IMG/VR virus record: IMGVR_UViG_3300013021_000001
Origin: a virus
Taxonomy: Duplodnaviria > Heunggongvirae > Uroviricota > Caudoviricetes
Strand: one strand, 5' to 3'
DNA: 44,547 nucleotides
Part shown: positions 1 to 44,547 of the stretch, one piece after another
How the letters are laid out: each line of letters begins with the position of its first letter
How positions within the stretch are numbered: position 1 is the stretch's first letter
Notes under the pieces: generated by a model
What the model was told of the DNA's origin: nothing
Database searches by the model: none
The model's input: the letters and a program-made list of their open reading frames with translations, nothing else
Made by a program: the position numbers and the translations under genes

Positions 1-795
1 ACAGCTGAGCTTGAGACTATCCACAAGGAAATGAAAGATACCTGCCGGATGTGTCAGCTTGAAGATGAGAAGGCTTGTTGTGAAAGTGACTGCAAGTTAT
101 TCGAAAAGGCTGTTGAGTATCATGAGAATATCAACGCTGATTATGATATATGTTATCACTGTCCTGAAAAGGATAAAGGTTGTTTAGGTTTTGACTACTG
201 CAGATTTAGAAACCTAGATGAGAAGTTGTCTATAAAGGATGTCCATTTATCCGCAGACGCTTTACTCTGGGCTTCCGTTATTACAGAGGACGATTACTTC
301 GCTCTCTGCGATAAAGGACTTCGTTTTATTTCTGCTTTTGATTATGAAAGTGTCTTAGATGTTGTTGGCCCGGATGTTATGCGAAAGGTTCAACAAAACT
401 TCTTTATCCTGATGGAGAGGCACTTTGGTTCTTATCTACCAGGACTTGTTGAAGCTGTTGGTGAGAGTGAATCGAAAGTATCTAAGCGAGTCGTCCAGTT
501 TGAAGAAGATTTCAAGGAGTACATTGCTTCCAAGCGGGCCATCTCTCGCAAGGAAACTTCAGCATCTAAAAACTTCACTATCGCTATCAAAAAGACTTCA
601 GCTAAAAACAGCTTTATCGGAGTCCTGATAGACAACAGCAGTGAATCTCGCAAGCCTCTAAAGTTTATCATTAAGAGTGAGTACATCTCAGTTAAAGGTA
701 GTTTACCAGAAGGTGCGCTCAATCTTATAGAATCTAAAATATGTAATGAATTCAATGAAAATTTCAAGATGCCGAGTAGAGTAATGCGCTACTAA
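1..795 (+). CDS. Hypothetical protein, probably 5'-truncated by the window edge (Cys-rich N-terminal part)
   Basis: Frame is open from base 1 through the ATG at 31; no family recognised. Confidence 0.6.
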   Translation, partial: TAELETIHKEMKDTCRMCQLEDEKACCESDCKLFEKAVEYHENINADYDICYHCPEKDKGCLGFDYCRFRNLDEKLSIKDVHLSADALLWASVITEDDYFALCDKGLRFISAFDYESVLDVVGPDVMRKVQQNFFILMERHFGSYLPGLVEAVGESESKVSKRVVQFEEDFKEYIASKRAISRKETSASKNFTIAIKKTSAKNSFIGVLIDNSSESRKPLKFIIKSEYISVKGSLPEGALNLIESKICNEFNENFKMPSRVMRY

Positions 796-929
796 AAACG
801 CTTTAAACTTTACTCTGCCGCGATAAGAAGCGATGATTTTCTACAAAACTTTCCACTTGACTTTTCTCTAGAAAATTATCGCTTTTTCCTTTTTTCTCTC
901 TTTAACTTAAGTCATTAGACATAGATTAC

Positions 930-1452
930 CCTAAGTGGCGTGAAATACACTTAGAATAAAGAATCTGTGTTTGCTTAAATATTCTGCACAGACAGTATAA
1001 ATACTCAACAGGCTTAGGTATAGTGACTGTCCATATACCATAATTGCCTTGTTGTACCCTAATCCCAATGCGACTACCAGTCTTCCCCCGAGCTATGTTC
1101 GTTTTACCTGGATATGAGCTCAACAATCCAGTTACGCACGGGAATATTGGCCAGAATAACCTCACCTGCCGGCTCTACTTATTGCATCGGCTAGAGCTCA
1201 CCTTATACGTTTTAGGGTGTAACGGCATCCACCACCTCAAAAGAGGGCTCATCTAAAAGAGATTCACCAGCCCCTCGCTCCCGGTCACAGCATTGGTAGA
1301 CCATAGGGTTAAAGAACACTAATGAATATTAAAGACTGTTTATATTTAGTTGTATAGGTTAAACTAAACCAAGTTAGCTTAGCAAAGCCTACCGGCCCAT
1401 TAATCCGATAGGCGAAGCTAAACTTGAAAAAAGTTGCCAAAACTCATTTCCT
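930..1452 (-). ncRNA. Putative structured non-coding RNA, family not identified
   Basis: Lies downstream of two consensus minus-strand promoters; no credible ORF; GC-richer than flanks; hairpins at 1371-1425, 1243-1276, 1172-1197, 1108-1131. 3' end is approximate. Confidence 0.45.
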
Positions 1453-1458
1453 AATATT

Positions 1459-1487
1459 AGTATACCACAAGCCACTTCATTTTTCAA
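1459..1487 (-). promoter_or_regulatory. Sigma70/SigA-type promoter (leftward P1)
   Basis: Minus strand TTGAAA-17 nt-TATACT, followed by AATATTAGG. Confidence 0.8.
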
Positions 1488-1525
1488 GTGTTTTGTTTAT
1501 TATACTAAACTTTTAACCTAATATT

Positions 1526-1554
1526 ATTATAGCACAAAGCTAACCACTTTTCAA
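1526..1554 (-). promoter_or_regulatory. Sigma70/SigA-type promoter (leftward P2)
   Basis: Minus strand TTGAAA-17 nt-TATAAT, followed by the same AATATTAGG as P1. Confidence 0.8.
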
Positions 1555-1614
1555 GTTTTAAGTCGTGAAGGTTGTCAGAACAAGGATTACAAAAAATCAA
1601 AAGGAGTGATTTAG

Positions 1615-2106
1615 ATGAAACTTAGTACACTTAAAGAAAAAGGTATTGCAAATGAGCAGGAGATTTTGGAACTGGCTATGAACGATGTGGCTGAGGTTAC
1701 TATGGAGAATGTAGAAAAGGTGCCGCTGACAGCTAAGTCTAAAAGAAAGTTTAAGGATTATTCCGCCCGGGCCAAAGCAAAGAGCGTCCCTTATCAATTC
1801 CTGACCGATGAAAATGATAAGATTTACGGTGTAGAAATGGATGTCTCTTTAACTTTTCCATCAGGAAAGGCTGAGTATTCTTATTTAAAGCTGCAGGAAA
1901 GCGACTGGGACGAGACAGACTACTACGGCCACACCAAATGTACCTTCAAGGGAAGAACAATCACCACACTCGTGGCTGTAAGCCTAAACACAAATGTCTC
2001 CTTCGGCGACTATAACTTCCCGTCCAAGAAGTTGGAACATCAGGTGGCTAAGTTCATTCAGAAGGTAGCAAATAGACTTGACGAAAGAATTAAATCTCAA
2101 AAATAA
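1615..2106 (+). CDS. Hypothetical protein
   Basis: 163 aa ORF with AGGAGTG RBS. Confidence 0.75.
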   Translation: MKLSTLKEKGIANEQEILELAMNDVAEVTMENVEKVPLTAKSKRKFKDYSARAKAKSVPYQFLTDENDKIYGVEMDVSLTFPSGKAEYSYLKLQESDWDETDYYGHTKCTFKGRTITTLVAVSLNTNVSFGDYNFPSKKLEHQVAKFIQKVANRLDERIKSQK

Positions 2107-2118
2107 AGGAGTGGTAAT

Positions 2119-2502
2119 TTGCTGTTTTGGATTTTAGTTGCAGGATTTTTGTTCGTTTTGTATAAAAACTATAAGGAGGAAGAAAAAATGTCAAACAATA
2201 AAAATAAGAGCGCAGTTGTAAAAGAAGAAACAGACTTTCAGGACAGCCAGGAGTATATTGAGCTAATTAAAAAAGAAACTATAAAAACTGTCGAAGAAGG
2301 CAACCTGAAGAAAACAGAGGAGTTAGTCAAGTTGTGGTCGAAAAAGGAAAAACAGATGGAAGCAGCTAAGTCATTTAAAAAGAAATTAAAAGAAAAACAA
2401 ATTGATAATGACGAGGAAAAGAAAACTATAGGCTATAGATTAGGTAAATCTGTAGGTTCACTATTTTCAGGCTTCAAAGAAGGAGTTAATCAAAAAAGCT
2501 AA
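2119..2502 (+). CDS. Hypothetical membrane-anchored protein
   Basis: N-terminal hydrophobic helix (LFWILVAGFLFVLY), charged helical tail, RBS. Confidence 0.75.
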   Translation: MLFWILVAGFLFVLYKNYKEEEKMSNNKNKSAVVKEETDFQDSQEYIELIKKETIKTVEEGNLKKTEELVKLWSKKEKQMEAAKSFKKKLKEKQIDNDEEKKTIGYRLGKSVGSLFSGFKEGVNQKS

Positions 2503-2515
2503 AGGGAGTGATTTA

Positions 2516-2860
2516 ATGCCAGAATATGAATATATTCCAGAAGGACACAGTAAATTATTAGATAAATGGATGAGTGATGAAAGCCGGATTGTCACCCTGA
2601 TTGATAATACTAAAGAATATGGTAACTATACAGACAACTCAGCTTTATATATTACAGCTAACCTTAACAAAAACAATAAAATAACAGCTTTCAGAGCTTA
2701 TTATATCTTCCCGGTACCAACCCCGGGCCAGCAAACAAAGAAAGAATATCAACTGTCCGTAGACATAGACAAAAGATTAAACGAACCAATGAACTATGAA
2801 AATTTCAAGCTGATTGTAGGTGGTCTCTGTAAAATATTTGAACGCAGATTTAATCTTTAG
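2516..2860 (+). CDS. Hypothetical protein
   Basis: 114 aa ORF with GGGAGTG RBS. Confidence 0.75.
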   Translation: MPEYEYIPEGHSKLLDKWMSDESRIVTLIDNTKEYGNYTDNSALYITANLNKNNKITAFRAYYIFPVPTPGQQTKKEYQLSVDIDKRLNEPMNYENFKLIVGGLCKIFERRFNL

Positions 2861-3011
2861 ACAAAAACACCCCCTGCGGGTGTGATTAGATGCGCATTCT
2901 GCTAAAGAAATTCCTTTTTAAACTTCACACACACCATGCAGGTGGGCTACATTTTAGTGGGAGGGGCCTTAAATACTAATTTTTCACTTAAATTTGCCCC
3001 TCTTTTTATAC

Positions 3012-3455
3012 TTTACACCGTAAAAAACACCATTTTTTATGATTTACACCGTAAAAAACACCATTTTTTATGTTTCAACCCATAAAAATCACCATAAATT
3101 CTAAAATGTAGAATGAAAACAAGCGTATCCGGGCGTACAGAGCGAAGTGACGGAGTATCCTACTCCTAATCGAGCGATGTGGGCTTATTCAAGGGCTTCG
3201 GGCGGTATATGAGCCTTTTTTCATCTCCTTAACTCTAATGCTGAGCTGGAGCCTTTAAATATTCCTATATTTCTCCCTTTTTATTCTCTTTAAAGCTCAT
3301 TTCTATGCTTTTACCCGCATATTACACCATTTTTTATGGTTTACACCGTAAAAAACATCATTTTTTATACTTTACACCGTGGAAATCACCATTTTTAGTG
3401 TTTCAAGGCGTAGAAATCAGCATAATCTGTGTTTCAAGCCGTGAAAAACATCATA
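3012..3455. repeat. Two clusters of ~31-bp repeats (TTTACACCGTAAAAAACACCATTTTTTAT) with phased A/T tracts
   Basis: Copies at 3012, 3043, ~3073 and 3340, 3371, ~3401, ~3432 (later ones degenerate). Confidence 0.85.
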
Positions 3456-3625
3456 AACTAGTCTCAAATGATATCCATCCGCATCTCTCTTCTATTTTTC
3501 TGGCCTATTTTATGCCGTGGGGCTTTGAAGTGATGTAATTGCCGTTTAAAAGGGCTAAATCGTCCATTCTAGACGCTTAGGCGTTAGAGGAAGGGGGTAG
3601 GTAGGCTTTAGCGGGGACTATCTAA

Positions 3626-3788
3626 ATCCGCACAATTAACGTCTCAAATTTAATCTATTTTAGATTGTTTTAAGCTATTTTAGATTGTTTTAAGCTATTT
3701 TAGATTGTTTTAAGCTAATCCGCATATTTAACACTCTAAATTAAAAGTTTATCAGCACATTTAAAAGAAGTTTATCCGCACATTTAAC
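3626..3788. repeat. Dispersed ATCCGCACATTTAAC-like motif x4
   Basis: Copies at 3626, 3718, 3751, 3774. Confidence 0.7.
3656..3717. repeat. 20-bp tandem repeat (TAGATTGTTTTAAGCTATTT) x~3
   Basis: Read directly at 3661, 3681, 3701. Confidence 0.9.
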
Positions 3789-3889
3789 TCTAGATTTGAG
3801 GGTTTATACTTTTTCTCATTTCAGTTTTTAACTTTTCAATTTCAAATTAGGTTTCACTTTCTTTGTTGTAACAGGGATTATAAGGATAG

Positions 3890-3989
3890 GTTGTAAGGAT
3901 AATCGACATACGAAGTTGTAAGGATAATCGACATACGAAGTTGTAAGGATAATCGACATACGAAGTTGTAAGAATAATCGACATATGAA
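3890..3989. repeat. 25-bp tandem repeat x4 (GTTGTAAGGATAATCGACATACGAA), iteron-like
   Basis: Three exact copies plus one with 2 mismatches, head-to-tail with no spacers. Confidence 0.9.
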
Positions 3990-4014
3990 ATAAATATACG
4001 AAAGGGGTTTTAAT

Positions 4015-4332
4015 ATGTTAATGGAATTAAAAAACGTTGAAGAAGTAGGAAATATTAAGAGTAAAAGTCTTGTAAATAATAAGTATGGCTTAATAGAGGA
4101 TTCTCGCATATATCTTTTAACTTTAAATGATGATGGTTCTTATACTTGGGAGGATTTAAATTTTATTTTAGGAGAAACTGATACTAACAATAATTTAAAG
4201 CATAACAGTATTGAGACTGCATTAGAGTTTGTTATTAAGCGTAAGGAGACTAGGGAATGTATATTATATAGTAGTAATGATATTGATAGTTTGTTATATA
4301 AGTTATTAAGTTTAAAAAAGAGAGGGCTTTAG
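4015..4332 (+). CDS. Hypothetical protein (paralog family A)
   Basis: ORF with RBS; resembles 4656 and 5023 ORFs. Confidence 0.75.
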   Translation: MLMELKNVEEVGNIKSKSLVNNKYGLIEDSRIYLLTLNDDGSYTWEDLNFILGETDTNNNLKHNSIETALEFVIKRKETRECILYSSNDIDSLLYKLLSLKKRGL

Positions 4333-4655
4333 ATTTGAATATCTTTTATTTAAGTTTGATTTTGTTTATAATATTAATCTTTATAGAGTTCTTGTTTATA
4401 TATTTTAATTAATGAGAGGTAGGTGGTAAGGAGTAATTATAGAGATTGTTTGTTTTTATTATTTATCATTCAGGATAAGATGTTTTGGACTGGCCCGGCC
4501 GGCTCAGCTTAAATTGGTAAATTATTACATCAACAATAATTATGACTAATTAAGCACTGCTATTATAAGTGCTGGTGTTTTTTTTGTGATTTAGCTTGCT
4601 TTTTATTTGTTTATATGTTAAGTTTAGTTTATACAACTAACGAAAGGGGTATTAT

Positions 4656-4991
4656 ATGAAGAAAATCATAAGTGACAAAGTTGAGAGTATACCTTTAGAT
4701 TCTTTAAGTGGTTCTCATTTTGATAGTTATAATTTTGGGGTTATAGAAGATGGTAAAGCTTTTATATTATGCTATGATAGTCATCATAAGAAGTATTACT
4801 GGAAAAGATTTGAGAGGTTGAACACTCACAATAGCTATCAGTTGTGTTCTTATAAGAATTATAATGACGTTATAGGTGCTTTGGGGTTGTGGGTAGATGT
4901 AGATGACAGTATTAAAAATAATGTTAGTATTTATATGGATAGGTCTTTAACCTCTTTAATTGTTGGTATGTCTAATTATTTTAGTGTTTAA
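4656..4991 (+). CDS. Hypothetical protein (paralog family A)
   Basis: ORF with the same ACGAAAGGGGTT RBS leader as the 4015 ORF. Confidence 0.75.
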   Translation: MKKIISDKVESIPLDSLSGSHFDSYNFGVIEDGKAFILCYDSHHKKYYWKRFERLNTHNSYQLCSYKNYNDVIGALGLWVDVDDSIKNNVSIYMDRSLTSLIVGMSNYFSV

Positions 4992-5022
4992 TTTTTATCT
5001 ATCAGGAAAAAGGAGGGATTTT

Positions 5023-5343
5023 ATGTTTCAGAAAGTAGTAGAAGATGTAAATACTGTTACTTTATATGATTTAAGCGGCTTAGAAATAGAAAATAGTCAT
5101 TATGCAGCAATAATAAATGATGATGTTTATTTTTTAGTTTTTTCAGAAAGAGATGGTTCTTTTCTTTGGAGAGAAGGAAAATATTTATTTGGCAAAGGCT
5201 CAGGCTCAGACATAGGCTGTTTTGAGAATAAAAAAAGTGCTGTTGAATATATACAAGGTAAAAACAATAGTATATATAAAAGTGGCTCTGTTATGGAACT
5301 GTTAGAAGGTTTATTTGATGTTTTAGCACAGGGGGGAGTTTAA
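5023..5343 (+). CDS. Hypothetical protein (paralog family A)
   Basis: Start moved to ATG 5023 after AGGAGGG RBS. Confidence 0.75.
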   Translation: MFQKVVEDVNTVTLYDLSGLEIENSHYAAIINDDVYFLVFSERDGSFLWREGKYLFGKGSGSDIGCFENKKSAVEYIQGKNNSIYKSGSVMELLEGLFDVLAQGGV

Positions 5344-5345
5344 AG

Positions 5346-5582
5346 ATGTTAACAAATTGTGATTTATGTAAGGCAGAAAAAGAGCAGGAAGAGCTTGTTA
5401 ATATTGACCCTGCTATTACAGAGGATGTGGGTGACTTAAAAAAAGAGTATCAAAACTTTGATGGTATGGTTTGCCCTGATTGTTATGCAGATGAGATGAT
5501 AACTCTTAAGTTTAGAAAAGAGGATATGCTAAGAGCTAAGGCTCAGACAGTTGCTGAGTATAAGAAGGCTATTACAAAATAG
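5346..5582 (+). CDS. Small Zn-finger-like hypothetical protein
   Basis: CDLC...CPDC. Confidence 0.7.
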   Translation: MLTNCDLCKAEKEQEELVNIDPAITEDVGDLKKEYQNFDGMVCPDCYADEMITLKFRKEDMLRAKAQTVAEYKKAITK

Positions 5583-5591
5583 GGGGTTATT

Positions 5592-5966
5592 ATGAGCTAT
5601 ATTAAATTAAAAGAAGAAATTTTTGAAATTGATGGAATGTATAAAGTAAAAGGGTATTCATTTGGAGATTACTGGAACGGATTTGATTGTCCATTTTTTA
5701 CTGAAGATGTAGCAACAGATATTGTGGAAGAAACTTTAGACGCTGATTTAACTCAGGATTATTTTTTATCTTATGAATATGATGAAGAAAAAGATATGTT
5801 TATTTTAGGAACAAGAAATGCCGATTTAGAATTCGAGGCTATATATATAGAAACAGAAGCTGGTAAAAGAATTGCGCTTTATCCTATAGGAAGTTGGATA
5901 TGGTGCTGGAGTAAGTCTGAAAAACAACCAGATAATCCCAATGTAATTAAAGCTAGGAGGCTGTAA
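5592..5966 (+). CDS. Hypothetical phage protein
   Basis: ORF with RBS; WNGFDCPFF motif. Confidence 0.75.
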   Translation: MSYIKLKEEIFEIDGMYKVKGYSFGDYWNGFDCPFFTEDVATDIVEETLDADLTQDYFLSYEYDEEKDMFILGTRNADLEFEAIYIETEAGKRIALYPIGSWIWCWSKSEKQPDNPNVIKARRL

Positions 5967-5968
5967 AG

Positions 5969-6334
5969 ATGATAAAGAAAGGTCACAAAGTAAAGATTGA
6001 TGTTCTGGCACATAAGATAGCTAAGTTGTTATCTGATTATTACTACGACAGTGATACAGCTATATATTTTAACGGCAAAAGATTGCAGTGCTTTACTACT
6101 AATGATAGAGGGGGCTGGATAGAAGAAGAAGGTTTTAAAGGCTCTGACTATTGTGACTATGCTAATGATGAATCCATCACGATGACTTTTGAGGGGTGTG
6201 GCTCAATATATGATGTAATTAACGGTTACAGCCGAAATTCTAACTTTGCTGAGGCGTTTAATCAGCTTTTAGATAGATACGGTTATTACTATGAGTTGGG
6301 CAACGCCTGGAATCTTTCACTTTATAAACTCTAG
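5969..6334 (+). CDS. Hypothetical phage protein
   Basis: 121 aa ORF in operon. Confidence 0.75.
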   Translation: MIKKGHKVKIDVLAHKIAKLLSDYYYDSDTAIYFNGKRLQCFTTNDRGGWIEEEGFKGSDYCDYANDESITMTFEGCGSIYDVINGYSRNSNFAEAFNQLLDRYGYYYELGNAWNLSLYKL

Positions 6335-6345
6335 GAGGGGCAAAA

Positions 6346-6846
6346 ATGGAATATTTTGAAACAGAAGAACACAAGCAAAGTTTATTAGATGATTTTTATA
6401 GTATTTACGAAGACGAAGTTTATAATTTTACAGAAGATGTTTTTGAAAGAGGTGTGTTAAATGCTCATTTTGAAAACGAACATGGAGAGCTGAGGTTTTT
6501 AACTATAGCCTGTGACAAGTTTGGTAGATTTTTTAATATATCAACATTAGAAGAGGCGCAAGCTACACCAGATGTTGATTATGATAATTTAAGATACAGC
6601 AATTTAATTATTATATCACCGTTCAAAGATTACAAAAATATACAGGAGTTTATAAAAGAACAGTCAGAAGAATTTCTTTTCAATAAAGAAGAGGGGGACT
6701 TAACAGATGTTAAAGGTTTAAGAAAATATAGTTTTGGTGTTGGATATGCAAGAAAAATTCCTAGAAGATATTTTAAAGAAACAGTTTTGTGTGAAGAACA
6801 TGAAAAAGGAGCAGAAAAAGTATATTATTTAAAAATAAATGAATAG
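6346..6846 (+). CDS. Hypothetical acidic protein
   Basis: 166 aa ORF with RBS. Confidence 0.75.
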   Translation: MEYFETEEHKQSLLDDFYSIYEDEVYNFTEDVFERGVLNAHFENEHGELRFLTIACDKFGRFFNISTLEEAQATPDVDYDNLRYSNLIIISPFKDYKNIQEFIKEQSEEFLFNKEEGDLTDVKGLRKYSFGVGYARKIPRRYFKETVLCEEHEKGAEKVYYLKINE

Positions 6847-6857
6847 GGGGTTATTTA

Positions 6858-7295
6858 ATGAAAGCAAGAACTGGTGACCTTCTTAAAGCTGAAGAACTTG
6901 TTATTATGCACGGCTGTAACTGTCAAGGAGTTATGGGTGCTGGTGTGGCCAAGCAAATTAAGACTAAATGGCCTGTTGTATTTGAGGAATATAGTAAGTA
7001 CTGTCCTGATAATAACTTGATAGGTAAAATACAAGCTGTTGATGTCGGCAGTAAGCTTATAATCAATGCTTTCACTCAAGTTTATTATGGTAAAAAGCAC
7101 AAAAGATTTAATTATAGCAAATTCAAAGAAATTGTTCGTAAAGTCAAAGATTTATGTTTAAAGTATGGTTTTAAGAAGGTCGCTATACCCTGTATAGGTG
7201 CTGGTTTAGGTAAAGGTAGTTGGTCTAAAATTAAAAAAATATTACAGAGTTTTGAGGTTGAAGATAAGTTTGAGTTTATAGTATATTCACTATAG
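6858..7295 (+). CDS. Macro domain (Appr-1''-p processing / ADP-ribose hydrolase family) protein
   Basis: GDLL...HGCNCQGVMGAGVAKQIK...INAFTQ...AIPCIGAGLGKGSW motifs. Confidence 0.9.
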   Translation: MKARTGDLLKAEELVIMHGCNCQGVMGAGVAKQIKTKWPVVFEEYSKYCPDNNLIGKIQAVDVGSKLIINAFTQVYYGKKHKRFNYSKFKEIVRKVKDLCLKYGFKKVAIPCIGAGLGKGSWSKIKKILQSFEVEDKFEFIVYSL

Positions 7296-7351
7296 CTTAT
7301 ATCAATCAGGAAGAATAAGTTTTTAAAATTCTAAAACAGGAGTGATTTAAA

Positions 7352-8131
7352 ATGGGAGAATTAATTGATTTAAAAAAAGTAAGACAAGATAAGTTTGGCA
7401 TGGTTGAGTGTGATTTTTACGAAGACAAATACTCTGATAAAATCTATATGACAGCAGAACAGTTGGGAAGAGCTTTAGAGTATTCAAAGCCAAGAAGGGC
7501 AATAAATAATTTAATTAGTAGAAACACAAGGCTTAGAGATAAGAAATTTTCAACTGACATCAAATTGATGTCGGTTGAGGGAAGCCGTGAAGTAAAAAGA
7601 AATACCAAGGTTTTTACCGAAGACGGAATACTTGAAGTAACATTCTTATCAGGTCAGCCTAAAGCACAGGAATTTAGAGATTTTGCCAGAGAAGTAATCA
7701 AAGAATTAAGAAGGACAGGTAAGGTAGTGGTTACAAAAGAAGACTTTAGCAGTGTAGATATTTTACAGACCATGGTTGACGCACTTAGAGAACAAAATGA
7801 AAAAATGGATATTATTAAATCACGACAGGATACACATGAAAAAGAATTAAAGCAGGTATCCAGTGCTATTATGGTAGATGATACATCAACTACAAGACAG
7901 CAATTTAACCAGGCTGTTAGAGAGTATGCAGCTAAAGCTAAAATTCCTTATAAGTATGCATATAATAAAGTTTATAAAACAATTAATAATAATCGTTGTA
8001 TGAATCTTCAAGTCCGGGCCAGAAATAGAAGTATGAAAGTTATTGACTATCTACAAGAAAACAATTTATTAGAATATGCACTTAGAATAACAATAAACTT
8101 ACTTGATGAGGTTAAAAATACAGCTGTATAA
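7352..8131 (+). CDS. Phage antirepressor-like protein with Bro-N domain
   Basis: MTAEQLGRALEYS...VFTEDGILEVTFLSGQPKAQEFRDF pattern plus coiled coil. Confidence 0.8.
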   Translation: MGELIDLKKVRQDKFGMVECDFYEDKYSDKIYMTAEQLGRALEYSKPRRAINNLISRNTRLRDKKFSTDIKLMSVEGSREVKRNTKVFTEDGILEVTFLSGQPKAQEFRDFAREVIKELRRTGKVVVTKEDFSSVDILQTMVDALREQNEKMDIIKSRQDTHEKELKQVSSAIMVDDTSTTRQQFNQAVREYAAKAKIPYKYAYNKVYKTINNNRCMNLQVRARNRSMKVIDYLQENNLLEYALRITINLLDEVKNTAV

Positions 8132-8144
8132 GGAGGATAAATAA

Positions 8145-8570
8145 ATGCCAGTTATTATAAGAAAAGGTTTTATAAAAGTCATACCAGAAGAAAGGGTGTA
8201 TAATATGAAATTTACTGAAGGAGAACCTGTTATGTTTCAAAAAAGAATGAAGGCAACTGTTGTTGCTGTAATTAAGGAGTTTAACAAGCCTTATGGAATT
8301 GTCTACACTACCCCAAATAATAAGGACAGAACACTTTTCACAACTGCTGAGCACCTGTCTAAAAGAAAAAATGCAGATGAACTTTCCGTGGGAGACAGGT
8401 TTAAAACAAAGAATAAAGACATATATGAAGTTATATTCATAACAAGGGAAGAATGTAAGAATGAAACTGTATATATTGCCAGAATTATTAAAAAGCACGG
8501 AATAACTGCACCAACTTTAGACTATATTAGAAAAGTATACCCAAATGATGTCTGCCAAATAATATATTAA
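8145..8570 (+). CDS. Hypothetical protein
   Basis: ORF with AGGAGG RBS. Confidence 0.7.
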   Translation: MPVIIRKGFIKVIPEERVYNMKFTEGEPVMFQKRMKATVVAVIKEFNKPYGIVYTTPNNKDRTLFTTAEHLSKRKNADELSVGDRFKTKNKDIYEVIFITREECKNETVYIARIIKKHGITAPTLDYIRKVYPNDVCQIIY

Positions 8571-8581
8571 GGAGTGATTTT

Positions 8582-8791
8582 ATGATTTGTAGTCTCTGTG
8601 GCAAAAGGATAATAACTGATAACTTTGATAAGAAAGAAATGACAATTTGTGATGAGTGCAGAGAGTCTAAGAAAATAAAAAAGTTAAAAATTGAAATAAA
8701 AAACACCAAAAAAGATATAAAAAACAAAGGGTCAGAATGGAAAGACGGATATCTTGCGGGATTAAACAAAGCGTTAAAAATATTTAGATAG
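8582..8791 (+). CDS. Small Zn-finger-like protein
   Basis: CSLC...CDEC. Confidence 0.7.
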   Translation: MICSLCGKRIITDNFDKKEMTICDECRESKKIKKLKIEIKNTKKDIKNKGSEWKDGYLAGLNKALKIFR

Positions 8792-8801
8792 GAGTGGTTT
8801 T

Positions 8802-8993
8802 ATGAGTTACTATTCAAACGAGCGTTTTTATAGAATTAAAGAATACAAAAGATTATCTGGTCACTCAAGACATAAAACTAAAGATATCAATGCTGAAAAC
8901 ATTATAGAAATAGTAAAAGATAACGATAAAGAACTCGGAAAAGTTGTTAGATTACCAGAAGGTTATTGCCACAACCCAATAGAAGAATATTAG
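8802..8993 (+). CDS. Hypothetical protein
   Basis: ORF with RBS. Confidence 0.6.
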   Translation: MSYYSNERFYRIKEYKRLSGHSRHKTKDINAENIIEIVKDNDKELGKVVRLPEGYCHNPIEEY

Positions 8994-9034
8994 ACTTGAA
9001 AAAAGTGTTATTTGAAAAGAGAGGGGTTATAATA

Positions 9035-9286
9035 ATGAGTCAAGCTAGAAGAGTTTCAACAAGTCCTGATAATAGAATTAAATGTGAGAGATGTGAAAGA
9101 AAAGTAATATCTGTAGGTTATGATAGTGGGTTATGTCCTAGCTGTGAATTAGAGATTAGAAATGAGAAGATTAAAGAGTTAGCAAGTAGTTTTGAAGTTT
9201 CAGTTGATGAGTTGGAGGATAGAGCAAAGGAATTTGATTTAAAGGTTATTGAGATTGATACCTTTGAGAGTTTAATCAATGATTAA
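9035..9286 (+). CDS. Small Zn-finger-like protein
   Basis: CERC...CPSC; start moved to ATG after GAGGGG. Confidence 0.7.
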   Translation: MSQARRVSTSPDNRIKCERCERKVISVGYDSGLCPSCELEIRNEKIKELASSFEVSVDELEDRAKEFDLKVIEIDTFESLIND

Positions 9287-9467
9287 GATGAGTAGGCATA
9301 AGGATAAATCCTATAAGTGTAGGATAGTAGATGGAGATGAGCATTTAGGTGAGGAGGGGTATGTAGTATCAATATATGAAGGTATAACTTTTACAGCATG
9401 TATAGTTTCAATAGATAGTTCGGAGGAGCCTCTATTTCTACCATTTGATTATATAGAGGGGGTGTAG
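9279..9467 (+). CDS. Hypothetical protein
   Basis: ORF overlapping upstream stop. Confidence 0.6.
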   Translation: MIKMSRHKDKSYKCRIVDGDEHLGEEGYVVSIYEGITFTACIVSIDSSEEPLFLPFDYIEGV

Positions 9468-9468
9468 A

Positions 9469-9768
9469 ATGTTTGATATATTATTAGATTTATTTAGACC
9501 TAATAAAGAAGAAAAAGGTATCATACTATTAAAAGAGGAACCAGAATATAAATATACATCTATAGAAGGTAAGAAATATAGGAGATGTTGGATACAGACT
9601 GGACCATATTATGGACAGGGAGATAAACCTAGAAGGTCTTGGGCTTATATTAATAGAGATTATTGTTCTAATTATTATAGAGAGTTAAATATTAATGTAA
9701 GTAGAGATGGATGTAGTAAAGAGAAAATAGATAGGTGCTGGAGGGATAGCGATGAATATTTTCAGTAA
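9469..9768 (+). CDS. Hypothetical protein
   Basis: ORF with RBS. Confidence 0.65.
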   Translation: MFDILLDLFRPNKEEKGIILLKEEPEYKYTSIEGKKYRRCWIQTGPYYGQGDKPRRSWAYINRDYCSNYYRELNINVSRDGCSKEKIDRCWRDSDEYFQ

Positions 9769-9961
9769 TGAAGAAAAAGATGTATGTCAGGAATGTGGAT
9801 ATATAGGCAAGGATTTTCCAGAAATGACTAGAAAGAATGGTCTTATATTTTGGACTGTTAAGGAGACTGTAAAAAGATGTCCAGAATGTGGTAGCTTAGA
9901 AGTTAGAGATTTAGCTAGTTGTTTAGAGGAGATAGTATCGGATAAGATTAGATATGAATAA
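9752..9961 (+). CDS. Small Zn-ribbon protein
   Basis: CQECG...CPECGS. Confidence 0.65.
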   Translation: MNIFSNEEKDVCQECGYIGKDFPEMTRKNGLIFWTVKETVKRCPECGSLEVRDLASCLEEIVSDKIRYE

Positions 9962-10255
9962 AAAGAAGAGAGATAATCTAATTTGTCGTCAACAACTTAA
10001 TACTTTCGAGGTTATCGGCAACAAATATGAAAATCAAGAGTTGAAGATTTTATCGAAAATGTATTAGATGAGCATTTAGAAATGGACAAAGAATTTGAGG
10101 GTATAGCTGAAATGATTGAATATAGACCAGAAAATGCACCGAGGGAAGTTTTAAATGAACTATTAGATGATATTAAGGATATAGCTGATAATAATTATGG
10201 AAAATGGAGGAATGTAGAAGATGTTGAAGAATTGCTCAAAAAGGAGGAAGGATAA
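9954..10255 (+). pseudogene. Chimeric remnant: YopX-like C-terminal fragment joined out of frame to a paralog of the 36586 ORF C-terminus
   Basis: 9954 frame gives FEVIGNKYENQEL then stops; another frame gives EMDKEFEGIAEMIEYRPE...DIADNNYGKWRNV. Confidence 0.5.
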
Positions 10256-10635
10256 TGTATAATATTAAATTAAGAAAAAATGATGATAGCTACACAGCGA
10301 TAATAGAAGCTGATTTCAGCATAAATAAAATACATGAAAAAAGTAAAAACAAAATGGCTATTAACATAACTGCCAATGTTAAAAGTATGCAGCAGGCATA
10401 TAAGGATAAGCTTAATGAGATGGCTGGAATGCTTGAATATAATAAAAAAGAGGAGCGTGATAACTTTAATGAGGCACTTCAGGAATATGTGGACTATCAT
10501 ATCTTAGAAGCTTTATCGATAGAGAAAACTCCTTTAAGGATTATCACAGATGATGAGGGTAAACCTATTGAGGTTGAGGGTTTAGAAGATGATGTTGATT
10601 ATAAGTTAATTGTTGAGGAGGATAATAATGAATAG
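10255..10635 (+). CDS. Hypothetical protein
   Basis: ORF with AGGAGG RBS. Confidence 0.75.
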   Translation: MYNIKLRKNDDSYTAIIEADFSINKIHEKSKNKMAINITANVKSMQQAYKDKLNEMAGMLEYNKKEERDNFNEALQEYVDYHILEALSIEKTPLRIITDDEGKPIEVEGLEDDVDYKLIVEEDNNE

Positions 10636-10912
10636 CAAAAAAAAGGCTGTTGAGTTTCTAAATAATATCGGCTATGAATGTGAGTATGACAGTGAAAAAG
10701 ATGATATTCATATTTGGAAACAGGTATCTCCATTTTTTAAGTTAATATATTTTGATACAAATATAAAAGCCGAGCCTGACCCTAAATTTGAATTAAATAT
10801 AGGAACCATGAATTTAGATTTTGAATCACAAAAAGCTCATATAAAAAGACTAAACTCTTTAATTGAAGTTTTAGATAAAATAAAAGAACTTGATGAAATA
10901 AGAGTTTTATAA
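10628..10912 (+). CDS. Hypothetical protein
   Basis: Start moved to ATG after GAGGAGG. Confidence 0.7.
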   Translation: MNSKKKAVEFLNNIGYECEYDSEKDDIHIWKQVSPFFKLIYFDTNIKAEPDPKFELNIGTMNLDFESQKAHIKRLNSLIEVLDKIKELDEIRVL

Positions 10913-10916
10913 AGAG

Positions 10917-11255
10917 GTGGTAAGTTTGTTTTATGCTCATAAATATATTGATGGAGAACATTATAAAAAGCTTGAGGAGTGGTTTGACTACCAGAGAATT
11001 TATAAGCTTATTGATTTTTATGAAAATTATGAATTAAATAATAAAAAAGCCTGTCTTTATTATATAGGCAGGCACTCAGAAAAAGAGAAAGCCTCTTTTG
11101 ATAAAATTATATCAATTTATATATATCCAACACCAGACAATAAAGAATATAATTATATGACGACAGTTTACGACGAATTTATGGTGGATAATATATCTAT
11201 AAAAAATGCTGAGAAAATAATATCATGTGTTATAGAAAATTTGGGAGAAATTTAG
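10917..11255 (+). CDS. Hypothetical protein
   Basis: ORF in operon. Confidence 0.65.
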   Translation: MVSLFYAHKYIDGEHYKKLEEWFDYQRIYKLIDFYENYELNNKKACLYYIGRHSEKEKASFDKIISIYIYPTPDNKEYNYMTTVYDEFMVDNISIKNAEKIISCVIENLGEI

Positions 11256-11313
11256 TTTAAAAACTTGCTTAGTTGTGTTTTGTATGATAAACTAAATGAA
11301 GGGAGTTGAGAAA

Positions 11314-11430
11314 ATGACTGTCATTCTTGCTGCTATTTTATTTCTATCAGCAATAGCAAACTTTTTTAGCGGTAATATATTGGTTGGAGTAGTTGCCTTA
11401 CTGCTTGCAATAGGAGCTGCTGGAGCTTAG
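11314..11430 (+). CDS. 38-aa hydrophobic membrane peptide (below ORF-track cutoff)
   Basis: MTVILAAILFLSAIANFFSGNILVGVVALLLAIGAAGA; GGGAG RBS; promoter-like TTGCTT-17-TAAACT upstream. Confidence 0.6.
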   Translation: MTVILAAILFLSAIANFFSGNILVGVVALLLAIGAAGA

Positions 11431-11442
11431 AAAGGAGTTAAG

Positions 11443-11655
11443 ATGAGTACTAACTTTAAAAGTATACTTTATTACACGGCAAAACTTCAGGAAATTAGAG
11501 AAAAAATAGATGAGGCCTTCAAAGAATATGAGGACTCAGGAAAAGATAGTTATGACAGATACAGTTCTGAAGAAGCTTTAATGAAGTATGGAGCTCAAGC
11601 TCAATCTCTAAAGGCTAAAATTAAATCTTTACAGCGTAAGACAAAAATCTCTTAA
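11443..11655 (+). CDS. Hypothetical coiled-coil protein
   Basis: ORF with AGGAG RBS. Confidence 0.7.
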   Translation: MSTNFKSILYYTAKLQEIREKIDEAFKEYEDSGKDSYDRYSSEEALMKYGAQAQSLKAKIKSLQRKTKIS

Positions 11656-11658
11656 TAG

Positions 11659-11943
11659 GTGGTGGTCTATATTGATTTGATTAGAAAGTTTGGTGCTAAT
11701 TTATTTTATTTTATTGTTGGGCTTTTAGCTTCAGCTTTTATTATTGTTGCTATGGGAGTGGTTACGGCAGAGTTTTTTGAAATGATAGAGTTTTTATGGA
11801 GCTTAATACCATTTACTATCCCTCTATCAGGACAAAATGCTGTTTTATTTTTAATTATTGTGTTTTTTGTTTTGTTTTTTACCTATTGTTTTATAGAAAT
11901 TGGTAAAGACGTCGTTAAGAGTATTAAGAAATTAAAAAACTAA
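11659..11943 (+). CDS. Hypothetical membrane protein (2 TM)
   Basis: Two long hydrophobic segments. Confidence 0.7.
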   Translation: MVVYIDLIRKFGANLFYFIVGLLASAFIIVAMGVVTAEFFEMIEFLWSLIPFTIPLSGQNAVLFLIIVFFVLFFTYCFIEIGKDVVKSIKKLKN

Positions 11944-11958
11944 AAGGAGTGGTTTAAA

Positions 11959-12411
11959 ATGTTAAACAGAATAGTATTAATTGGAAGATTGACAAGAGAC
12001 CCGGAGCTTCGCTATACATCTAATGGAACTCCAGTATGTAATTTTACACTGGCGGTAGAGAGAAACTACACTAATCGTGATGGAGAAAGAGATGTGGACT
12101 TCATCAATATCGTAACCTGGAGAGGTCTTGCAGAAAGCTGTGCTAAGCACCTTGGTAAAGGAAGACTTGTAGGAGTTGACGGTTCACTGCAGATTAGGAA
12201 CTCAGAAAACAACGGCCGTAAGTACATCAACCCTGAAGTAAGGGCTGACAATGTACGCTTCCTTGACTTTGGAGATAATAACGGTGGCGGAAAGTCAAGC
12301 AGTAACTCAAATAAGGGCTCTTACAACAATAATAATAACTCACAAAACCAAAATCAAAACCAGAACCAAAGTTCACAATTTAATGATGACGACTTTGACG
12401 TACCGTTTTAG
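11959..12411 (+). CDS. ssb: Single-stranded DNA-binding protein (host-like)
   Basis: MLNRIVLIGRLTRDPELRYT...; C-terminal DDFDVPF. Confidence 0.97.
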   Translation: MLNRIVLIGRLTRDPELRYTSNGTPVCNFTLAVERNYTNRDGERDVDFINIVTWRGLAESCAKHLGKGRLVGVDGSLQIRNSENNGRKYINPEVRADNVRFLDFGDNNGGGKSSSNSNKGSYNNNNNSQNQNQNQNQSSQFNDDDFDVPF

Positions 12412-12417
12412 GCAAAA

Positions 12418-12442
12418 AGGCGGGGCCTTGTGCCCTGCCTTA
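12418..12442 (+). terminator. Intrinsic terminator-like hairpin after ssb
   Basis: AAGGCGGGGC-CTTGT-GCCCTGCCTT followed by T-rich run. Confidence 0.65.
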
Positions 12443-12465
12443 ATTCTTTTTTAGGGGGTAAAAAA

Positions 12466-12975
12466 ATGAAAGAAATAGAAAAGAAATTTATTGTCAGCAA
12501 AAATTATGAGTTTCCTGCTGAATATAAAAGTTATGATATTATGCAAAAGTATTTACACATAGACTCTATTTCTGAAATTAGAATCAGACAAAAGCTTCAT
12601 TTCAACAAGAAAGGAAAGTTTACTAAAAAGACTCAAAAGATAACTATCAAAGAAGGTAGTGGAGATATCAGAGAAGAAACAGAAATCAGTATCTCGCCAT
12701 CATTATTTGATAATCTTTGGGAAGTAAACAACAAAAGGGCTATTCATAAACTCAGGTATCTAATACCATATAAGGGTAAAATTATAGAAGTTGATGAGTT
12801 TCCTTTATATGATAACTTTCCTATTTTTGCTGAAATTGAATTTGACAGTAAGGAAGAGATGGAAAATTTTGAGTTTCCATACTGGTTTGACAGGGAGACA
12901 AAAGTAAAAAACAAGGATATTTTTATGTTTATTAACAGCTATGAGGCTGATAAAGATATAAATGACATATTGTAA
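12466..12975 (+). CDS. CYTH-domain (adenylate cyclase/triphosphatase family) protein
   Basis: EIEKKF, YL...EIRIRQ, TIK, IREETE, IHKLRY, IEVDEF, FAEIEF motifs; start after GGGGG RBS. Confidence 0.85.
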   Translation: MKEIEKKFIVSKNYEFPAEYKSYDIMQKYLHIDSISEIRIRQKLHFNKKGKFTKKTQKITIKEGSGDIREETEISISPSLFDNLWEVNNKRAIHKLRYLIPYKGKIIEVDEFPLYDNFPIFAEIEFDSKEEMENFEFPYWFDRETKVKNKDIFMFINSYEADKDINDIL

Positions 12976-13102
12976 TGAAGGTATGAAGTTAAGAAGCTAT
13001 ATTTCTAGCTCCATATATTCATAAGTTCACAAGAAGCTAAACTAATATCCAAAAAATAAAAAGAGAGGAATGATAAAAGCTTAGCTAAAAGGAGGATAAA
13101 AA

Positions 13103-13285
13103 ATGAAAAATGCAGTTGTAATTTGTAGAACAGAGGACAAAAAGCATCATTTAATTTTAGAAGAGGGAGAAGTTGTTAGAGTTGTAGGAAGAAGCAAAAA
13201 TAAAGTAAAAGTAAATACAGAAGATGGTAAAACATTATGGTGTAACTTCAGAAATTTAAGTGAAAAATTAGTATTTAGGGGTTAA
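13103..13285 (+). CDS. Small SH3-like hypothetical protein
   Basis: AGGAGG RBS; GEVVRVV...VKVNTEDGKTLW beta pattern. Confidence 0.6.
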   Translation: MKNAVVICRTEDKKHHLILEEGEVVRVVGRSKNKVKVNTEDGKTLWCNFRNLSEKLVFRG

Positions 13286-13352
13286 GGAAAATTTCAAAGG
13301 GGTTAAAAGGCCATATTTATTATGGCCAGAAATTATATTTATTTTATATTAT

Positions 13353-13381
13353 TTGAAAAATGTAGTGAAGTATGATATAAT
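13353..13381 (+). promoter_or_regulatory. Consensus SigA-type promoter driving the RNA array
   Basis: TTGAAA-17 nt-(TGA)TATAAT, 20 bp upstream of the first RNA. Confidence 0.88.
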
Positions 13382-13400
13382 AAACTTAACAGATAAACAA

Positions 13401-13546
13401 GTCATTGGTGGCGGAATAAGTAGACGCTATAATGGTAAGGCATTCGGTGGGAAACATAATAACCAGAGGGGCATATGCTTACACAATTAAAAGCAGCTCT
13501 GCAACATGCGAATGTTCATGTGAGGTGTAAACCCTCACCCATGACA
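13401..13546 (+). ncRNA. tRNA-like RNA with Leu-type D arm, non-canonical T loop and a 93-nt structured middle replacing the anticodon/variable arms
   Basis: GTCATTGG/CCCATGAC acceptor-like stem; GCGGAATAAGTAGACGC D arm; TGAGG-TGTAAAC-CCTCA T arm. Confidence 0.65.
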
Positions 13547-13556
13547 TTATATATAT

Positions 13557-13602
13557 GCCGGTTCGGGAAACTACAGGTTAGTTACCTGCCCTGCCGGCTC
13601 CA
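13557..13602 (+). ncRNA. tRNA minihelix-like RNA ending in TCCA
   Basis: GCCGGT/GCCGGC plus GGG/CCC stem, CAGG-TTAGTTA-CCTG arm, 3' TCCA. Confidence 0.45.
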
Positions 13603-13611
13603 AAATTTAAA

Positions 13612-13696
13612 GGAAGAGTGTCCGAGTGGTTTAAGGAGACAGTTTGCTAAACTGTTACCGACAGGTTCAGGGGTTCAAATCCCCTCTCTTCCTCCA
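13612..13696 (+). tRNA. tRNA-Ser(GCT), canonical
   Basis: GGAAGAG/CTCTTCC acceptor; ACAGT-TTGCTAA-ACTGT; long variable arm; TTCAAAT T loop; encoded CCA. Confidence 0.95.
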
Positions 13697-13702
13697 TTTT
13701 TT

Positions 13703-13814
13703 CGGGAGATAGCTCAGCAGGCTAGAGCAGCTAAAATATGTCTTGTATAAGGTATTAACAGCAATCACATCCCATTAAAGGAGCGTGTCGCAGGTTCGAA
13801 TCCTGCTCTCCCGG
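13703..13814 (+). tRNA. Interrupted tRNA-like gene; 38-nt ACAGCAA module inside the anticodon stem; loop CATTAAA (apparent TTA)
   Basis: CGGGAGA/TCTCCCG; GCTC/GAGC D stem; GCT[13733-13770]CC/GGAGC; GCAGG-TTCGAAT-CCTGC. Confidence 0.85.
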
Positions 13815-13823
13815 TCATTTTTA

Positions 13824-13915
13824 GTCGCAGTGATAGTTTTTGGCAATTTAAACTATCTTCAAATAAATGCGACAGAATTAAGATTCCTCTACAAAATTGC
13901 CAGAGGGCTTAATTC
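13824..13915 (+). ncRNA. Two-hairpin RNA with complementary loops (kissing-loop candidate)
   Basis: GTCGCA/TGCGAC and GATAGTTT/AAACTATC; GAATTAAG/CTTAATTC and CCTCT/AGAGG; loops TGGCAATTT and AAATTGCCA. Confidence 0.55.
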
Positions 13916-13916
13916 A

Positions 13917-14040
13917 AAATTAATCTGTCAGCAACATGTAAACAGCCTGGCTACAATATTAAAAACAAACTGCCAGGCTTAGGAAATACATGGAAACAAC
14001 TGCCGAGCTCTGTGGGCTAGCTGTTGCGACGGGTTAATTT
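13917..14040 (+). ncRNA. Branched structured RNA, unidentified
   Basis: 13-bp closing stem AAATTAATCTGTC/GACGGGTTAATTT; GCAAC/GTTGC; CATGTA/TACATG; AGCCTGGC/GCCAGGCT. Confidence 0.6.
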
Positions 14041-14042
14041 AC

Positions 14043-14161
14043 GGTGAGGTAGCCAAGATGGAAAGGCTCCGGCGCAAAAAGAAAGTGTGACTAGTTTAGT
14101 CACCAACAGCAATTCTTCTATGTCAAGCCGGGATTCGCGGGTTCAACTCCCGTCCTCACCA
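14043..14161 (+). tRNA. Interrupted tRNA-like gene, apparent anticodon GTC (Asp); ~46-nt ACAGCAA module at the 5' edge of the anticodon loop
   Basis: GGTGAGG/CCTCACC; CCGGC/GCCGG; insert with GTGACTA-GTT-TAGTCAC hairpin then AACAGCAA (14105-14112); TTCAACT T loop. Confidence 0.85.
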
Positions 14162-14173
14162 ATTACAATTTTT

Positions 14174-14291
14174 CGAAGGGTAGCTCAACTGGTAGAGCAG
14201 CTAAAATATATGCTTAGTTTTAAGCGTTAACAGCAATCAATTTTCCTTGAGGAGGAGCTTGCTGCAGGTTCGAATCCTGCCCCTTCGACCA
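14174..14291 (+). tRNA. Interrupted tRNA-like gene, apparent anticodon GAG; 42-nt ACAGCAA module inside the anticodon stem
   Basis: CGAAGGG/CCCTTCG-ACCA; GCT[14203-14244]CC-TTGAGGA-GGAGC; short variable loop atypical for Leu. Confidence 0.85.
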
Positions 14292-14299
14292 TTTTTTAA

Positions 14300-14422
14300 G
14301 GAGAGATTCTCCTAATGGCAAAGGTACCGGCCAAAATATGTTTAGATTAAACATTAACAGCAAAAAAAGTGAAAAGCCGGCGGTCGATGACCATGGTGGT
14401 TCGAATCCACCACTCTCCACCA
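14300..14422 (+). tRNA. Interrupted Ser-like (class II) tRNA body with apparent anticodon GAA; ~37-nt ACAGCAA module
   Basis: GGAGAG/CTCTCC-ACCA; CCGGC/GCCGG; ATGTTTA-GAT-TAAACAT hairpin then AACAGCAA (14356-14363); long variable arm GGTC-GAT-GACC. Confidence 0.8.
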
Positions 14423-14459
14423 ACTTTAGGAATTAAAGATTAATTTTTTGTAATTTTTA

Positions 14460-14537
14460 AAGACGGCACACAGCAACCAAACTATTATATAATAAAAGAC
14501 GAATAAGGCTGACACTTTTTTATCCCTGAGCCGTCTT
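14460..14537 (+). ncRNA. Free-standing ACAGCAA stem RNA A
   Basis: AAGACGGC/GCCGTCTT stem, ACACAGCAACC immediately 3' of the 5' strand; internal CTGACAC loop on a weak stem. Confidence 0.7.
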
Positions 14538-14542
14538 GTTAT

Positions 14543-15913
14543 AGATTTTAGGCACTAGAAAACCTAGTAGGCTTGCCCCTATGGATGAATAGTACCTAAT
14601 TTTGAAGTAACTCATTGTAATATATAATATTAGTATAGGAGGTGAAGATAATGATTAAGAAGTTCAAGCCAATCAACAAAGCATATAAATTTAGAATTTA
14701 TCCTAATCAAGAACAACAAGAGTTAATTGATAAAACAATAGGTTGTAGTCGATTCATCTATAATGAATTTCTGGCAAAGTCTAAAGATAATCAATATAAA
14801 TCTTATTCTAAAAACTCTAAAGAGTTAACTCAACTAAAGAAAGAATATACTTGGCTTAAAGAAGTAGATTCTATAGCATTACAACAAAGTCTTAAAGACT
14901 TAGATAGAGCTTTTAAAAACTTCTTTAGTGGTAAATATAACTTTCCTAAGTTTAAGTCTAAAAGAAAAGCTAGATTATCTTATCGCACTCAAAAATTTAT
15001 TAGACCTAGTGGTAGCACTAACATTGAGATTAATGATAATAAAATCAAACTACCTAAGCTATCTTGGGTTAGATTCGCTAAATCTAAAGAGGTTAAAGGT
15101 AAAATTAATAATGTTACAGTTTCTAAATCTAAAGTAGGCAAATATTATATCTCAATTAATGTTAGTCAAGTCTTAGTAACTACTGTTAAAGACAATCAAG
15201 GTGAATTAGGATTAGATTTGGGTATTAAAGACTTTCTAACTACATCTAATGGTGAACATATATCTAACCCTAGACACTTATCGAAATATCAAGATAAACT
15301 AGCTAAACTACAAAGAAGATTAGCTAAAAAACAGAAATTCTCTAACAATTGGTATAAACTTAAAAAGAAAATTGCCAAAGTGCATACTAAAATCAAAAAT
15401 GTAAGATTGGACTTCCTTCACAAATTATCTACTAGATTAGTTAAGGAGAATCAACTGCTAGTCATAGAAGATTTAAATGTGAAGGGGATGATTAAAAATT
15501 CTAAACTGGCTAAACATATCGCAGATTGTAGCTGGTCTAAGTTTACTACTATGCTTGAATATAAAGGAAAATGGTATGACTGCATTTTACACAAAGTAAA
15601 TCGCTTTTTTGCTAGTAGTCAAACTTGTAATATATGTGGTACTAAAAACCCTAAAGTCAAAGATTTGTCTGTCAGAGATTGGACTTGTAGCTGTGGTGCA
15701 ACTCATAACAGAGATACAAATGCTAGTCTAAACCTCTTAAAACAAGGTAAATTAGACTTAGGACTTAGATAGATTACATACTGTCGGACTGACAGGAATT
15801 TACGCTTTTGGAGAGAGCATAAGACCTAACTTAATCTGATTAAATAATTAGCTTTAAGTAGGCAATTCTCGTTGAAAAAAGAATCCCCGCAGGCTTGCCT
15901 CGGGGTAGGTCAA
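14543..15913 (+). mobile_element. Non-autonomous IS200/IS605-family (IS1341-like) element, tnpB only
   Basis: Related subterminal hairpins (AGGCTTGCC core) at ~14559-14585 and ~15880-15905; right end GAAT...TCAA; TTAT just left of the left end; no tnpA. Confidence 0.85.
14642..15772 (+). CDS. tnpB: RNA-guided endonuclease TnpB
   Basis: KAYKFRIYPN HTH, GLDLGIK RuvC-I, VIEDLNVKGM RuvC-II, SSQTCNICG...CSCG Zn finger, HNRDTNASLN RuvC-III. Confidence 0.97.
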   Translation: MKIMIKKFKPINKAYKFRIYPNQEQQELIDKTIGCSRFIYNEFLAKSKDNQYKSYSKNSKELTQLKKEYTWLKEVDSIALQQSLKDLDRAFKNFFSGKYNFPKFKSKRKARLSYRTQKFIRPSGSTNIEINDNKIKLPKLSWVRFAKSKEVKGKINNVTVSKSKVGKYYISINVSQVLVTTVKDNQGELGLDLGIKDFLTTSNGEHISNPRHLSKYQDKLAKLQRRLAKKQKFSNNWYKLKKKIAKVHTKIKNVRLDFLHKLSTRLVKENQLLVIEDLNVKGMIKNSKLAKHIADCSWSKFTTMLEYKGKWYDCILHKVNRFFASSQTCNICGTKNPKVKDLSVRDWTCSCGATHNRDTNASLNLLKQGKLDLGLR

Positions 15914-15930
15914 TAAAGGGCGATATCTTG
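15773..15930 (+). ncRNA. Predicted TnpB omega/reRNA (scaffold to 15913, guide from 15914: TAAAGGGCGATATCTT...)
   Basis: Position at the IS right end as established for TnpB systems; the scaffold 5' end may overlap the tnpB 3' end. Confidence 0.65.
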
Positions 15931-16029
15931 GTGTTAGTTTATCTTTATGATTTTGTTCATTATAATATATTCTTTCGAACTTGCCGGTGCTTTTAAACCC
16001 GGTTAATTTTGTATAAAGAGGTGTAAAAA

Positions 16030-16851
16030 TTGTTTATAGCAGAAGTTGGTATTAACCACAACGGAAATTTAGAGTATGCCTATGAGTTAATAGATATGGC
16101 ATATAAAGCTGGAGCAGATGTAGTTAAATTTCAGAAAAGAAACCCTAAAAAGTGTGTGCCCAAAGACCAGTGGCATAAAAAGAAAAAAACACCGTGGGGT
16201 GAGATGGACTATATTGATTATAAATACAGAATGGAATTTGGTTATAGCGAATATGTAGCACTGAATGCTTACTGTCACAAGCTGGGAGTTAAATGGACAG
16301 CAAGTGTATGGGATATTGAATCTCTTGAATTTCTAACTGATTTTAATGTGCCGTTCATAAAAATTGCTAGTGCCTCAATCACAGATATGAAGCTTTTAGA
16401 AGCTGTAAGAAAGACAGGAATCCCTGTAGTTTTATCCACTGGTATGAGTACAGAAGAAGAAATTGATAAAGCAGTTAATGTTTTTGAAGGATATGAAGAT
16501 AAGTTAAGTATCATGCACTGCAACAGCAGTTATCCATCAGCTGAGAATGAGCTTGACTTAAGAATAATTGAAAGACTTAAAGAAAAGTATCCTTTAAATA
16601 TTATAGGTTACAGCGGCCACGAAAAAGGGATTCAACCGACAATAGCAGCTAAAGTTTTAGGAGCTGAGATAATTGAAAGACATATCACTCTAGATAAGGA
16701 TATGTGGGGCAGCGACCACAGTGCAAGTCTAGAATACAAAGAGCTAAAAGAGCTTATCGACAATCTTAACAGAGTTGATAACTGGCTCGGGAGTGATAAT
16801 ATTAAAGTTTATGAATCTGAAGAAAAAGTAAAAGAAAAACTTAGAAAATAA
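16030..16851 (+). CDS. neuB: N-acetylneuraminate synthase (NeuB/SpsE) family protein, lacking the C-terminal SAF domain
   Basis: FIAEVGINHNG, VKFQKR, KIASA, LSTGMS, MHCNSSYP, GYSGHE, IERHITLD...GSDH. Confidence 0.92.
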   Translation: MFIAEVGINHNGNLEYAYELIDMAYKAGADVVKFQKRNPKKCVPKDQWHKKKKTPWGEMDYIDYKYRMEFGYSEYVALNAYCHKLGVKWTASVWDIESLEFLTDFNVPFIKIASASITDMKLLEAVRKTGIPVVLSTGMSTEEEIDKAVNVFEGYEDKLSIMHCNSSYPSAENELDLRIIERLKEKYPLNIIGYSGHEKGIQPTIAAKVLGAEIIERHITLDKDMWGSDHSASLEYKELKELIDNLNRVDNWLGSDNIKVYESEEKVKEKLRK

Positions 16852-16859
16852 AAATCTTA

Positions 16860-16923
16860 AAGGCGCCAACAGCAAACTTACTAAATCAAACTTCCAATTT
16901 GAATCCAATAGTAATGGTGCCTT
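16860..16923 (+). ncRNA. Free-standing ACAGCAA stem RNA B displaying a Gly(TCC) anticodon stem-loop
   Basis: AAGGCGCCA/TGGTGCCTT; ACAGCAA; TTACTA/TAGTAA; TCAAA-CTTCCAA-TTTGA. Confidence 0.8.
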
Positions 16924-16931
16924 GTATATAT

Positions 16932-17062
16932 GGCAGTATAGCTCAACTGGTAGAGAGCAAACAAAGTTAATGGGCATAGGCCGGCGGGCCCTTACAGCAA
17001 ACTACAACTAACAATTCTATGTAAAAGAAAAGACGTAGGTTCAAATCCTGCTACTGCCACCA
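16932..17062 (+). tRNA. Interrupted tRNA-like gene, apparent anticodon GTA; ~55-nt ACAGCAA module between D arm and anticodon stem
   Basis: GGCAGTA/TACTGCC-ACCA; GCTC/GAGC; GGCC/GGCC hairpin, TACAGCAA (16993-17000); TTCT-ATGTAAA-AGAA; TTCAAAT T loop. Confidence 0.8.
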
Positions 17063-17107
17063 TCAGCCGGCAATTAAATTAAGTTAACCAACACTCCTTT
17101 CAAATTA

Positions 17108-17173
17108 AAGACAGATGCAGCAACCAATTCTTATGAAGGTATCATAAAACCCGCGAAATGCGGATACTGTCTT
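17108..17173 (+). ncRNA. Free-standing (G)CAGCAA stem RNA C
   Basis: AAGACAG/CTGTCTT; GCAGCAACC; internal hairpins TTATGA/TCATAA and CCGC/GCGG. Confidence 0.7.
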
Positions 17174-17198
17174 GTAGTAGAGTCTTAGGAATTAAATT

Positions 17199-17253
17199 TA
17201 GGCACAATCAGCAACCAAATCAAGGACTGTAAATCCAACAAAATATGTGCCTA
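17199..17253 (+). ncRNA. Free-standing CAGCAA stem RNA D displaying a Tyr(GTA) anticodon loop; directly upstream of the DUF2828 gene
   Basis: TAGGCACA/TGTGCCTA; ATCAGCAACC; GGA-CTGTAAA-TCC. Confidence 0.8.
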
Positions 17254-17281
17254 GTATAAAAACAAAAGGGGGATTATTAAT

Positions 17282-18787
17282 ATGTCAAATAAATTTTTAG
17301 ACGCAATGGAAGATAAAGTTAATTACACAGCAACAGAAAATGGTGCAACAGCAAAACATACAACTAAAGATAACCTACTCGATTTCTTTGCTCAGGTGGG
17401 AGCTTTAAGAAACAGGAATAAAGAAGATATTATAAGGCTTTTTGATAAGGCTTTAACAGAAGATGACCTTCTAGCAGTAAAAACTCTTTTTTATGCCAGA
17501 AATGTTAGGGGTGGGCTAGGAGAAAGAAGAATATTTAGAGTTATTTTAAAATATCTGACACAGGTAAAGCCTGAGGTAGTTCTAAAAAACTTAGAACACA
17601 TACCTCATTATGGTCGATGGGACGATTTATATGCCTTATTTGATACAAGACTTGAAGGCTATGCAGCAAACTTTATGAAAGCCCAGTTCTTTAAGGATAT
17701 CAATTCTGAAAAACCAAGCTTATTAGCAAAATGGCTTAAATCAGAAAATGCAAGCTCAGACGAAACAAAAAGACTTGCCAGAAAGACCAGAAAACATTTT
17801 GAGATGACCGCAAGAGGATATAGAAAAACACTTTCTAAGCTGAGAAAGAAAATAGGTGTTGTCGAAAGAAAAATGTCTAATAATGACTGGGAAGATATTG
17901 ACTACTCATCTGTTCCTTCAAGAGCACAAATGATTTACAATAATGCTTTTGAAAGACATGACCCTGAAGGCTACCATGAATATATTGAAAATGTTAAGTC
18001 TGGAGAGGACAAAATTAATGCCTCAACTTTATATCCTTATGATTTAGTAAGAAAAGTTATCGGTCATGGTTGGGGCCATTCAGTTTCTGAAAGTGAAAGA
18101 GATGTTTTAAATGAGCAGTGGAAAGCATTACCTGATTATATCAATGATAAAAATGAAAATTCTATTTGCGTTGTAGATACTTCAGGCTCTATGATGAGCT
18201 CAGATGGGTTGCCACTTCATATTGCCCTTTCATTAGGATTATATATGGCAGAAAGAAACTCAGGACCCTTTAAAGATAGGTTTATTACCTTCTCTGCCAG
18301 TCCTGATTTAGTAAAAGTAGAAGGCAGTGATTTTGTGCAGAAAATTAAGAACATGAGAAGAGCTCACTGGGATATGAATACCGATATCGAAGCTGTATTT
18401 AATCTTATTTTAGATACTGCTATAGAAAATCATCTCCATCAGGATGAAATACCTCAAAAGTTATACATTATTTCTGATATGGAATTTGACCAGTGTACAA
18501 ATAATAGTTATGGACTTAGTTCTCGTAACAAAGTAACTAAAACACTTTTTGAAAAGTTAAAGGAATCATTCAAATATTATGGCTACAAAATGCCGGATTT
18601 AGTCTTCTGGAATGTTGAAGCAAGAAATGAAGTTTTTCAGTTTGACAAAGACGAAAGAGGATTCCAGCTTGTAAGCGGAGCTTCTCCAGTTGTTTTTGAG
18701 CACACAATGAAGGGTGAGTTTGTTTCCGCCTACGACTTGATGCTCGATGTAATCACAGACGAACAGTACGATAGAATTACAGTTTAA
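17282..18787 (+). CDS. DUF2828-family / TROVE(Ro60)-like protein with C-terminal vWA domain
   Basis: TENGA start, LFYARNVRGGLGER, YGRWDDL, AKWL, SVPSRA, LYPYDLV; MIDAS VVDTSGSM, FITFS, NTD, ISDMEFD, VFWNV. Confidence 0.88.
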   Translation: MSNKFLDAMEDKVNYTATENGATAKHTTKDNLLDFFAQVGALRNRNKEDIIRLFDKALTEDDLLAVKTLFYARNVRGGLGERRIFRVILKYLTQVKPEVVLKNLEHIPHYGRWDDLYALFDTRLEGYAANFMKAQFFKDINSEKPSLLAKWLKSENASSDETKRLARKTRKHFEMTARGYRKTLSKLRKKIGVVERKMSNNDWEDIDYSSVPSRAQMIYNNAFERHDPEGYHEYIENVKSGEDKINASTLYPYDLVRKVIGHGWGHSVSESERDVLNEQWKALPDYINDKNENSICVVDTSGSMMSSDGLPLHIALSLGLYMAERNSGPFKDRFITFSASPDLVKVEGSDFVQKIKNMRRAHWDMNTDIEAVFNLILDTAIENHLHQDEIPQKLYIISDMEFDQCTNNSYGLSSRNKVTKTLFEKLKESFKYYGYKMPDLVFWNVEARNEVFQFDKDERGFQLVSGASPVVFEHTMKGEFVSAYDLMLDVITDEQYDRITV

Positions 18788-18798
18788 TAAAATTACTA

Positions 18799-18830
18799 AG
18801 GCAGGCCTTAATCGGTCTGTCTTTTTTTTA
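18799..18830 (+). terminator. Intrinsic terminator
   Basis: AGGCAGGCC-TTAATC-GGTCTGTCT followed by T run. Confidence 0.75.
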
Positions 18831-19004
18831 TTGGGGTGAAAAAAATGGATAAAGAGTTTAAGTATGCAAAAGTGCTGCCACAAGAGCTAGATAAGACAAT
18901 ATTTGGCTTTTACGTAGAAAAAAATAAAAAAATATTAGAAAAAGACTTGAATAATGAAGTGAAGTGTAGTAAACTAAACTTAAGATAGTAAATAGGAGGT
19001 TTTT

Positions 19005-19301
19005 ATGGAGTTAGGAGAAAAAATTAAATTTAAAGAATATCTAAAAAAGAAACCTTATGTAAACTCTTATTACAGCAAAATCGACAAGGACACCGGGTAT
19101 TTGAAGTATGACACTATAGAACTTGAAGAATTTAAAGAAGGCATATTTTGTGGCTATAGAACAATAGGTTATAGGGGCTATACCACACAAAATGATTATG
19201 GAATGGATTATAACCCTTTAGAAAATAAAAAAATTGCACTAATAGCATGTGACACTCGTGGTTTTTATAGAGTAGATACAGAAAAAATAATAATGGAGTG
19301 A
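19005..19301 (+). CDS. Hypothetical protein
   Basis: ORF with AGGAGG RBS. Confidence 0.7.
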   Translation: MELGEKIKFKEYLKKKPYVNSYYSKIDKDTGYLKYDTIELEEFKEGIFCGYRTIGYRGYTTQNDYGMDYNPLENKKIALIACDTRGFYRVDTEKIIME

Positions 19302-19302
19302 T

Positions 19303-20223
19303 TTGATGGATAAAGATAAGTTAGAGGAATTAAGAGAGTACAATAAAATTTATATTTTAGGCAGTAGTAGCAATCAAGAGATTACAAATTACAAAGAAGA
19401 TGAAATTGTAATTGAAGAAAAAATTGACGGCAGTAACTTTAGGTTCTGGAGAGAAGGAGACAGGATTGTATATAGTTCCAGAAAAGTTAAAGATGTCAGA
19501 CCTCGTGATGGATGGGGCAAACAGATTGAATACCTAAATAAAAAGCTTGATGTAAATGCTCTTGGCAGAGATATTATTTATGTCGGAGAGGCAATGAAAA
19601 AACACATAGTAAATTATGATTTTGATAATTATCCACCATTTATAGGGTTTGACCTTCTGGATAAAGAAACTGGAATGCCACTTGATTATAAAGTCGCCAA
19701 AAAGACTTTTGAAAGTCTGGGTTTAGAATTTGTAAATATCTTATTTGAGGGAACAATGGAAGAATATCTTGGGATGGACAGAGATAAACTTTTAGAAATT
19801 TCTAAGTACAACTCAAAAAAGCCTGAAGGTTATGTTATTAAAAATTATAACAGGTTAAGCCAATACAATGAGCCTCTATTTGCCAAAGTTTTAAATGATG
19901 AGTATTTGGAAAGACAAAAAGCTAAAGCTAAAAAGCCAAAGCCTAAAGAAACAGACACTCCTTTAGCAGTTGAGCTTTATGTAAATGAGGCGAGAATTAA
20001 AAAGATGATAGCTAAAATGGTTGTTGATGAAGGACATAAACTTGAAAGAACGCTAATGCATAAGCTTATCCCGAGAGTTATCAAGGATTTTTTAAGAGAA
20101 AATATTCTTGAAATCTATGAGGATAATAGAATAAAAGATGTAAACTTTAATATTCTACACAAAGAAGTTCCAAAAAGATGTATTAAAGTTTTGGATAAGA
20201 TGATTGAAAGTAATGCATTCTAA
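19303..20223 (+). CDS. ATP-dependent RNA ligase, Rnl2-like
   Basis: Motif I EEKIDGSNFRF, YVGE, FIGFDL, EGYVIK, FAKV; helical C-terminal domain. Confidence 0.85.
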   Translation: MMDKDKLEELREYNKIYILGSSSNQEITNYKEDEIVIEEKIDGSNFRFWREGDRIVYSSRKVKDVRPRDGWGKQIEYLNKKLDVNALGRDIIYVGEAMKKHIVNYDFDNYPPFIGFDLLDKETGMPLDYKVAKKTFESLGLEFVNILFEGTMEEYLGMDRDKLLEISKYNSKKPEGYVIKNYNRLSQYNEPLFAKVLNDEYLERQKAKAKKPKPKETDTPLAVELYVNEARIKKMIAKMVVDEGHKLERTLMHKLIPRVIKDFLRENILEIYEDNRIKDVNFNILHKEVPKRCIKVLDKMIESNAF

Positions 20224-20243
20224 AAATAAATAAGGAGGTTAAA

Positions 20244-20516
20244 ATGCCTGATTATTTTAAAGAATATACAGCTGATTATAAAGGAAATAGTGAGTGGTAC
20301 TGTCAAAAAGAAAAATGTATATCCTGTAAATTCAGCTACGGGCCCTTGAGTTTTAAGCAGGACTCAGTAATTAATTTAAGGTGCAAAAGGCCTACGGTAG
20401 ATTGCGAGCATGAATTTTTAAACAAAATAGTCCTAAAGAAAATAGTAGATAAAAAGCGCGTTAAAAGCGACAATCCTTTAATGGTCAAATATCAATATGT
20501 TGTGGAGGAGGAATAA
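20244..20516 (+). CDS. Hypothetical protein
   Basis: ORF with AGGAGG RBS. Confidence 0.7.
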   Translation: MPDYFKEYTADYKGNSEWYCQKEKCISCKFSYGPLSFKQDSVINLRCKRPTVDCEHEFLNKIVLKKIVDKKRVKSDNPLMVKYQYVVEEE

Positions 20517-20533
20517 AAATCAGCTACAAAAAA

Positions 20534-21028
20534 ATGTGGTCTTACTTCAAGGAAGACCTAAAAGATGTAATCTCTTACAGTCACCGCTTTAAAAACAGCG
20601 ACTATGATGCAAATGGGATTACAGAATCCGTTGCAAGAAGGTTAATGTTTCAAATGGATACTTATGAAAAACATATAGGTAAAAAAGCAGAAATTACAGA
20701 CTATAGACTAAAAGGTTGGGACTGGGGTGAGCTCTGTGACAAATTTGGGCTTGAAGATTATGAAGTTCCAAAAGGTAATAGAGGTAATTATATGCATCTT
20801 AAAGTTGAAGGCACTTTAGAATATAACAAAGTGATTCATTATCTTGAAGACAGATGGATGGAAGATAATGAGATAGTAGAGGTATTAAAAGGCCATTTAA
20901 GGTCTATGATACCTGATGAAGGGCCTTATACTCACTATGATGCAGTCTGGAACGCTATGCTTGATATAAAAGACAATACGGTATTTATGCAGTTTGTATT
21001 TGCACTCTTAGGACACATGTGGACCTAA
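20534..21028 (+). CDS. Hypothetical protein
   Basis: 164 aa ORF in operon. Confidence 0.75.
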   Translation: MWSYFKEDLKDVISYSHRFKNSDYDANGITESVARRLMFQMDTYEKHIGKKAEITDYRLKGWDWGELCDKFGLEDYEVPKGNRGNYMHLKVEGTLEYNKVIHYLEDRWMEDNEIVEVLKGHLRSMIPDEGPYTHYDAVWNAMLDIKDNTVFMQFVFALLGHMWT

Positions 21029-21051
21029 AACTATAAATGGAGGAAATTAAA

Positions 21052-21411
21052 ATGGGATTAATAAAATCAAAACAATTTGCCAAAAGAGCTGACTACTGGG
21101 AAAGAAACGGGCTTAATGTAATTTACTCAGAAAAGTTTTATATTCTTAAAGGAAACAGAAAGAAAAGAAGATTAACTCAAAATAAATTTAATAAAATTAA
21201 AGCAGACTTTATAGAAAACATTAAAAACATGAAGGAAGTAAAAGAAGAAAATACACAATCTCAATTTGATGATATATGCCAGCTTGAAACAAAGCTAGAA
21301 ACCATAGTAGGACAATATATTGACTCATATGGAGACTTAATTGAGCAGGACATAGAACAAGACCCATCAACTATAAAACCTGTAAAACACGCCAAAAACA
21401 AACTTAAATAA
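21052..21411 (+). CDS. Hypothetical protein
   Basis: Start moved to ATG after GGAGG. Confidence 0.7.
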   Translation: MGLIKSKQFAKRADYWERNGLNVIYSEKFYILKGNRKKRRLTQNKFNKIKADFIENIKNMKEVKEENTQSQFDDICQLETKLETIVGQYIDSYGDLIEQDIEQDPSTIKPVKHAKNKLK

Positions 21412-21422
21412 GGAGAGTTCAA

Positions 21423-21629
21423 ATGGATATTATCTATATGATTTTAGGAGTTTACTTTCTTGGAGTGATTGTAAATAGCTTTATAGTTTTAGTTTTAATC
21501 GCAAACCACAAAAGAACTCATATCGTAACATCTGTTAGTGAGAGTTTTGATTTTTTAAAGATGCTTAAGTTTGTATTTTTAAGCTGGTACTCATTTGATA
21601 AGGCAGTTGTTAAAGTTTTAAATAGTTAA
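21423..21629 (+). CDS. Small membrane protein
   Basis: Hydrophobic N-terminal helix; RBS. Confidence 0.65.
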   Translation: MDIIYMILGVYFLGVIVNSFIVLVLIANHKRTHIVTSVSESFDFLKMLKFVFLSWYSFDKAVVKVLNS

Positions 21630-21660
21630 AATAGTTAAAATAAATTAAAAGGAGTAAACT

Positions 21661-22134
21661 ATGAGTACTATTTTTTTAGATATAGATGGAGTTTTAAATT
21701 CAACTAAATCTATAGAAGAAAATTATCTTAAAGGAAACAAAGTTGATGCAGCTAAAATTTTTATACCTCAATCTGTATTTTTAATAAATATGCTTACAAG
21801 TGTAAAAAGTGCAGATGTAGTAATATCAAGTACGTGGCGTTACAACATGGAAAAGGTTATAAAAGTTTTTAAAAAAAACAATCTAAAAACAAGAAATATA
21901 GTTGGGAGAACTCCCTTTTTAGAATCTACAAGGGGTGCAGAAATCAAAAAGTATTTAAAGTCAAATAAAAATATAAAAGATTTTATAATAATTGACGACG
22001 ATAAAGATATGGAGCCATTTTTAGATAAACTAGTACACATAAAAAGAGAAACGGGTTTTGACAATCATGATTACGTTAAATCTTTAAAAATGTTAGGTGG
22101 TAAAAATGTACCAGAAAAAATGTCCAAAGTGTAA
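21661..22134 (+). CDS. HAD phosphatase of the 'Swiss Army Knife' RNA-repair type (HAD_SAK_2-like)
   Basis: IFLDIDGVLN, VISSTWR, GRTP...RGAEI, FIIIDDD motifs. Confidence 0.8.
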   Translation: MSTIFLDIDGVLNSTKSIEENYLKGNKVDAAKIFIPQSVFLINMLTSVKSADVVISSTWRYNMEKVIKVFKKNNLKTRNIVGRTPFLESTRGAEIKKYLKSNKNIKDFIIIDDDKDMEPFLDKLVHIKRETGFDNHDYVKSLKMLGGKNVPEKMSKV

Positions 22135-22232
22135 GAAATAAAGCCACTTGGCAAGTAAAGGTGGTAAGTGGATATGCCCTTACTGTAATGAGGATTTAAC
22201 AGATATTGAAACAATAAAAAAGGGGTGAAAAA

Positions 22233-22562
22233 ATGTTTTTAGCAAAAGGAGTTTATAGGGATTGTAATATAGATGACTTTATAAATGGAGAACTTCCAAA
22301 CACAGGCTATTCAATTGGTTGGGATGTTGACTTTAAGGCAAAAACAAAAGAAGATTTATTTAAAAAAATAGCCAATTTTCACGATATAAAAATAGAAAAT
22401 ATTTATACTGAAGACGGAAGAATTTATATCCAAAAATATGAAATTCCAAATCCAAGAGGTTGGAATGATGCCACAGAAGAAGATATGAGGTTATGGGAAA
22501 AAGGAAAAAAAGAATTATTTTTGGTTGATTATGTTTATGACTTATTTGAAAAAGTATCTTAA
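22233..22562 (+). CDS. Hypothetical protein
   Basis: ORF with RBS. Confidence 0.7.
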   Translation: MFLAKGVYRDCNIDDFINGELPNTGYSIGWDVDFKAKTKEDLFKKIANFHDIKIENIYTEDGRIYIQKYEIPNPRGWNDATEEDMRLWEKGKKELFLVDYVYDLFEKVS

Positions 22563-22673
22563 TATAAAAATTACAAATAATAAAAGGGGGTGATTCCAAT
22601 GCTCTTTAAATAAAGATAAAGCTATCATAATATATACTAAAAAATATAGCAAATATAATAGGAGGTAGAATTT

Positions 22674-23582
22674 GTGAAGCACGCCCAAGTAAGCCAGGAA
22701 TTCCTACAGTCAGTATTTCAAAACAAGAAAATAAGCTCAAATGGCTACGATTTAGAGGATGGATATTATCATATATATGCTTATGATAATTTGCAATCCC
22801 TATCTGTCGATTCAAAAAGTTATGATGGGTTTCCAGCATCAACTTATTTTTATCCGGCAGGAGCAATAGTTTATTATAATAACGGAATGGTAGAAATTGT
22901 CGACCACAATATATCAATTAATGGTCAGACAGGAAATAACCCATATCAGTGGGCCACAATTGATGCTTTATTAAGAGACAATATTGAGCTTGTAATACTT
23001 ACAGGAGTTGCTGGAAGTGGTAAGACTTTCTTGTCACTTGCGTATGCACTTTCAAAAGTAGAAAACAGTCAATACAACAAGATAGTTTTATCAAGACCTA
23101 AACAAACGCTAGAAAGAGATGAGGGGTTTCTCCCTGGTGGAGAAGATGACAAAATTATGCCATATATGATGCCATTTTATGATAATGCCCGTTCTATGGG
23201 AGCAAGTCAGGATTTTCAAAGAATGGTAAATAGAGGCGAAGATACATTCGGTATTACTTTTCAGCCTTTGGAAAAAATTAAAGGTAGAAGTTTTGAGAAT
23301 ACAATTGTTATTGTTGATGAGGCCGAAGACATGCGATATAGAGAAATAGAGTCTCTTTTAACAAGGCTTAACAATTCAAAGGTTATTATTTGCGGCGATA
23401 TCAAGCAAATAGATGACAAAACATTTTCAAAAAACAACATACCTTTAACATATGCAATACAAAAATTTTATGGACAGGATTTTGTCGCTCATATAGATAA
23501 TCCTATCACTTCTAGAAAAGGTAAAGTAACTCAATTTGTTATTAAAAACTTTTCTTATGAAGAGTATAAAAAAGCAAATTAA
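22674..23582 (+). CDS. phoH: PhoH-family ATPase
   Basis: QWATIDALL, GVAGSGKT, GFLPG, IKGRSF, IVDEAE, CGDIKQID. Confidence 0.92.
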   Translation: MKHAQVSQEFLQSVFQNKKISSNGYDLEDGYYHIYAYDNLQSLSVDSKSYDGFPASTYFYPAGAIVYYNNGMVEIVDHNISINGQTGNNPYQWATIDALLRDNIELVILTGVAGSGKTFLSLAYALSKVENSQYNKIVLSRPKQTLERDEGFLPGGEDDKIMPYMMPFYDNARSMGASQDFQRMVNRGEDTFGITFQPLEKIKGRSFENTIVIVDEAEDMRYREIESLLTRLNNSKVIICGDIKQIDDKTFSKNNIPLTYAIQKFYGQDFVAHIDNPITSRKGKVTQFVIKNFSYEEYKKAN

Positions 23583-23588
23583 AACTTA

Positions 23589-23614
23589 GGGGCGGGTTAA
23601 ACCGCTCCTTTTTA
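23589..23614 (+). terminator. Intrinsic terminator
   Basis: GGGGCGG-GTTAAA-CCGCTCC followed by T run. Confidence 0.7.
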
Positions 23615-23632
23615 AAGTTAAGGAGGTTAAAA

Positions 23633-23974
23633 ATGCAAAAAATAAAAGTTTATTATATTAAACATCCACCAGAAGATGACAGAGAGAGAGGAACTGAAGT
23701 TTGGCAAAGGTATTTAAGAATGACAACAGGTTATAGAGAAGAAAAAGAGATTCCTTTAAAAAAAGATTACAGAAAAGTTTTAGAATTTGAGCTGGATAAC
23801 GATATTCCCGAAAATACAATTTTAAATAAACTCTGGCATGATTGTCAGAATTTAGACTATCATGAGAATGCAGTAAAGCATGACCGTTCAATGATGGTTG
23901 GTGACGTTATCCAAATAGATGAAAAAGTATTTACTGTTGCTAGTATAGGGTTTACTGAAACTGAATGGTATTAA
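23633..23974 (+). CDS. YodL-like domain protein
   Basis: RSMMVGDVIQID...VASIGF motif. Confidence 0.6.
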   Translation: MQKIKVYYIKHPPEDDRERGTEVWQRYLRMTTGYREEKEIPLKKDYRKVLEFELDNDIPENTILNKLWHDCQNLDYHENAVKHDRSMMVGDVIQIDEKVFTVASIGFTETEWY

Positions 23975-23986
23975 GGGGGTGTTTAA

Positions 23987-24244
23987 ATGTTTACAGAATA
24001 TGGTTCAGAAGATGATGAGGTTTTTATCACAACAACAGTTACCAGAATGGAAATAAGAAACGAATTTAAACAATATGGAGTGGAAAAAGTTCCTATGGAG
24101 CTTGTTGAAGAAGTCTTAGATGTTTACTGTATGGATAAGGATATTGACGGTTTACTTTCAGAAAAACCTATTGCTAGTTTAGGTCAGGTTATAAAAGAAG
24201 TCGCAGAATACTATAAAAAGGAAATTTCAGATGACGAAATTTAA
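23987..24244 (+). CDS. Hypothetical protein
   Basis: ORF with RBS. Confidence 0.7.
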   Translation: MFTEYGSEDDEVFITTTVTRMEIRNEFKQYGVEKVPMELVEEVLDVYCMDKDIDGLLSEKPIASLGQVIKEVAEYYKKEISDDEI

Positions 24245-24560
24245 TGAATATATAAAAGAAATAAGAGAGAAGAATAAATATGACCCTAGGCGTGACTTAG
24301 TAAAGGATTCAAAACTCTGGTATATACTCTTAAATATTGCCGAAAGAAAGGATGAAAATCTATACAATATCTTACACGGTTTAAGATGTGTTGGAGCCAG
24401 ACTTTTATATAAAAACAAAAAACTACAAATGGTACAGGGTAAAGAAATAGAAAATTCAAGTTGGGAGCAGTACAGGACAGACTGGCTTTTTCCATATGCA
24501 AAAAATGTAAAAGAAATTTTTAGTGATGCAGAAAGATACATTCAAAAATCCAAAAAATAA
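24231..24560 (+). CDS. Hypothetical protein
   Basis: ORF overlapping upstream stop. Confidence 0.7.
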   Translation: MTKFNEYIKEIREKNKYDPRRDLVKDSKLWYILLNIAERKDENLYNILHGLRCVGARLLYKNKKLQMVQGKEIENSSWEQYRTDWLFPYAKNVKEIFSDAERYIQKSKK

Positions 24561-24583
24561 TTTAAAGGGAGAGATTTTTTATT

Positions 24584-24937
24584 ATGAAAAGACAAAGATT
24601 ACCACACAGACATGACATTAATTTTTTATCACCAGACGGAAAAGTAGCAAAAGCTAAAGGATTTATTTCACTTTATAATAATGGGATTATTTACATTAAT
24701 AAGGAACTTTCAAAACATTTTGACAAAAATACAAACTTTATGAAAATTGGAATAGATGAAGACAGAAAACTACTTGTTCTTCAGCCTTCCAAAACTCCAA
24801 TCAACTCTTTTAAGGTTGAAAAACATGGCAATACAATGATGGTTAGGCACGTACCAACAAGAAGATTAAAAATAGCTATAAAAAACAGACTAGAAGTATA
24901 TGCTACTAAAGATGGTTTTTTAAGTTCACTAATATAA
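24584..24937 (+). CDS. Hypothetical protein
   Basis: ORF with RBS. Confidence 0.7.
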   Translation: MKRQRLPHRHDINFLSPDGKVAKAKGFISLYNNGIIYINKELSKHFDKNTNFMKIGIDEDRKLLVLQPSKTPINSFKVEKHGNTMMVRHVPTRRLKIAIKNRLEVYATKDGFLSSLI

Positions 24938-24946
24938 TTTAAAAAA

Positions 24947-24970
24947 GCCCCGGGCTTTATGCTCGGGGCA
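24947..24970. terminator. Terminator-like hairpin
   Basis: GCCCCGGGC-TTTAT-GCTCGGGGC with A-runs on both sides. Confidence 0.55.
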
Positions 24971-24989
24971 ATAAAAAAGGGGGTTAAGA

Positions 24990-25163
24990 ATGAGATTTAA
25001 AGCAGTATTATATGTAGATGAAGAAGTTGTTGTAGATGCAGCTGATTTAGTTGATGGAAATTATGAAATTGATGATGGTTTAATAACTGACTCTATTTAT
25101 AGTGAAATGGAGTGGGCTAATGGTGTTCATATAGAAAGCCTGGAAAAGATAGAGGAGGAATAA
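24990..25163 (+). CDS. 57-aa acidic protein (below track cutoff)
   Basis: GGGGG RBS; MRFKAVLYVDEE... Confidence 0.6.
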   Translation: MRFKAVLYVDEEVVVDAADLVDGNYEIDDGLITDSIYSEMEWANGVHIESLEKIEEE

Positions 25164-25166
25164 ATA

Positions 25167-25532
25167 ATGAAACTTATAACTAAAGAGCTAGAAAAGAAAA
25201 TTGCTGGCCCTGGCGAACAGGAAGATGTTAAAGACCCAATAGTTTATATTTCATTTTTTCACGGAATAAGTCCATGGCGGTGGTACGCAACAGAATATGA
25301 CCCTGAAAGAAGAATGTTTTTTGGTTTGGTATGCGGCAATGAAAATGAGCTCGGCTATTTTTCTCTTAATGAGCTTGAAAGTGTTAATGTAAAAGGATTC
25401 AAAATTGAGAGAGATTTATACTTTGAGCCCAAAAAGTTAAGTGAAGTAATAAAAGAAAGAAAAAAACTTGAAGACACAATCTCAGATAATTTTCCGGACT
25501 GGATATACGAGGAGAGTGAAGATAATGAATAA
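25167..25532 (+). CDS. DUF2958-like protein
   Basis: WRWYATEYD...[21 protein letters not shown]...IERDLYF. Confidence 0.75.
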
Positions 25533-25827
25533 AAACAATAAAGTTTTTAATAAATGTCTTGATTGTGGACTTGTTTCAAAAAAAGCAATTTGGCTATGGA
25601 AAAATGAAGACAGAGACATAATACATTCAGATGTTGAAATAAATGAAGAAGGTTTTTTTGACTTGGATAAAATAATTTATGTAGCTGGAGGGCCTGATTC
25701 AAAAAATGCAGAAAATATAGCTGATGGTGATGCAATATGTCCAGAATGTAAAAGCCTTTATTATGTAGCCGCAGACAAATCTGAAGTAGAAACATACTTT
25801 AAAAAAAGAAAAAAAGAGGGAAACTAA
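25525..25827 (+). CDS. Zn-finger-like hypothetical protein
   Basis: CLDCG...CPECK; start moved to ATG 25525. Confidence 0.7.
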
Positions 25828-25839
25828 CGGAGTGGTAAT

Positions 25840-27648
25840 ATGATAATTTTTGATTTAAATGATAAAGATGAGCTGGTTGTGCAGCCTACAGGAAGCAGGA
25901 ATCAATTTTTTAAAGCACTTGATTATATAAAAAGTATAAATGGAAGCAGCTACAACCCTGATATTAAGGAATGGACAATACCTAAGAACATGTCAAACAT
26001 TAAAAGGATACAAAATAAATTTATGACAGGCTCAAATTATGACATTTATGAATTGTCGGGTACCAAAGCTCCATATGTTAAGACTTCTGCTGATATATTC
26101 CTAAAAGAAATAGATGGAAATATAAAAAAGTTTATGAGAGACAAAGAAATTAACAGTTTGAACCTGACCTTGAAGGATTTTCAAAAACTTGGCGTTTCTA
26201 CAGCAATTCATTTTTTAGAAAAAGAAAACGGATTTTTAATAGCTGATGACATGGGGCTTGGTAAAACGATTCAGGCTCTCGCAGTAATCAACAGTTTAAA
26301 AAAGAGAGGTAAAATAAAAAAGGTTCTTGTCAGCTGTCCTAAAAACGTAAAGCTACAGTGGGGGCATGAAATAGAAAAATTCTCTGATTTAACCTTCACA
26401 GTTATAGATGGTTACAACAGAGATAAGCGATTTGAATGTTATGATGAAGATTCTGATATATTTATTATCAATCATGACTTGCTTATCAGCGATGATGATT
26501 TTGAGATGATTAAAAAGAAAATAAAGCCAGATTTAGTCGTGGCCGATGAAATTCATTACTTTAAATCTCACGGAGCACTAAGAACTAAGGCTATTAAAAA
26601 ATTAAAACCTAGATATCGCCTTGGGCTAACAGGTACTCCTATGCAAAACAAGCCTGTTGATGTACACAGTATATTTGAATTCTTATTACCTGGCTATTTG
26701 GGTAAGATAACAGATTTCAGAAAAGAATATGTATTATTTGATTACACCAGAGGTTATCCTGTATCTTACAGAAATCTTTTTGACTTGAAGAAAATTGTAG
26801 GCAAAAGAATGATTAGAAGAAAATCGGATGATTTAGATGAAGAATTACCAAAACCACATCACAGAATACACCTTGTAGAACAGGATATTCAGCAGTTTAG
26901 GGTTCATGAAGAGATAGAGCAAATGATAGATGGAGCAAAGCTTGAAGCTGATTCAATAGCTGACTCTAAGATGAAGAAAAGCAAAAAAGAAAAAGAGATG
27001 GAAGAGATTAGCGGTAAAATTATGGGACTTAAAAATATACAGGCTTCAGCAGCAGATGACTTAAGAACACTATCGATGTCAGAAGAAGTCTGGATACAGA
27101 AGCTTGTAAGTATAGATAGTAACTATACCTCACCAAAAACCAAAAAGCTAAAATCGCTTGTAAAAGCAATTGTTGATTACAATGATGACTTCAAGGTTAT
27201 AATATTTTCTCGTTTTGCCAGAATGGTAAATATACTAGAAGATGAGCTTTCTCAGATGCCAGAAGTTAAGAAAACAGCCAAAATCTACGGAGCTTTTAAT
27301 GAGAATAGAAGAGATGAAGAAATACAGAAATTCTTAAACGATGATGAATGTAGAATTATTATCATGTCCGATGCAGGTGCTGAGGGGTATAATTTGCAGA
27401 ATGCCAGCCATCTAATCAACTTTGATGAACCTTGGAACCCAGCAACCTTAGACCAAAGAAACGGTCGTATACGTCGTATAGGCTCTAAATGGAAGGATAT
27501 TTTCATTACTAATTTAATTACTAGAAATAGTGTAGACATTCAAATTCATGAAACAATTACTAAAAAGCGAAAGTACTTCGATAAAATTGTCGAAAATACT
27601 GACAGCCAAACAAAAGCGTTAAAGGAATTTTTAAAGAAGGTCATTTAA
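25840..27648 (+). CDS. SNF2-family helicase/ATPase
   Basis: ADDMGLGKT, DEIH, LTGTPMQN, IIFSRF, SDAGAEGYNLQ, WNPATLDQRNGRIRRIG. Confidence 0.95.
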   Translation: MIIFDLNDKDELVVQPTGSRNQFFKALDYIKSINGSSYNPDIKEWTIPKNMSNIKRIQNKFMTGSNYDIYELSGTKAPYVKTSADIFLKEIDGNIKKFMRDKEINSLNLTLKDFQKLGVSTAIHFLEKENGFLIADDMGLGKTIQALAVINSLKKRGKIKKVLVSCPKNVKLQWGHEIEKFSDLTFTVIDGYNRDKRFECYDEDSDIFIINHDLLISDDDFEMIKKKIKPDLVVADEIHYFKSHGALRTKAIKKLKPRYRLGLTGTPMQNKPVDVHSIFEFLLPGYLGKITDFRKEYVLFDYTRGYPVSYRNLFDLKKIVGKRMIRRKSDDLDEELPKPHHRIHLVEQDIQQFRVHEEIEQMIDGAKLEADSIADSKMKKSKKEKEMEEISGKIMGLKNIQASAADDLRTLSMSEEVWIQKLVSIDSNYTSPKTKKLKSLVKAIVDYNDDFKVIIFSRFARMVNILEDELSQMPEVKKTAKIYGAFNENRRDEEIQKFLNDDECRIIIMSDAGAEGYNLQNASHLINFDEPWNPATLDQRNGRIRRIGSKWKDIFITNLITRNSVDIQIHETITKKRKYFDKIVENTDSQTKALKEFLKKVI

Positions 27649-27662
27649 GAAAGGAGACCAAA

Positions 27663-27905
27663 ATGTATGAAAGATTAAATCCTGGAGACATGGTTTTAAT
27701 TAGAGATGATGCTGAGCATATTCCAGAAAATGTTAAAAGAAATCTTTATGTTGTAAACGCTGTTGAAAGAGAAGAAGAAAAGGGAGTAATAACAGAGCAG
27801 AATGTAAGCTTAAGAGAAATAGATGGTTTACCTATATTTATTGATGACGCTCCATATACTTCAATTTTTTTAGATTCAAAATATGTATATAAAAGAGGTA
27901 GTTAA
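27663..27905 (+). CDS. Hypothetical protein
   Basis: ORF with RBS. Confidence 0.7.
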   Translation: MYERLNPGDMVLIRDDAEHIPENVKRNLYVVNAVEREEEKGVITEQNVSLREIDGLPIFIDDAPYTSIFLDSKYVYKRGS

Positions 27906-27906
27906 A

Positions 27907-28113
27907 ATGAATTTATTTTTAATAGGACTTTTTGTAGGTGTTATAGCTGGAGCCCTGACAATAGGGCTTTTTGCAGGAGGCAAAATCACAAGCCTTGAAT
28001 CTGATTTAAGGTCTGCTAAGTCTCAAATTAAAATGTACCAGAAAGACTACATTGAGAACAATGCTAAAAGGAAGGTTCAGAATGAAAAAACCAAAAAAAG
28101 AAGTTCTGCTTAA
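27907..28113 (+). CDS. Small membrane-anchored protein
   Basis: LFLIGLFVGVIAGALTIGLF helix. Confidence 0.65.
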   Translation: MNLFLIGLFVGVIAGALTIGLFAGGKITSLESDLRSAKSQIKMYQKDYIENNAKRKVQNEKTKKRSSA

Positions 28114-28243
28114 GTGGAAAAAAGAAAAATGCGGAAGCTGTCCTTATCATATGAGAAATTTTAAAAAGAGTATTAATTGTGATGGAAGTTTCTACAGTAT
28201 CTTAAAAAAATGTGTATTCTGGAAGGAGGAAAAAAATGATTAG
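28082..28243 (+). CDS. Small Cys-containing protein
   Basis: CGSC...C...C. Confidence 0.5.
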   Translation: MKKPKKEVLLKWKKEKCGSCPYHMRNFKKSINCDGSFYSILKKCVFWKEEKND

Positions 28244-28619
28244 TACAATAGAAAAAGTTAAGACTGATATAGAAAATGTCAGAGACTTGTTGATTAGATT
28301 AAGCAGTAACTGGGAAAAAATGGACGACCACGAAAGAGAACAGCTTGAACAGGTTGCAGATGAAGTAGGGTTCTCTTATGATATTGAAGAGTTAACTTAT
28401 CAATTTAAACTTTTTAATGAACATGCAAAAAATACAACTGTGATAAATGGTGTGCAGGTTTATATTGATGACTACAATAGAATTTATATTATTGTTGGAA
28501 ATCAACAAAAGCGAATTGAAAGTCTTTCAGATTTAAGAGGGCAAATAAGGGGTAAATTTTTAGAACCAAATACTGCAACAGAAATTATGAGATGGTATAT
28601 CAATAGATATGTAGACTAA
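28236..28619 (+). CDS. Hypothetical protein
   Basis: Start after AGGAGG. Confidence 0.7.
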   Translation: MISTIEKVKTDIENVRDLLIRLSSNWEKMDDHEREQLEQVADEVGFSYDIEELTYQFKLFNEHAKNTTVINGVQVYIDDYNRIYIIVGNQQKRIESLSDLRGQIRGKFLEPNTATEIMRWYINRYVD

Positions 28620-28644
28620 AATTTATAAAAGGGAGCAATTTTAA

Positions 28645-28830
28645 ATGCCAAAATATAATGTAAGAACTAATATTCAAGGATATAAAGATATAGTATATGC
28701 AGCAAATGTCAAAGATGCAATAGAAAGTTTCAAAGAAAAACTAAATCTTGTCAACCAGGATAAAGAACCTGAGTTTGAAGTTATTGAGGTTTTCGACTTG
28801 GGTGTAAAAAAGGAGTGGGTCTTCAATTAG
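28645..28830 (+). CDS. Hypothetical protein
   Basis: ORF with RBS. Confidence 0.65.
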   Translation: MPKYNVRTNIQGYKDIVYAANVKDAIESFKEKLNLVNQDKEPEFEVIEVFDLGVKKEWVFN

Positions 28831-28898
28831 GGGTATTTTTTTATTTTATTAGTTTAGTTTAATTTTTTAAACAAATCTATAATTGGAGGTCAACAAAA

Positions 28899-29834
28899 TT
28901 GAATGTACTAAGCTTATTTGACGGAATTAGTTGCGGCCAGATTGCACTAGAAAAAAACGGAATAAAAGTTGATAAATATTATGCAAGCGAAATAGATAAA
29001 TATGCAGTAAAAATTACAAAGAAAAACTATCCAGAAACAATCCATGTTGGAGACATAAAAGAAATAGATGATAGTTTTATAAAAGAGATATCACCTATAC
29101 ATCTTTTAATTGGAGGTAGTCCCTGTCAAAACTTAAGCAGAGCAGTTATTAATCGTGACAGTTACAACCAGGGGCTTAAGGGAGAGAAATCAAAACTTTT
29201 TTATGAGTTTGTGAGGGTTCTTGACCTTGTAGAAAAATATAATCCAACTTTTAAATTTATGTTTGAAAATGTGGCCAGCATGAAAGATGAAGACAAAGAG
29301 ATTATATCAGAGACTCTTTATACAAAACCTCAATTAATAAATAGTGCTTTATTTTCAGCACAGGACAGAAAAAGATATTACTGGACAAACATTAACATAA
29401 ATAAAAAACCAGAAAAGAATACTCAAGTTTTAAGAGATATCTTAGAACCGGCAGATGTTGTTACAGAAATAGAAAATAACGGCAGAATGAATTTTTGGTA
29501 TGACGAAAAGCTAAAAATAGATATGAACAAAAGGGTAGTAGCTAAATTAAGTATATCAAGTTATGACACTATAAATAGAGTTTATAACCCTAATCATAAA
29601 TCACCTACTTTAACAACAGCACAGGGAGGACACAGACAGGCTAAGGTACTTCAAGACGGAAGAGCAAGAAAGTTGCTACCTATTGAATATGAAAGACTGC
29701 AAAATGTTCCAGACAACTACACTGAAGGCGTAAGCAATACCCAAAGATATAAGATGCTTGGAAATGGCTGGACAGTTAATGTTATCAGCTTTATATTTAA
29801 TAATTTAGTTCTAGAGGAGGAAAAAGTAGCTTAA
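28899..29834 (+). CDS. DNA (cytosine-5) methyltransferase
   Basis: LSLFDGISCG, GGSPCQ, FENV, QDRKRYYW, RYKMLGNGW. Confidence 0.95.
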   Translation: MNVLSLFDGISCGQIALEKNGIKVDKYYASEIDKYAVKITKKNYPETIHVGDIKEIDDSFIKEISPIHLLIGGSPCQNLSRAVINRDSYNQGLKGEKSKLFYEFVRVLDLVEKYNPTFKFMFENVASMKDEDKEIISETLYTKPQLINSALFSAQDRKRYYWTNININKKPEKNTQVLRDILEPADVVTEIENNGRMNFWYDEKLKIDMNKRVVAKLSISSYDTINRVYNPNHKSPTLTTAQGGHRQAKVLQDGRARKLLPIEYERLQNVPDNYTEGVSNTQRYKMLGNGWTVNVISFIFNNLVLEEEKVA

Positions 29835-29853
29835 GAATTCAGGTGATAAAAAA

Positions 29854-30147
29854 ATGAAAAAGAAAATAAAAGAACTTATAAGAAGAAGACGAAGACAAAT
29901 CTTAGTACACAGCTGTATTTACTATAGATTTGGAACAAGCATTGTTGAAGATAGCACATTCGATGAGTGGGCTTATGAACTTGTTGAATTGCAGAAAAAT
30001 AATCCAGAAATATCAAAATCAACTCTCCTGTATGATGAATTTAAAGATTTTGACGGCTCAACAGGCTTTGATTTACCAACAGGAGAGCCATGGGTTGTTG
30101 ACAAAGCATATCGATTAATAAAAGAAGAAAAGATAAGGAGTAAATAA
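29854..30147 (+). CDS. Stand-alone protein resembling the N-terminal (Ia) domain of NAD-dependent DNA ligase
   Basis: HSCIYY...IVEDSTFDEWAYELVELQKNNP resembles LigA H..YY..D.P...D.EYD.L..EL..LE. Confidence 0.7.
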   Translation: MKKKIKELIRRRRRQILVHSCIYYRFGTSIVEDSTFDEWAYELVELQKNNPEISKSTLLYDEFKDFDGSTGFDLPTGEPWVVDKAYRLIKEEKIRSK

Positions 30148-30148
30148 G

Positions 30149-30475
30149 ATGGATATAAAAAATATGTCTTATGAGAAGTTTAAAAATTTAGAGTTTAAGT
30201 GTTTTAAAAAAAATTACGAAATAGATTGGGATAATCACTGCTATAATCCCGAAAAACACAACTGCACAGGAGGCTGTCAGGGTTGTTCTGACTGTCTTTT
30301 AGCTAAACATTACAGAGGAGAGCTTAAAGAAAGACCAACAGTAAATGAGATGATAGAGAGCATCTATTTACAGGAATACACTAGCATCGCTTTTAATAAA
30401 TTTATGGAAACTGATGAGGGCAAAGAAATAACAAGACAGCTTAAAGAAGATATTAAAGAATATTTTGGGGGGTAA
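30149..30475 (+). CDS. Hypothetical Cys-cluster protein
   Basis: ORF in operon. Confidence 0.7.
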   Translation: MDIKNMSYEKFKNLEFKCFKKNYEIDWDNHCYNPEKHNCTGGCQGCSDCLLAKHYRGELKERPTVNEMIESIYLQEYTSIAFNKFMETDEGKEITRQLKEDIKEYFGG

Positions 30476-30481
30476 ATAAAA

Positions 30482-30637
30482 ATGACTGAAGCTTTTATAA
30501 CATTAGACGAAGTAGTTTGTCCAGAATGCGGAAGTGATAATTATGACGAAATTATGAAAACTGCACCAGATGAGTTCTTATTAAACTGCAATTCTTGTAA
30601 TGAAGAATTTGAAGTTGTGATAATGAGTATGTTTTAA
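30482..30637 (+). CDS. 51-aa Zn-ribbon protein (below track cutoff)
   Basis: CPECGS...CNSC; GGGGG RBS. Confidence 0.65.
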   Translation: MTEAFITLDEVVCPECGSDNYDEIMKTAPDEFLLNCNSCNEEFEVVIMSMF

Positions 30638-30650
30638 AGGAGGAAAAATA

Positions 30651-31418
30651 TTGAATGAAATAACTAATACAGAACAGTACAATAACTCGATGTCAAAAAG
30701 TGTCTTAGATAAGATGTTTTTCTTAGATAAGATACCGGACGATGTCGTTATTGTAGATTGGGGTTGTGCTGACGGCTCTTTACTAAAAGAAGTTATGCGT
30801 TTTTTTCCTGATAATAAATATGTCGGCTATGATATAGATGAAAAGATGGCCGAAAAAGCAAGAGAGAACACAAATGCAAAAATTTTTTTCAATTTCACAA
30901 GAATGTTTAAATTTCTAAATGAAAATTACAAGAAAGAAAAAATAGTTATTAATTTATCTTCTGTTGTTCATGAAGTTTACTCTTATAGAAATGTGGAAGA
31001 AATTGATGATTTTTGGGCAACAGTATTTGCACTAGCAGATATTGTTGTTATTCGTGACATGATATTTGAACAGAGTATGGACCGGGCGAGCAATCCTAAT
31101 GATGTTAAGAAGATACGCTCTAAATCAGATAGAAGATACCTTCAGGATTATGAGTCAATTGAAGGTTCTATTAAAAATAATAAGAATCTTATTCACTACC
31201 TGATGAAATATCGTTATAAAGATAACTGGGAGCGTGAAGTAAGGGAGAACTACTTTCCTCTATCACGGGAAAGGCTTGATATGTTGATTCCAGACAACTT
31301 CATGATTCGCTATGAAACTATGTTTGCCCTGCCCTACACTCAAAGGGTTGTAGAGCGGGACTTTGGTATCGAAATCAAAGATAATACACATTTAAAAATG
31401 ATTTTAGAAAAAATATAA
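30651..31418 (+). CDS. Class I SAM-dependent methyltransferase
   Basis: IVDWGCADGSLL, VGYDID, NLSSVVHE. Confidence 0.8.
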   Translation: MNEITNTEQYNNSMSKSVLDKMFFLDKIPDDVVIVDWGCADGSLLKEVMRFFPDNKYVGYDIDEKMAEKARENTNAKIFFNFTRMFKFLNENYKKEKIVINLSSVVHEVYSYRNVEEIDDFWATVFALADIVVIRDMIFEQSMDRASNPNDVKKIRSKSDRRYLQDYESIEGSIKNNKNLIHYLMKYRYKDNWEREVRENYFPLSRERLDMLIPDNFMIRYETMFALPYTQRVVERDFGIEIKDNTHLKMILEKI

Positions 31419-31432
31419 AAGGGTGAGATAAT

Positions 31433-32767
31433 ATGCTGGACCTTATATCAGAAGAAGAATTAAATAAAAAGCGCAGCTATAAAGATATAGATAAGGACAA
31501 TGGAGAGAGGTTAAGAGAGCTTATCGAGGATAAATTTTTAAATCAGATTGAATTAGCTGAGTATTTTAATTGTTGCACTGATACTATTAGACAAAAAATA
31601 AAAAAGTACAATTTAAATTATAGGAAAAAATCAAACAAGCAGTTTAAATATGAAGTAAATAAATTAGTTGGTGATGAATACACTGTTTTGGGAGAATATA
31701 TTAATTCTGATATTAAAATAAAAATTAAACATAATAAATGTGGGAATATATATAACACAAAACCAATAAACTTTTTAAAGGGACGTAGATGTCCTAAATG
31801 TTGTTGGAATGCTCAAAAAACAACAAATAAATTTAAAAAAGAAGTTTATAAATTAGTTGGTGATGAATACACTGTTTTGGGAGAATATATTAATTCTGAT
31901 ATTAAAATAAAAATGAAACACAATAAATGTGGCTATTTATATACTATTGAGCCAACTAATTTTTTGCAAGGGACAAGATGCGCTAAATGTGCTGGAAACG
32001 CTAAAAAAACAACAGAAGAATTTAAAAAAGAAGTTTATGAATTAGTTGGTGGTGAATACACTGTTTTAGGAGAATATAATAATTGTCAAACTGAAATAAA
32101 AATTAAACATAATGAATGTGGGCATATATATAAAATAAAACCCTCTAGTTTTTTAATAGGAACAATATGCCCTAAATGTCGTTGGAATGGAAGAAAAACA
32201 ACAGAAGAATTTAAAAAAGAAGTTTATGAATTAGTTGGTGATGAATATACTGTTTTAGGAGAATATGCTAGTAATAAAACTAAAATTAAAATGAGACATA
32301 ATAAATGTGGACATATATATAAAGTAAAACCACAAAAATTTTTACAAGGAAGTAGGTGTCCAATTTGTAGTTTAGCTTCTAAATCAGAATTAAAAATATT
32401 TAATTGGTTAAATGATAAAAATTATAATTTTAAATATAATTATACTAATCATAAATGCGAAGACAAAAGAAAATTAAGATTTGATTTTTATTTGGATAAT
32501 TTAATAATAGAATATGACGGTTTACAACATTTTAAAAAAGAAGATTTTTTTAGAACCAATTTAAAAATTAGAAGAAGAAGAGACAACATCAAAAACCAGT
32601 ACTGTAAAGAAAACGATATAAGGTTAATACGCATTCCCTACTGGCAGAAAGACAATATAGAAAATATTTTAGAATCAATCTTTATAAATGAGGAGTTAAA
32701 TCAAAGATGGTCATTAAAAGAATACTGGTCAGAAAATAAGGATATTGATTATTTAGTTGTATGTTAA
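31433..32767 (+). CDS. Putative homing endonuclease: HTH, four 63-aa Zn-ribbon repeats, C-terminal Vsr/DUF559-like PD-(D/E)XK nuclease
   Basis: Repeats KH..CG..Y...P..FL.G..CP.C at 189-bp period; SELKI...RFDFY..LIIEYDG.QH...RD..K..YC....I.LIRIPYW. Confidence 0.85.
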   Translation: MLDLISEEELNKKRSYKDIDKDNGERLRELIEDKFLNQIELAEYFNCCTDTIRQKIKKYNLNYRKKSNKQFKYEVNKLVGDEYTVLGEYINSDIKIKIKHNKCGNIYNTKPINFLKGRRCPKCCWNAQKTTNKFKKEVYKLVGDEYTVLGEYINSDIKIKMKHNKCGYLYTIEPTNFLQGTRCAKCAGNAKKTTEEFKKEVYELVGGEYTVLGEYNNCQTEIKIKHNECGHIYKIKPSSFLIGTICPKCRWNGRKTTEEFKKEVYELVGDEYTVLGEYASNKTKIKMRHNKCGHIYKVKPQKFLQGSRCPICSLASKSELKIFNWLNDKNYNFKYNYTNHKCEDKRKLRFDFYLDNLIIEYDGLQHFKKEDFFRTNLKIRRRRDNIKNQYCKENDIRLIRIPYWQKDNIENILESIFINEELNQRWSLKEYWSENKDIDYLVVC

Positions 32768-32786
32768 AGATAAAAGGGGGTAAAAA

Positions 32787-33005
32787 ATGAATAACAACTC
32801 AAAAATAATGGAAAAGTTGGCAGGAGAAATTGCTATTACAAATCCAGATGAATATTCTGATAAAGCCATAAATTTATACAAATCAATGGATTCAAAAGAG
32901 CAAAAAGCGGTAGATAATTTTATTATGGAATATGCTGGTGTCAGTCTTGATTTTTATCTTAAAGAAGAAGATAAAAGATTGTGGGGTTCAGGTGATAAAA
33001 AATGA
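32787..33005 (+). CDS. Hypothetical protein
   Basis: ORF with RBS. Confidence 0.7.
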   Translation: MNNNSKIMEKLAGEIAITNPDEYSDKAINLYKSMDSKEQKAVDNFIMEYAGVSLDFYLKEEDKRLWGSGDKK

Positions 33006-33631
33006 GAAAAGTAGTACATGGATGGTTGGTTAATTTCACTGACGATAACGGTGACCAACAAACTCTTGAATACTGTGATAAAGAATATATGATGGCACAC
33101 CTTTCTAATGATATAGAAAATTCATCAATGCCAGAAAATGTTTTTATTATACCTCCAGGAGAAGCTATTAAGGCAATTGATTTTTTAAAAAGAGAAAGAA
33201 AAAAAGAAAATTACTTTAAAAAAAGGTATCAGAATATATTAGGAAATTATGTAATTGGTTTAGAAAAATTCCCTATTAAATTTGATATTGGTGATTTACA
33301 CCAATCTGATTATGCAGTAACAGGGGATTTTGCAGATTACCAGGGAGTTTTAAGTCTTAAAAATGGTGGCTATATAGAAGTATGGGCTGCTTTAGAGTAT
33401 AAAGAACATGAATCAGGTGCTACAGGCGCATTCTTAAATAGTATAATTTTTGAAGACAATCAACAAAATATATACTATGAAAACGAAAACTTAATGTCAG
33501 CTTTTATGCTACAAAAATTATGGTTTTTTGTTAAAGATGTAGTTGATGTTATTTTCGATGAAGATGAACTCTTGAACGAAAACGAAAGAGAAATTTATTA
33601 TAGCTTTGGCTTTTGTCCTAGACTTAAATAA
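33002..33631 (+). CDS. Hypothetical protein
   Basis: 209 aa ORF, overlaps upstream stop. Confidence 0.75.
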   Translation: MRKVVHGWLVNFTDDNGDQQTLEYCDKEYMMAHLSNDIENSSMPENVFIIPPGEAIKAIDFLKRERKKENYFKKRYQNILGNYVIGLEKFPIKFDIGDLHQSDYAVTGDFADYQGVLSLKNGGYIEVWAALEYKEHESGATGAFLNSIIFEDNQQNIYYENENLMSAFMLQKLWFFVKDVVDVIFDEDELLNENEREIYYSFGFCPRLK

Positions 33632-33651
33632 AAAAATAGGAGGAATAAATT

Positions 33652-34098
33652 ATGAAAATGGAAAGAAGTAATTATGCTGATGGTGTTCTGATAGAAAAGA
33701 CAGACTTAAGAGAGTTCTTAGAGAATAACGAAAGTGAAAGATGGGAGATTTATAATGTCGATGATATGCCAGACAGTTATTATTTAAAATTAGAATCAGG
33801 AGTTATTGAAGCTGACAAGCTAAAAACTAAATCAACATTTTTAACAAAGCATAACGCAACCTCAACTGCAAATCATATTATGGATAAACTTAATATGAAA
33901 AAGAATGAGGATACACTTTATTTTGTTGACAGACCGGCTTACCTTTTAATAGGTGAAAAATTAGAGCTAATCAGAAGTATAAAATATAAAAATCTAGCTT
34001 TTAACCCAGTTAGAGATGTTGAAAGTTTTAAAATTGCAATTGAATGTTTAGCTGACTCTAAATATGAACATTTCTTAGATGTAAGTGAGGGACTATAA
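33652..34098 (+). CDS. Hypothetical protein
   Basis: AGGAGG RBS. Confidence 0.75.
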   Translation: MKMERSNYADGVLIEKTDLREFLENNESERWEIYNVDDMPDSYYLKLESGVIEADKLKTKSTFLTKHNATSTANHIMDKLNMKKNEDTLYFVDRPAYLLIGEKLELIRSIKYKNLAFNPVRDVESFKIAIECLADSKYEHFLDVSEGL

Positions 34099-34109
34099 GG
34101 AGGTGTCAA

Positions 34110-34736
34110 ATGAAAAATAAAAAAGAAAAGTTTGAGTTTGGGAGTGTATCAGGAACCTGTGATACAAGTCTAGAAGATTTTATTTTAGTCGAAGATGCTG
34201 ATTACCACAAAAGTTATATTTCAAAAAAGGTCTATCAGCACAGAGAACCCGACCTTAATTTTGATTATAGGTATGTACTACACGGAAGTTTTTGGGAAGG
34301 CTACCTTATTAAAGAGATTTTTGGCATTGACCCTTATGATTTTGAAGACCAACCTTTAAGTATTGATATCTATATGGTTCCTACTTTGGACAGCCTTTCA
34401 GATGAAACCATATCTGATATTATGAGCGCTTACGGCTGGGAGGGTGAATGGAAGAATTTCGAAACAGACTTCATTGAATATATAATCGTTGAGACCGGAT
34501 ACGGAATGCGAATGGATGGCTCTGAAGACTTAATCAGATACGAGGATATGGATGAAGAGTTCTTCAATGCAGCAAATGCTATAACAGCTATTGATGGATT
34601 ATTTGGGTTTTATATGGACCAGGTTGTAAATGGTATCGGGACAACCAACTGGGATTTATTACAGGAACGACTAGAAATAATTGATAATGCCTTTTCTGTA
34701 TCATTAGATAGAGCCGCTAAAACTATAAATGCTTAA
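34110..34736 (+). CDS. Hypothetical highly acidic protein
   Basis: AGGAGG RBS; D/E-rich. Confidence 0.75.
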   Translation: MKNKKEKFEFGSVSGTCDTSLEDFILVEDADYHKSYISKKVYQHREPDLNFDYRYVLHGSFWEGYLIKEIFGIDPYDFEDQPLSIDIYMVPTLDSLSDETISDIMSAYGWEGEWKNFETDFIEYIIVETGYGMRMDGSEDLIRYEDMDEEFFNAANAITAIDGLFGFYMDQVVNGIGTTNWDLLQERLEIIDNAFSVSLDRAAKTINA

Positions 34737-34750
34737 AGGAGGTGAATTAG

Positions 34751-35023
34751 ATGGCTGCAGGACCAAAACGTTTAATTGAATACTATATTGAAACCTTAGA
34801 AAATCAAAAAGAATCAATAAAAGAATTAAATACAGGTCTGGAATATGCTCCGGGCTGGTCAGTAATGCATGACATGGACAGCTGGTTTGATATCAAAGAA
34901 AGTATTGAAAAAATAGATAAGGAAATCAGGGAAGCTCTTCAAATTTTAAATTACGAGTTGCCACAATACGAAGATAAAACTTATGAAGAAATGGCAGATG
35001 AAAAGTACGGGACACCAAAATAA
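34751..35023 (+). CDS. Hypothetical acidic protein
   Basis: AGGAGG RBS. Confidence 0.75.
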   Translation: MAAGPKRLIEYYIETLENQKESIKELNTGLEYAPGWSVMHDMDSWFDIKESIEKIDKEIREALQILNYELPQYEDKTYEEMADEKYGTPK

Positions 35024-35038
35024 AAGGAGGTTTTTAAT

Positions 35039-35557
35039 TTGATTAAATTTAAAGAATATAATTTTGATGTTATAACAGGCAGAGAACAGGAAATGCTAGA
35101 TGACTTTGTAGATATGGAAGGGATAAGCGAAACTGATTATATCGGCGATGCTATTGCAGAATACGGGGACAGATATGCAGATGTTTACTGGGAAAAAGGA
35201 AAAGAGCTGCAGGGTTATGTTAAAGAAGCAATGAGAAACGGTTTAGTTGATATGTCTCAGCCTTTTACTGATTTAGATGATGCCTTTTTTAGTGGATGCT
35301 CTTTATATCTAACAGATGTTTTATATGACAATTTATACCAGCTTGTTTTTAATATAGCTGCTGATTATATCAATAAAGATTTGGATATCCACCCAAAAAT
35401 AAAGAGATTTATTAATGATAATCAGAAAATGGTTGAAGATAAACTTGAAATGGAATTAGACCACATCGACAATAACAGTCGCTTTGAAAGAATAATTATT
35501 GCTGCCGATAATTTATTAGAAGAATACCACTCATCTGGAGAACTTGCTGGTTATTAA
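35039..35557 (+). CDS. Ocr (T7 gp0.3)-like DNA-mimic anti-restriction candidate
   Basis: EMLDD..D..GISETDYIGDAIAEYGDRYADVY...GLVD...DLDD pattern resembles Ocr as recalled; very acidic. Confidence 0.55.
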   Translation: MIKFKEYNFDVITGREQEMLDDFVDMEGISETDYIGDAIAEYGDRYADVYWEKGKELQGYVKEAMRNGLVDMSQPFTDLDDAFFSGCSLYLTDVLYDNLYQLVFNIAADYINKDLDIHPKIKRFINDNQKMVEDKLEMELDHIDNNSRFERIIIAADNLLEEYHSSGELAGY

Positions 35558-35577
35558 TATTTAAAAGGAGGGTTACA

Positions 35578-36111
35578 ATGGACTTTAAAAAAGAATTAGA
35601 ACTTTTAAGGTGGCTGGCCCAGGGGGTCAGCTTAAAAAAGGGAGAATTTTCTAAAGGGCTTACTTTCGACAATATAAATAGCTCAATTGCTGATTATATC
35701 AATCATTACTATAGTATTGGTGCTAAATCTGAAACGAGAGAGTGGGAATGTTCTAAAGTAAAAACAACACAGCATGATGAAAAAATATATTTAGATATTC
35801 CATCTGACCATTATGGTGCCTATGAAAAAAGTTATTTCATGCCTTTAAGAGAATTTATTTATGATTATCATGAAAGAATAATTGAGGATATTATGGAAGA
35901 AAACAATCTTTTTCAGGAAAAATACTATGAAATGCTTGAAGATGGAATTTTAGATGATGAAATTGACCTACAGGAACCATATGAACTATATTTAATCGAA
36001 AAATTTGCCAGTGACTACATTGACTATCTAACAGAGTGGGGCGATATTCATATCCTGATTGAACAAAAAAGAAAAATCAAATCAGGGTGGATGAATTATT
36101 TTAAGGAGTGA
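35578..36111 (+). CDS. Hypothetical acidic protein
   Basis: AGGAGGG RBS. Confidence 0.75.
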   Translation: MDFKKELELLRWLAQGVSLKKGEFSKGLTFDNINSSIADYINHYYSIGAKSETREWECSKVKTTQHDEKIYLDIPSDHYGAYEKSYFMPLREFIYDYHERIIEDIMEENNLFQEKYYEMLEDGILDDEIDLQEPYELYLIEKFASDYIDYLTEWGDIHILIEQKRKIKSGWMNYFKE

Positions 36112-36112
36112 T

Positions 36113-36589
36113 TTGATGCTTGACTATAATAAAAAAGCAAGGGAAAAAATCAAAGAAAAAATAAATTACTTTGACGATGAAGAAGAAAAAATAATTGACT
36201 GTATGTTAATTGATTACGGACATCAGTTTTTAGATGAAATAAGCCAGTATGCAAAAGAAACTACCTGGATGGCTGACACCGAATCAGTAATGAAAGAGGA
36301 TATAATAAACGACGAAATAGATGGTTTAGATGACCTAATTGCTACCTTCGAAGATGGTTGGCAGGAAACAGATAATTTTAGATTTAAAGTTTGCCTTCCA
36401 ATTTATAATAAAGTATCAGACGCAGCAAATCAGGTACTTCCAGATAATATTGACTCAGAATATAAATCACTTACCATTTCTGAAATGACATTCGAAATAA
36501 TTAAGGAAATTTTCTGGGAGCCATATCATAAGTATCATAATAGTTATGAAATAGGAAGAAAATTATTAAAGGAGAGTTTAACTAAATGA
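36113..36589 (+). CDS. Hypothetical acidic protein
   Basis: AGGAGTG RBS. Confidence 0.75.
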   Translation: MMLDYNKKAREKIKEKINYFDDEEEKIIDCMLIDYGHQFLDEISQYAKETTWMADTESVMKEDIINDEIDGLDDLIATFEDGWQETDNFRFKVCLPIYNKVSDAANQVLPDNIDSEYKSLTISEMTFEIIKEIFWEPYHKYHNSYEIGRKLLKESLTK

Positions 36590-36942
36590 TTGAATATAAG
36601 AACCGAGAATATTGCAAAGATGTTGAGTGTGACATACAGGATTTAATTGATAATGGTAACGGGACAGAATTGAGCAAAGAACTATCTAAGGTTTTCGCTA
36701 AACCGTTTTGTAAAAATCAATGTGAAGCCTATAAATTCCACAAGTGGCTTCAAGAGCATGATTACAAAATAGTAAAAGCTAAAATTGTAAGCGAACATGA
36801 AGAAATGGACAAAGAGTTTGAGGGCATATCAGAAATGATAGAGTTTACACCAGAAGATTCAAGTAAACAGGTATTAAATGAGTTGCTAAATGATATTAAG
36901 GATATAGCAGATACTAATTATGGCAAATGGAGGGATGTATAA
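36586..36942 (+). CDS. Hypothetical two-module protein (Cys-rich N-terminus; C-terminus duplicated at ~10070-10255)
   Basis: REYCKDVEC...FCKNQCEAYKFHKWL plus EMDKEFEG...YGKWR. Confidence 0.75.
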   Translation: MIEYKNREYCKDVECDIQDLIDNGNGTELSKELSKVFAKPFCKNQCEAYKFHKWLQEHDYKIVKAKIVSEHEEMDKEFEGISEMIEFTPEDSSKQVLNELLNDIKDIADTNYGKWRDV

Positions 36943-36943
36943 A

Positions 36944-37324
36944 ATGAAAACCAAAAAGTTTGATGATATATTTTACAGAGATAAACTTGCTGATGAGATA
37001 GCAAATTCTAGAATTGAAATGAGCGGAGATGACCATGAAGAAGGTTCAAATTTATGGGGTGTAGAAATTCTTGTTGACGGAGCTTTGGGACAGTTTAAAA
37101 CACAGGCTCTACTTGATATTTTCACAGAAGAAGGACTGACAGAAGAAGAATATAAAAAAGACACCTTTAAATACATGGACGAGTGGACTTTATATATCAG
37201 ACAGGATGTTGAAGAAATGCTCAATGAAGAAATGTCTGAACACTTAGAAGAAGAGGAGTTTCTTGTTTTAGAACCGGGAGATTCAGGAGATATGTGGATA
37301 GCATTACAGAAAGGTGATTTTTAA
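36944..37324 (+). CDS. Hypothetical acidic protein
   Basis: Start after GGAGGG. Confidence 0.75.
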   Translation: MKTKKFDDIFYRDKLADEIANSRIEMSGDDHEEGSNLWGVEILVDGALGQFKTQALLDIFTEEGLTEEEYKKDTFKYMDEWTLYIRQDVEEMLNEEMSEHLEEEEFLVLEPGDSGDMWIALQKGDF

Positions 37325-38580
37325 TGTACACTTTTAATGGTTTATATACAGGCTTGCCTGTTAAAGTCTGGATTGATGAAAGTGAAGATTTAGATGATAA
37401 CACATTTAAAGAAGCAGTAGAAATATCAAAGCTCCCATACGCTAAATCACACATAGCATTGATGCCTGATGTACACGCTACGGGCTACCATATGCCAGTT
37501 GGCGGGGTTTTAGCTACAAAGGATGTTATAGTACCTGATGCAGTCTCGAACGATATAGGGTGCGGTGTCGCCTTTATACAGACAGATATTGAGGCCTGCT
37601 TTATGCAAACAACACACATGGATTCAGGAACAGTTGCTCAGGAACTGGTTGGGTCAATTATGAGAGATTTACCAACAGGATTTCAGCACTGCAAAAAAGA
37701 AGAAAACAAAGATAACATGGAGCTTCTAAATCTAATTAATAATTTAAACTATGGTGGAGATATTGAAGAAAAACCTCTTTTAATGGAAGCTGTCATGGAG
37801 TCTATGGAAATTGTTGGAAGTCTAGGAGGTGGCAACCACTTCGTTGAGCTACAGGAAAACAAAGAGGGTAATCTTGCAATTATGATTCACACCGGCTCCA
37901 GAAGTGTTGGCGCTAAAATAAACTCTCATTTTAGTAAGTTAGCAAAAAGTTTAAATAAAAAATGGTATGTTGATGTTTTATCTGATGATGTAACAATGCC
38001 CTTTTTACCACTCGATAGTGATGAGGGTCAGGAATATATGAAATTCATGAATTTTGCCTTAAAAGTTGCTGAGTTAAATAGAGATAAAATTATGGATTTA
38101 GTTCTAAATAAGACTATTGATTTACTTAAAAAAAGAGGTCTTATTGATAATTATAAAATTACAAGAAGATTAAATGTCCACCACAATTATGCTGCCTATG
38201 AAAATGTGAACGGTGTTAACTACATGGTGCATAGGAAAGGAGCTGTGCGGGCCAGAGGTACAGATATGGTGCCTATTCCAGGAGCAATGGGTTCATCTTC
38301 CTTTATTGCTCAGGGTCTTGGGAATGATGCTTCATTCAAGTCCTGCAGCCATGGAGCCGGGAGAACTCACACCAGAACTGCAGCCAAAGAAGAATATTCA
38401 GTGCAAGAGGTTATGGAAGATTTAAAAGAAAAGAATGTTGTACTTGGTAAAACTAATAAAAAAGATGTTGCAGAAGAATACATGAAGGCATATAAAGACA
38501 TTCATCAGGTTATGGAAAATCAAAAAGATTTAGTATCCGTGATTGATGAACTAAAAACTATTGCAGTTATTAAAGGTTAG
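37324..38580 (+). CDS. rtcB: RtcB-family RNA 3'-phosphate/5'-OH ligase
   Basis: MPDVH, NDIGCG, GGGNHFVE, HTGSR, HHNY, HRKGA, PGAMG, SCSHGAGR. Confidence 0.96.
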   Translation: MYTFNGLYTGLPVKVWIDESEDLDDNTFKEAVEISKLPYAKSHIALMPDVHATGYHMPVGGVLATKDVIVPDAVSNDIGCGVAFIQTDIEACFMQTTHMDSGTVAQELVGSIMRDLPTGFQHCKKEENKDNMELLNLINNLNYGGDIEEKPLLMEAVMESMEIVGSLGGGNHFVELQENKEGNLAIMIHTGSRSVGAKINSHFSKLAKSLNKKWYVDVLSDDVTMPFLPLDSDEGQEYMKFMNFALKVAELNRDKIMDLVLNKTIDLLKKRGLIDNYKITRRLNVHHNYAAYENVNGVNYMVHRKGAVRARGTDMVPIPGAMGSSSFIAQGLGNDASFKSCSHGAGRTHTRTAAKEEYSVQEVMEDLKEKNVVLGKTNKKDVAEEYMKAYKDIHQVMENQKDLVSVIDELKTIAVIKG

Positions 38581-38592
38581 GAGGCATAAATA

Positions 38593-38772
38593 ATGAGAGT
38601 ATATGAAATAGAGAGCAAAAATGGAAGTACACTTTGTGCTTTTAGAGTAGATGATAATGGTAATGTAATAGAAACTTCAAAAAACGTAAGACACCATGAC
38701 TCTGATGGAGATTATATTTTTGAATCAAAAGACCAATTAGAAAGAATTCAACTAAAAAAAAGGGAGGAATAA
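38593..38772 (+). CDS. 59-aa hypothetical protein (below track cutoff)
   Basis: GAGG RBS; fills the operon gap. Confidence 0.55.
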   Translation: MRVYEIESKNGSTLCAFRVDDNGNVIETSKNVRHHDSDGDYIFESKDQLERIQLKKREE

Positions 38773-38775
38773 ATA

Positions 38776-39108
38776 ATGAGTAAAAAGTTTTTGAAGGATG
38801 TAGTAAATGATTACGGTGATAAAATTACGCTAGACTTATATAAGGCAATGATTACTGATGACGCTATAGTAGTTTCTGAATATGAAAACCAAAAACATAA
38901 TGCGTGGTTAGTGGGCAACTTTCAAGTAATAGCTGCCGAGTTAGCTTCCGGTTTTGGTATGGGTATATTTGTTTACTCAAGCGTGGAAGAATACCTAGAC
39001 GAACACCAGGATACATGGATATTAGAAGAGAACAAGCACGAAACTTCAATGAAAAACATCTGTAGTACCCTTGATATTAATTATGCAGAATACGTAAGAG
39101 AGGTGTAA
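38776..39108 (+). CDS. Hypothetical protein
   Basis: GGAGG RBS. Confidence 0.75.
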   Translation: MSKKFLKDVVNDYGDKITLDLYKAMITDDAIVVSEYENQKHNAWLVGNFQVIAAELASGFGMGIFVYSSVEEYLDEHQDTWILEENKHETSMKNICSTLDINYAEYVREV

Positions 39109-39111
39109 ATA

Positions 39112-39441
39112 ATGGATAAATTATTATCAAAAGAATACATCAAAAAAGAAGGATTTCCTAAAGAATTAAAGATTCAGGTCTATTATGATAAAGGTGGCTG
39201 GAATTATTTTAGCGGAGATAAAGAAAAAAGAGGTTATTACCTATCAGTAACACCTGTGACTGTAAATAGAAGAGAAAACGGAAGTATTATGTCTGTAGAA
39301 ACAACAGCTTTCAGCGGCACTAAAATGCTGATTAAAGAAGTTAATAGAAGAAGCAAAAAAAGAAGTCAGGAAGCACTTGAGATAGCTGAAGATAAAAAGG
39401 AAGAGCTTATTGAGTACGTAATAGCAGACCAAAAAGCTTAA
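39112..39441 (+). CDS. Hypothetical phage protein
   Basis: YYDKGGWNYF...RGYYLSVTPV. Confidence 0.75.
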   Translation: MDKLLSKEYIKKEGFPKELKIQVYYDKGGWNYFSGDKEKRGYYLSVTPVTVNRRENGSIMSVETTAFSGTKMLIKEVNRRSKKRSQEALEIAEDKKEELIEYVIADQKA

Positions 39442-39453
39442 AGGAGGATTAAG

Positions 39454-39969
39454 ATGAATATTAAAGAAGCAACAAACAAATGGATTAATGAGTTTAATTT
39501 TGTTTCAGAGGCTTTAATCAAAAATGCTGTAGGAGATGACTTAAGTGACTGGATTGATTTGACACGAGATATTATAACAGTAGGTGAAATAGTCTATTAT
39601 GATGGAGAAGATTGGGAAGTCTTAGAAGTTGACGGCGAATTTCTTACTTTAGAACCTTTAGACGATGAGCTTGAAAATGTTGAGGTAAAAACTTGGGAGG
39701 TTGAACCTGAATACGACGATTATTCGGGATTATTCCCTATGTGGGGGACTCTTTTTAATCCTAAGAGTAGTTTTGACGAAGAGTGGATACAAAACAATTT
39801 AGATAAAGTAAAAGAATGTGGATTAAGAGCCTTTGAATATTACCCAACAGGAGATATTTTTCTGGGGGTAGACGGTGCCGGCTACAGTTTTATGGATAAT
39901 CACTGGATACCTTTATATAAGGCCAGAGGCTTACAGTGGCATGACTTTGAAGAGGAGGTAACAGAGTGA
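39454..39969 (+). CDS. Hypothetical phage protein
   Basis: PMWGT...GVDGAGYSF..HW.PLY. Confidence 0.75.
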   Translation: MNIKEATNKWINEFNFVSEALIKNAVGDDLSDWIDLTRDIITVGEIVYYDGEDWEVLEVDGEFLTLEPLDDELENVEVKTWEVEPEYDDYSGLFPMWGTLFNPKSSFDEEWIQNNLDKVKECGLRAFEYYPTGDIFLGVDGAGYSFMDNHWIPLYKARGLQWHDFEEEVTE

Positions 39970-40229
39970 AAAATAAAATTTTAATTGCTGACTCGGTAGA
40001 GGATGCTTTTACTAGAATAAATGATATGTACTGGGACTCTAAAAATGAAAATTCATTGAGTGATTTACTGGCTGGAATAGAAATTCATGGATTAAGTATA
40101 GAAGATGTCAGTAGTGTTTATGGGCTTCTTTTTTATCAAATTGAAGGAGATAAAACAGTAAGGCTTTTTTGGGAATATTTAGATGAAGGAAAATATGATA
40201 TTGATTTAGGCTGGAAATTGTGGGAATAA
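39966..40229 (+). CDS. Hypothetical protein
   Basis: GGAGG RBS, overlapped GTG start. Confidence 0.7.
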   Translation: MKNKILIADSVEDAFTRINDMYWDSKNENSLSDLLAGIEIHGLSIEDVSSVYGLLFYQIEGDKTVRLFWEYLDEGKYDIDLGWKLWE

Positions 40230-40244
40230 AAAAGGGGGATAAAA

Positions 40245-40457
40245 ATGGAACAAAAATATGTAATTATTGACTATATTCCAAACAAAAAAGAGTTAAGAGA
40301 TTTACCTGTTGATGTTACCTTTAGCTATTCACTAGAGGAGATGATAACAGACATTATTACAATAGCTGATAAGAAAGGTTTAAATGTTTTATATGAAGAA
40401 GATAACGATGGTGTCAGAAAAATACTTGAAGAATATTATCACAAAGGAGTGATGTAA
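40245..40457 (+). CDS. Hypothetical protein
   Basis: ORF with RBS. Confidence 0.7.
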   Translation: MEQKYVIIDYIPNKKELRDLPVDVTFSYSLEEMITDIITIADKKGLNVLYEEDNDGVRKILEEYYHKGVM

Positions 40458-41048
40458 ATGAAAGGGTTATATGAATTTGAGAATAAAAAAATACAATTTG
40501 TTGTTGACCACGACGATTTTGCAGAAAGTCCTAGAGTTTTATATGACAATCTTGGTACAGTTGTAGAATGGCATAGAAAAATGGATTTCGGAGATGAAAA
40601 AGTAGATGCTGGTAAATGCGATAATGAATTTGATGCACTCAAAAATCATGTTGGCAGTATGGATGGTTTGATTTATCTGCCTATATATATCTATCAGCAT
40701 GGAGGAGCTACTATTAGAACAACACCTTTTTCCAGTATGTGGGACAGCGGTCAGGTAGGGTGGATTTATGTAAAAGAAGAAGATTACAAAAAAAGAAATC
40801 TAACTAAAGAAAAGACAATAGAAACACTTGAAACAGAGATAAAATTACTTGATGAATGGATATCTGGTGAGGTTTATTCAGTTGCTATCTGGAACAAAGA
40901 AAAGTGCGACCATTGCGGTCATGTAGACTTGGAATTAGAAGATAACCTTCACGGCCTTTTCGGCTTTACAGAAGTAAAAGAATATGTCAAGAATATGTCT
41001 GATTATTTAGGAGAAAGTCTCACAAAAGAAATATTAAAAAAACTATAA
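40458..41048 (+). CDS. Hypothetical phage protein
   Basis: LPIYIYQHGG...WDSGQVGWIY. Confidence 0.75.
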   Translation: MKGLYEFENKKIQFVVDHDDFAESPRVLYDNLGTVVEWHRKMDFGDEKVDAGKCDNEFDALKNHVGSMDGLIYLPIYIYQHGGATIRTTPFSSMWDSGQVGWIYVKEEDYKKRNLTKEKTIETLETEIKLLDEWISGEVYSVAIWNKEKCDHCGHVDLELEDNLHGLFGFTEVKEYVKNMSDYLGESLTKEILKKL

Positions 41049-41059
41049 GGGGGTAAGCT

Positions 41060-41674
41060 ATGGAATATGGAAAAGAAATCTTTTTAGAGGCATATAATGA
41101 ATATCAAGAAATAATAAATGGTTTAGGTAATGATTTTGAGGCCCTTTATGATGATTTAGAAGGTTTGAATTACGAGGCTTTTGATGATGAGTTTAAAAGT
41201 TTTGATTTCAGCATAGGACCTTTAGAATCTACAATAAGATTAGTAGAAGGGAAAATAATTTTACCTAAAGAATTTATCTTCTACACAAATGATAGGCCTT
41301 GGGCTTATACAACTGGAACAAAAGAAGAGATTCTAAATCAATTAGAAAAGGAGGGGGCAAAAATGAAAAATGTATTAATTGAAGTAGAGGATAGTGTTGT
41401 TAGAGATGTTTTTGCATCAGAAAACATTGATGTATATATAAGAGATTATGATGCAGATGACTTTGAAAATGGTAAAACATGGGAAAAATATGAAGGTGGA
41501 TATACAAACTCAGAAGTCAAAGAAAAAATTCATGATAGAAAAGAAGCTTTAGAAAGGAAGGCTTTGTTTAAAAATCTTAAAGAACATTACCAAGCAGAAG
41601 AACTTGCAGTAATGACAATAACTGAGTTAAAATCTTGCTATAAAGCACAATATTTGAAAAGTTTTAAATTATAA
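41060..41674 (+). CDS. Hypothetical acidic protein with an internal in-frame RBS/ATG at 41363
   Basis: AAGGAGGGGGCAAAAATG inside the ORF. Confidence 0.7.
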   Translation: MEYGKEIFLEAYNEYQEIINGLGNDFEALYDDLEGLNYEAFDDEFKSFDFSIGPLESTIRLVEGKIILPKEFIFYTNDRPWAYTTGTKEEILNQLEKEGAKMKNVLIEVEDSVVRDVFASENIDVYIRDYDADDFENGKTWEKYEGGYTNSEVKEKIHDRKEALERKALFKNLKEHYQAEELAVMTITELKSCYKAQYLKSFKL

Positions 41675-41690
41675 TAAGGAGGGATTACAA

Positions 41691-42371
41691 ATGTTAAAAA
41701 CGCCTAATAAAGAACAGACAATATCTCTTTTTGCTTATTCTTTGGCAAAAATCGAAACAGAAGATAAAACTCCATATTTTTATGGTTCACTTCTAGAAAC
41801 TATGAATGAAATAAACAGAATTTATGAAAATAGATTCCTTGATATTTATAGTGTTTTATTAAAAGATTATGGTGAAGATTTATTGGATAATATAGGATAT
41901 GATATTTTGTGCGAAAGATTTATTGAAGGAGAGTTTAAAAAAGGGTTTAAAGACAGTTATGAGTTTGTTGACTATATGACAGAAGATATAAAAGAACTAG
42001 ATATGGTAAGCGATGCACTAAGCTCAATTAAGGAATCTAATAGGAATTTAGGTTTTGAAAAAGAAATGCTGATTGATTTATTTAAAAATTATGTTACAGA
42101 AAATGGTGCCCCTTTAGTAGGCTCAGGCTATTTTGCTGATAGCTTTACTGTTGAAATATCCAACAACTATAAAAATATTGAAGTAGTAAAGATGGGCTTA
42201 AAATTATGGGATATTATTAAAGATGAAATAAATCAAGACATCAATCAATATAATGACTTTAATCTCGATATGGAATTTGAAGATTTAATTTTAGGTTTTG
42301 GAATATACGAATATATAGAAATGCTCTTTAATGAGGTTTTTGAAAGCACGAAGGAGGAATCATATGTGTAA
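41691..42371 (+). CDS. Hypothetical acidic protein (paralog family B)
   Basis: C-terminal half resembles the 42364 ORF. Confidence 0.75.
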   Translation: MLKTPNKEQTISLFAYSLAKIETEDKTPYFYGSLLETMNEINRIYENRFLDIYSVLLKDYGEDLLDNIGYDILCERFIEGEFKKGFKDSYEFVDYMTEDIKELDMVSDALSSIKESNRNLGFEKEMLIDLFKNYVTENGAPLVGSGYFADSFTVEISNNYKNIEVVKMGLKLWDIIKDEINQDINQYNDFNLDMEFEDLILGFGIYEYIEMLFNEVFESTKEESYV

Positions 42372-42720
42372 AAGAACAGAAGAATATTTAGAATTTATCG
42401 AAGATATAAACAGAGATTTAGGATTTGAAGAATGGCTTGTGGATGATTTAAGAACTTCAGTTATTGAGGGCGAATATTCCGAAACCAATATCTCTGAAAA
42501 TGCTAACTATTACGAAAGTGAAGTATGGTCAATAGCTGATTTAAATACAATTGAACTTGCAGAAGAGTTAAGAGATTATATTCAACTTGAAATAAATAAA
42601 GAAATTGACCAGCTTGGACAATGCTATTTTGATATCCATGAGTTTGTTTCTATGGGCTTATACGAATATATATATGATTTAATTTCAAAAATTTATAGCG
42701 AGCTTGAATTAGATTATTAA
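42364..42720 (+). CDS. Hypothetical acidic protein (paralog family B)
   Basis: Start after AGGAGG; NR.LGFE...EIN..I.Q...G.YEYI shared with 41691 ORF. Confidence 0.75.
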   Translation: MCKRTEEYLEFIEDINRDLGFEEWLVDDLRTSVIEGEYSETNISENANYYESEVWSIADLNTIELAEELRDYIQLEINKEIDQLGQCYFDIHEFVSMGLYEYIYDLISKIYSELELDY

Positions 42721-42734
42721 TTTTAACACTCTAC

Positions 42735-42763
42735 TTGCAAAGTGGTTCAAGTTGTGTTAGAAT
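42735..42763 (+). promoter_or_regulatory. SigA-type promoter for ssb2-recA
   Basis: TTGCAA-17 nt-TAGAAT with extended -10 TG. Confidence 0.75.
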
Positions 42764-42816
42764 TAAACTACTGGTTTAGTAATGTAAAGTAAACACATCA
42801 CAAAAGAGGTGAATGA

Positions 42817-43281
42817 ATGTATTTTAAAGGAACGGCAATCGGCAGGCTTACAAAAGACCCGAAGCTAAGAAAAACTAAGACAGATAAGTCTGTCTGCAAC
42901 TTCACAATAGCAGTTAACAATCCATTTTCAAAAACAGATGATGATACACAGTTTGTTAAAGTTACATGCTGGAACGGGCAGGCAGAGGCTGCTAATAATA
43001 ATCTAGGTAAGGGAAGACTTGTAATGGTCCAGGGCGATGTCAAGTTGGAAGAATTTCAGAGCAATACATCAGATAAAATTCTTTCAGACATAGTAATTAC
43101 CGCAAATGAAATAAGATATCTAGATTTTCCTGATGGAAAAAGTGTAAGCAAAAATCCTAAAAGAGATATAGAAAAACTAGATGGCCAAAAAGAAAATATA
43201 AGTGAGGATAATGTAGAGGATTTTGACACTGAAGATTATACAGATGATGAAGACGCTTATGATTTTGATGTACCATTTTGA
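42817..43281 (+). CDS. ssb: Second, divergent single-stranded DNA-binding protein
   Basis: IGRLTKDPKLR...VCNFTIAVN...KGRLVMVQG; acidic tail ending FDVPF. Confidence 0.92.
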   Translation: MYFKGTAIGRLTKDPKLRKTKTDKSVCNFTIAVNNPFSKTDDDTQFVKVTCWNGQAEAANNNLGKGRLVMVQGDVKLEEFQSNTSDKILSDIVITANEIRYLDFPDGKSVSKNPKRDIEKLDGQKENISEDNVEDFDTEDYTDDEDAYDFDVPF

Positions 43282-43299
43282 TTAAAGGAGGAGTAGAAT

Positions 43300-44430
43300 T
43301 TGAATAAAGAATTAGATAAAGCCATGAAGCAGATTAAAAAGTCTTACGGTGAAGATGCATTATTTTCAGGTGCTGACAGAGAAAAGCTAGAAATTAAATG
43401 GATATCAACAGGTGTTTTAGATATCGACCTTGCAACCCAGCCTAATACTGGTGGTGGAGGAATACCTATTGGCCGTATTATTGAAATATATGGACCAGAG
43501 GGTTCTGGTAAAACGACTTTAGTACTGTCAATTATAGCTCAGGCTCAAAAAGATGGACATAAATGTGCTTTTTTCGACGCAGAAAACTCATACAACCCTG
43601 ATTTTGCTGACCTTTTTGGTGTAAAAACTGAAGATTTAATTATGTCACAGAAATCAGAAGGTGAATCAGTACTTGATGTTATTGAGGCACTTGCTAAAAC
43701 TGGTGAGGTAAGACTAATTGCTATTGATTCAGTAGCTGCACTCTCTGCAGCAGCAATTCTGACATCTTCAATGGAAGACCAACAGATGGCCGTAGACGCT
43801 CGTATGTGGTCTAAAGCAATGAAGAAATTAAAGGCTGTATTAAATAAAAATAAGTGTACATTAATTCTAATTAACCAGCTGAGAGAAAAGGTTGGTCAGC
43901 TTTATGGAGACCCCTCAATAACTCCTGGTGGTCGAGCAATTAAATTTTATAGCGACCAACGTATAGAAGTTAAAAAACGTGACACCTTTAGTGAGGGGTC
44001 AGGCGATACTCTTGTGGTTCACGGACATAGATTGAGAGCACGAATTATTAAAAACAAAGTTGGTACTGTAGGAAGACAAGGGTTTGTAGACCTCTACTAC
44101 GATAAGGGATTTAATTTAAACAAGGATATTTTAGCAGCAGGAGAAAAAACAGGTGTCATTCAAAAAGCAGGTGGCTGGAGAACATATACTCCTTTAGGTG
44201 TTGAAGAAGGAAGCGAGAGAGAGTTAAAAGAAAACGGCATGGATAATTTCGTTCAGGCTATTTACTCTTTAGATAATCCAGACTTAATGCTAAAAGAGAT
44301 AAAAGAAAGAATACTACTCGGAAGAGAAGAACCTTTATATTATGCAGAAGATGATGCAGAAATTAATACAGAAGGGGATGTAGAAGAAGATGAACAGACT
44401 GGAGCAGAAAAGGAAAAGGTGCCTGCTTAA
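43300..44430 (+). CDS. recA: RecA recombinase (phage-encoded)
   Basis: GRIIEIYGPEGSGKTT, FFDAE, IAIDSVAAL, INQLREKVG, PGGRAIKFY, IIKNKV. Confidence 0.97.
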   Translation: MNKELDKAMKQIKKSYGEDALFSGADREKLEIKWISTGVLDIDLATQPNTGGGGIPIGRIIEIYGPEGSGKTTLVLSIIAQAQKDGHKCAFFDAENSYNPDFADLFGVKTEDLIMSQKSEGESVLDVIEALAKTGEVRLIAIDSVAALSAAAILTSSMEDQQMAVDARMWSKAMKKLKAVLNKNKCTLILINQLREKVGQLYGDPSITPGGRAIKFYSDQRIEVKKRDTFSEGSGDTLVVHGHRLRARIIKNKVGTVGRQGFVDLYYDKGFNLNKDILAAGEKTGVIQKAGGWRTYTPLGVEEGSERELKENGMDNFVQAIYSLDNPDLMLKEIKERILLGREEPLYYAEDDAEINTEGDVEEDEQTGAEKEKVPA

Positions 44431-44547
44431 AGAAGGGGTCATTAAAAAGTGTATATATGCTGAAAAAATGACAAAAAGCGCTCTAATCCACAAAAATATA
44501 ATGGACAGAAAAAAAAGTGATGATTATTATTTTTGCCCCGCAAATGG

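What the first reader, a model, noticed from the sequence alone, without database searches (positions are those of the whole stretch)
13703..17062. Five tRNA bodies carry a hairpin-ACAGCAA module inserted in the 5' side of the anticodon arm
Seen: genes at 13703, 14043, 14174, 14300 and 16932 have near-intact acceptor, D and T arms. Each has a 37-55 nt insert made of an A-rich linker, a hairpin of variable sequence, and then (T/A)ACAGCAA. Insert sites differ (inside the stem at ~29/30 twice, at the loop edge ~31-33 twice, at ~26/27 once), unlike canonical introns. Hairpin sequences vary while pairing and ACAGCAA are kept, which points to selection on structure plus a protein-binding motif. The only uninterrupted tRNA here is Ser(GCT). 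Inference: either a new class of protein-dependent tRNA intron joined by phage RtcB, or stable Y-RNA-like tRNA chimeras tethering a protein next to an anticodon loop.
Basis: partly seen in the sequence, partly recalled or inferred. Interest (0 to 1): 0.92.

Follow-up and report, generated by a model that had tools for sequence, protein, structure and literature searches.

The report
tRNA-shaped partner RNAs of Ro60-like protein
Five tRNA-shaped genes in this phage carry a conserved "handle" (a 7-bp hairpin followed by UAACAGCAA) that marks a widespread RNA family I found neither in Rfam nor in the papers searched, which travels with a Ro60-like ring protein encoded next door, so they are most likely protein-bound tRNA mimics rather than tRNAs with a new kind of intron.

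Summary
Four genes (13703, 14043, 14174, 14300) have tRNA acceptor, D and T arms. Each has an insert in the 5' side of the anticodon arm: an A-rich linker ending AAU, a 7-bp hairpin of free sequence, then (U/C)AACAGCAA. The fifth (16932) is a looser variant.

The module is not private to this phage. It occurs in more than 100 IMG/VR phage stretches, and its helix covaries strongly. It appears either as a closed hairpin inside a tRNA, as here, or as the terminal stem of permuted tRNA-like RNAs and of short RNAs that show bare anticodon stem-loops.

It travels with the DUF2828/vWA gene: 39/49 module-bearing records against 5/48 tRNA-bearing controls. That gene's model has a Ro60 fold, and the RNAs usually lie just upstream on its strand, as at 17282 here. 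RtcB (1/49) and the splicing endonuclease (0/49) do not travel with it. Anticodon loops often mismatch the tRNA bodies or lack U33.

Best reading: unspliced Y-RNA-like tRNA chimeras bound by the Ro60-like protein. The RtcB-intron reading is not supported.

Earlier notes of this scan report the same handle-protein pairing in many other genomes. I did not find it in Rfam or in the papers searched.

The parts
13612..13696 (+). Ordinary tRNA-Ser(GCT), the only uninterrupted tRNA in the window
   Evidence: ARAGORN; Rfam tRNA 57.4 bits
13703..13814 (+). t1: tRNA-shaped RNA with the handle at 29/30. Linker AAAAU 13733-37, helix 13738-44/13749-55, UAACAGCAA 13756-64. Loop CAUUAAA (UUA with A33) 13773-79. 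No CCA.
   Evidence: Rfam tRNA 43.7 bits; handle model R1 39.2 bits, E 6.5e-7; coordinates
13917..14040 (+). Larger stem-closed RNA with UCAGCAAC directly after a 10-bp or longer closing helix (13919-28/14029-38)
   Evidence: Helix scan; sequence; not analysed further
14043..14161 (+). t2: tRNA-shaped RNA. The anticodon stem CCGGC/GCCGG is intact and the handle lies inside its loop (31/32). Helix 14087-93/14097-103, CAACAGCAA 14104-12. Last 7 loop bases AUGUCAA (GUC).
   Evidence: Rfam tRNA 44.3 bits; ARAGORN intron mode gives Asp-GTC with a 46-nt insert at 31/32; R1 27.9 bits
14174..14291 (+). t3: paralogue of t1 with the handle at 29/30. Helix 14210-16/14221-27, UAACAGCAA 14228-36. Loop UUGAGGA (GAG, a Leu anticodon on a short-variable-arm body). 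ACCA encoded.
   Evidence: Rfam tRNA 47.4 bits; R1 39.2 bits, E 6.3e-7
14300..14422 (+). t4: long-variable-arm tRNA-shaped RNA with the handle in the anticodon loop. Helix 14338-44/14348-54, UAACAGCAA 14355-63. Loop remnant reads GAA (Phe), which mismatches the class II body. ACCA encoded.
   Evidence: R1 33.0 bits, E 2e-5; ARAGORN intron mode. Not hit by the Rfam tRNA model.
14460..14537 (+). Free-standing handle RNA: stem 14460-67/14530-37, ACA, CAGCAAC
16860..16923 (+). Free-standing handle RNA: stem 16860-68/16915-23, CAGCAA 16870-75. Displays a canonical anticodon stem-loop UCAAA-CUUCCAA-UUUGA (Gly UCC).
   Evidence: MFE -15.9, z -2.97
16932..17062 (+). t5: tRNA-shaped RNA with a divergent handle at 26/27. 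Linker ending AAU 16960-71, irregular GC hairpin 16972-91, UUACAGCAA 16992-17000. Complete stem-loop UUCU-AUGUAAA-AGAA (GUA) 17015-29 on a short-variable-arm body. ACCA encoded.
   Evidence: Rfam tRNA 43.6 bits; R1 only 11.3 bits
17108..17173 (+). Free-standing handle RNA: stem 17108-14/17167-73, AUG, CAGCAAC
   Evidence: z -2.72
17198..17254 (+). Free-standing handle RNA: stem 17198-206/17246-54, CAGCAAC. Loop CUGUAAA (Tyr GUA-like). Ends 28 nt before the DUF2828 start codon.
17282..18787 (+). DUF2828/DUF7788 protein (501 aa): helical-repeat ring plus vWA domain with a complete MIDAS. Ro60 fold. Candidate protein partner of all the handle RNAs.
   Evidence: Pfam; phrog_850 'RNA-binding protein', E 6e-145; AF2 model pLDDT 85; top 11 PDB matches all Ro60/TROVE; invariant D299 S301 S303 T367 D399
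19303..20223 (+). ATP-dependent RNA ligase (PF09414). An RNA-repair neighbour, not a consistent companion of the handle.
   Evidence: 20/49 module-bearing records
37324..38580 (+). RtcB RNA ligase. Present here, but not a companion of the handle family in general.
   Evidence: 1/49 records

Best explanation
The five genes belong to a large family of phage non-coding RNAs defined by a shared handle. The handle is an A-rich strand ending AAU, a 7-bp helix of any sequence, and then the single-stranded word (U)AACAGCAA. These RNAs are the likely partners of the Ro60-like DUF2828/vWA protein encoded just downstream at 17282-18787.

In most family members the handle's helix is formed by the two ends of the RNA. 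The cargo in between is then a circularly permuted tRNA-like domain or a bare anticodon stem-loop. In this window's five genes the topology is turned inside out. The helix is closed by a 3-4 nt loop, and the whole handle is grafted into the 5' strand of the anticodon arm of a tRNA-shaped RNA in normal gene order.

Inferred mechanism:
1. The array at 13.4-17.3 kb is transcribed with the DUF2828 gene.
2. The tRNA-like ends are trimmed by host tRNA-processing enzymes.
3. The handle stays in the RNA and is bound by the ring protein.
4. The result is a particle that holds out an L-shaped tRNA look-alike with an anticodon-like loop beside the protein.

By analogy with Ro60 and YrlA, the tRNA-like part would recruit or trap proteins that recognise tRNA. 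Given the RNA-repair genes nearby, my guess is bait or adaptor for host tRNA-cutting defence nucleases or for repair enzymes.

Shown: the anatomy, the covariation, the family's spread, the linkage to DUF2828, and the Ro60 fold of the model. Inferred: expression, absence of splicing, direct binding, and the biological role.
For: (1) The handle recurs widely. A search for TAACAGCAA followed at 15-45 nt by a T-loop word found more than 119 IMG/VR stretches. In 62 of 76 non-redundant contexts a helix, mostly exactly 7 bp, abuts the word directly. It is either a closed hairpin or pairs with a strand 84-118 nt downstream.

(2) The helix covaries. There are 59 different helix sequences, 96.7% paired against 54% with shuffled partners. 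On the closed-hairpin alignment, pairing is 96.4% against 58%, all 7 pairs show changes on both sides, and slid controls give 36-49%.

(3) The flanking AAAAU is conserved although the search did not select for it.

(4) A model built without the window finds t1-t4 at E 6e-7 to 4e-4. It gives 16 hits in 154 kb around DUF2828 genes, all on the gene's strand. It gives none in 681 kb of control phage tRNA loci.

(5) DUF2828 is in 39/49 module-bearing records, and in 18/19 of those at least 90% complete. In tRNA-bearing controls it is in 5/48, and in 1/14 of the near-complete ones. Fisher p = 2e-12.

(6) For about 17 of 20 DUF2828 genes, same-strand CAGCAA units lie within 30-500 nt upstream. Three of the five control positives show this too, and a fourth has units just downstream of the gene.

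(7) The DUF2828 model (pLDDT 85) matches Ro60 structures as its top 11 PDB hits, TM 0.5-0.6 over the full length. The MIDAS residues are invariant.

(8) Free-standing units carry canonical anticodon stem-loops but no acceptor stem, so the handle is not tied to making tRNAs. Examples: Gly UCC and Tyr GUA here; Asn, Thr, Cys, Ser and Lys elsewhere.

(9) Bodies and loops mismatch. A Leu GAG and a Tyr GUA anticodon sit on short-variable-arm bodies (t3, t5). A Phe GAA anticodon sits on a long-variable-arm body (t4). A33 replaces U33 in t1 and in relatives.
Against: No binding data.

Some features look like real pre-tRNAs:
- In t1, t3 and relatives (L006 Val-UAC, L016 Thr-UGU, L107 Asp-GUC), three bases before the handle and two after it together restore a perfect 5-bp anticodon stem around a 7-nt loop with U33 and a purine at 37.
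- t3, t4 and t5 encode ACCA.
- Many permuted relatives keep ACCA inside the loop that closes the acceptor stem.

Ten of 49 module-bearing records show no DUF2828. Most are fragments, but one is a complete 401-kb phage that has RtcB instead. t5 fits the handle model poorly.
Confidence: 0.65

Rival explanations
1. The module is a new kind of tRNA intron. In the permuted relatives it would be the junction of permuted tRNA genes. An unknown nuclease or the RNA itself cuts at both edges, a ligase (phage Rnl or RtcB, or a host enzyme) joins the exons, and functional tRNAs result. The Ro60-like protein might act as the splicing platform.
For: Split anticodon stems are restored exactly by joining the flanks: t1 and t3 here, and L006, L016 and L107. 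ARAGORN in intron mode gives a clean Asp-GTC for t2. ACCA is encoded in t3-t5 and inside the acceptor loops of many permuted relatives. This phage has both an RNA ligase and RtcB.
Against: RtcB is in 1/49 records, the splicing endonuclease in 0/49, and an Rnl-type ligase in only 20/49. No bulge-helix-bulge can be drawn; an invariant sequence word is conserved instead. The insertion site (26/27 to 33/34) and the spacer after CAGCAA (4-14 nt) both vary, so there is no fixed cut site. The same handle closes RNAs with only an anticodon stem-loop or only a top half. Class I/II body and anticodon mismatches and A33 would give mischarging or non-decoding tRNAs. No Rfam ribozyme or intron family matches.
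Confidence: 0.12
2. The RNAs are stand-alone decoys for host anticodon nucleases or other tRNA-binding enzymes. The handle serves only for stability or processing, and the linkage to DUF2828 is no more than shared regulation.
For: Many different anticodon loops are displayed, and homologous scaffolds differ only in the triplet: L085 UAA, L088 UAU, L024 UUU. The neighbourhood holds RNA-repair genes.
Against: An invariant 9-nt single-stranded word next to a helix of free sequence is the signature of a specific binding site. The near-obligate, same-strand, adjacent linkage to one protein family across very different phages mirrors rsr-yrlA.
Confidence: 0.12
3. The module is a DNA- or transcript-level signal (promoter, terminator or RNase site) that happens to lie in and between tRNA genes.
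For: It recurs in non-coding DNA of tRNA arrays. Long-range versions are often followed by G and a U-rich run.
Against: It sits inside tRNA bodies, which are single folded units. Compensatory changes keep a 7-bp RNA helix. It is strand-specific and co-oriented with DUF2828.
Confidence: 0.03

Closest known systems
Ro60 (Rsr) with Y RNAs of the YrlA type in bacteria and phages (Chen et al. 2014, PMC4201824; Rfam RF02553), and Thermus phage phiLo Ro60 with Yrl1/Yrl2 (PMC12135203)
   Same: A ring-shaped helical-repeat plus vWA protein is encoded beside small RNAs on the same strand. The RNAs combine a protein-binding stem with a tRNA-like domain. Permuted relatives have the same order as YrlA (T arm, closed acceptor hairpin, D arm) and match the YrlA model weakly over that core (33.6 bits). 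RNA-repair genes lie nearby.
   Different: The protein is Pfam DUF2828/DUF7788, not TROVE, and shows no sequence match to Ro60. The handle is a 7-bp helix plus single-stranded UAACAGCAA, not the bulged helix with the CGAA motif. Scores are far below the YrlA gathering score (24.7 and 33.6 against 69). These RNAs keep anticodon-like loops. In this window the tRNA is not permuted: the handle is a closed hairpin inside the anticodon arm, and the tRNA's own ends are free.
Class I RNAs of dictyostelid social amoebae (Kjellin et al. 2021, PMC7919456)
   Same: As the paper describes them: a short stem of about 6 bp joining the 5' and 3' ends, with structure but not sequence conserved. An unpaired 11-nt motif lies directly after the 5' strand, with near-invariant T3, C6, C9, A10 and A11, which fits ..U..C..CAA as in UUACAGCAA. 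The rest is variable. The RNA starts with AAG and ends with CUGU. The free-standing units here start (A)AAG... and end ...CUUGU or CCUGU.
   Different: They are eukaryotic, were reported as unique to Dictyostelia, and carry no tRNA-like cargo. Their known binder is an RRM protein. I compared against the paper's description only, not against sequences. Whether dictyostelids encode DUF2828 was not tested here.
Archaeal/eukaryal tRNA introns at non-canonical positions, and permuted tRNA genes (reviewed in PMC4090602)
   Same: Short inserts at varied positions of the anticodon arm. Relatives with circularly permuted gene order. Exon flanks that can restore the anticodon stem.
   Different: No bulge-helix-bulge. 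An invariant sequence word. No splicing endonuclease (0/49) and almost no RtcB (1/49) in the phages. The same module occurs in RNAs that are not tRNAs.

Membership tests
CAGCAA-handle RNAs linked to DUF2828 (family defined by this scan; found neither in Rfam nor in the papers searched) | A helix of about 7 bp and free sequence that abuts (U)AACAGCAA directly, with an A-rich strand ending AAU before the other strand | tested here: met
   t1-t4: exact 7-bp helices and R1 scores of 27.9-39.2 bits. t5 meets the word and the AAU but has an irregular helix (11.3 bits).
CAGCAA-handle RNAs linked to DUF2828 (family defined by this scan; found neither in Rfam nor in the papers searched) | Encoded on the same strand as a DUF2828/vWA gene and close to it | tested here: met
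   The gene is at 17282-18787 and the last unit ends at 17254. Family-wide: 39/49 against 5/48.
CAGCAA-handle RNAs linked to DUF2828 (family defined by this scan; found neither in Rfam nor in the papers searched) | The RNA is bound by the DUF2828 protein | not testable with these tools
   Needs pull-down or EMSA. No RNA-protein complex prediction was available.
Y RNA / YrlA (Rfam RF02553) | Match to the family model at or above the gathering score, including the Ro-binding terminal stem | tested here: not met
   Best match in the window is 24.7 bits against a gathering score of 69, and it spans two adjacent genes. A permuted relative scores 33.6 bits over model positions 24-84 only.
Y RNA / YrlA (Rfam RF02553) | The partner protein is a Ro60/TROVE ring protein | tested here: inconclusive
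   The fold is Ro60-like, but Pfam assigns DUF2828/DUF7788, not TROVE, and there is no sequence-level match to solved Ro60 chains.
tRNA (Rfam RF00005) | Acceptor, D and T arms matching the tRNA model | tested here: met
   43.6-47.4 bits for four of the five genes. The gene at 14300 was seen only by ARAGORN in intron mode.
tRNA (Rfam RF00005) | Continuous 5-bp anticodon stem with a 7-nt loop, U33, and an anticodon that fits the body class | tested here: not met
   All five are interrupted by 38-55 nt. Default ARAGORN finds none of them. t1 has A33. t3, t4 and t5 have class/anticodon mismatches.
Protein-spliced tRNA introns (bulge-helix-bulge type) | A bulge-helix-bulge at the exon-intron borders, with a splicing endonuclease and RtcB-type ligase available | tested here: not met
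   No conserved pairing exists around the borders; a sequence word is invariant instead. EndA is in 0/49 and RtcB in 1/49 module-bearing phage records. Host enzymes were not examined.
Self-splicing or self-cleaving RNAs (group I introns, small ribozymes) | Match to a known catalytic core | tested here: not met
   No Rfam intron or ribozyme family matches in 12500-18500 even at E up to 5. The inserts are 38-55 nt long.
Dictyostelid Class I RNAs | A terminal stem of about 6 bp, an 11-nt motif after the 5' strand (T3, C6, C9, A10, A11), an AAG start and a CUGU end | tested here: inconclusive
   The free-standing units fit the published description. No Class I sequences were compared, and the tRNA-embedded forms have no terminal stem.

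The most novel reading that the evidence does not exclude
The handle is a removable element. The Ro60-like particle would be the platform of a phage tRNA maturation pathway not known before. It would cut out the handle from ordinary-order genes and circularise, then re-open, the permuted ones, releasing working tRNAs only during infection. That would be a third, protein-guided kind of tRNA splicing, and the first permuted tRNA genes in viruses of bacteria.
Probability: 0.1. Interest if true: 0.95.

Novelty: new variant of a known kind. Interest (0 to 1): 0.75.

Why it matters
Ro60 and its Y RNAs are an old puzzle, known from human autoimmunity and from bacterial stress responses. This finding points to a second, much more varied branch of that system.

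In this branch a divergent Ro60-like protein (DUF2828, function unknown, also present in eukaryotes) is paired with a modular RNA family. One constant handle carries swappable tRNA parts: whole tRNA shapes, top halves, or bare anticodon loops.

This window shows the extreme case, a handle planted inside otherwise complete tRNAs. That case gives a clean experimental system. One protein and a 9-nt word can be tested for what the particle captures.

If the tRNA parts are baits for tRNA-cutting defence nucleases, this would be a new phage counter-defence strategy. The likeness of the handle to the unexplained Class I RNAs of social amoebae suggests where to look for their partner protein. It also warns annotators that these genes are neither tRNAs nor pseudogenes.

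Tried and rejected
Splicing remains untested.
- A first loose helix scan at all CAGCAA sites had too high a background and was dropped for a strict one that requires the helix to abut the word.
- Brute-force removal of all possible inserts followed by ARAGORN was too permissive to assign anticodons or junctions. I relied on reading the sequences and on ARAGORN's intron mode.
- Rfam gave no family for the module, at gathering score or at E-value thresholds, in the window or in 12 related loci.
- Ribozyme idea: no hammerhead, twister, pistol, hatchet or HDV-like match. No conserved core was recognised by eye.
- Bulge-helix-bulge idea: no consistent pairing could be drawn at the borders.
- Literature: searches for permuted tRNA in phages, DUF2828, tRNA introns with RtcB in phages, ROT/TROVE and the 11-nt word found no description of these RNAs. 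Two look-ups of the Burroughs and Aravind 2016 RNA-repair paper failed because it is not held.
- AlphaFold DB cluster search returned only DUF2828/DUF7788 entries with organisms hidden, so the presence of the protein in dictyostelids could not be checked.
- Phage GenBank blastn of the locus found only TnpB relatives.
- The sequence search of the DUF2828 protein against PDB chains found nothing. The Ro60 likeness rests on the fold.

Full report
**What is there.** The window is a phage-like contig; no genome is held for it. Between 13.4 and 17.3 kb lies a + strand array of small RNA genes. It is interrupted by an IS605-type TnpB element (14642-15772) and a NeuB-family gene (16030-16851). It is followed at once by a DUF2828/DUF7788 gene (17282-18787), an RNA ligase (19303-20223), PhoH and, 20 kb on, RtcB.

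Default ARAGORN sees one tRNA, Ser(GCT) at 13612-13696. Rfam's tRNA model also matches 13703-13814, 14043-14161, 14174-14288 and 16932-17059. Each of these matches spans a 53-71 nt unaligned block in place of all or part of the anticodon arm. The gene at 14300-14422 is seen only by ARAGORN in intron mode.

**Anatomy of the insert.** I mapped every part. In t1-t4 the insert has three pieces: an A-rich linker ending AAU, a perfect 7-bp hairpin with a 3-4 nt loop and a different sequence in each gene, and then UAACAGCAA (CAACAGCAA in t2). A spacer of 5-8 nt follows, then the rest of the anticodon arm.
- In t1 and t3, three stem bases (GCU) precede the insert and two (CC) follow it, so the site is 29/30.
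- In t2 and t4 the 5-bp stem is intact and the insert fills the loop.
- In t5 a whole small stem-loop lies after the insert (26/27), and the hairpin is irregular.

**More than chance, and not private.**
- In 62 of 76 non-redundant contexts a helix, mostly exactly 7 bp, abuts the word. Shifted controls rarely show this.
- Across 79 instances there are 59 different helices, 96.7% paired against 54% with shuffled partners. All four Watson-Crick pairs occur at every position. The unselected flank AAAAU is conserved.
- On a 16-sequence alignment of closed-hairpin forms, pairing is 96.4% against 58%, and all 7 pairs change on both sides.
- A covariance model from those 16 sequences, none from this window, finds t3, t1, t4 and t2 at 39.2, 39.2, 33.0 and 27.9 bits. 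It scores t5 at only 11.3 bits.

**One handle, two topologies, many cargos.** Reading the relatives shows that the same junction occurs in two forms.
- As a closed hairpin inside an ordinary-order tRNA, as here. Other examples are L006, whose flanks restore a Val-UAC arm, and L003.
- As the terminal stem of the RNA. In this form the RNA begins with one strand of the helix, continues with UAACAGCAA, then the anticodon arm, variable region, T arm and 3' acceptor strand. A short loop follows (often ACCA plus 1-10 nt), then the 5' acceptor strand, D arm, the AAU linker and the other strand of the helix.

The second form is the gene order of YrlA. The YrlA model matches its T-acceptor-D core weakly (33.6 bits).

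Other members carry only an anticodon stem-loop, or only an acceptor/T-arm minihelix (L009). The window itself has four to five such free-standing units: 14460-14537, 16860-16923 with a perfect Gly-UCC stem-loop, 17108-17173, 17198-17254, and perhaps 13917-14040.

**The partner.**
- Whole-record searches show DUF2828 in 39 of 49 module-bearing phage records, and in 18 of 19 that are at least 90% complete.
- In 48 control records chosen only for a common tRNA D-arm word, it is in 5, and in 1 of 14 near-complete ones. Fisher p = 2e-12.
- I fetched 20 DUF2828 genes with flanks, including the five control positives. In about 17, same-strand CAGCAA units lie 30-500 nt upstream of the start codon, often several in a row.
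- The closed-hairpin model gives 16 hits in these 154 kb, all on the gene's strand. It gives none in 681 kb of control loci.
- An AlphaFold model of the window's protein, built from 21 of these sequences (pLDDT 85, pTM 0.83), has Ro60 structures as its eleven best PDB matches: Xenopus, human, Deinococcus and Thermus phage phiLo. TM is 0.5-0.6 over the full length. vWA domains follow in the ranking. The MIDAS residues are invariant.
- PHROGs already calls the family 'RNA-binding protein'.
- The protein shows no sequence similarity to Ro60 and is not in Pfam TROVE.

**Intron or stable chimera?**

For splicing:
- The flanks of t1, t3 and several relatives restore exact 5-bp stems around 7-nt loops with U33 and a purine at 37.
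- ACCA is encoded in t3-t5 and inside many permuted acceptor loops.

Against splicing:
- RtcB is in 1 of 49 records, and that record has no DUF2828 match.
- The splicing endonuclease is in none.
- Rnl-type ligase is in 20 of 49.
- There is no bulge-helix-bulge and no ribozyme match.
- The insertion site and spacer lengths vary.
- The handle also closes RNAs that cannot become tRNAs.
- Loops and bodies disagree. Leu-GAG and Tyr-GUA anticodons sit on short-variable-arm bodies, although bacterial tRNA-Leu and tRNA-Tyr have long arms (established knowledge). A Phe-GAA anticodon sits on a long-arm body.
- A33 replaces the near-universal U33 in t1 and in relatives.
- Homologous scaffolds differ only in the triplet (L085, L088, L024).

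An unspliced tRNA with a helix protruding from the anticodon stem would not fit the ribosome's decoding sites (inference). These RNAs are therefore best read as tRNA look-alikes held by a protein. I put the tethered-mimic reading at about 0.65 and splicing at about 0.12. No reads could be examined.

**Relation to what is known.** Ro60 with YrlA-type Y RNAs, which mimic tRNA and are encoded beside rsr in bacteria and phages, is the closest system (PMC4201824). A phage Ro60 with two upstream Y-like RNAs bearing the canonical CGAA motif was characterised in 2025 (PMC12135203). The present system works like these but fails membership on three counts: a different protein family at sequence level, a different handle, and sub-threshold model scores.

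Earlier notes of this scan report the same CAGCAA-handle/DUF2828 pairing in many other genomes, and they pointed me to the Class I RNAs of dictyostelids. The paper's description (6-bp terminal stem, unpaired 11-nt motif next to the 5' strand with T3, C6, C9, A10 and A11 fixed, AAG start, CUGU end; PMC7919456) fits the free-standing units well. I compared no sequences. From memory, unverified, the Class I motif reads CCUUACAGCAA.

I found no paper describing these phage RNAs.

**What this window adds.** It holds a compact set of the inside-out form. Here the handle is a closed hairpin grafted at different points of the anticodon arm of complete tRNA shapes with free, partly CCA-bearing ends.

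**Verdict.** It is a new variant of the Ro60/Y-RNA kind of particle. The function remains inferred.

Noticed in passing
window 14545-15915: An IS200/IS605-type element sits inside the RNA array, right after the free-standing handle RNA that ends at 14537. It has TnpB (376 aa, 14642-15772; OrfB_IS605 plus Cas12f-like TNB domains) and related hairpins at both ends (aggcttgcccctatgg / aggcttgcctcggggtagg).
   Followed up: partly
window 16030-16851: A NeuB-family (sialic acid synthase-like) gene of 273 aa lies between RNA genes of the array. It is an odd neighbour for RNA genes.
   Followed up: no
window 13401-13602: Upstream of tRNA-Ser lie further tRNA-like pieces without the CAGCAA word. Other first-stage notes describe a tRNA-like shell around a ~93-nt domain and a 46-nt acceptor/T-arm minihelix ending UCCA. 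I did not analyse them.
   Followed up: no
L047, L013, L010 (10497), L007, L077 (IMG/VR loci): Circularly permuted tRNA-like genes in which the 3' acceptor strand is followed by ACCA, 1-10 nt, and then the 5' acceptor strand. The CCA end is thus kept inside a closing loop. This is the strongest hint that some family members might be opened into aminoacylatable RNAs.
   Followed up: partly
window 13773-13779; L077/L035; L243, L249, L250: Anticodon-like loops with A (or G) at position 33 instead of the near-universal U recur in unrelated members: CAUUAAA, CAGUAAA, AAGCCAA.
   Followed up: partly
L009, L027, L059, L070: A member whose cargo is only the tRNA top half. The acceptor strand GCCAGUG is followed directly by the handle, then a T arm, CGCUGGC and ACCA. 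It has no D arm or anticodon arm.
   Followed up: no
L016 (record G010, 401 kb, complete): An exception to the linkage. This phage has permuted handle RNAs but no DUF2828 match, and it is the only one of the 49 with RtcB.
   Followed up: no
L003 (record G001), 73029-73751: The DUF2828 match here is interrupted by in-frame TGA codons (open frames of 146 and 155 aa). This could be a broken gene or a recoded phage.
   Followed up: no
L047 2793-2904; L068 9965-10265; L016 7902-8312: The tRNA arrays of these phage contigs hold other structured RNAs: RAGATH-33 (135 bits) and phage-encoded tmRNAs.
   Followed up: no
L085, L088, L024: Homologous permuted scaffolds share the same anticodon stem (UCGC/GCGA) and differ essentially in the triplet (UAA, UAU, UUU), as if the displayed anticodon were being swapped.
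   Followed up: partly

What the first reader, a model, noticed from the sequence alone, without database searches (positions are those of the whole stretch)
14460..17253. Free-standing CAGCAA stem RNAs that present bare tRNA anticodon loops
Seen: four units (14460-14537, 16860-16923, 17108-17173, 17199-17253) share a 7-9 bp closing stem with unpaired (A/G/T)CAGCAA just after the 5' strand. Unit B holds TCAAA-CTTCCAA-TTTGA, a textbook Gly(TCC) loop. Unit D holds GGA-CTGTAAA-TCC, a textbook Tyr(GTA) loop. Unit A has CTGACAC (GAC) on a weak stem; unit C has no clear anticodon loop. As in the interrupted tRNAs, the motif lies 5' of an anticodon loop. Established: anti-phage effectors (PrrC, PARIS AriB, retron PtuAB, VapC-type toxins) cut anticodon loops. 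Inference: minimal anticodon decoys or guides loaded on a protein.
Basis: partly seen in the sequence, partly recalled or inferred. Interest (0 to 1): 0.88.

Follow-up and report, generated by a model that had tools for sequence, protein, structure and literature searches.

The report
Phage Ro60-like protein's partner small RNAs
The four units are real small RNA genes sharing one "handle" (a clamp helix plus ACAGCAA) that accompanies a Ro60-shaped ring protein in hundreds of phages. They are probably Y-RNA-like partners that display pieces of tRNA; the anticodon-decoy idea remains untested.

Summary
All four units exist as described. A covariance model built only from other phages finds exactly these four in 44.5 kb (E 5e-8 to 9e-5).

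- **Handle:** 5'-A, a 7-9 bp helix (WAGRCNC/GNGYCUW), 1-3 nt, single-stranded ACAGCRR, a variable core, then 3'-G(U).
- **Protein link:** In 168 loci centred on homologues of the adjacent gene (17282-18787, DUF2828+DUF7788) I counted 205 such units on the gene's strand and none on the other. That protein's model matches only Ro60 structures over its full length.
- **Specificity:** In two bacterial genomes of about 4 Mb, the single model hit lies 129-150 nt upstream of this gene.
Anticodon-like 7-nt loops occur 67 times against 10.3 +/- 3.2 in shuffles. Only about a third of units carry one. Here unit B has a clear one, D a weak one, A and C none.

Best reading: Y-RNA-like partner RNAs of a Ro60-like protein that display tRNA mimics. 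The decoy or guide function is untested. Rfam does not catalogue the handle, and I found no paper describing it. It resembles Dictyostelium Class I RNAs. This scan has reached the same reading many times on other DNA.

The parts
14459..14539 (+). Handle RNA unit A: 5' A, 8-bp clamp helix, ACAGCAA, 52-nt core, 3' GT
   Evidence: Sequence; fold; R1 hit of 30.8 bits, E 8.8e-5. A likely orthologue in L280 shares the core motif AATAAGGCTGA.
16859..16925 (+). Handle RNA unit B: 9-bp clamp helix, ACAGCAA, core with a 5-bp stem and 7-nt loop CTTCCAA (Gly-UCC-like anticodon arm)
   Evidence: hairpin in MFE and centroid; R1 hit of 45.4 bits, E 5.2e-8; counted among anticodon-like loops.
17107..17175 (+). 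Handle RNA unit C: 7-bp clamp helix, GCAGCAA variant, core with two small hairpins, no anticodon-like loop
   Evidence: R1 hit of 30.9 bits, E 8.2e-5. L280 4781-4857 has the same clamp, AAGACAG/CTGTCTT.
17198..17255 (+). Handle RNA unit D: 8-9 bp clamp helix (TAGGCACA/TGTGCCTA), TCAGCAA variant, core with a weak 3-bp stem and loop CTGTAAA (Tyr-GUA-like)
   Evidence: R1 hit of 31.8 bits, E 5.3e-5. The same CTGTAAA loop sits on 4-5 bp stems in units of L027, L072, L140 and L128.
17282..18787 (+). Gene for the Ro60-like ring protein (DUF2828 + DUF7788/vWA), the proposed protein partner; starts 27 nt after unit D
   Evidence: Pfam. AF2 model with pLDDT 80. The top 11 Foldseek PDB hits are all Ro60/Rsr/phiLo Ro60 over full length, E 4e-7 to 3e-4, TM about 0.5-0.58.
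13353..13381 (+). Strong sigma-70-type promoter (TTGAAA-17-TATAAT with TG) at the head of the RNA array
   Evidence: 11 of 12 matches, the best in the region. Analogous promoters precede unit arrays in L002 and in L003 and L004.
18798..18823 (+). Intrinsic terminator closing the array-plus-DUF2828 transcription unit
   Evidence: 10-bp stem followed by a T run. No terminator-like site lies at any of the four units.
13703..14424 (+). Four tRNA bodies (13703-13814, 14043-14161, 14174-14288, about 14313-14424) carrying the same handle in circularly permuted form (hairpin ...CTTA-loop-TAAG..., 2-3 nt, ACAGCAA) 5' of the anticodon loop
   Evidence: Rfam tRNA hits with 53-nt inserts; sequence; hairpin-type handles listed.
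16932..17059 (+). Fifth tRNA body with a 71-nt insert holding CCCTTACAGCAA
   Evidence: This copy gives the only match in the window, a weak one, to Rfam Dicty_Class_I_RNA (14.4 bits).
19303..20223 (+). Rnl-type RNA ligase, the RNA-repair context of the locus
   Evidence: Pfam RNA_ligase, E 5.8e-20.
37324..38580 (+). RtcB RNA ligase, the RNA-repair context of the genome
   Evidence: Pfam RtcB, E 1.7e-91.

Best explanation
Units A-D are genes for small non-coding RNAs of about 57-80 nt. They belong to a widespread, uncatalogued family that I call handle RNAs. Each RNA pairs its two ends into a 7-9 bp clamp helix with a near-fixed sequence (5'-A|WAGRCNC... paired with ...GNGYCUW|G(U)-3'). After 1-3 nt comes a single-stranded ACAGCRR box. 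This handle is most likely the binding site for the Ro60-shaped ring protein (DUF2828/DUF7788) encoded just downstream, in the way the terminal stem of a Y RNA binds Ro60. The rest of each RNA is a variable module that the particle displays. It is often a piece of tRNA: an anticodon arm (B, weakly D), a T-arm, or a whole or permuted tRNA body in other phages. The RNAs are made from the array promoter at 13353 together with the handle-bearing tRNA bodies and the protein. The particle probably works in the conflict over tRNAs, by tethering or occupying enzymes that recognise tRNA parts, alongside the phage's Rnl and RtcB ligases. Shown: the family, its handle, the covariation, the strand-specific linkage to the gene, the Ro60 fold and the enrichment of anticodon-like loops. 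Inferred: expression as discrete RNAs, direct binding and the cellular role.
For: (1) Independent model R1 recovers only A-D in the window. (2) The same architecture lies next to DUF2828 homologues that share 25-60% identity. These include an IMG/VR phage L002, Bacillus phage Thrax1 and Listeria phage A511, Mycobacterium phage Nicholas and a Felix-O1-like coliphage, and 160 viral and bacterial loci. (3) Consensus-handle units number 205 on the gene's strand and 0 on the other; 95 of the 160 loci have at least one within 4 kb. (4) Whole-record searches: all 6 hits in the 167-kb Thrax1 genome lie in or next to the tRNA array just upstream of the gene. In two bacterial genomes of 3.9 and 4.2 Mb the single hit lies 129-150 nt upstream of the gene. 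(5) Helix pairs 1, 4, 6 and 7 change on both sides while A-U, G-C and C-G at pairs 2, 3 and 5 are fixed. G-U pairs occur, which fits RNA rather than DNA. (6) The protein model matches Ro60 structures over full length. (7) Modules include T-arm, closed acceptor and D-arm layouts like YrlA (L086 hit of 37.9 bits; list). (8) Anticodon-like loops: 67 against 10.3 +/- 3.2 in shuffles. In short units, 25 against 4.5 +/- 2.0, with C32 in 20/25, A37 in 23/25 and 5-bp stems in 15/25. (9) Context: Rnl and RtcB here; Rnl, RtcB and a CCA-adding enzyme after the gene in the nearest relative with a long contig. (10) Literature: Bas63 gp130, described there as structurally similar to Ro60 (I did not check its family), counters the Ppl defence, and its authors guessed at Y RNAs (PMC11482910). 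The Listeria phage CKA15 homologue is Rsr-like by HHpred and lies downstream of highly transcribed non-coding regions (PMC12282133).
Against: There are no binding or expression data for these RNAs. About 40% of DUF2828 loci show no consensus unit within 4 kb. Of ten pattern-found units with at least 3 kb of flank on both sides, five have no detectable DUF2828 nearby. The handle lacks the Ro60-binding motif of known Y RNAs (GNCGAAN0-1G, PMC4201824), and Rfam YrlA does not match the units. Dictyostelium Class I RNAs, which share the handle signature, are reported to bind an RRM protein directly (PMC7919456), so the direct reader of the handle could be another protein. Stem covariation counts are inflated because my detector required pairing.
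Confidence: 0.7

Rival explanations
1. Anticodon decoys. The displayed anticodon arms act as bait or competitive inhibitors for host anticodon nucleases, or as guides, and this is the main purpose of the family.
For: Anticodon-like loops are enriched about six-fold and keep canonical C32, U33, A37 and A38 on 5-bp stems. Lys-UUU-like and Tyr-GUA-like loops recur, and those tRNAs are known nuclease targets (my own knowledge, not tested here). The locus sits with RNA-repair ligases. A Ro60-like phage protein counters a defence system (PMC11482910).
Against: Only 61 of 190 units carry such a loop, and 101 of 190 show no tRNA-like feature by my crude classifier. The loops cover more than 25 anticodons with no dominant one. 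The stems do not copy real tRNA anticodon stems. Unmodified mimics may not be recognised by nucleases that read modified bases. In this window only B is convincing.
Confidence: 0.17
2. Processing or intron-like signal. The handle marks sites where an endonuclease and the phage ligases (Rnl, RtcB) excise it, maturing interrupted or permuted tRNAs. The free-standing units would then be decayed remnants or by-products.
For: The same handle sits just 5' of the anticodon loop in ordinary and permuted tRNA bodies, here and in L006, L011, L017, L044, L050 and L077. By eye, removing it restores a 5-bp anticodon stem in some. Ligases are encoded nearby.
Against: Free-standing short units have no tRNA body to mature, yet they are the majority, are conserved and have their own promoters. 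ARAGORN on 21,840 in-silico excisions gave no single consistent product. No candidate endonuclease is linked to the units.
Confidence: 0.07
3. The handle is read by a protein other than DUF2828, either a host factor or an unlinked phage protein, and the linkage to DUF2828 reflects only a shared tRNA-island location.
For: Half of the well-flanked pattern hits lack a nearby DUF2828 gene. Class I RNAs with the same signature are reported to bind an RRM protein (PMC7919456).
Against: In two bacterial genomes with no tRNA island involved, the only hit lies directly upstream of the gene. In 168 loci all 205 units lie on the gene's strand. A unit typically ends 20-150 nt before the start codon.
Confidence: 0.08
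4. DNA-level repeats (miniature transposable elements or recombination sites), or plain terminators or leaders with no RNA function of their own.
For: They are inverted-repeat-bounded, repeated and clustered. A TnpB element lies next to unit A.
Against: There is absolute strand bias (205 to 0). G-U pairs would be mismatches on the other strand. The cores are tRNA-like. No T tract follows and no terminator call is made at any unit. The units occur before, after and far from the gene, so they are not its leader.
Confidence: 0.03

Closest known systems
Ro60/Rsr with Y RNAs, especially bacterial and mycobacteriophage YrlA (Rfam RF02553; Chen et al. 2014, PMC4201824) and Thermus phage phiLo Ro60 with Yrl1/Yrl2 (PMC12135203)
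   Same: Both have small RNAs whose 5' and 3' ends pair into a stem bearing a conserved protein-binding motif. Both are encoded within a few kb of a ring-shaped HEAT+vWA protein, on the same strand. Both carry a second module that mimics tRNA and lie near RtcB-type repair genes.
   Different: The protein is DUF2828/DUF7788, not Pfam TROVE; it is related to Ro60 by fold only, and a sequence profile search of the PDB found no Ro60. The motif is ACAGCRR next to a WAGRC helix, not GNCGAAN0-1G. The YrlA model does not match the units. Each phage holds several units, up to 7 counted by my detector and at least 8 read by eye in L280. Modules range from a bare anticodon arm to whole tRNA bodies, and the handle also occurs circularly permuted inside tRNAs.
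Class I RNAs of dictyostelid social amoebae (Rfam RF01414; Kjellin et al. 2021, PMC7919456)
   Same: The paper describes RNAs of about 60 nt with a short stem joining the 5' and 3' ends, conserved termini (start AAG, end CUGU), an unpaired 11-nt motif next to the 5' strand and a variable remainder, with genes in clusters. The Rfam consensus reads CCUUACAGCAA. The phage handle starts A-AAG, ends CUU-GU and carries ACAGCAA at the same place.
   Different: Units A-D gave no RF01414 hit at E up to 10. The only hit, 14.4 bits against a gathering score of 41.5, is the tRNA-embedded copy. Class I RNAs are reported as unique to Dictyostelia, use a eukaryotic upstream promoter element and bind an RRM protein. 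Whether dictyostelids have a DUF2828 protein was not tested. The lead came from earlier notes of this scan.
Phage tRNA arrays and tRNA-repair kits used against tRNA-cleaving defences (T4 Pnk/Rnl against PrrC; my own knowledge, not tested here)
   Same: Genomic setting among tRNA genes and RNA ligases, and a possible role in protecting translation from tRNA-targeting nucleases.
   Different: The units are not decoding tRNAs (no ARAGORN or Rfam tRNA call) and no enzymatic activity is implied.

Membership tests
Y RNA (partner of a Ro60-type protein) | The 5' and 3' ends pair into a terminal stem that carries the protein-binding site | tested here: met
   All four units fold that way. Across 41 units from other loci, 4 of the 7 helix pairs change on both sides, with the caveat that pairing was required at detection.
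Y RNA (partner of a Ro60-type protein) | Encoded close to a Ro60 orthologue and on its strand | tested here: met
   Unit D ends 27 nt before a gene whose model matches Ro60 structures over full length. The count is 205 to 0 by strand over 168 loci, and bacterial genomes show a single hit next to the gene. The protein is not a Pfam TROVE member.
Y RNA (partner of a Ro60-type protein) | Ro60-binding sequence (GGUCCGA in animals, GNCGAAN0-1G in YrlA/YrlB/Yrn1) | tested here: not met
   The handle reads WAGRCNC-N1-3-ACAGCRR. The motif definition comes from PMC4201824.
Y RNA (partner of a Ro60-type protein) | Physical association with the protein | not testable with these tools
   Needs RIP, EMSA or cryo-EM.
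YrlA (Rfam RF02553) | Score at or above the gathering threshold (69 bits) | tested here: not met
   No hit on A-D. Two weak hits (24.7 and 17.5 bits) span junctions of adjacent tRNAs. The mycobacteriophage unit scores 37.9 bits on its tRNA-like core only.
Dictyostelium Class I RNA (Rfam RF01414) | Short terminal stem plus an unpaired conserved motif ending in ACAGCAA next to the 5' strand, with AAG start and CUGU end | tested here: inconclusive
   The architecture and ACAGCAA match, and the termini are similar (AAG... and ...CUUGU) (PMC7919456). The CCUU part of the motif is not conserved in the phage units, and units C and D have G or U before CAGCAA.
Dictyostelium Class I RNA (Rfam RF01414) | Score at or above the gathering threshold (41.5 bits) | tested here: not met
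   The only hit in 16850-17265 is 14.4 bits at 16989-17039, inside the interrupted tRNA.
tRNA | Cloverleaf recognised by ARAGORN or Rfam RF00005 | tested here: not met
   No call on A-D. B and D hold only an anticodon-arm-like hairpin.
Intrinsic terminator | GC-rich hairpin with a short loop followed by a T run | tested here: not met
   No terminator-like site at the units. The loops are 39-60 nt and GT plus mixed bases follow.

The most novel reading that the evidence does not exclude
The handle RNAs and the DUF2828 ring protein form a virus-encoded particle that presents interchangeable tRNA parts, anticodon arms above all, to capture or block host enzymes that attack or read tRNAs. The same handle in Dictyostelium Class I RNAs would then mean that this orphan eukaryotic RNA class is an offshoot of one ancient Ro-like RNP family shared by phages, giant viruses and amoebae.
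Probability: 0.2. Interest if true: 0.9.

Novelty: new variant of a known kind. Interest (0 to 1): 0.7.

Why it matters
Ro60/Y RNA particles are known from animals, about 5% of bacteria and a few phages. What the tRNA-like parts of Y RNAs do remains unclear. This family would extend the principle to a much larger protein family: at least 8,000 homologues in one search, and 711 phage records including Listeria A511/P100, Felix O1 types, and Bacillus and mycobacterial phages.

It has a defined, easily mutated RNA handle and a natural library of displayed tRNA fragments. That makes the function of tRNA mimicry directly testable in standard phage-host pairs. It would also give a candidate mechanism for a reported anti-defence phenotype, and a possible relative for the unexplained Class I RNAs of social amoebae.

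Tried and rejected
1. My first detector required GT after the 3' strand, so the apparently invariant GT was circular. Without it, the 3' flank is G in 188 of 190 units, followed by T in 132, A in 30 and C in 22.
2. A PDB search with a sequence profile of the protein found no Ro60. Only the fold comparison did.
3. ARAGORN on 21,840 in-silico excisions of the handle from interrupted tRNAs was too permissive to define splice sites.
4. The near-identical relative L282 has no differences over the 430-nt RNA region, but also none over neuB, against 19 in the DUF2828 gene. This looks like mosaicism and says nothing about constraint.
5. The small ORF after the DUF2828 gene is not conserved between phages, so it is no third component.
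6. Alignment A2 was too diverse for a collection scan. No whole genome is held for this window.
7. The most abundant non-coding transcript of Listeria phage CKA15 (26,236-26,727) maps to a different, larger RNA region, not to the handle units at 25,283-25,611. That paper therefore gives no direct expression evidence for them.
8. The supplementary tables of Chen et al. 2014 and the Burroughs and Aravind 2016 paper are not held.
9. An exact pattern scan of viral contigs gave mostly chance matches: 73 of 119 had no closing stem.
10. The candidate fifth unit at 13917-14040 (12-bp stem followed by CAGCAA) lacks the WAGRC helix and model R1 does not find it.
Full report
**Observation.** Four units pair their ends into a helix of 7-9 bp. 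(A/G/T)CAGCAA follows the 5' strand after 0-2 nt, and GT follows the 3' strand.

| Unit | Coordinates |
|---|---|
| A | 14459-14539 |
| B | 16859-16925 |
| C | 17107-17175 |
| D | 17198-17255 |

- Each unit folds better than its shuffles, with z from -2.3 to -3.2.
- CAGCAA occurs 44 times in the window against 21.9 +/- 4.7 expected. Ten copies lie on the + strand between 13759 and 17214, all but one in non-coding DNA.
- Unit B's 5-bp stem with loop CTTCCAA is part of the MFE and centroid structure.
- Unit D's CTGTAAA loop has only a 3-bp stem and is not in the MFE.
- Unit A's CTGACAC is not in a credible stem, and C has no such loop.
- ARAGORN and Rfam call none of the four a tRNA.
- None looks like a terminator.

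**Surroundings.**
- One strong promoter (13353-13381) heads the array, and one terminator (18798-18823) follows the next gene.
- That gene (17282-18787) carries DUF2828 and DUF7788.
- Its AlphaFold model (pLDDT 80) matches Ro60 proteins over the full length and nothing else comparably. The hits are Thermus phage phiLo Ro60, Deinococcus Rsr, and Xenopus and human Ro60, with E 4e-7 to 3e-4 and TM about 0.5-0.58.
- A sequence profile alone did not reach these structures.
- An Rnl-type ligase follows at 19303, and RtcB lies at 37324.
- Five tRNA bodies in the array carry 53-71 nt inserts holding ACAGCAA.
- A TnpB element and a neuB gene also sit inside the array.

**The family.**
- Homologues of the protein are very numerous: at least 8,000 in one search and 711 phage records.
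- I first found the same RNA design beside a 25%-identical homologue, with four units directly downstream (L002).
- I then found it upstream of the gene in Bacillus phage Thrax1 and Listeria phage A511.
- It lies directly downstream in the GC-rich Mycobacterium phage Nicholas, and among the tRNAs of a Felix-O1-like coliphage.
- In 80 viral and 80 bacterial or archaeal-MAG loci centred on homologues, plus eight other loci and the window, a detector found 205 units on the gene's strand and none on the other. The detector asked for a WAGRC-type 5' strand, at least 7 bp, and CAGCRR within 4 nt.
- Of the 160 loci, 95 had at least one unit within 4 kb. There were 190 non-redundant units.
- Consensus: 5' flanking A in 180/190; helix pairs A-U/U-A/G-C, A-U, G-C, A-U/G-C, C-G, N-N, C-G; then 1-3 nt; then ACAGCAA (129), ACAGCAG (16), GCAGCAA (13) or ACAGCGA (10); 3' flanking G in 188/190.
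- In a 41-sequence alignment, four of the seven helix pairs change on both sides. Because pairing was required at detection, this is weaker evidence than it looks. The strand bias and a stem-only search (265 hits against 24, of which 179 carry CAGCAA) do not depend on that requirement.
- A covariance model built from those 41 units, none from this window, finds exactly A-D here.
- In whole records the model hits only the tRNA array and the gene's upstream region in Thrax1, and only the stretch just downstream of the gene in Nicholas.
- In two bacterial genomes of about 4 Mb it gives one hit each, 129-150 nt upstream of the DUF2828 gene. Only 150 of roughly 2,000-2,600 first-look candidates were scored in each of those genomes.

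**Two topologies of one handle.**
- In the interrupted tRNAs, ACAGCAA follows the 3' strand of a local hairpin. That strand has the same WAGRC consensus, and its partner ends in CTT followed by G.
- This is the clamp helix closed by a loop instead of by the RNA termini.
- Such copies also occur in tRNA bodies of L006, L011, L017, L044, L050 and L077.

**What the units carry.** Cores range from 20 to more than 100 nt. They include bare hairpins, T-arms, tRNAs lacking an acceptor stem, and permuted tRNAs laid out like YrlA (L086 scores 37.9 bits to YrlA on its core only).

Loops of 7 nt with Y32, U33 and R37 on stems of at least 4 bp, T-loops excluded, were counted against 200 dinucleotide shuffles.

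| Set | Observed loops | Shuffle mean +/- sd | Shuffle maximum |
|---|---|---|---|
| All 190 units | 67 | 10.3 +/- 3.2 | 19 |
| Units with cores up to 60 nt | 25 | 4.5 +/- 2.0 | 11 |

- The loops in the short units go beyond the filter: C32 in 20/25, A37 in 23/25, A38 in 18/25, and a 5-bp stem in 15/25.
- The CUGUAAA loop of unit D recurs on proper stems in other phages, including inside permuted tRNA-Tyr-like units.
- Only 61 of 190 units have such a loop, spread over more than 25 anticodons.

**Interpretation.**
- The evidence fits a Y-RNA-like arrangement. A conserved terminal handle docks on a Ro60-shaped protein, and a variable module that often mimics tRNA is displayed.
- It differs from described Y RNAs in protein family, in binding motif (PMC4201824 gives GNCGAAN0-1G), in the number of units per genome and in the permuted tRNA-embedded form.
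- The decoy or guide idea is compatible with the data but untested.
- The nearest relative with a long contig places Rnl, RtcB and a CCA-adding enzyme right after the gene and holds eight or more units before it. This supports a role in tRNA damage or repair conflicts.
- Two papers come close without defining the RNAs. The Bas63 gp130 study reports a Ro60-like protein that counters the Ppl defence and guesses that some neighbouring tRNAs are Y RNAs (PMC11482910).
- The CKA15 study reports an Rsr-like virion-associated protein downstream of highly transcribed non-coding regions (PMC12282133). Its top region is a different RNA.
- No paper in the library holds both ACAGCAA and Ro60. The five papers that mention DUF2828 are unrelated.

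**Dictyostelium lead.**
- Earlier notes of this scan pointed to Class I RNAs.
- I checked the Rfam consensus, which reads CCUUACAGCAA.
- I also checked the paper's description: short terminal stem, start AAG, end CUGU, unpaired motif next to the 5' strand, about 60 nt, clustered genes.
- The likeness is real, but the units do not reach the Rfam threshold. Common descent is open.

**Status within the scan.** The same protein-RNA pairing has been reported many times from other genomes (290 notes hold my search words). My reading was reached from this window's own data and agrees with them.

Noticed in passing
window 13818-14042: A strongly folded non-coding stretch (-70 kcal/mol, z -6.0) with three domains. 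The last (13917-14040) is closed by a 12-13 bp stem followed at once by CAGCAA, but lacks the WAGRC helix and model R1 does not find it. It may be a divergent handle RNA or a different RNA.
   Followed up: partly
window 13703-14424 and 16932-17059: Five tRNA bodies are interrupted 5' of the anticodon loop by a hairpin plus ACAGCAA, the same handle circularly permuted. By eye, removing the insert restores a 5-bp anticodon stem in at least two (14043 Asp-GUC-like, 14174 GAG loop).
   Followed up: partly
window 14642-15930: An IS200/IS605-type TnpB gene (OrfB_IS605, Cas12f1-like TNB, HTH) is inserted between unit A and neuB. About 150 nt of likely guide-RNA scaffold follow the stop codon.
   Followed up: no
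window 16030-16851: A NeuB-family (sialic-acid-synthase-like) gene sits inside the RNA array. It and the RNA region are 100% identical in metagenomic contig L282, while the DUF2828 gene differs at 19 of 1,506 bases, which suggests recent mosaic exchange.
   Followed up: partly
L004 4450-5040 (Listeria phage A511): A non-coding region of about 590 nt with its own TTGACA/TATAGT promoter lies between tRNA-Pro and gp59. It corresponds in position to the most abundant transcript region of phage CKA15 (26,236-26,727 in PMC12282133). It is a large unexplained RNA, not of the handle type.
   Followed up: no
L280 451-1896 and 7038-10996: The nearest relative with a long contig encodes a GlnRS/GluRS-like synthetase upstream of the DUF2828 gene, and Rnl, RtcB and a CCA-adding enzyme downstream of it. 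This is a compact tRNA-repair neighbourhood.
   Followed up: no
L175 (IMG/VR contig labelled GVMAG): Three handle units in tandem are followed by tRNA genes on a contig labelled as a giant-virus MAG. No DUF2828 was detected in the part held.
   Followed up: no
L088, L090: The best genome-collection matches to the DUF2828 protein (46-47% identity) lie on contigs of MAGs labelled Promethearchaeota. These may be binned viral contigs.
   Followed up: no
window 14135-14198 and 13667-13728: Weak Rfam YrlA matches (24.7 and 17.5 bits) span the T-arm and acceptor end of one tRNA and the D-arm of the next. They are an artefact of tandem tRNAs that mimics the permuted YrlA layout.
   Followed up: yes

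What the first reader, a model, noticed from the sequence alone, without database searches (positions are those of the whole stretch)
17199..18787. Ro60-like DUF2828/vWA gene caps the array: candidate protein partner of the ACAGCAA RNAs
Seen: the ORF starts 29 bp after the last CAGCAA unit, closes the locus with a terminator, and has a helical N-terminal region plus a vWA MIDAS. Established: Ro60/Rsr (TROVE-vWA) binds Y RNAs, some tRNA-like (YrlA), and its genes often neighbour rtcB. These RNAs differ from YrlA: the module sits in the anticodon arm, and I see no GNCGAAN-type Ro-binding motif. Inference: a parallel, apparently undescribed DUF2828-ACAGCAA RNP that protects, baits or delivers cut tRNAs for repair. 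Unit D may also autoregulate the gene.
Basis: partly seen in the sequence, partly recalled or inferred. Interest (0 to 1): 0.87.

Follow-up and report, generated by a model that had tools for sequence, protein, structure and literature searches.

The report
Phage Ro60-like protein with ACAGCAA-handle RNAs
This phage gene encodes a ring-shaped protein that folds like the RNA-binding autoantigen Ro60, and it sits at the end of an array of small RNAs that share one "handle" (a 7-bp helix followed by ACAGCAA); the same handle accompanies this gene family across very different phages, so the two most likely form a Ro/Y-RNA-type particle, not yet published as far as I could find, that displays pieces of tRNA.

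Summary
ORF 17282-18787 (+, 501 aa) is a Pfam DUF2828+DUF7788 protein. It starts 26-28 nt after the last CAGCAA stem-loop and ends at an intrinsic terminator. Its MIDAS residues are invariant across homologs.

Its AlphaFold model matches Ro60/TROVE proteins over the full length, clearly above vWA-only hits. Sequence searches find neither TROVE nor Ro60.

The RNA partnership is supported by co-occurrence in both directions.
- A covariance model of the handle found 160 hits in 66 of 84 DUF2828 loci, all on the gene's strand.
- Of 38 viral records chosen only for carrying the RNA motif, 32 encode DUF2828. The base rate is about 1.4% of phage records.
- Units flank the gene in Listeria, Bacillus, Staphylococcus, Enterococcus, Campylobacter, Mycobacterium and Felix O1-like phages.

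The handle occurs free-standing, around permuted tRNA-like domains, or closed by a tetraloop inside the anticodon stem of tRNA bodies, as in this window. Units are enriched in anticodon-arm look-alikes.

The RNAs are not YrlA and are not in Rfam as a phage family. Their signature matches Dictyostelium Class I RNAs.

Binding and function were not tested here. Ro-likeness of the protein is already in phage annotations and one preprint. This scan has found the same pairing before on other DNA.

The parts
13353..13381 (+). Promoter-like site (TTGAAA-17-TATAAT with upstream TG) in front of the RNA array
   Evidence: 11 of 12 consensus matches. A consensus match only, not shown to be functional.
13703..13814 (+). 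tRNA-like gene with an ACAGCAA handle inserted in the 5' strand of the anticodon stem. The handle is a closed 7-bp hairpin, then UA, then ACAGCAA.
   Evidence: Rfam tRNA 43.7 bits with a 49-nt insert; handle anatomy
14043..14161 (+). tRNA-like gene with an embedded handle. The anticodon-loop candidate is AUGUCAA.
   Evidence: Rfam tRNA 44.3 bits with a 53-nt insert
14174..14288 (+). tRNA-like gene with an embedded handle. Removing the insert restores the stem GCUCC/GGAGC and the loop UUGAGGA.
   Evidence: Rfam tRNA 47.4 bits
14299..14413 (+). Fifth tRNA-like gene with an embedded handle and a long variable arm. The loop is C|UGAAAA.
   Evidence: Read from the sequence; handle anatomy. Not called by Rfam or ARAGORN.
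14458..14539 (+). Free-standing ACAGCAA-handle RNA (unit A)
   Evidence: Model R1 28.4 bits, E 8.5e-5; this unit was not in the model's seed. Fold z-score -2.4.
16858..16925 (+). Free-standing ACAGCAA-handle RNA (unit B) with an anticodon-arm-like hairpin: 5-bp stem, loop CUUCCAA
   Evidence: R1 47 bits (seed member); fold z-score -3.35
16932..17059 (+). tRNA-like gene with an embedded handle at about position 26/27. An intact arm UUCU-AUGUAAA-AGAA lies downstream.
   Evidence: Rfam tRNA 43.6 bits with a 71-nt insert
17106..17175 (+). Free-standing handle RNA (unit C; GCAGCAA variant)
   Evidence: R1 27.6 bits, E 1.4e-4; not in the seed. Fold z-score -2.8.
17197..17255 (+). Free-standing handle RUnit D (UCAGCAA variant), ending 26 nt before the start codon
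   Evidence: R1 41 bits (seed member)
17282..18787 (+). DUF2828+DUF7788 protein, 501 aa: a Ro60-like helical ring plus a vWA domain with an intact MIDAS
18798..18833 (+). Intrinsic terminator closing the unit
19303..20223 (+). RNA ligase (PF09414), 0.5 kb downstream. Context only, not shown to act with the particle.
21661..22134 (+). HAD_SAK_2 phosphatase domain of RNA-repair proteins (context)
37324..38580 (+). RtcB RNA ligase (context; 18.5 kb downstream)

Best explanation
The gene encodes a divergent Ro60-type protein: a TROVE-like helical ring plus a vWA domain with a metal site. The small RNAs encoded beside it on the same strand are its Y-RNA-like partners.

All these RNAs share a 'handle'. 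It is a 7-bp helix, then two nucleotides and single-stranded ACAGCAA on the strand leaving the helix, with an A-rich strand entering it. I infer that this handle is the protein's docking site, in the same position as the Ro-binding motif of Y RNAs.

The rest of each RNA is a variable 'cargo'. It can be an anticodon-arm look-alike, a T/D-arm elbow with a closed acceptor stem, or, as in this window, a whole tRNA body with the handle closed by a tetraloop and planted in the anticodon stem.

The particle would therefore present tRNA parts. I think it most likely acts as a decoy or tether for proteins that recognise tRNA. These could be host anticodon nucleases or other defence factors, or the phage's own repair enzymes (Rnl2-like ligase, HAD phosphatase, RtcB).

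Shown here: the fold, the RNA family with its covariation, and the two-way co-occurrence. Inferred: direct binding, the handle as docking site, and the decoy or repair role.
For: Protein:
- Pfam DUF2828+DUF7788.
- Model with pLDDT 81.7.
- The top 12 Foldseek PDB hits are all Ro60/TROVE over the full length.
- VIA Z is 15.1, 13.5 and 12.4 for Thermus phage phiLo Ro60, Deinococcus Rsr and Xenopus Ro60, against 9 for the best vWA-only hit.
- The Swiss-Prot top five are Ro60 proteins, followed by telomerase p80, another TROVE protein.
- MIDAS residues are invariant.
- In one DUF2828 Atlas cluster, 16% of members also carry PF05731 TROVE.

RNA:
- All 7 helix pairs covary, with 75 double changes.
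- ACAGCAA on the + strand occurs 83 times in the 500 nt upstream of 84 DUF2828 genes. Other 500-nt bins hold 2-21, and the minus strand about 1.
- Model R1 gives 160 hits in 66 of 84 loci, all on the gene's strand.
- Units lie next to the gene in distant phages, upstream or downstream. Felix O1-like phages carry four units, seen by eye.
- Phage Samty has only two hits in its 75 kb, and both directly follow the gene.

Reverse test:
- 39 motif-selected loci had closed units. Of these, 17 hold DUF2828 in the held DNA, against 2 of 72 chance matches.
- Whole-record searches raise this to 32 of 38.
- The one complete record lacking DUF2828 has no R1 hit.
- The base rate is 711 of 50,697 phage records.

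Same handle in permuted form: 19 of 20 tRNA-embedded modules are a closed hairpin (mostly 7 bp), a short linker (mostly 2 nt) and then ACAGCAA.

Cargo: anticodon-arm-like hairpins occur in 50 of 146 units, against 10.4 +/- 2.8 in shuffles.

Precedents: a phage Ro60 binds adjacent Y-like RNAs and host PNPase (PMC12135203). Bas63 gp130 is Ro60-like, lies next to tRNA genes and counters the Ppl defence system (preprint).
Against: - No binding data exist for any DUF2828 protein with these RNAs.
- Sequence methods do not link the protein to TROVE. Pfam PF05731 is absent at E 0.01, and a profile search of PDB sequences finds no Ro60.
- TM-scores of 0.45-0.56 are moderate.
- 18 of 84 loci gave no R1 hit at E 0.01, though some have longer variant units. 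Aeromonas phage Aeh1 has none in its whole genome.
- These RNAs always lie in or near tRNA arrays and RNA-repair genes. Some of the co-occurrence could therefore reflect a shared genomic island rather than physical partnership.
- The decoy or repair role is inference only.
Confidence: 0.7

Rival explanations
1. The ACAGCAA RNAs work with another factor, such as the RNA ligases, PhoH, a host tRNA enzyme or a host nuclease. DUF2828 merely belongs to the same tRNA/RNA-repair island.
For: The units lie inside tRNA arrays, and RNA ligase, HAD_SAK_2, PhoH and RtcB are encoded in the same genomes. Some units lie kilobases from DUF2828.
Against: DUF2828 was the only companion I tested. It is present in 32 of 38 motif-bearing records. 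In phage Samty, the only two units in the genome abut the gene. RtcB is adjacent in the Listeria phage but 18.5 kb away here. The fold is that of a protein known to bind exactly this kind of RNA.
Confidence: 0.12
2. The handle is a small intron or mobile insertion in tRNA genes. It is removed by cleavage and religation (RtcB or Rnl2), with DUF2828 as a processing cofactor. Free-standing units would be excised or degenerate copies.
For: Insertions sit in the 5' strand of the anticodon stem or at the loop edge. Deleting them restores a 5-bp stem and a 7-nt loop in this window and in other phage contigs. Two RNA ligase types are encoded in the window.
Against: - Free-standing units far outnumber embedded ones, have their own covarying terminal helix and carry no exons.
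- The embedded form is an exact circular permutation of the free form, which fits a structural module better than an intron.
- I identified no splicing endonuclease or ribozyme, and no ribozyme family hit the RNA array or the related loci searched with Rfam.
- Several loops do not fit their tRNA bodies. The candidate anticodons and the long variable arm were read.
Confidence: 0.08
3. The units are cis-acting leader or processing elements, such as an autoregulatory operator or RNase sites. They would control DUF2828 expression or tRNA-array maturation and would not be stable trans-acting RNAs.
For: In many loci the last unit lies close upstream of the gene's start (ACAGCAA at -59 to -142), as here. 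The array and the gene appear to share one promoter and one terminator.
Against: Units lie downstream of the gene in Staphylococcus, Mycobacterium and Felix O1-like phages. They occur in 1-6 copies, often kilobases away, and are fused to tRNA bodies or tRNA-like domains.
Confidence: 0.05

Closest known systems
Ro60 (Rsr, TROVE+vWA) with Y RNAs. This covers bacterial Rsr with Yrn1/YrlA/YrlB (Chen et al. 2014, PMC4201824) and Thermus phage phiLo Ro60 with Yrl1/Yrl2 (PMC12135203).
   Same: - Ring-plus-vWA fold with a MIDAS site.
- Partner RNA genes lie beside the protein gene on the same strand.
- The RNAs have a terminal helix with a conserved motif on the 5' side and a variable distal module.
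- Some distal modules are tRNA-like with a closed acceptor stem, as in YrlA.
- RNA-repair genes are encoded nearby.
   Different: - No sequence-level TROVE match.
- The RNA motif is ACAGCAA just after a 7-bp helix, not GNCGAAN0-1G/CGAA.
- The YrlA covariance model does not match.
- Units come in arrays and are often only 50-70 nt long.
- A permuted form sits inside complete tRNA bodies with free acceptor ends.
Class I RNAs of dictyostelid social amoebae (Rfam RF01414; Kjellin et al. 2021, PMC7919456)
   Same: - About 60 nt long.
- A 6-7-bp helix joins the two ends and covaries.
- The conserved motif follows the 5' strand. The Rfam consensus reads CUUACAGCAAU.
- The interior is variable and there is an A-rich stretch before the 3' strand.
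- The ends are AAG... and ...CUGU. The phage consensus is uAaAGACaC-UA-ACAGCAA...GuGUCUuGU.
   Different: - Scores of 14-15 bits lie far below the family's threshold of 41.5.
- Class I RNAs are eukaryotic, with a DUSE promoter.
- The only protein shown to bind them directly is an RRM protein (Rnp1A), not a Ro-like one.
- The paper reports none outside Dictyostelia.
- Whether the likeness is homology or convergence is open.
Bas63 gp130 (PhageMaP preprint, 10.1101/2024.10.10.617714)
   Same: It is described as structurally Ro60-like and directly upstream of the tRNA genes of an E. coli phage. The authors suggest that some 'tRNA genes' are Y RNAs. Deleting the gene sensitises the phage to the Ppl defence system. 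Felix O1-like phages carry the DUF2828 gene in exactly that position.
   Different: I did not verify that gp130 is the DUF2828 homolog. That Bas63 is a Felixounavirus is from my own knowledge. The preprint names no specific RNA and no handle motif.

Membership tests
Pfam DUF2828 / DUF7788 | Both domain models match above their gathering scores | tested here: met
   PF11443 141.9 bits (cut-off 29); PF25043 163.2 bits (cut-off 27.1)
Ro60 / TROVE proteins | TROVE domain recognisable by sequence (PF05731, or Ro60 chains of the PDB) | tested here: not met
   No PF05731 hit at E 0.01. A profile of 30 homologs finds no Ro60 among PDB sequences at E 10. As a bridge, 16% of one DUF2828 Atlas cluster carry PF05731.
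Ro60 / TROVE proteins | Helical-repeat ring followed by a vWA domain (overall fold) | tested here: met
   Foldseek top 12 hits are all Ro60/TROVE with about 520-600 aligned columns. VIA Z 15.1/13.5/12.4 with 379-414 residues aligned. The Swiss-Prot top 5 are Ro60 proteins. This is a predicted model, not a solved structure.
Ro60 / TROVE proteins | MIDAS motif in the vWA domain | tested here: met
   D299-x-S301-x-S303, T367 and D399 are invariant in 30 homologs
Ro60 / TROVE proteins | Binds a Y RNA | not testable with these tools
   Only genomic co-occurrence is shown
YrlA-type Y RNA (Rfam RF02553) | Match to the covariance model, and the Ro-binding motif GNCGAAN0-1G | tested here: not met
   The best YrlA hit scores 24.7 bits against 69 and spans two neighbouring tRNA-like genes. 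No YrlA hit was found in phage loci L001-L004. The conserved motif here is ACAGCAA.
Dictyostelium Class I RNA (Rfam RF01414) | Terminal 6-bp helix, the 11-nt motif after its 5' strand, and a length of about 60 nt | tested here: met
   The alignments to the model consensus show the CUUACAGCAA core and both helix strands. The features are as described in PMC7919456.
Dictyostelium Class I RNA (Rfam RF01414) | Score at or above the family's gathering threshold | tested here: not met
   14.4 and 15.4 bits against 41.5
Canonical tRNA (for the five insert-bearing genes) | Contiguous anticodon arm; called by ARAGORN | tested here: not met
   ARAGORN calls only tRNA-Ser at 13612. Rfam tRNA matches four of the five, but only by skipping inserts of 49-71 nt.

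The most novel reading that the evidence does not exclude
DUF2828 proteins and ACAGCAA-handle RNAs form a second, very widespread Ro/Y-type particle. Its RNAs display anticodon arms, tRNA elbows or whole tRNAs as decoys or tethers against tRNA-targeting host defences. The same handle in Dictyostelium Class I RNAs would mean that this RNA-protein pairing is shared across domains of life, which would give those unexplained amoeba RNAs a candidate partner.
Probability: 0.3. Interest if true: 0.9.

Novelty: new variant of a known kind. Interest (0 to 1): 0.78.

Why it matters
Ro60/Y-RNA particles are known from animals, some bacteria and a few phages, and their RNA partners are thought to be YrlA-like.

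Here a much larger phage protein family appears to have its own, different RNA partner class. The family is found in 711 of about 50,700 phage records. These include Felix O1, Listeria A511/P100-type, Staphylococcus, Enterococcus, Campylobacter and mycobacteriophages. The RNA class has a simple, searchable handle.

This has several consequences:
- It explains many 'gaps' and odd 'pseudo-tRNAs' in phage tRNA arrays.
- It gives a concrete RNA candidate for the reported anti-defence phenotype of a Ro60-like phage gene.
- Binding, structure and function can be tested directly in standard laboratory phages.
- The match to the Class I RNA signature of social amoebae is an unexpected lead for a 20-year-old orphan RNA class.

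Tried and rejected
- Rfam at gathering and permissive thresholds on the window, the array and four phage loci. No family covers the units except sub-threshold RF01414.
- The YrlA reading was rejected.
- A sequence-profile search of PDB chains found no Ro60. Only the fold comparison shows the relationship.
- Literature searches for DUF2828, DUF7788, ACAGCAA and Ro-like phage proteins found no description of the RNA family. Burroughs & Aravind 2016 and Sim et al. 2020 could not be read, so a mention there cannot be excluded. The supplements of Chen et al. 2014 are not held.
- A first, loose screen for anticodon-like hairpins was polluted by real tRNAs and chance stems. It was redone on the covariance-model hits only.
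- The one complete viral record with the 14-mer pattern but no DUF2828 turned out to have no model hit, so it was a chance match.
- The AlphaFold DB cluster search gave DUF2828/DUF7788 relatives but no organism names. Whether Dictyostelium has a DUF2828 protein therefore stays open.
- No whole genome is held for this window.
- The R1 hit at 12312-12431 (E 0.002, ACAACAA variant, overlapping the end of the SSB gene) is treated as doubtful.
Full report
**What is in the window**

The ORF 17282..18787 (+, 501 aa) begins with ATG. An AAGGGGG ribosome-binding site lies at 17266-17272, read. The finding's start coordinate, 17199, is the first base of the last small RNA unit, which ends 26-28 nt before the ATG. 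A 10-bp stem followed by a T run closes the unit at 18798-18833. A near-consensus promoter at 13353-13381 precedes the whole RNA array.

Pfam assigns DUF2828 and DUF7788 to the protein. Thirty homologs with 50-62% identity keep the MIDAS residues D299, S301, S303, T367 and D399 invariant.

The neighbours are:
- an RNA ligase (PF09414) 0.5 kb downstream;
- a HAD_SAK_2 RNA-repair phosphatase domain, PhoH and RtcB further on;
- an IS605-type TnpB and a NeuB gene inside the RNA array.

The window reads as a phage: nearly all ORFs of 80 aa or more lie on one strand, and it encodes SSB, RecA, a Bro-N-domain protein and a DNA methylase.

**Is the protein Ro60-like?**

By sequence it is not. There is no TROVE (PF05731) hit, and a family profile finds no Ro60 among PDB chains.

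By fold it is.
- The AlphaFold model has pLDDT 81.7 and pTM 0.72.
- Its twelve best Foldseek matches in the PDB are all Ro60/TROVE structures aligned over the whole length. They include Thermus phage phiLo, Xenopus, human and Deinococcus Rsr.
- An independent aligner gives Z 15.1, 13.5 and 12.4 with 379-414 residues aligned. The next hits are vWA domains alone at Z 9.
- Among reviewed UniProt models, the top five are Ro60 proteins and the sixth is telomerase p80, another TROVE protein.
- In one Atlas cluster of DUF2828 proteins, 16% of members also carry the TROVE Pfam model.

The protein therefore works like, and is probably a remote homolog of, Ro60, but it fails the sequence definition of the TROVE family. 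This is not new in itself. Mycobacteriophage homologs are annotated 'Ro-like RNA binding protein'. A preprint describes a Ro60-like gp130 beside the tRNA genes of E. coli phage Bas63.

**The RNAs**

The window has four free-standing units, at 14458, 16858, 17106 and 17197. It also has five tRNA-like genes with long inserts, at 13703, 14043, 14174, 14299 and 16932. All are on the + strand.

The same element appeared at once upstream of the DUF2828 genes of Bacillus phages FADO and Tsamsa and of Listeria phage LMSP-25.

In 84 DUF2828 loci, ACAGCAA on the gene's strand occurs 83 times in the 500 nt before the gene. Other 500-nt bins hold 2-21 occurrences, and the opposite strand holds about one.

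Forty-two short units align to this consensus: uAaAGACaC, two nucleotides, ACAGCAA, a variable interior, an A-rich stretch, then GuGUCUuGU. All seven helix pairs covary, with 75 double substitutions. The seed units were selected for having a stem, so the fraction of paired positions is circular evidence. The variety of pair types is not.

A covariance model built from them (R1) gave these results:
- It recovers two window units that were not in its seed.
- It finds 160 hits in 66 of the 84 loci, every one on the gene's strand.
- It finds units next to the gene in Staphylococcus, Mycobacterium, Enterococcus and Campylobacter phages, sometimes upstream and sometimes downstream.
- In phage Samty, the only two hits in 75 kb directly follow the gene.

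Felix O1-like phages carry four units inside the tRNA array just after the gene. These were seen by eye and score only weakly with the model.

**Reverse test**

I scanned viral contigs for a 14-base version of the handle.
- Of 111 matches, 39 have the closing strand and 72 do not. The 72 serve as chance 14-mer controls.
- DUF2828 lies in the held DNA of 17 of the 39 and of 2 of the 72, always on the same strand.
- Searching the whole records of 19 others found the gene in 13.
- Two more loci lie on contigs already known to carry the gene.
- The total is 32 of 38.
- Five of the six negatives are incomplete records (20-80% complete). The sixth, a complete record, has no R1 hit, so its match was chance.

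The base rate of the gene is 711 of 50,697 phage records.

**One handle, three topologies**

In free-standing units the helix joins the two RNA ends.

In some units the interior is a T arm, a closed acceptor stem and a D arm. This is the permuted tRNA-like layout known from YrlA. Examples are FADO 2505 and 4114, and typing phage 1 at 5341.

In this window, and in at least 15 further genes from other phage contigs, the layout is reversed. A complete tRNA body has open acceptor ends, and the handle is closed by a 3-4-nt loop and inserted in the 5' strand of the anticodon stem or at the loop edge. In 19 of 20 such genes the insert is an A-rich linker, a hairpin (mostly 7 bp), a short linker (mostly 2 nt) and then ACAGCAA. 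Several hairpins read as the 3' strand of the free form joined to its 5' strand, for example GUGUCUU-loop-AAGACGU.

This exact circular permutation argues that the handle is a structural module, most simply a protein docking site. In every topology ACAGCAA leads, after a short linker, into an anticodon-type arm or a tRNA-like domain.

**Cargo**

Among 146 model hits, 50 contain a hairpin of at least 4 bp with a 7-nt loop of the anticodon type (pyrimidine-U-NNN-purine-N). Dinucleotide shuffles give 10.4 +/- 2.8, with a maximum of 19.

The commonest loops are CUUUUAA (11 times) and CUGUUAA (6 times), mostly on 5-bp stems. By my own knowledge these are the loops of tRNA-Lys(UUU) and tRNA-Asn(GUU), both classic targets of anticodon nucleases. 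That link is inference.

In this window:
- Unit B carries UCAAA-CUUCCAA-UUUGA.
- Unit D carries GGA-CUGUAAA-UCC (read).
- The tRNA-like genes offer GAG, GUC, GAA, GUA and an odd CAUUAAA loop. Some sit on bodies of the wrong class, which fits display rather than decoding.

**How it most likely works**

By analogy with Ro60, which docks the Y RNA helix on its outer surface and uses the distal RNA module to gate or tether other proteins, I propose the following. The DUF2828 ring binds the handle, and the cargo recruits or traps proteins that read tRNA. The phiLo work shows that a phage Ro60 does bind adjacent RNAs and captures host PNPase. The Bas63 preprint links a Ro60-like phage gene to escape from a defence system.

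A decoy for tRNA-targeting nucleases and a platform for the phage's own repair enzymes are both compatible with the data. I cannot separate them. Direct binding is itself inferred.

Autoregulation through unit D is possible, since in many loci a unit lies just upstream of the gene's start. It cannot be the main role, because in other phages the units follow the gene.

**Comparison with what is known**

The RNAs are not YrlA, and no Rfam family reaches threshold.

The nearest described RNA is, unexpectedly, the Class I RNA of dictyostelid amoebae. The Rfam consensus is a 6-bp terminal helix, CUUACAGCAAU, a variable interior, an A-rich stretch and the closing strand plus UG. The paper describes AAG starts, CUGU ends and a length of about 60 nt. 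The scores here, 14-15 bits, are far below the threshold of 41.5, so I do not file the phage RNAs as members. The lead came from earlier notes of this scan, and I checked the consensus myself.

I found no paper describing the phage RNA family. Two relevant reviews could not be read.

**Earlier findings of this scan**

This scan has found the same protein-RNA pairing before on other DNA: 133 notes in at least 114 genomes. My conclusions agree with those follow-ups, but they rest on the tests run here.

**Verdict**

The gene is an ordinary member of a large phage family whose Ro-likeness is already annotated. The new element is its RNA partner class and the modular, permutable architecture of that class, which this window shows in its rarest form, handles planted inside full tRNA bodies. 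The finding is a new variant of the Ro/Y-RNA kind, of high interest, with binding and function still to be shown.

Noticed in passing
window 14642-15900: An IS605-family TnpB gene (OrfB_IS605 plus the Cas12f1-like TNB domain), with about 130 nt of structured-looking sequence after its stop, sits in the middle of the RNA array. It looks like a secondary insertion that splits the array.
   Followed up: partly
window 16030-16851: A NeuB-family (sialic-acid-type sugar synthase) gene lies inside the same promoter-to-terminator unit as the RNA array and the DUF2828 gene. This is an odd companion for an RNA operon.
   Followed up: no
window 13400-13610 and 13815-14040: Further structured, ORF-poor stretches of the array without a clear ACAGCAA handle: one CAGCAA at 13929, and hairpins at about 13830 and 13880. 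I did not analyse them. Earlier first-reader notes describe them as tRNA shells or kissing hairpins.
   Followed up: no
window 12312-12431: A weak match to the handle model (22.8 bits, E 0.002, ACAACAA in place of ACAGCAA) overlaps the 3' end of the SSB gene. It is probably chance, but it lies on the same strand, about 1 kb upstream of the array.
   Followed up: no
L003 (Listeria phage LMSP-25) 980-1078 and 3467-4018: The same tRNA/DUF2828 region of the Listeria phage also holds a drum RNA (50 bits, above threshold) and a ROOL-like RNA (88.5 bits, just under threshold). Several orphan structured RNAs therefore cluster with the Ro-like gene. RtcB and a second RNA ligase follow within 6 kb.
   Followed up: no
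L086 (E. coli O157 typing phage 1, Felix O1-like) 4706-5480: Four handle RNAs (helix AGACC.../...GGUCU) lie between annotated tRNA genes just downstream of the DUF2828 gene. One encloses a T arm, a closed acceptor stem and a D arm. The gene itself is present in 251 Felix O1-like records.
   Followed up: partly
L097 5787-5905 (-), window 13739-13756: In tRNA-embedded handles the hairpin reads like the 3' end of a free unit joined directly to its 5' end (GUGUCUU-loop-AAGACGU). This could reflect evolutionary permutation or end-joining of a free unit by an RNA ligase. It remains unexplained.
   Followed up: partly
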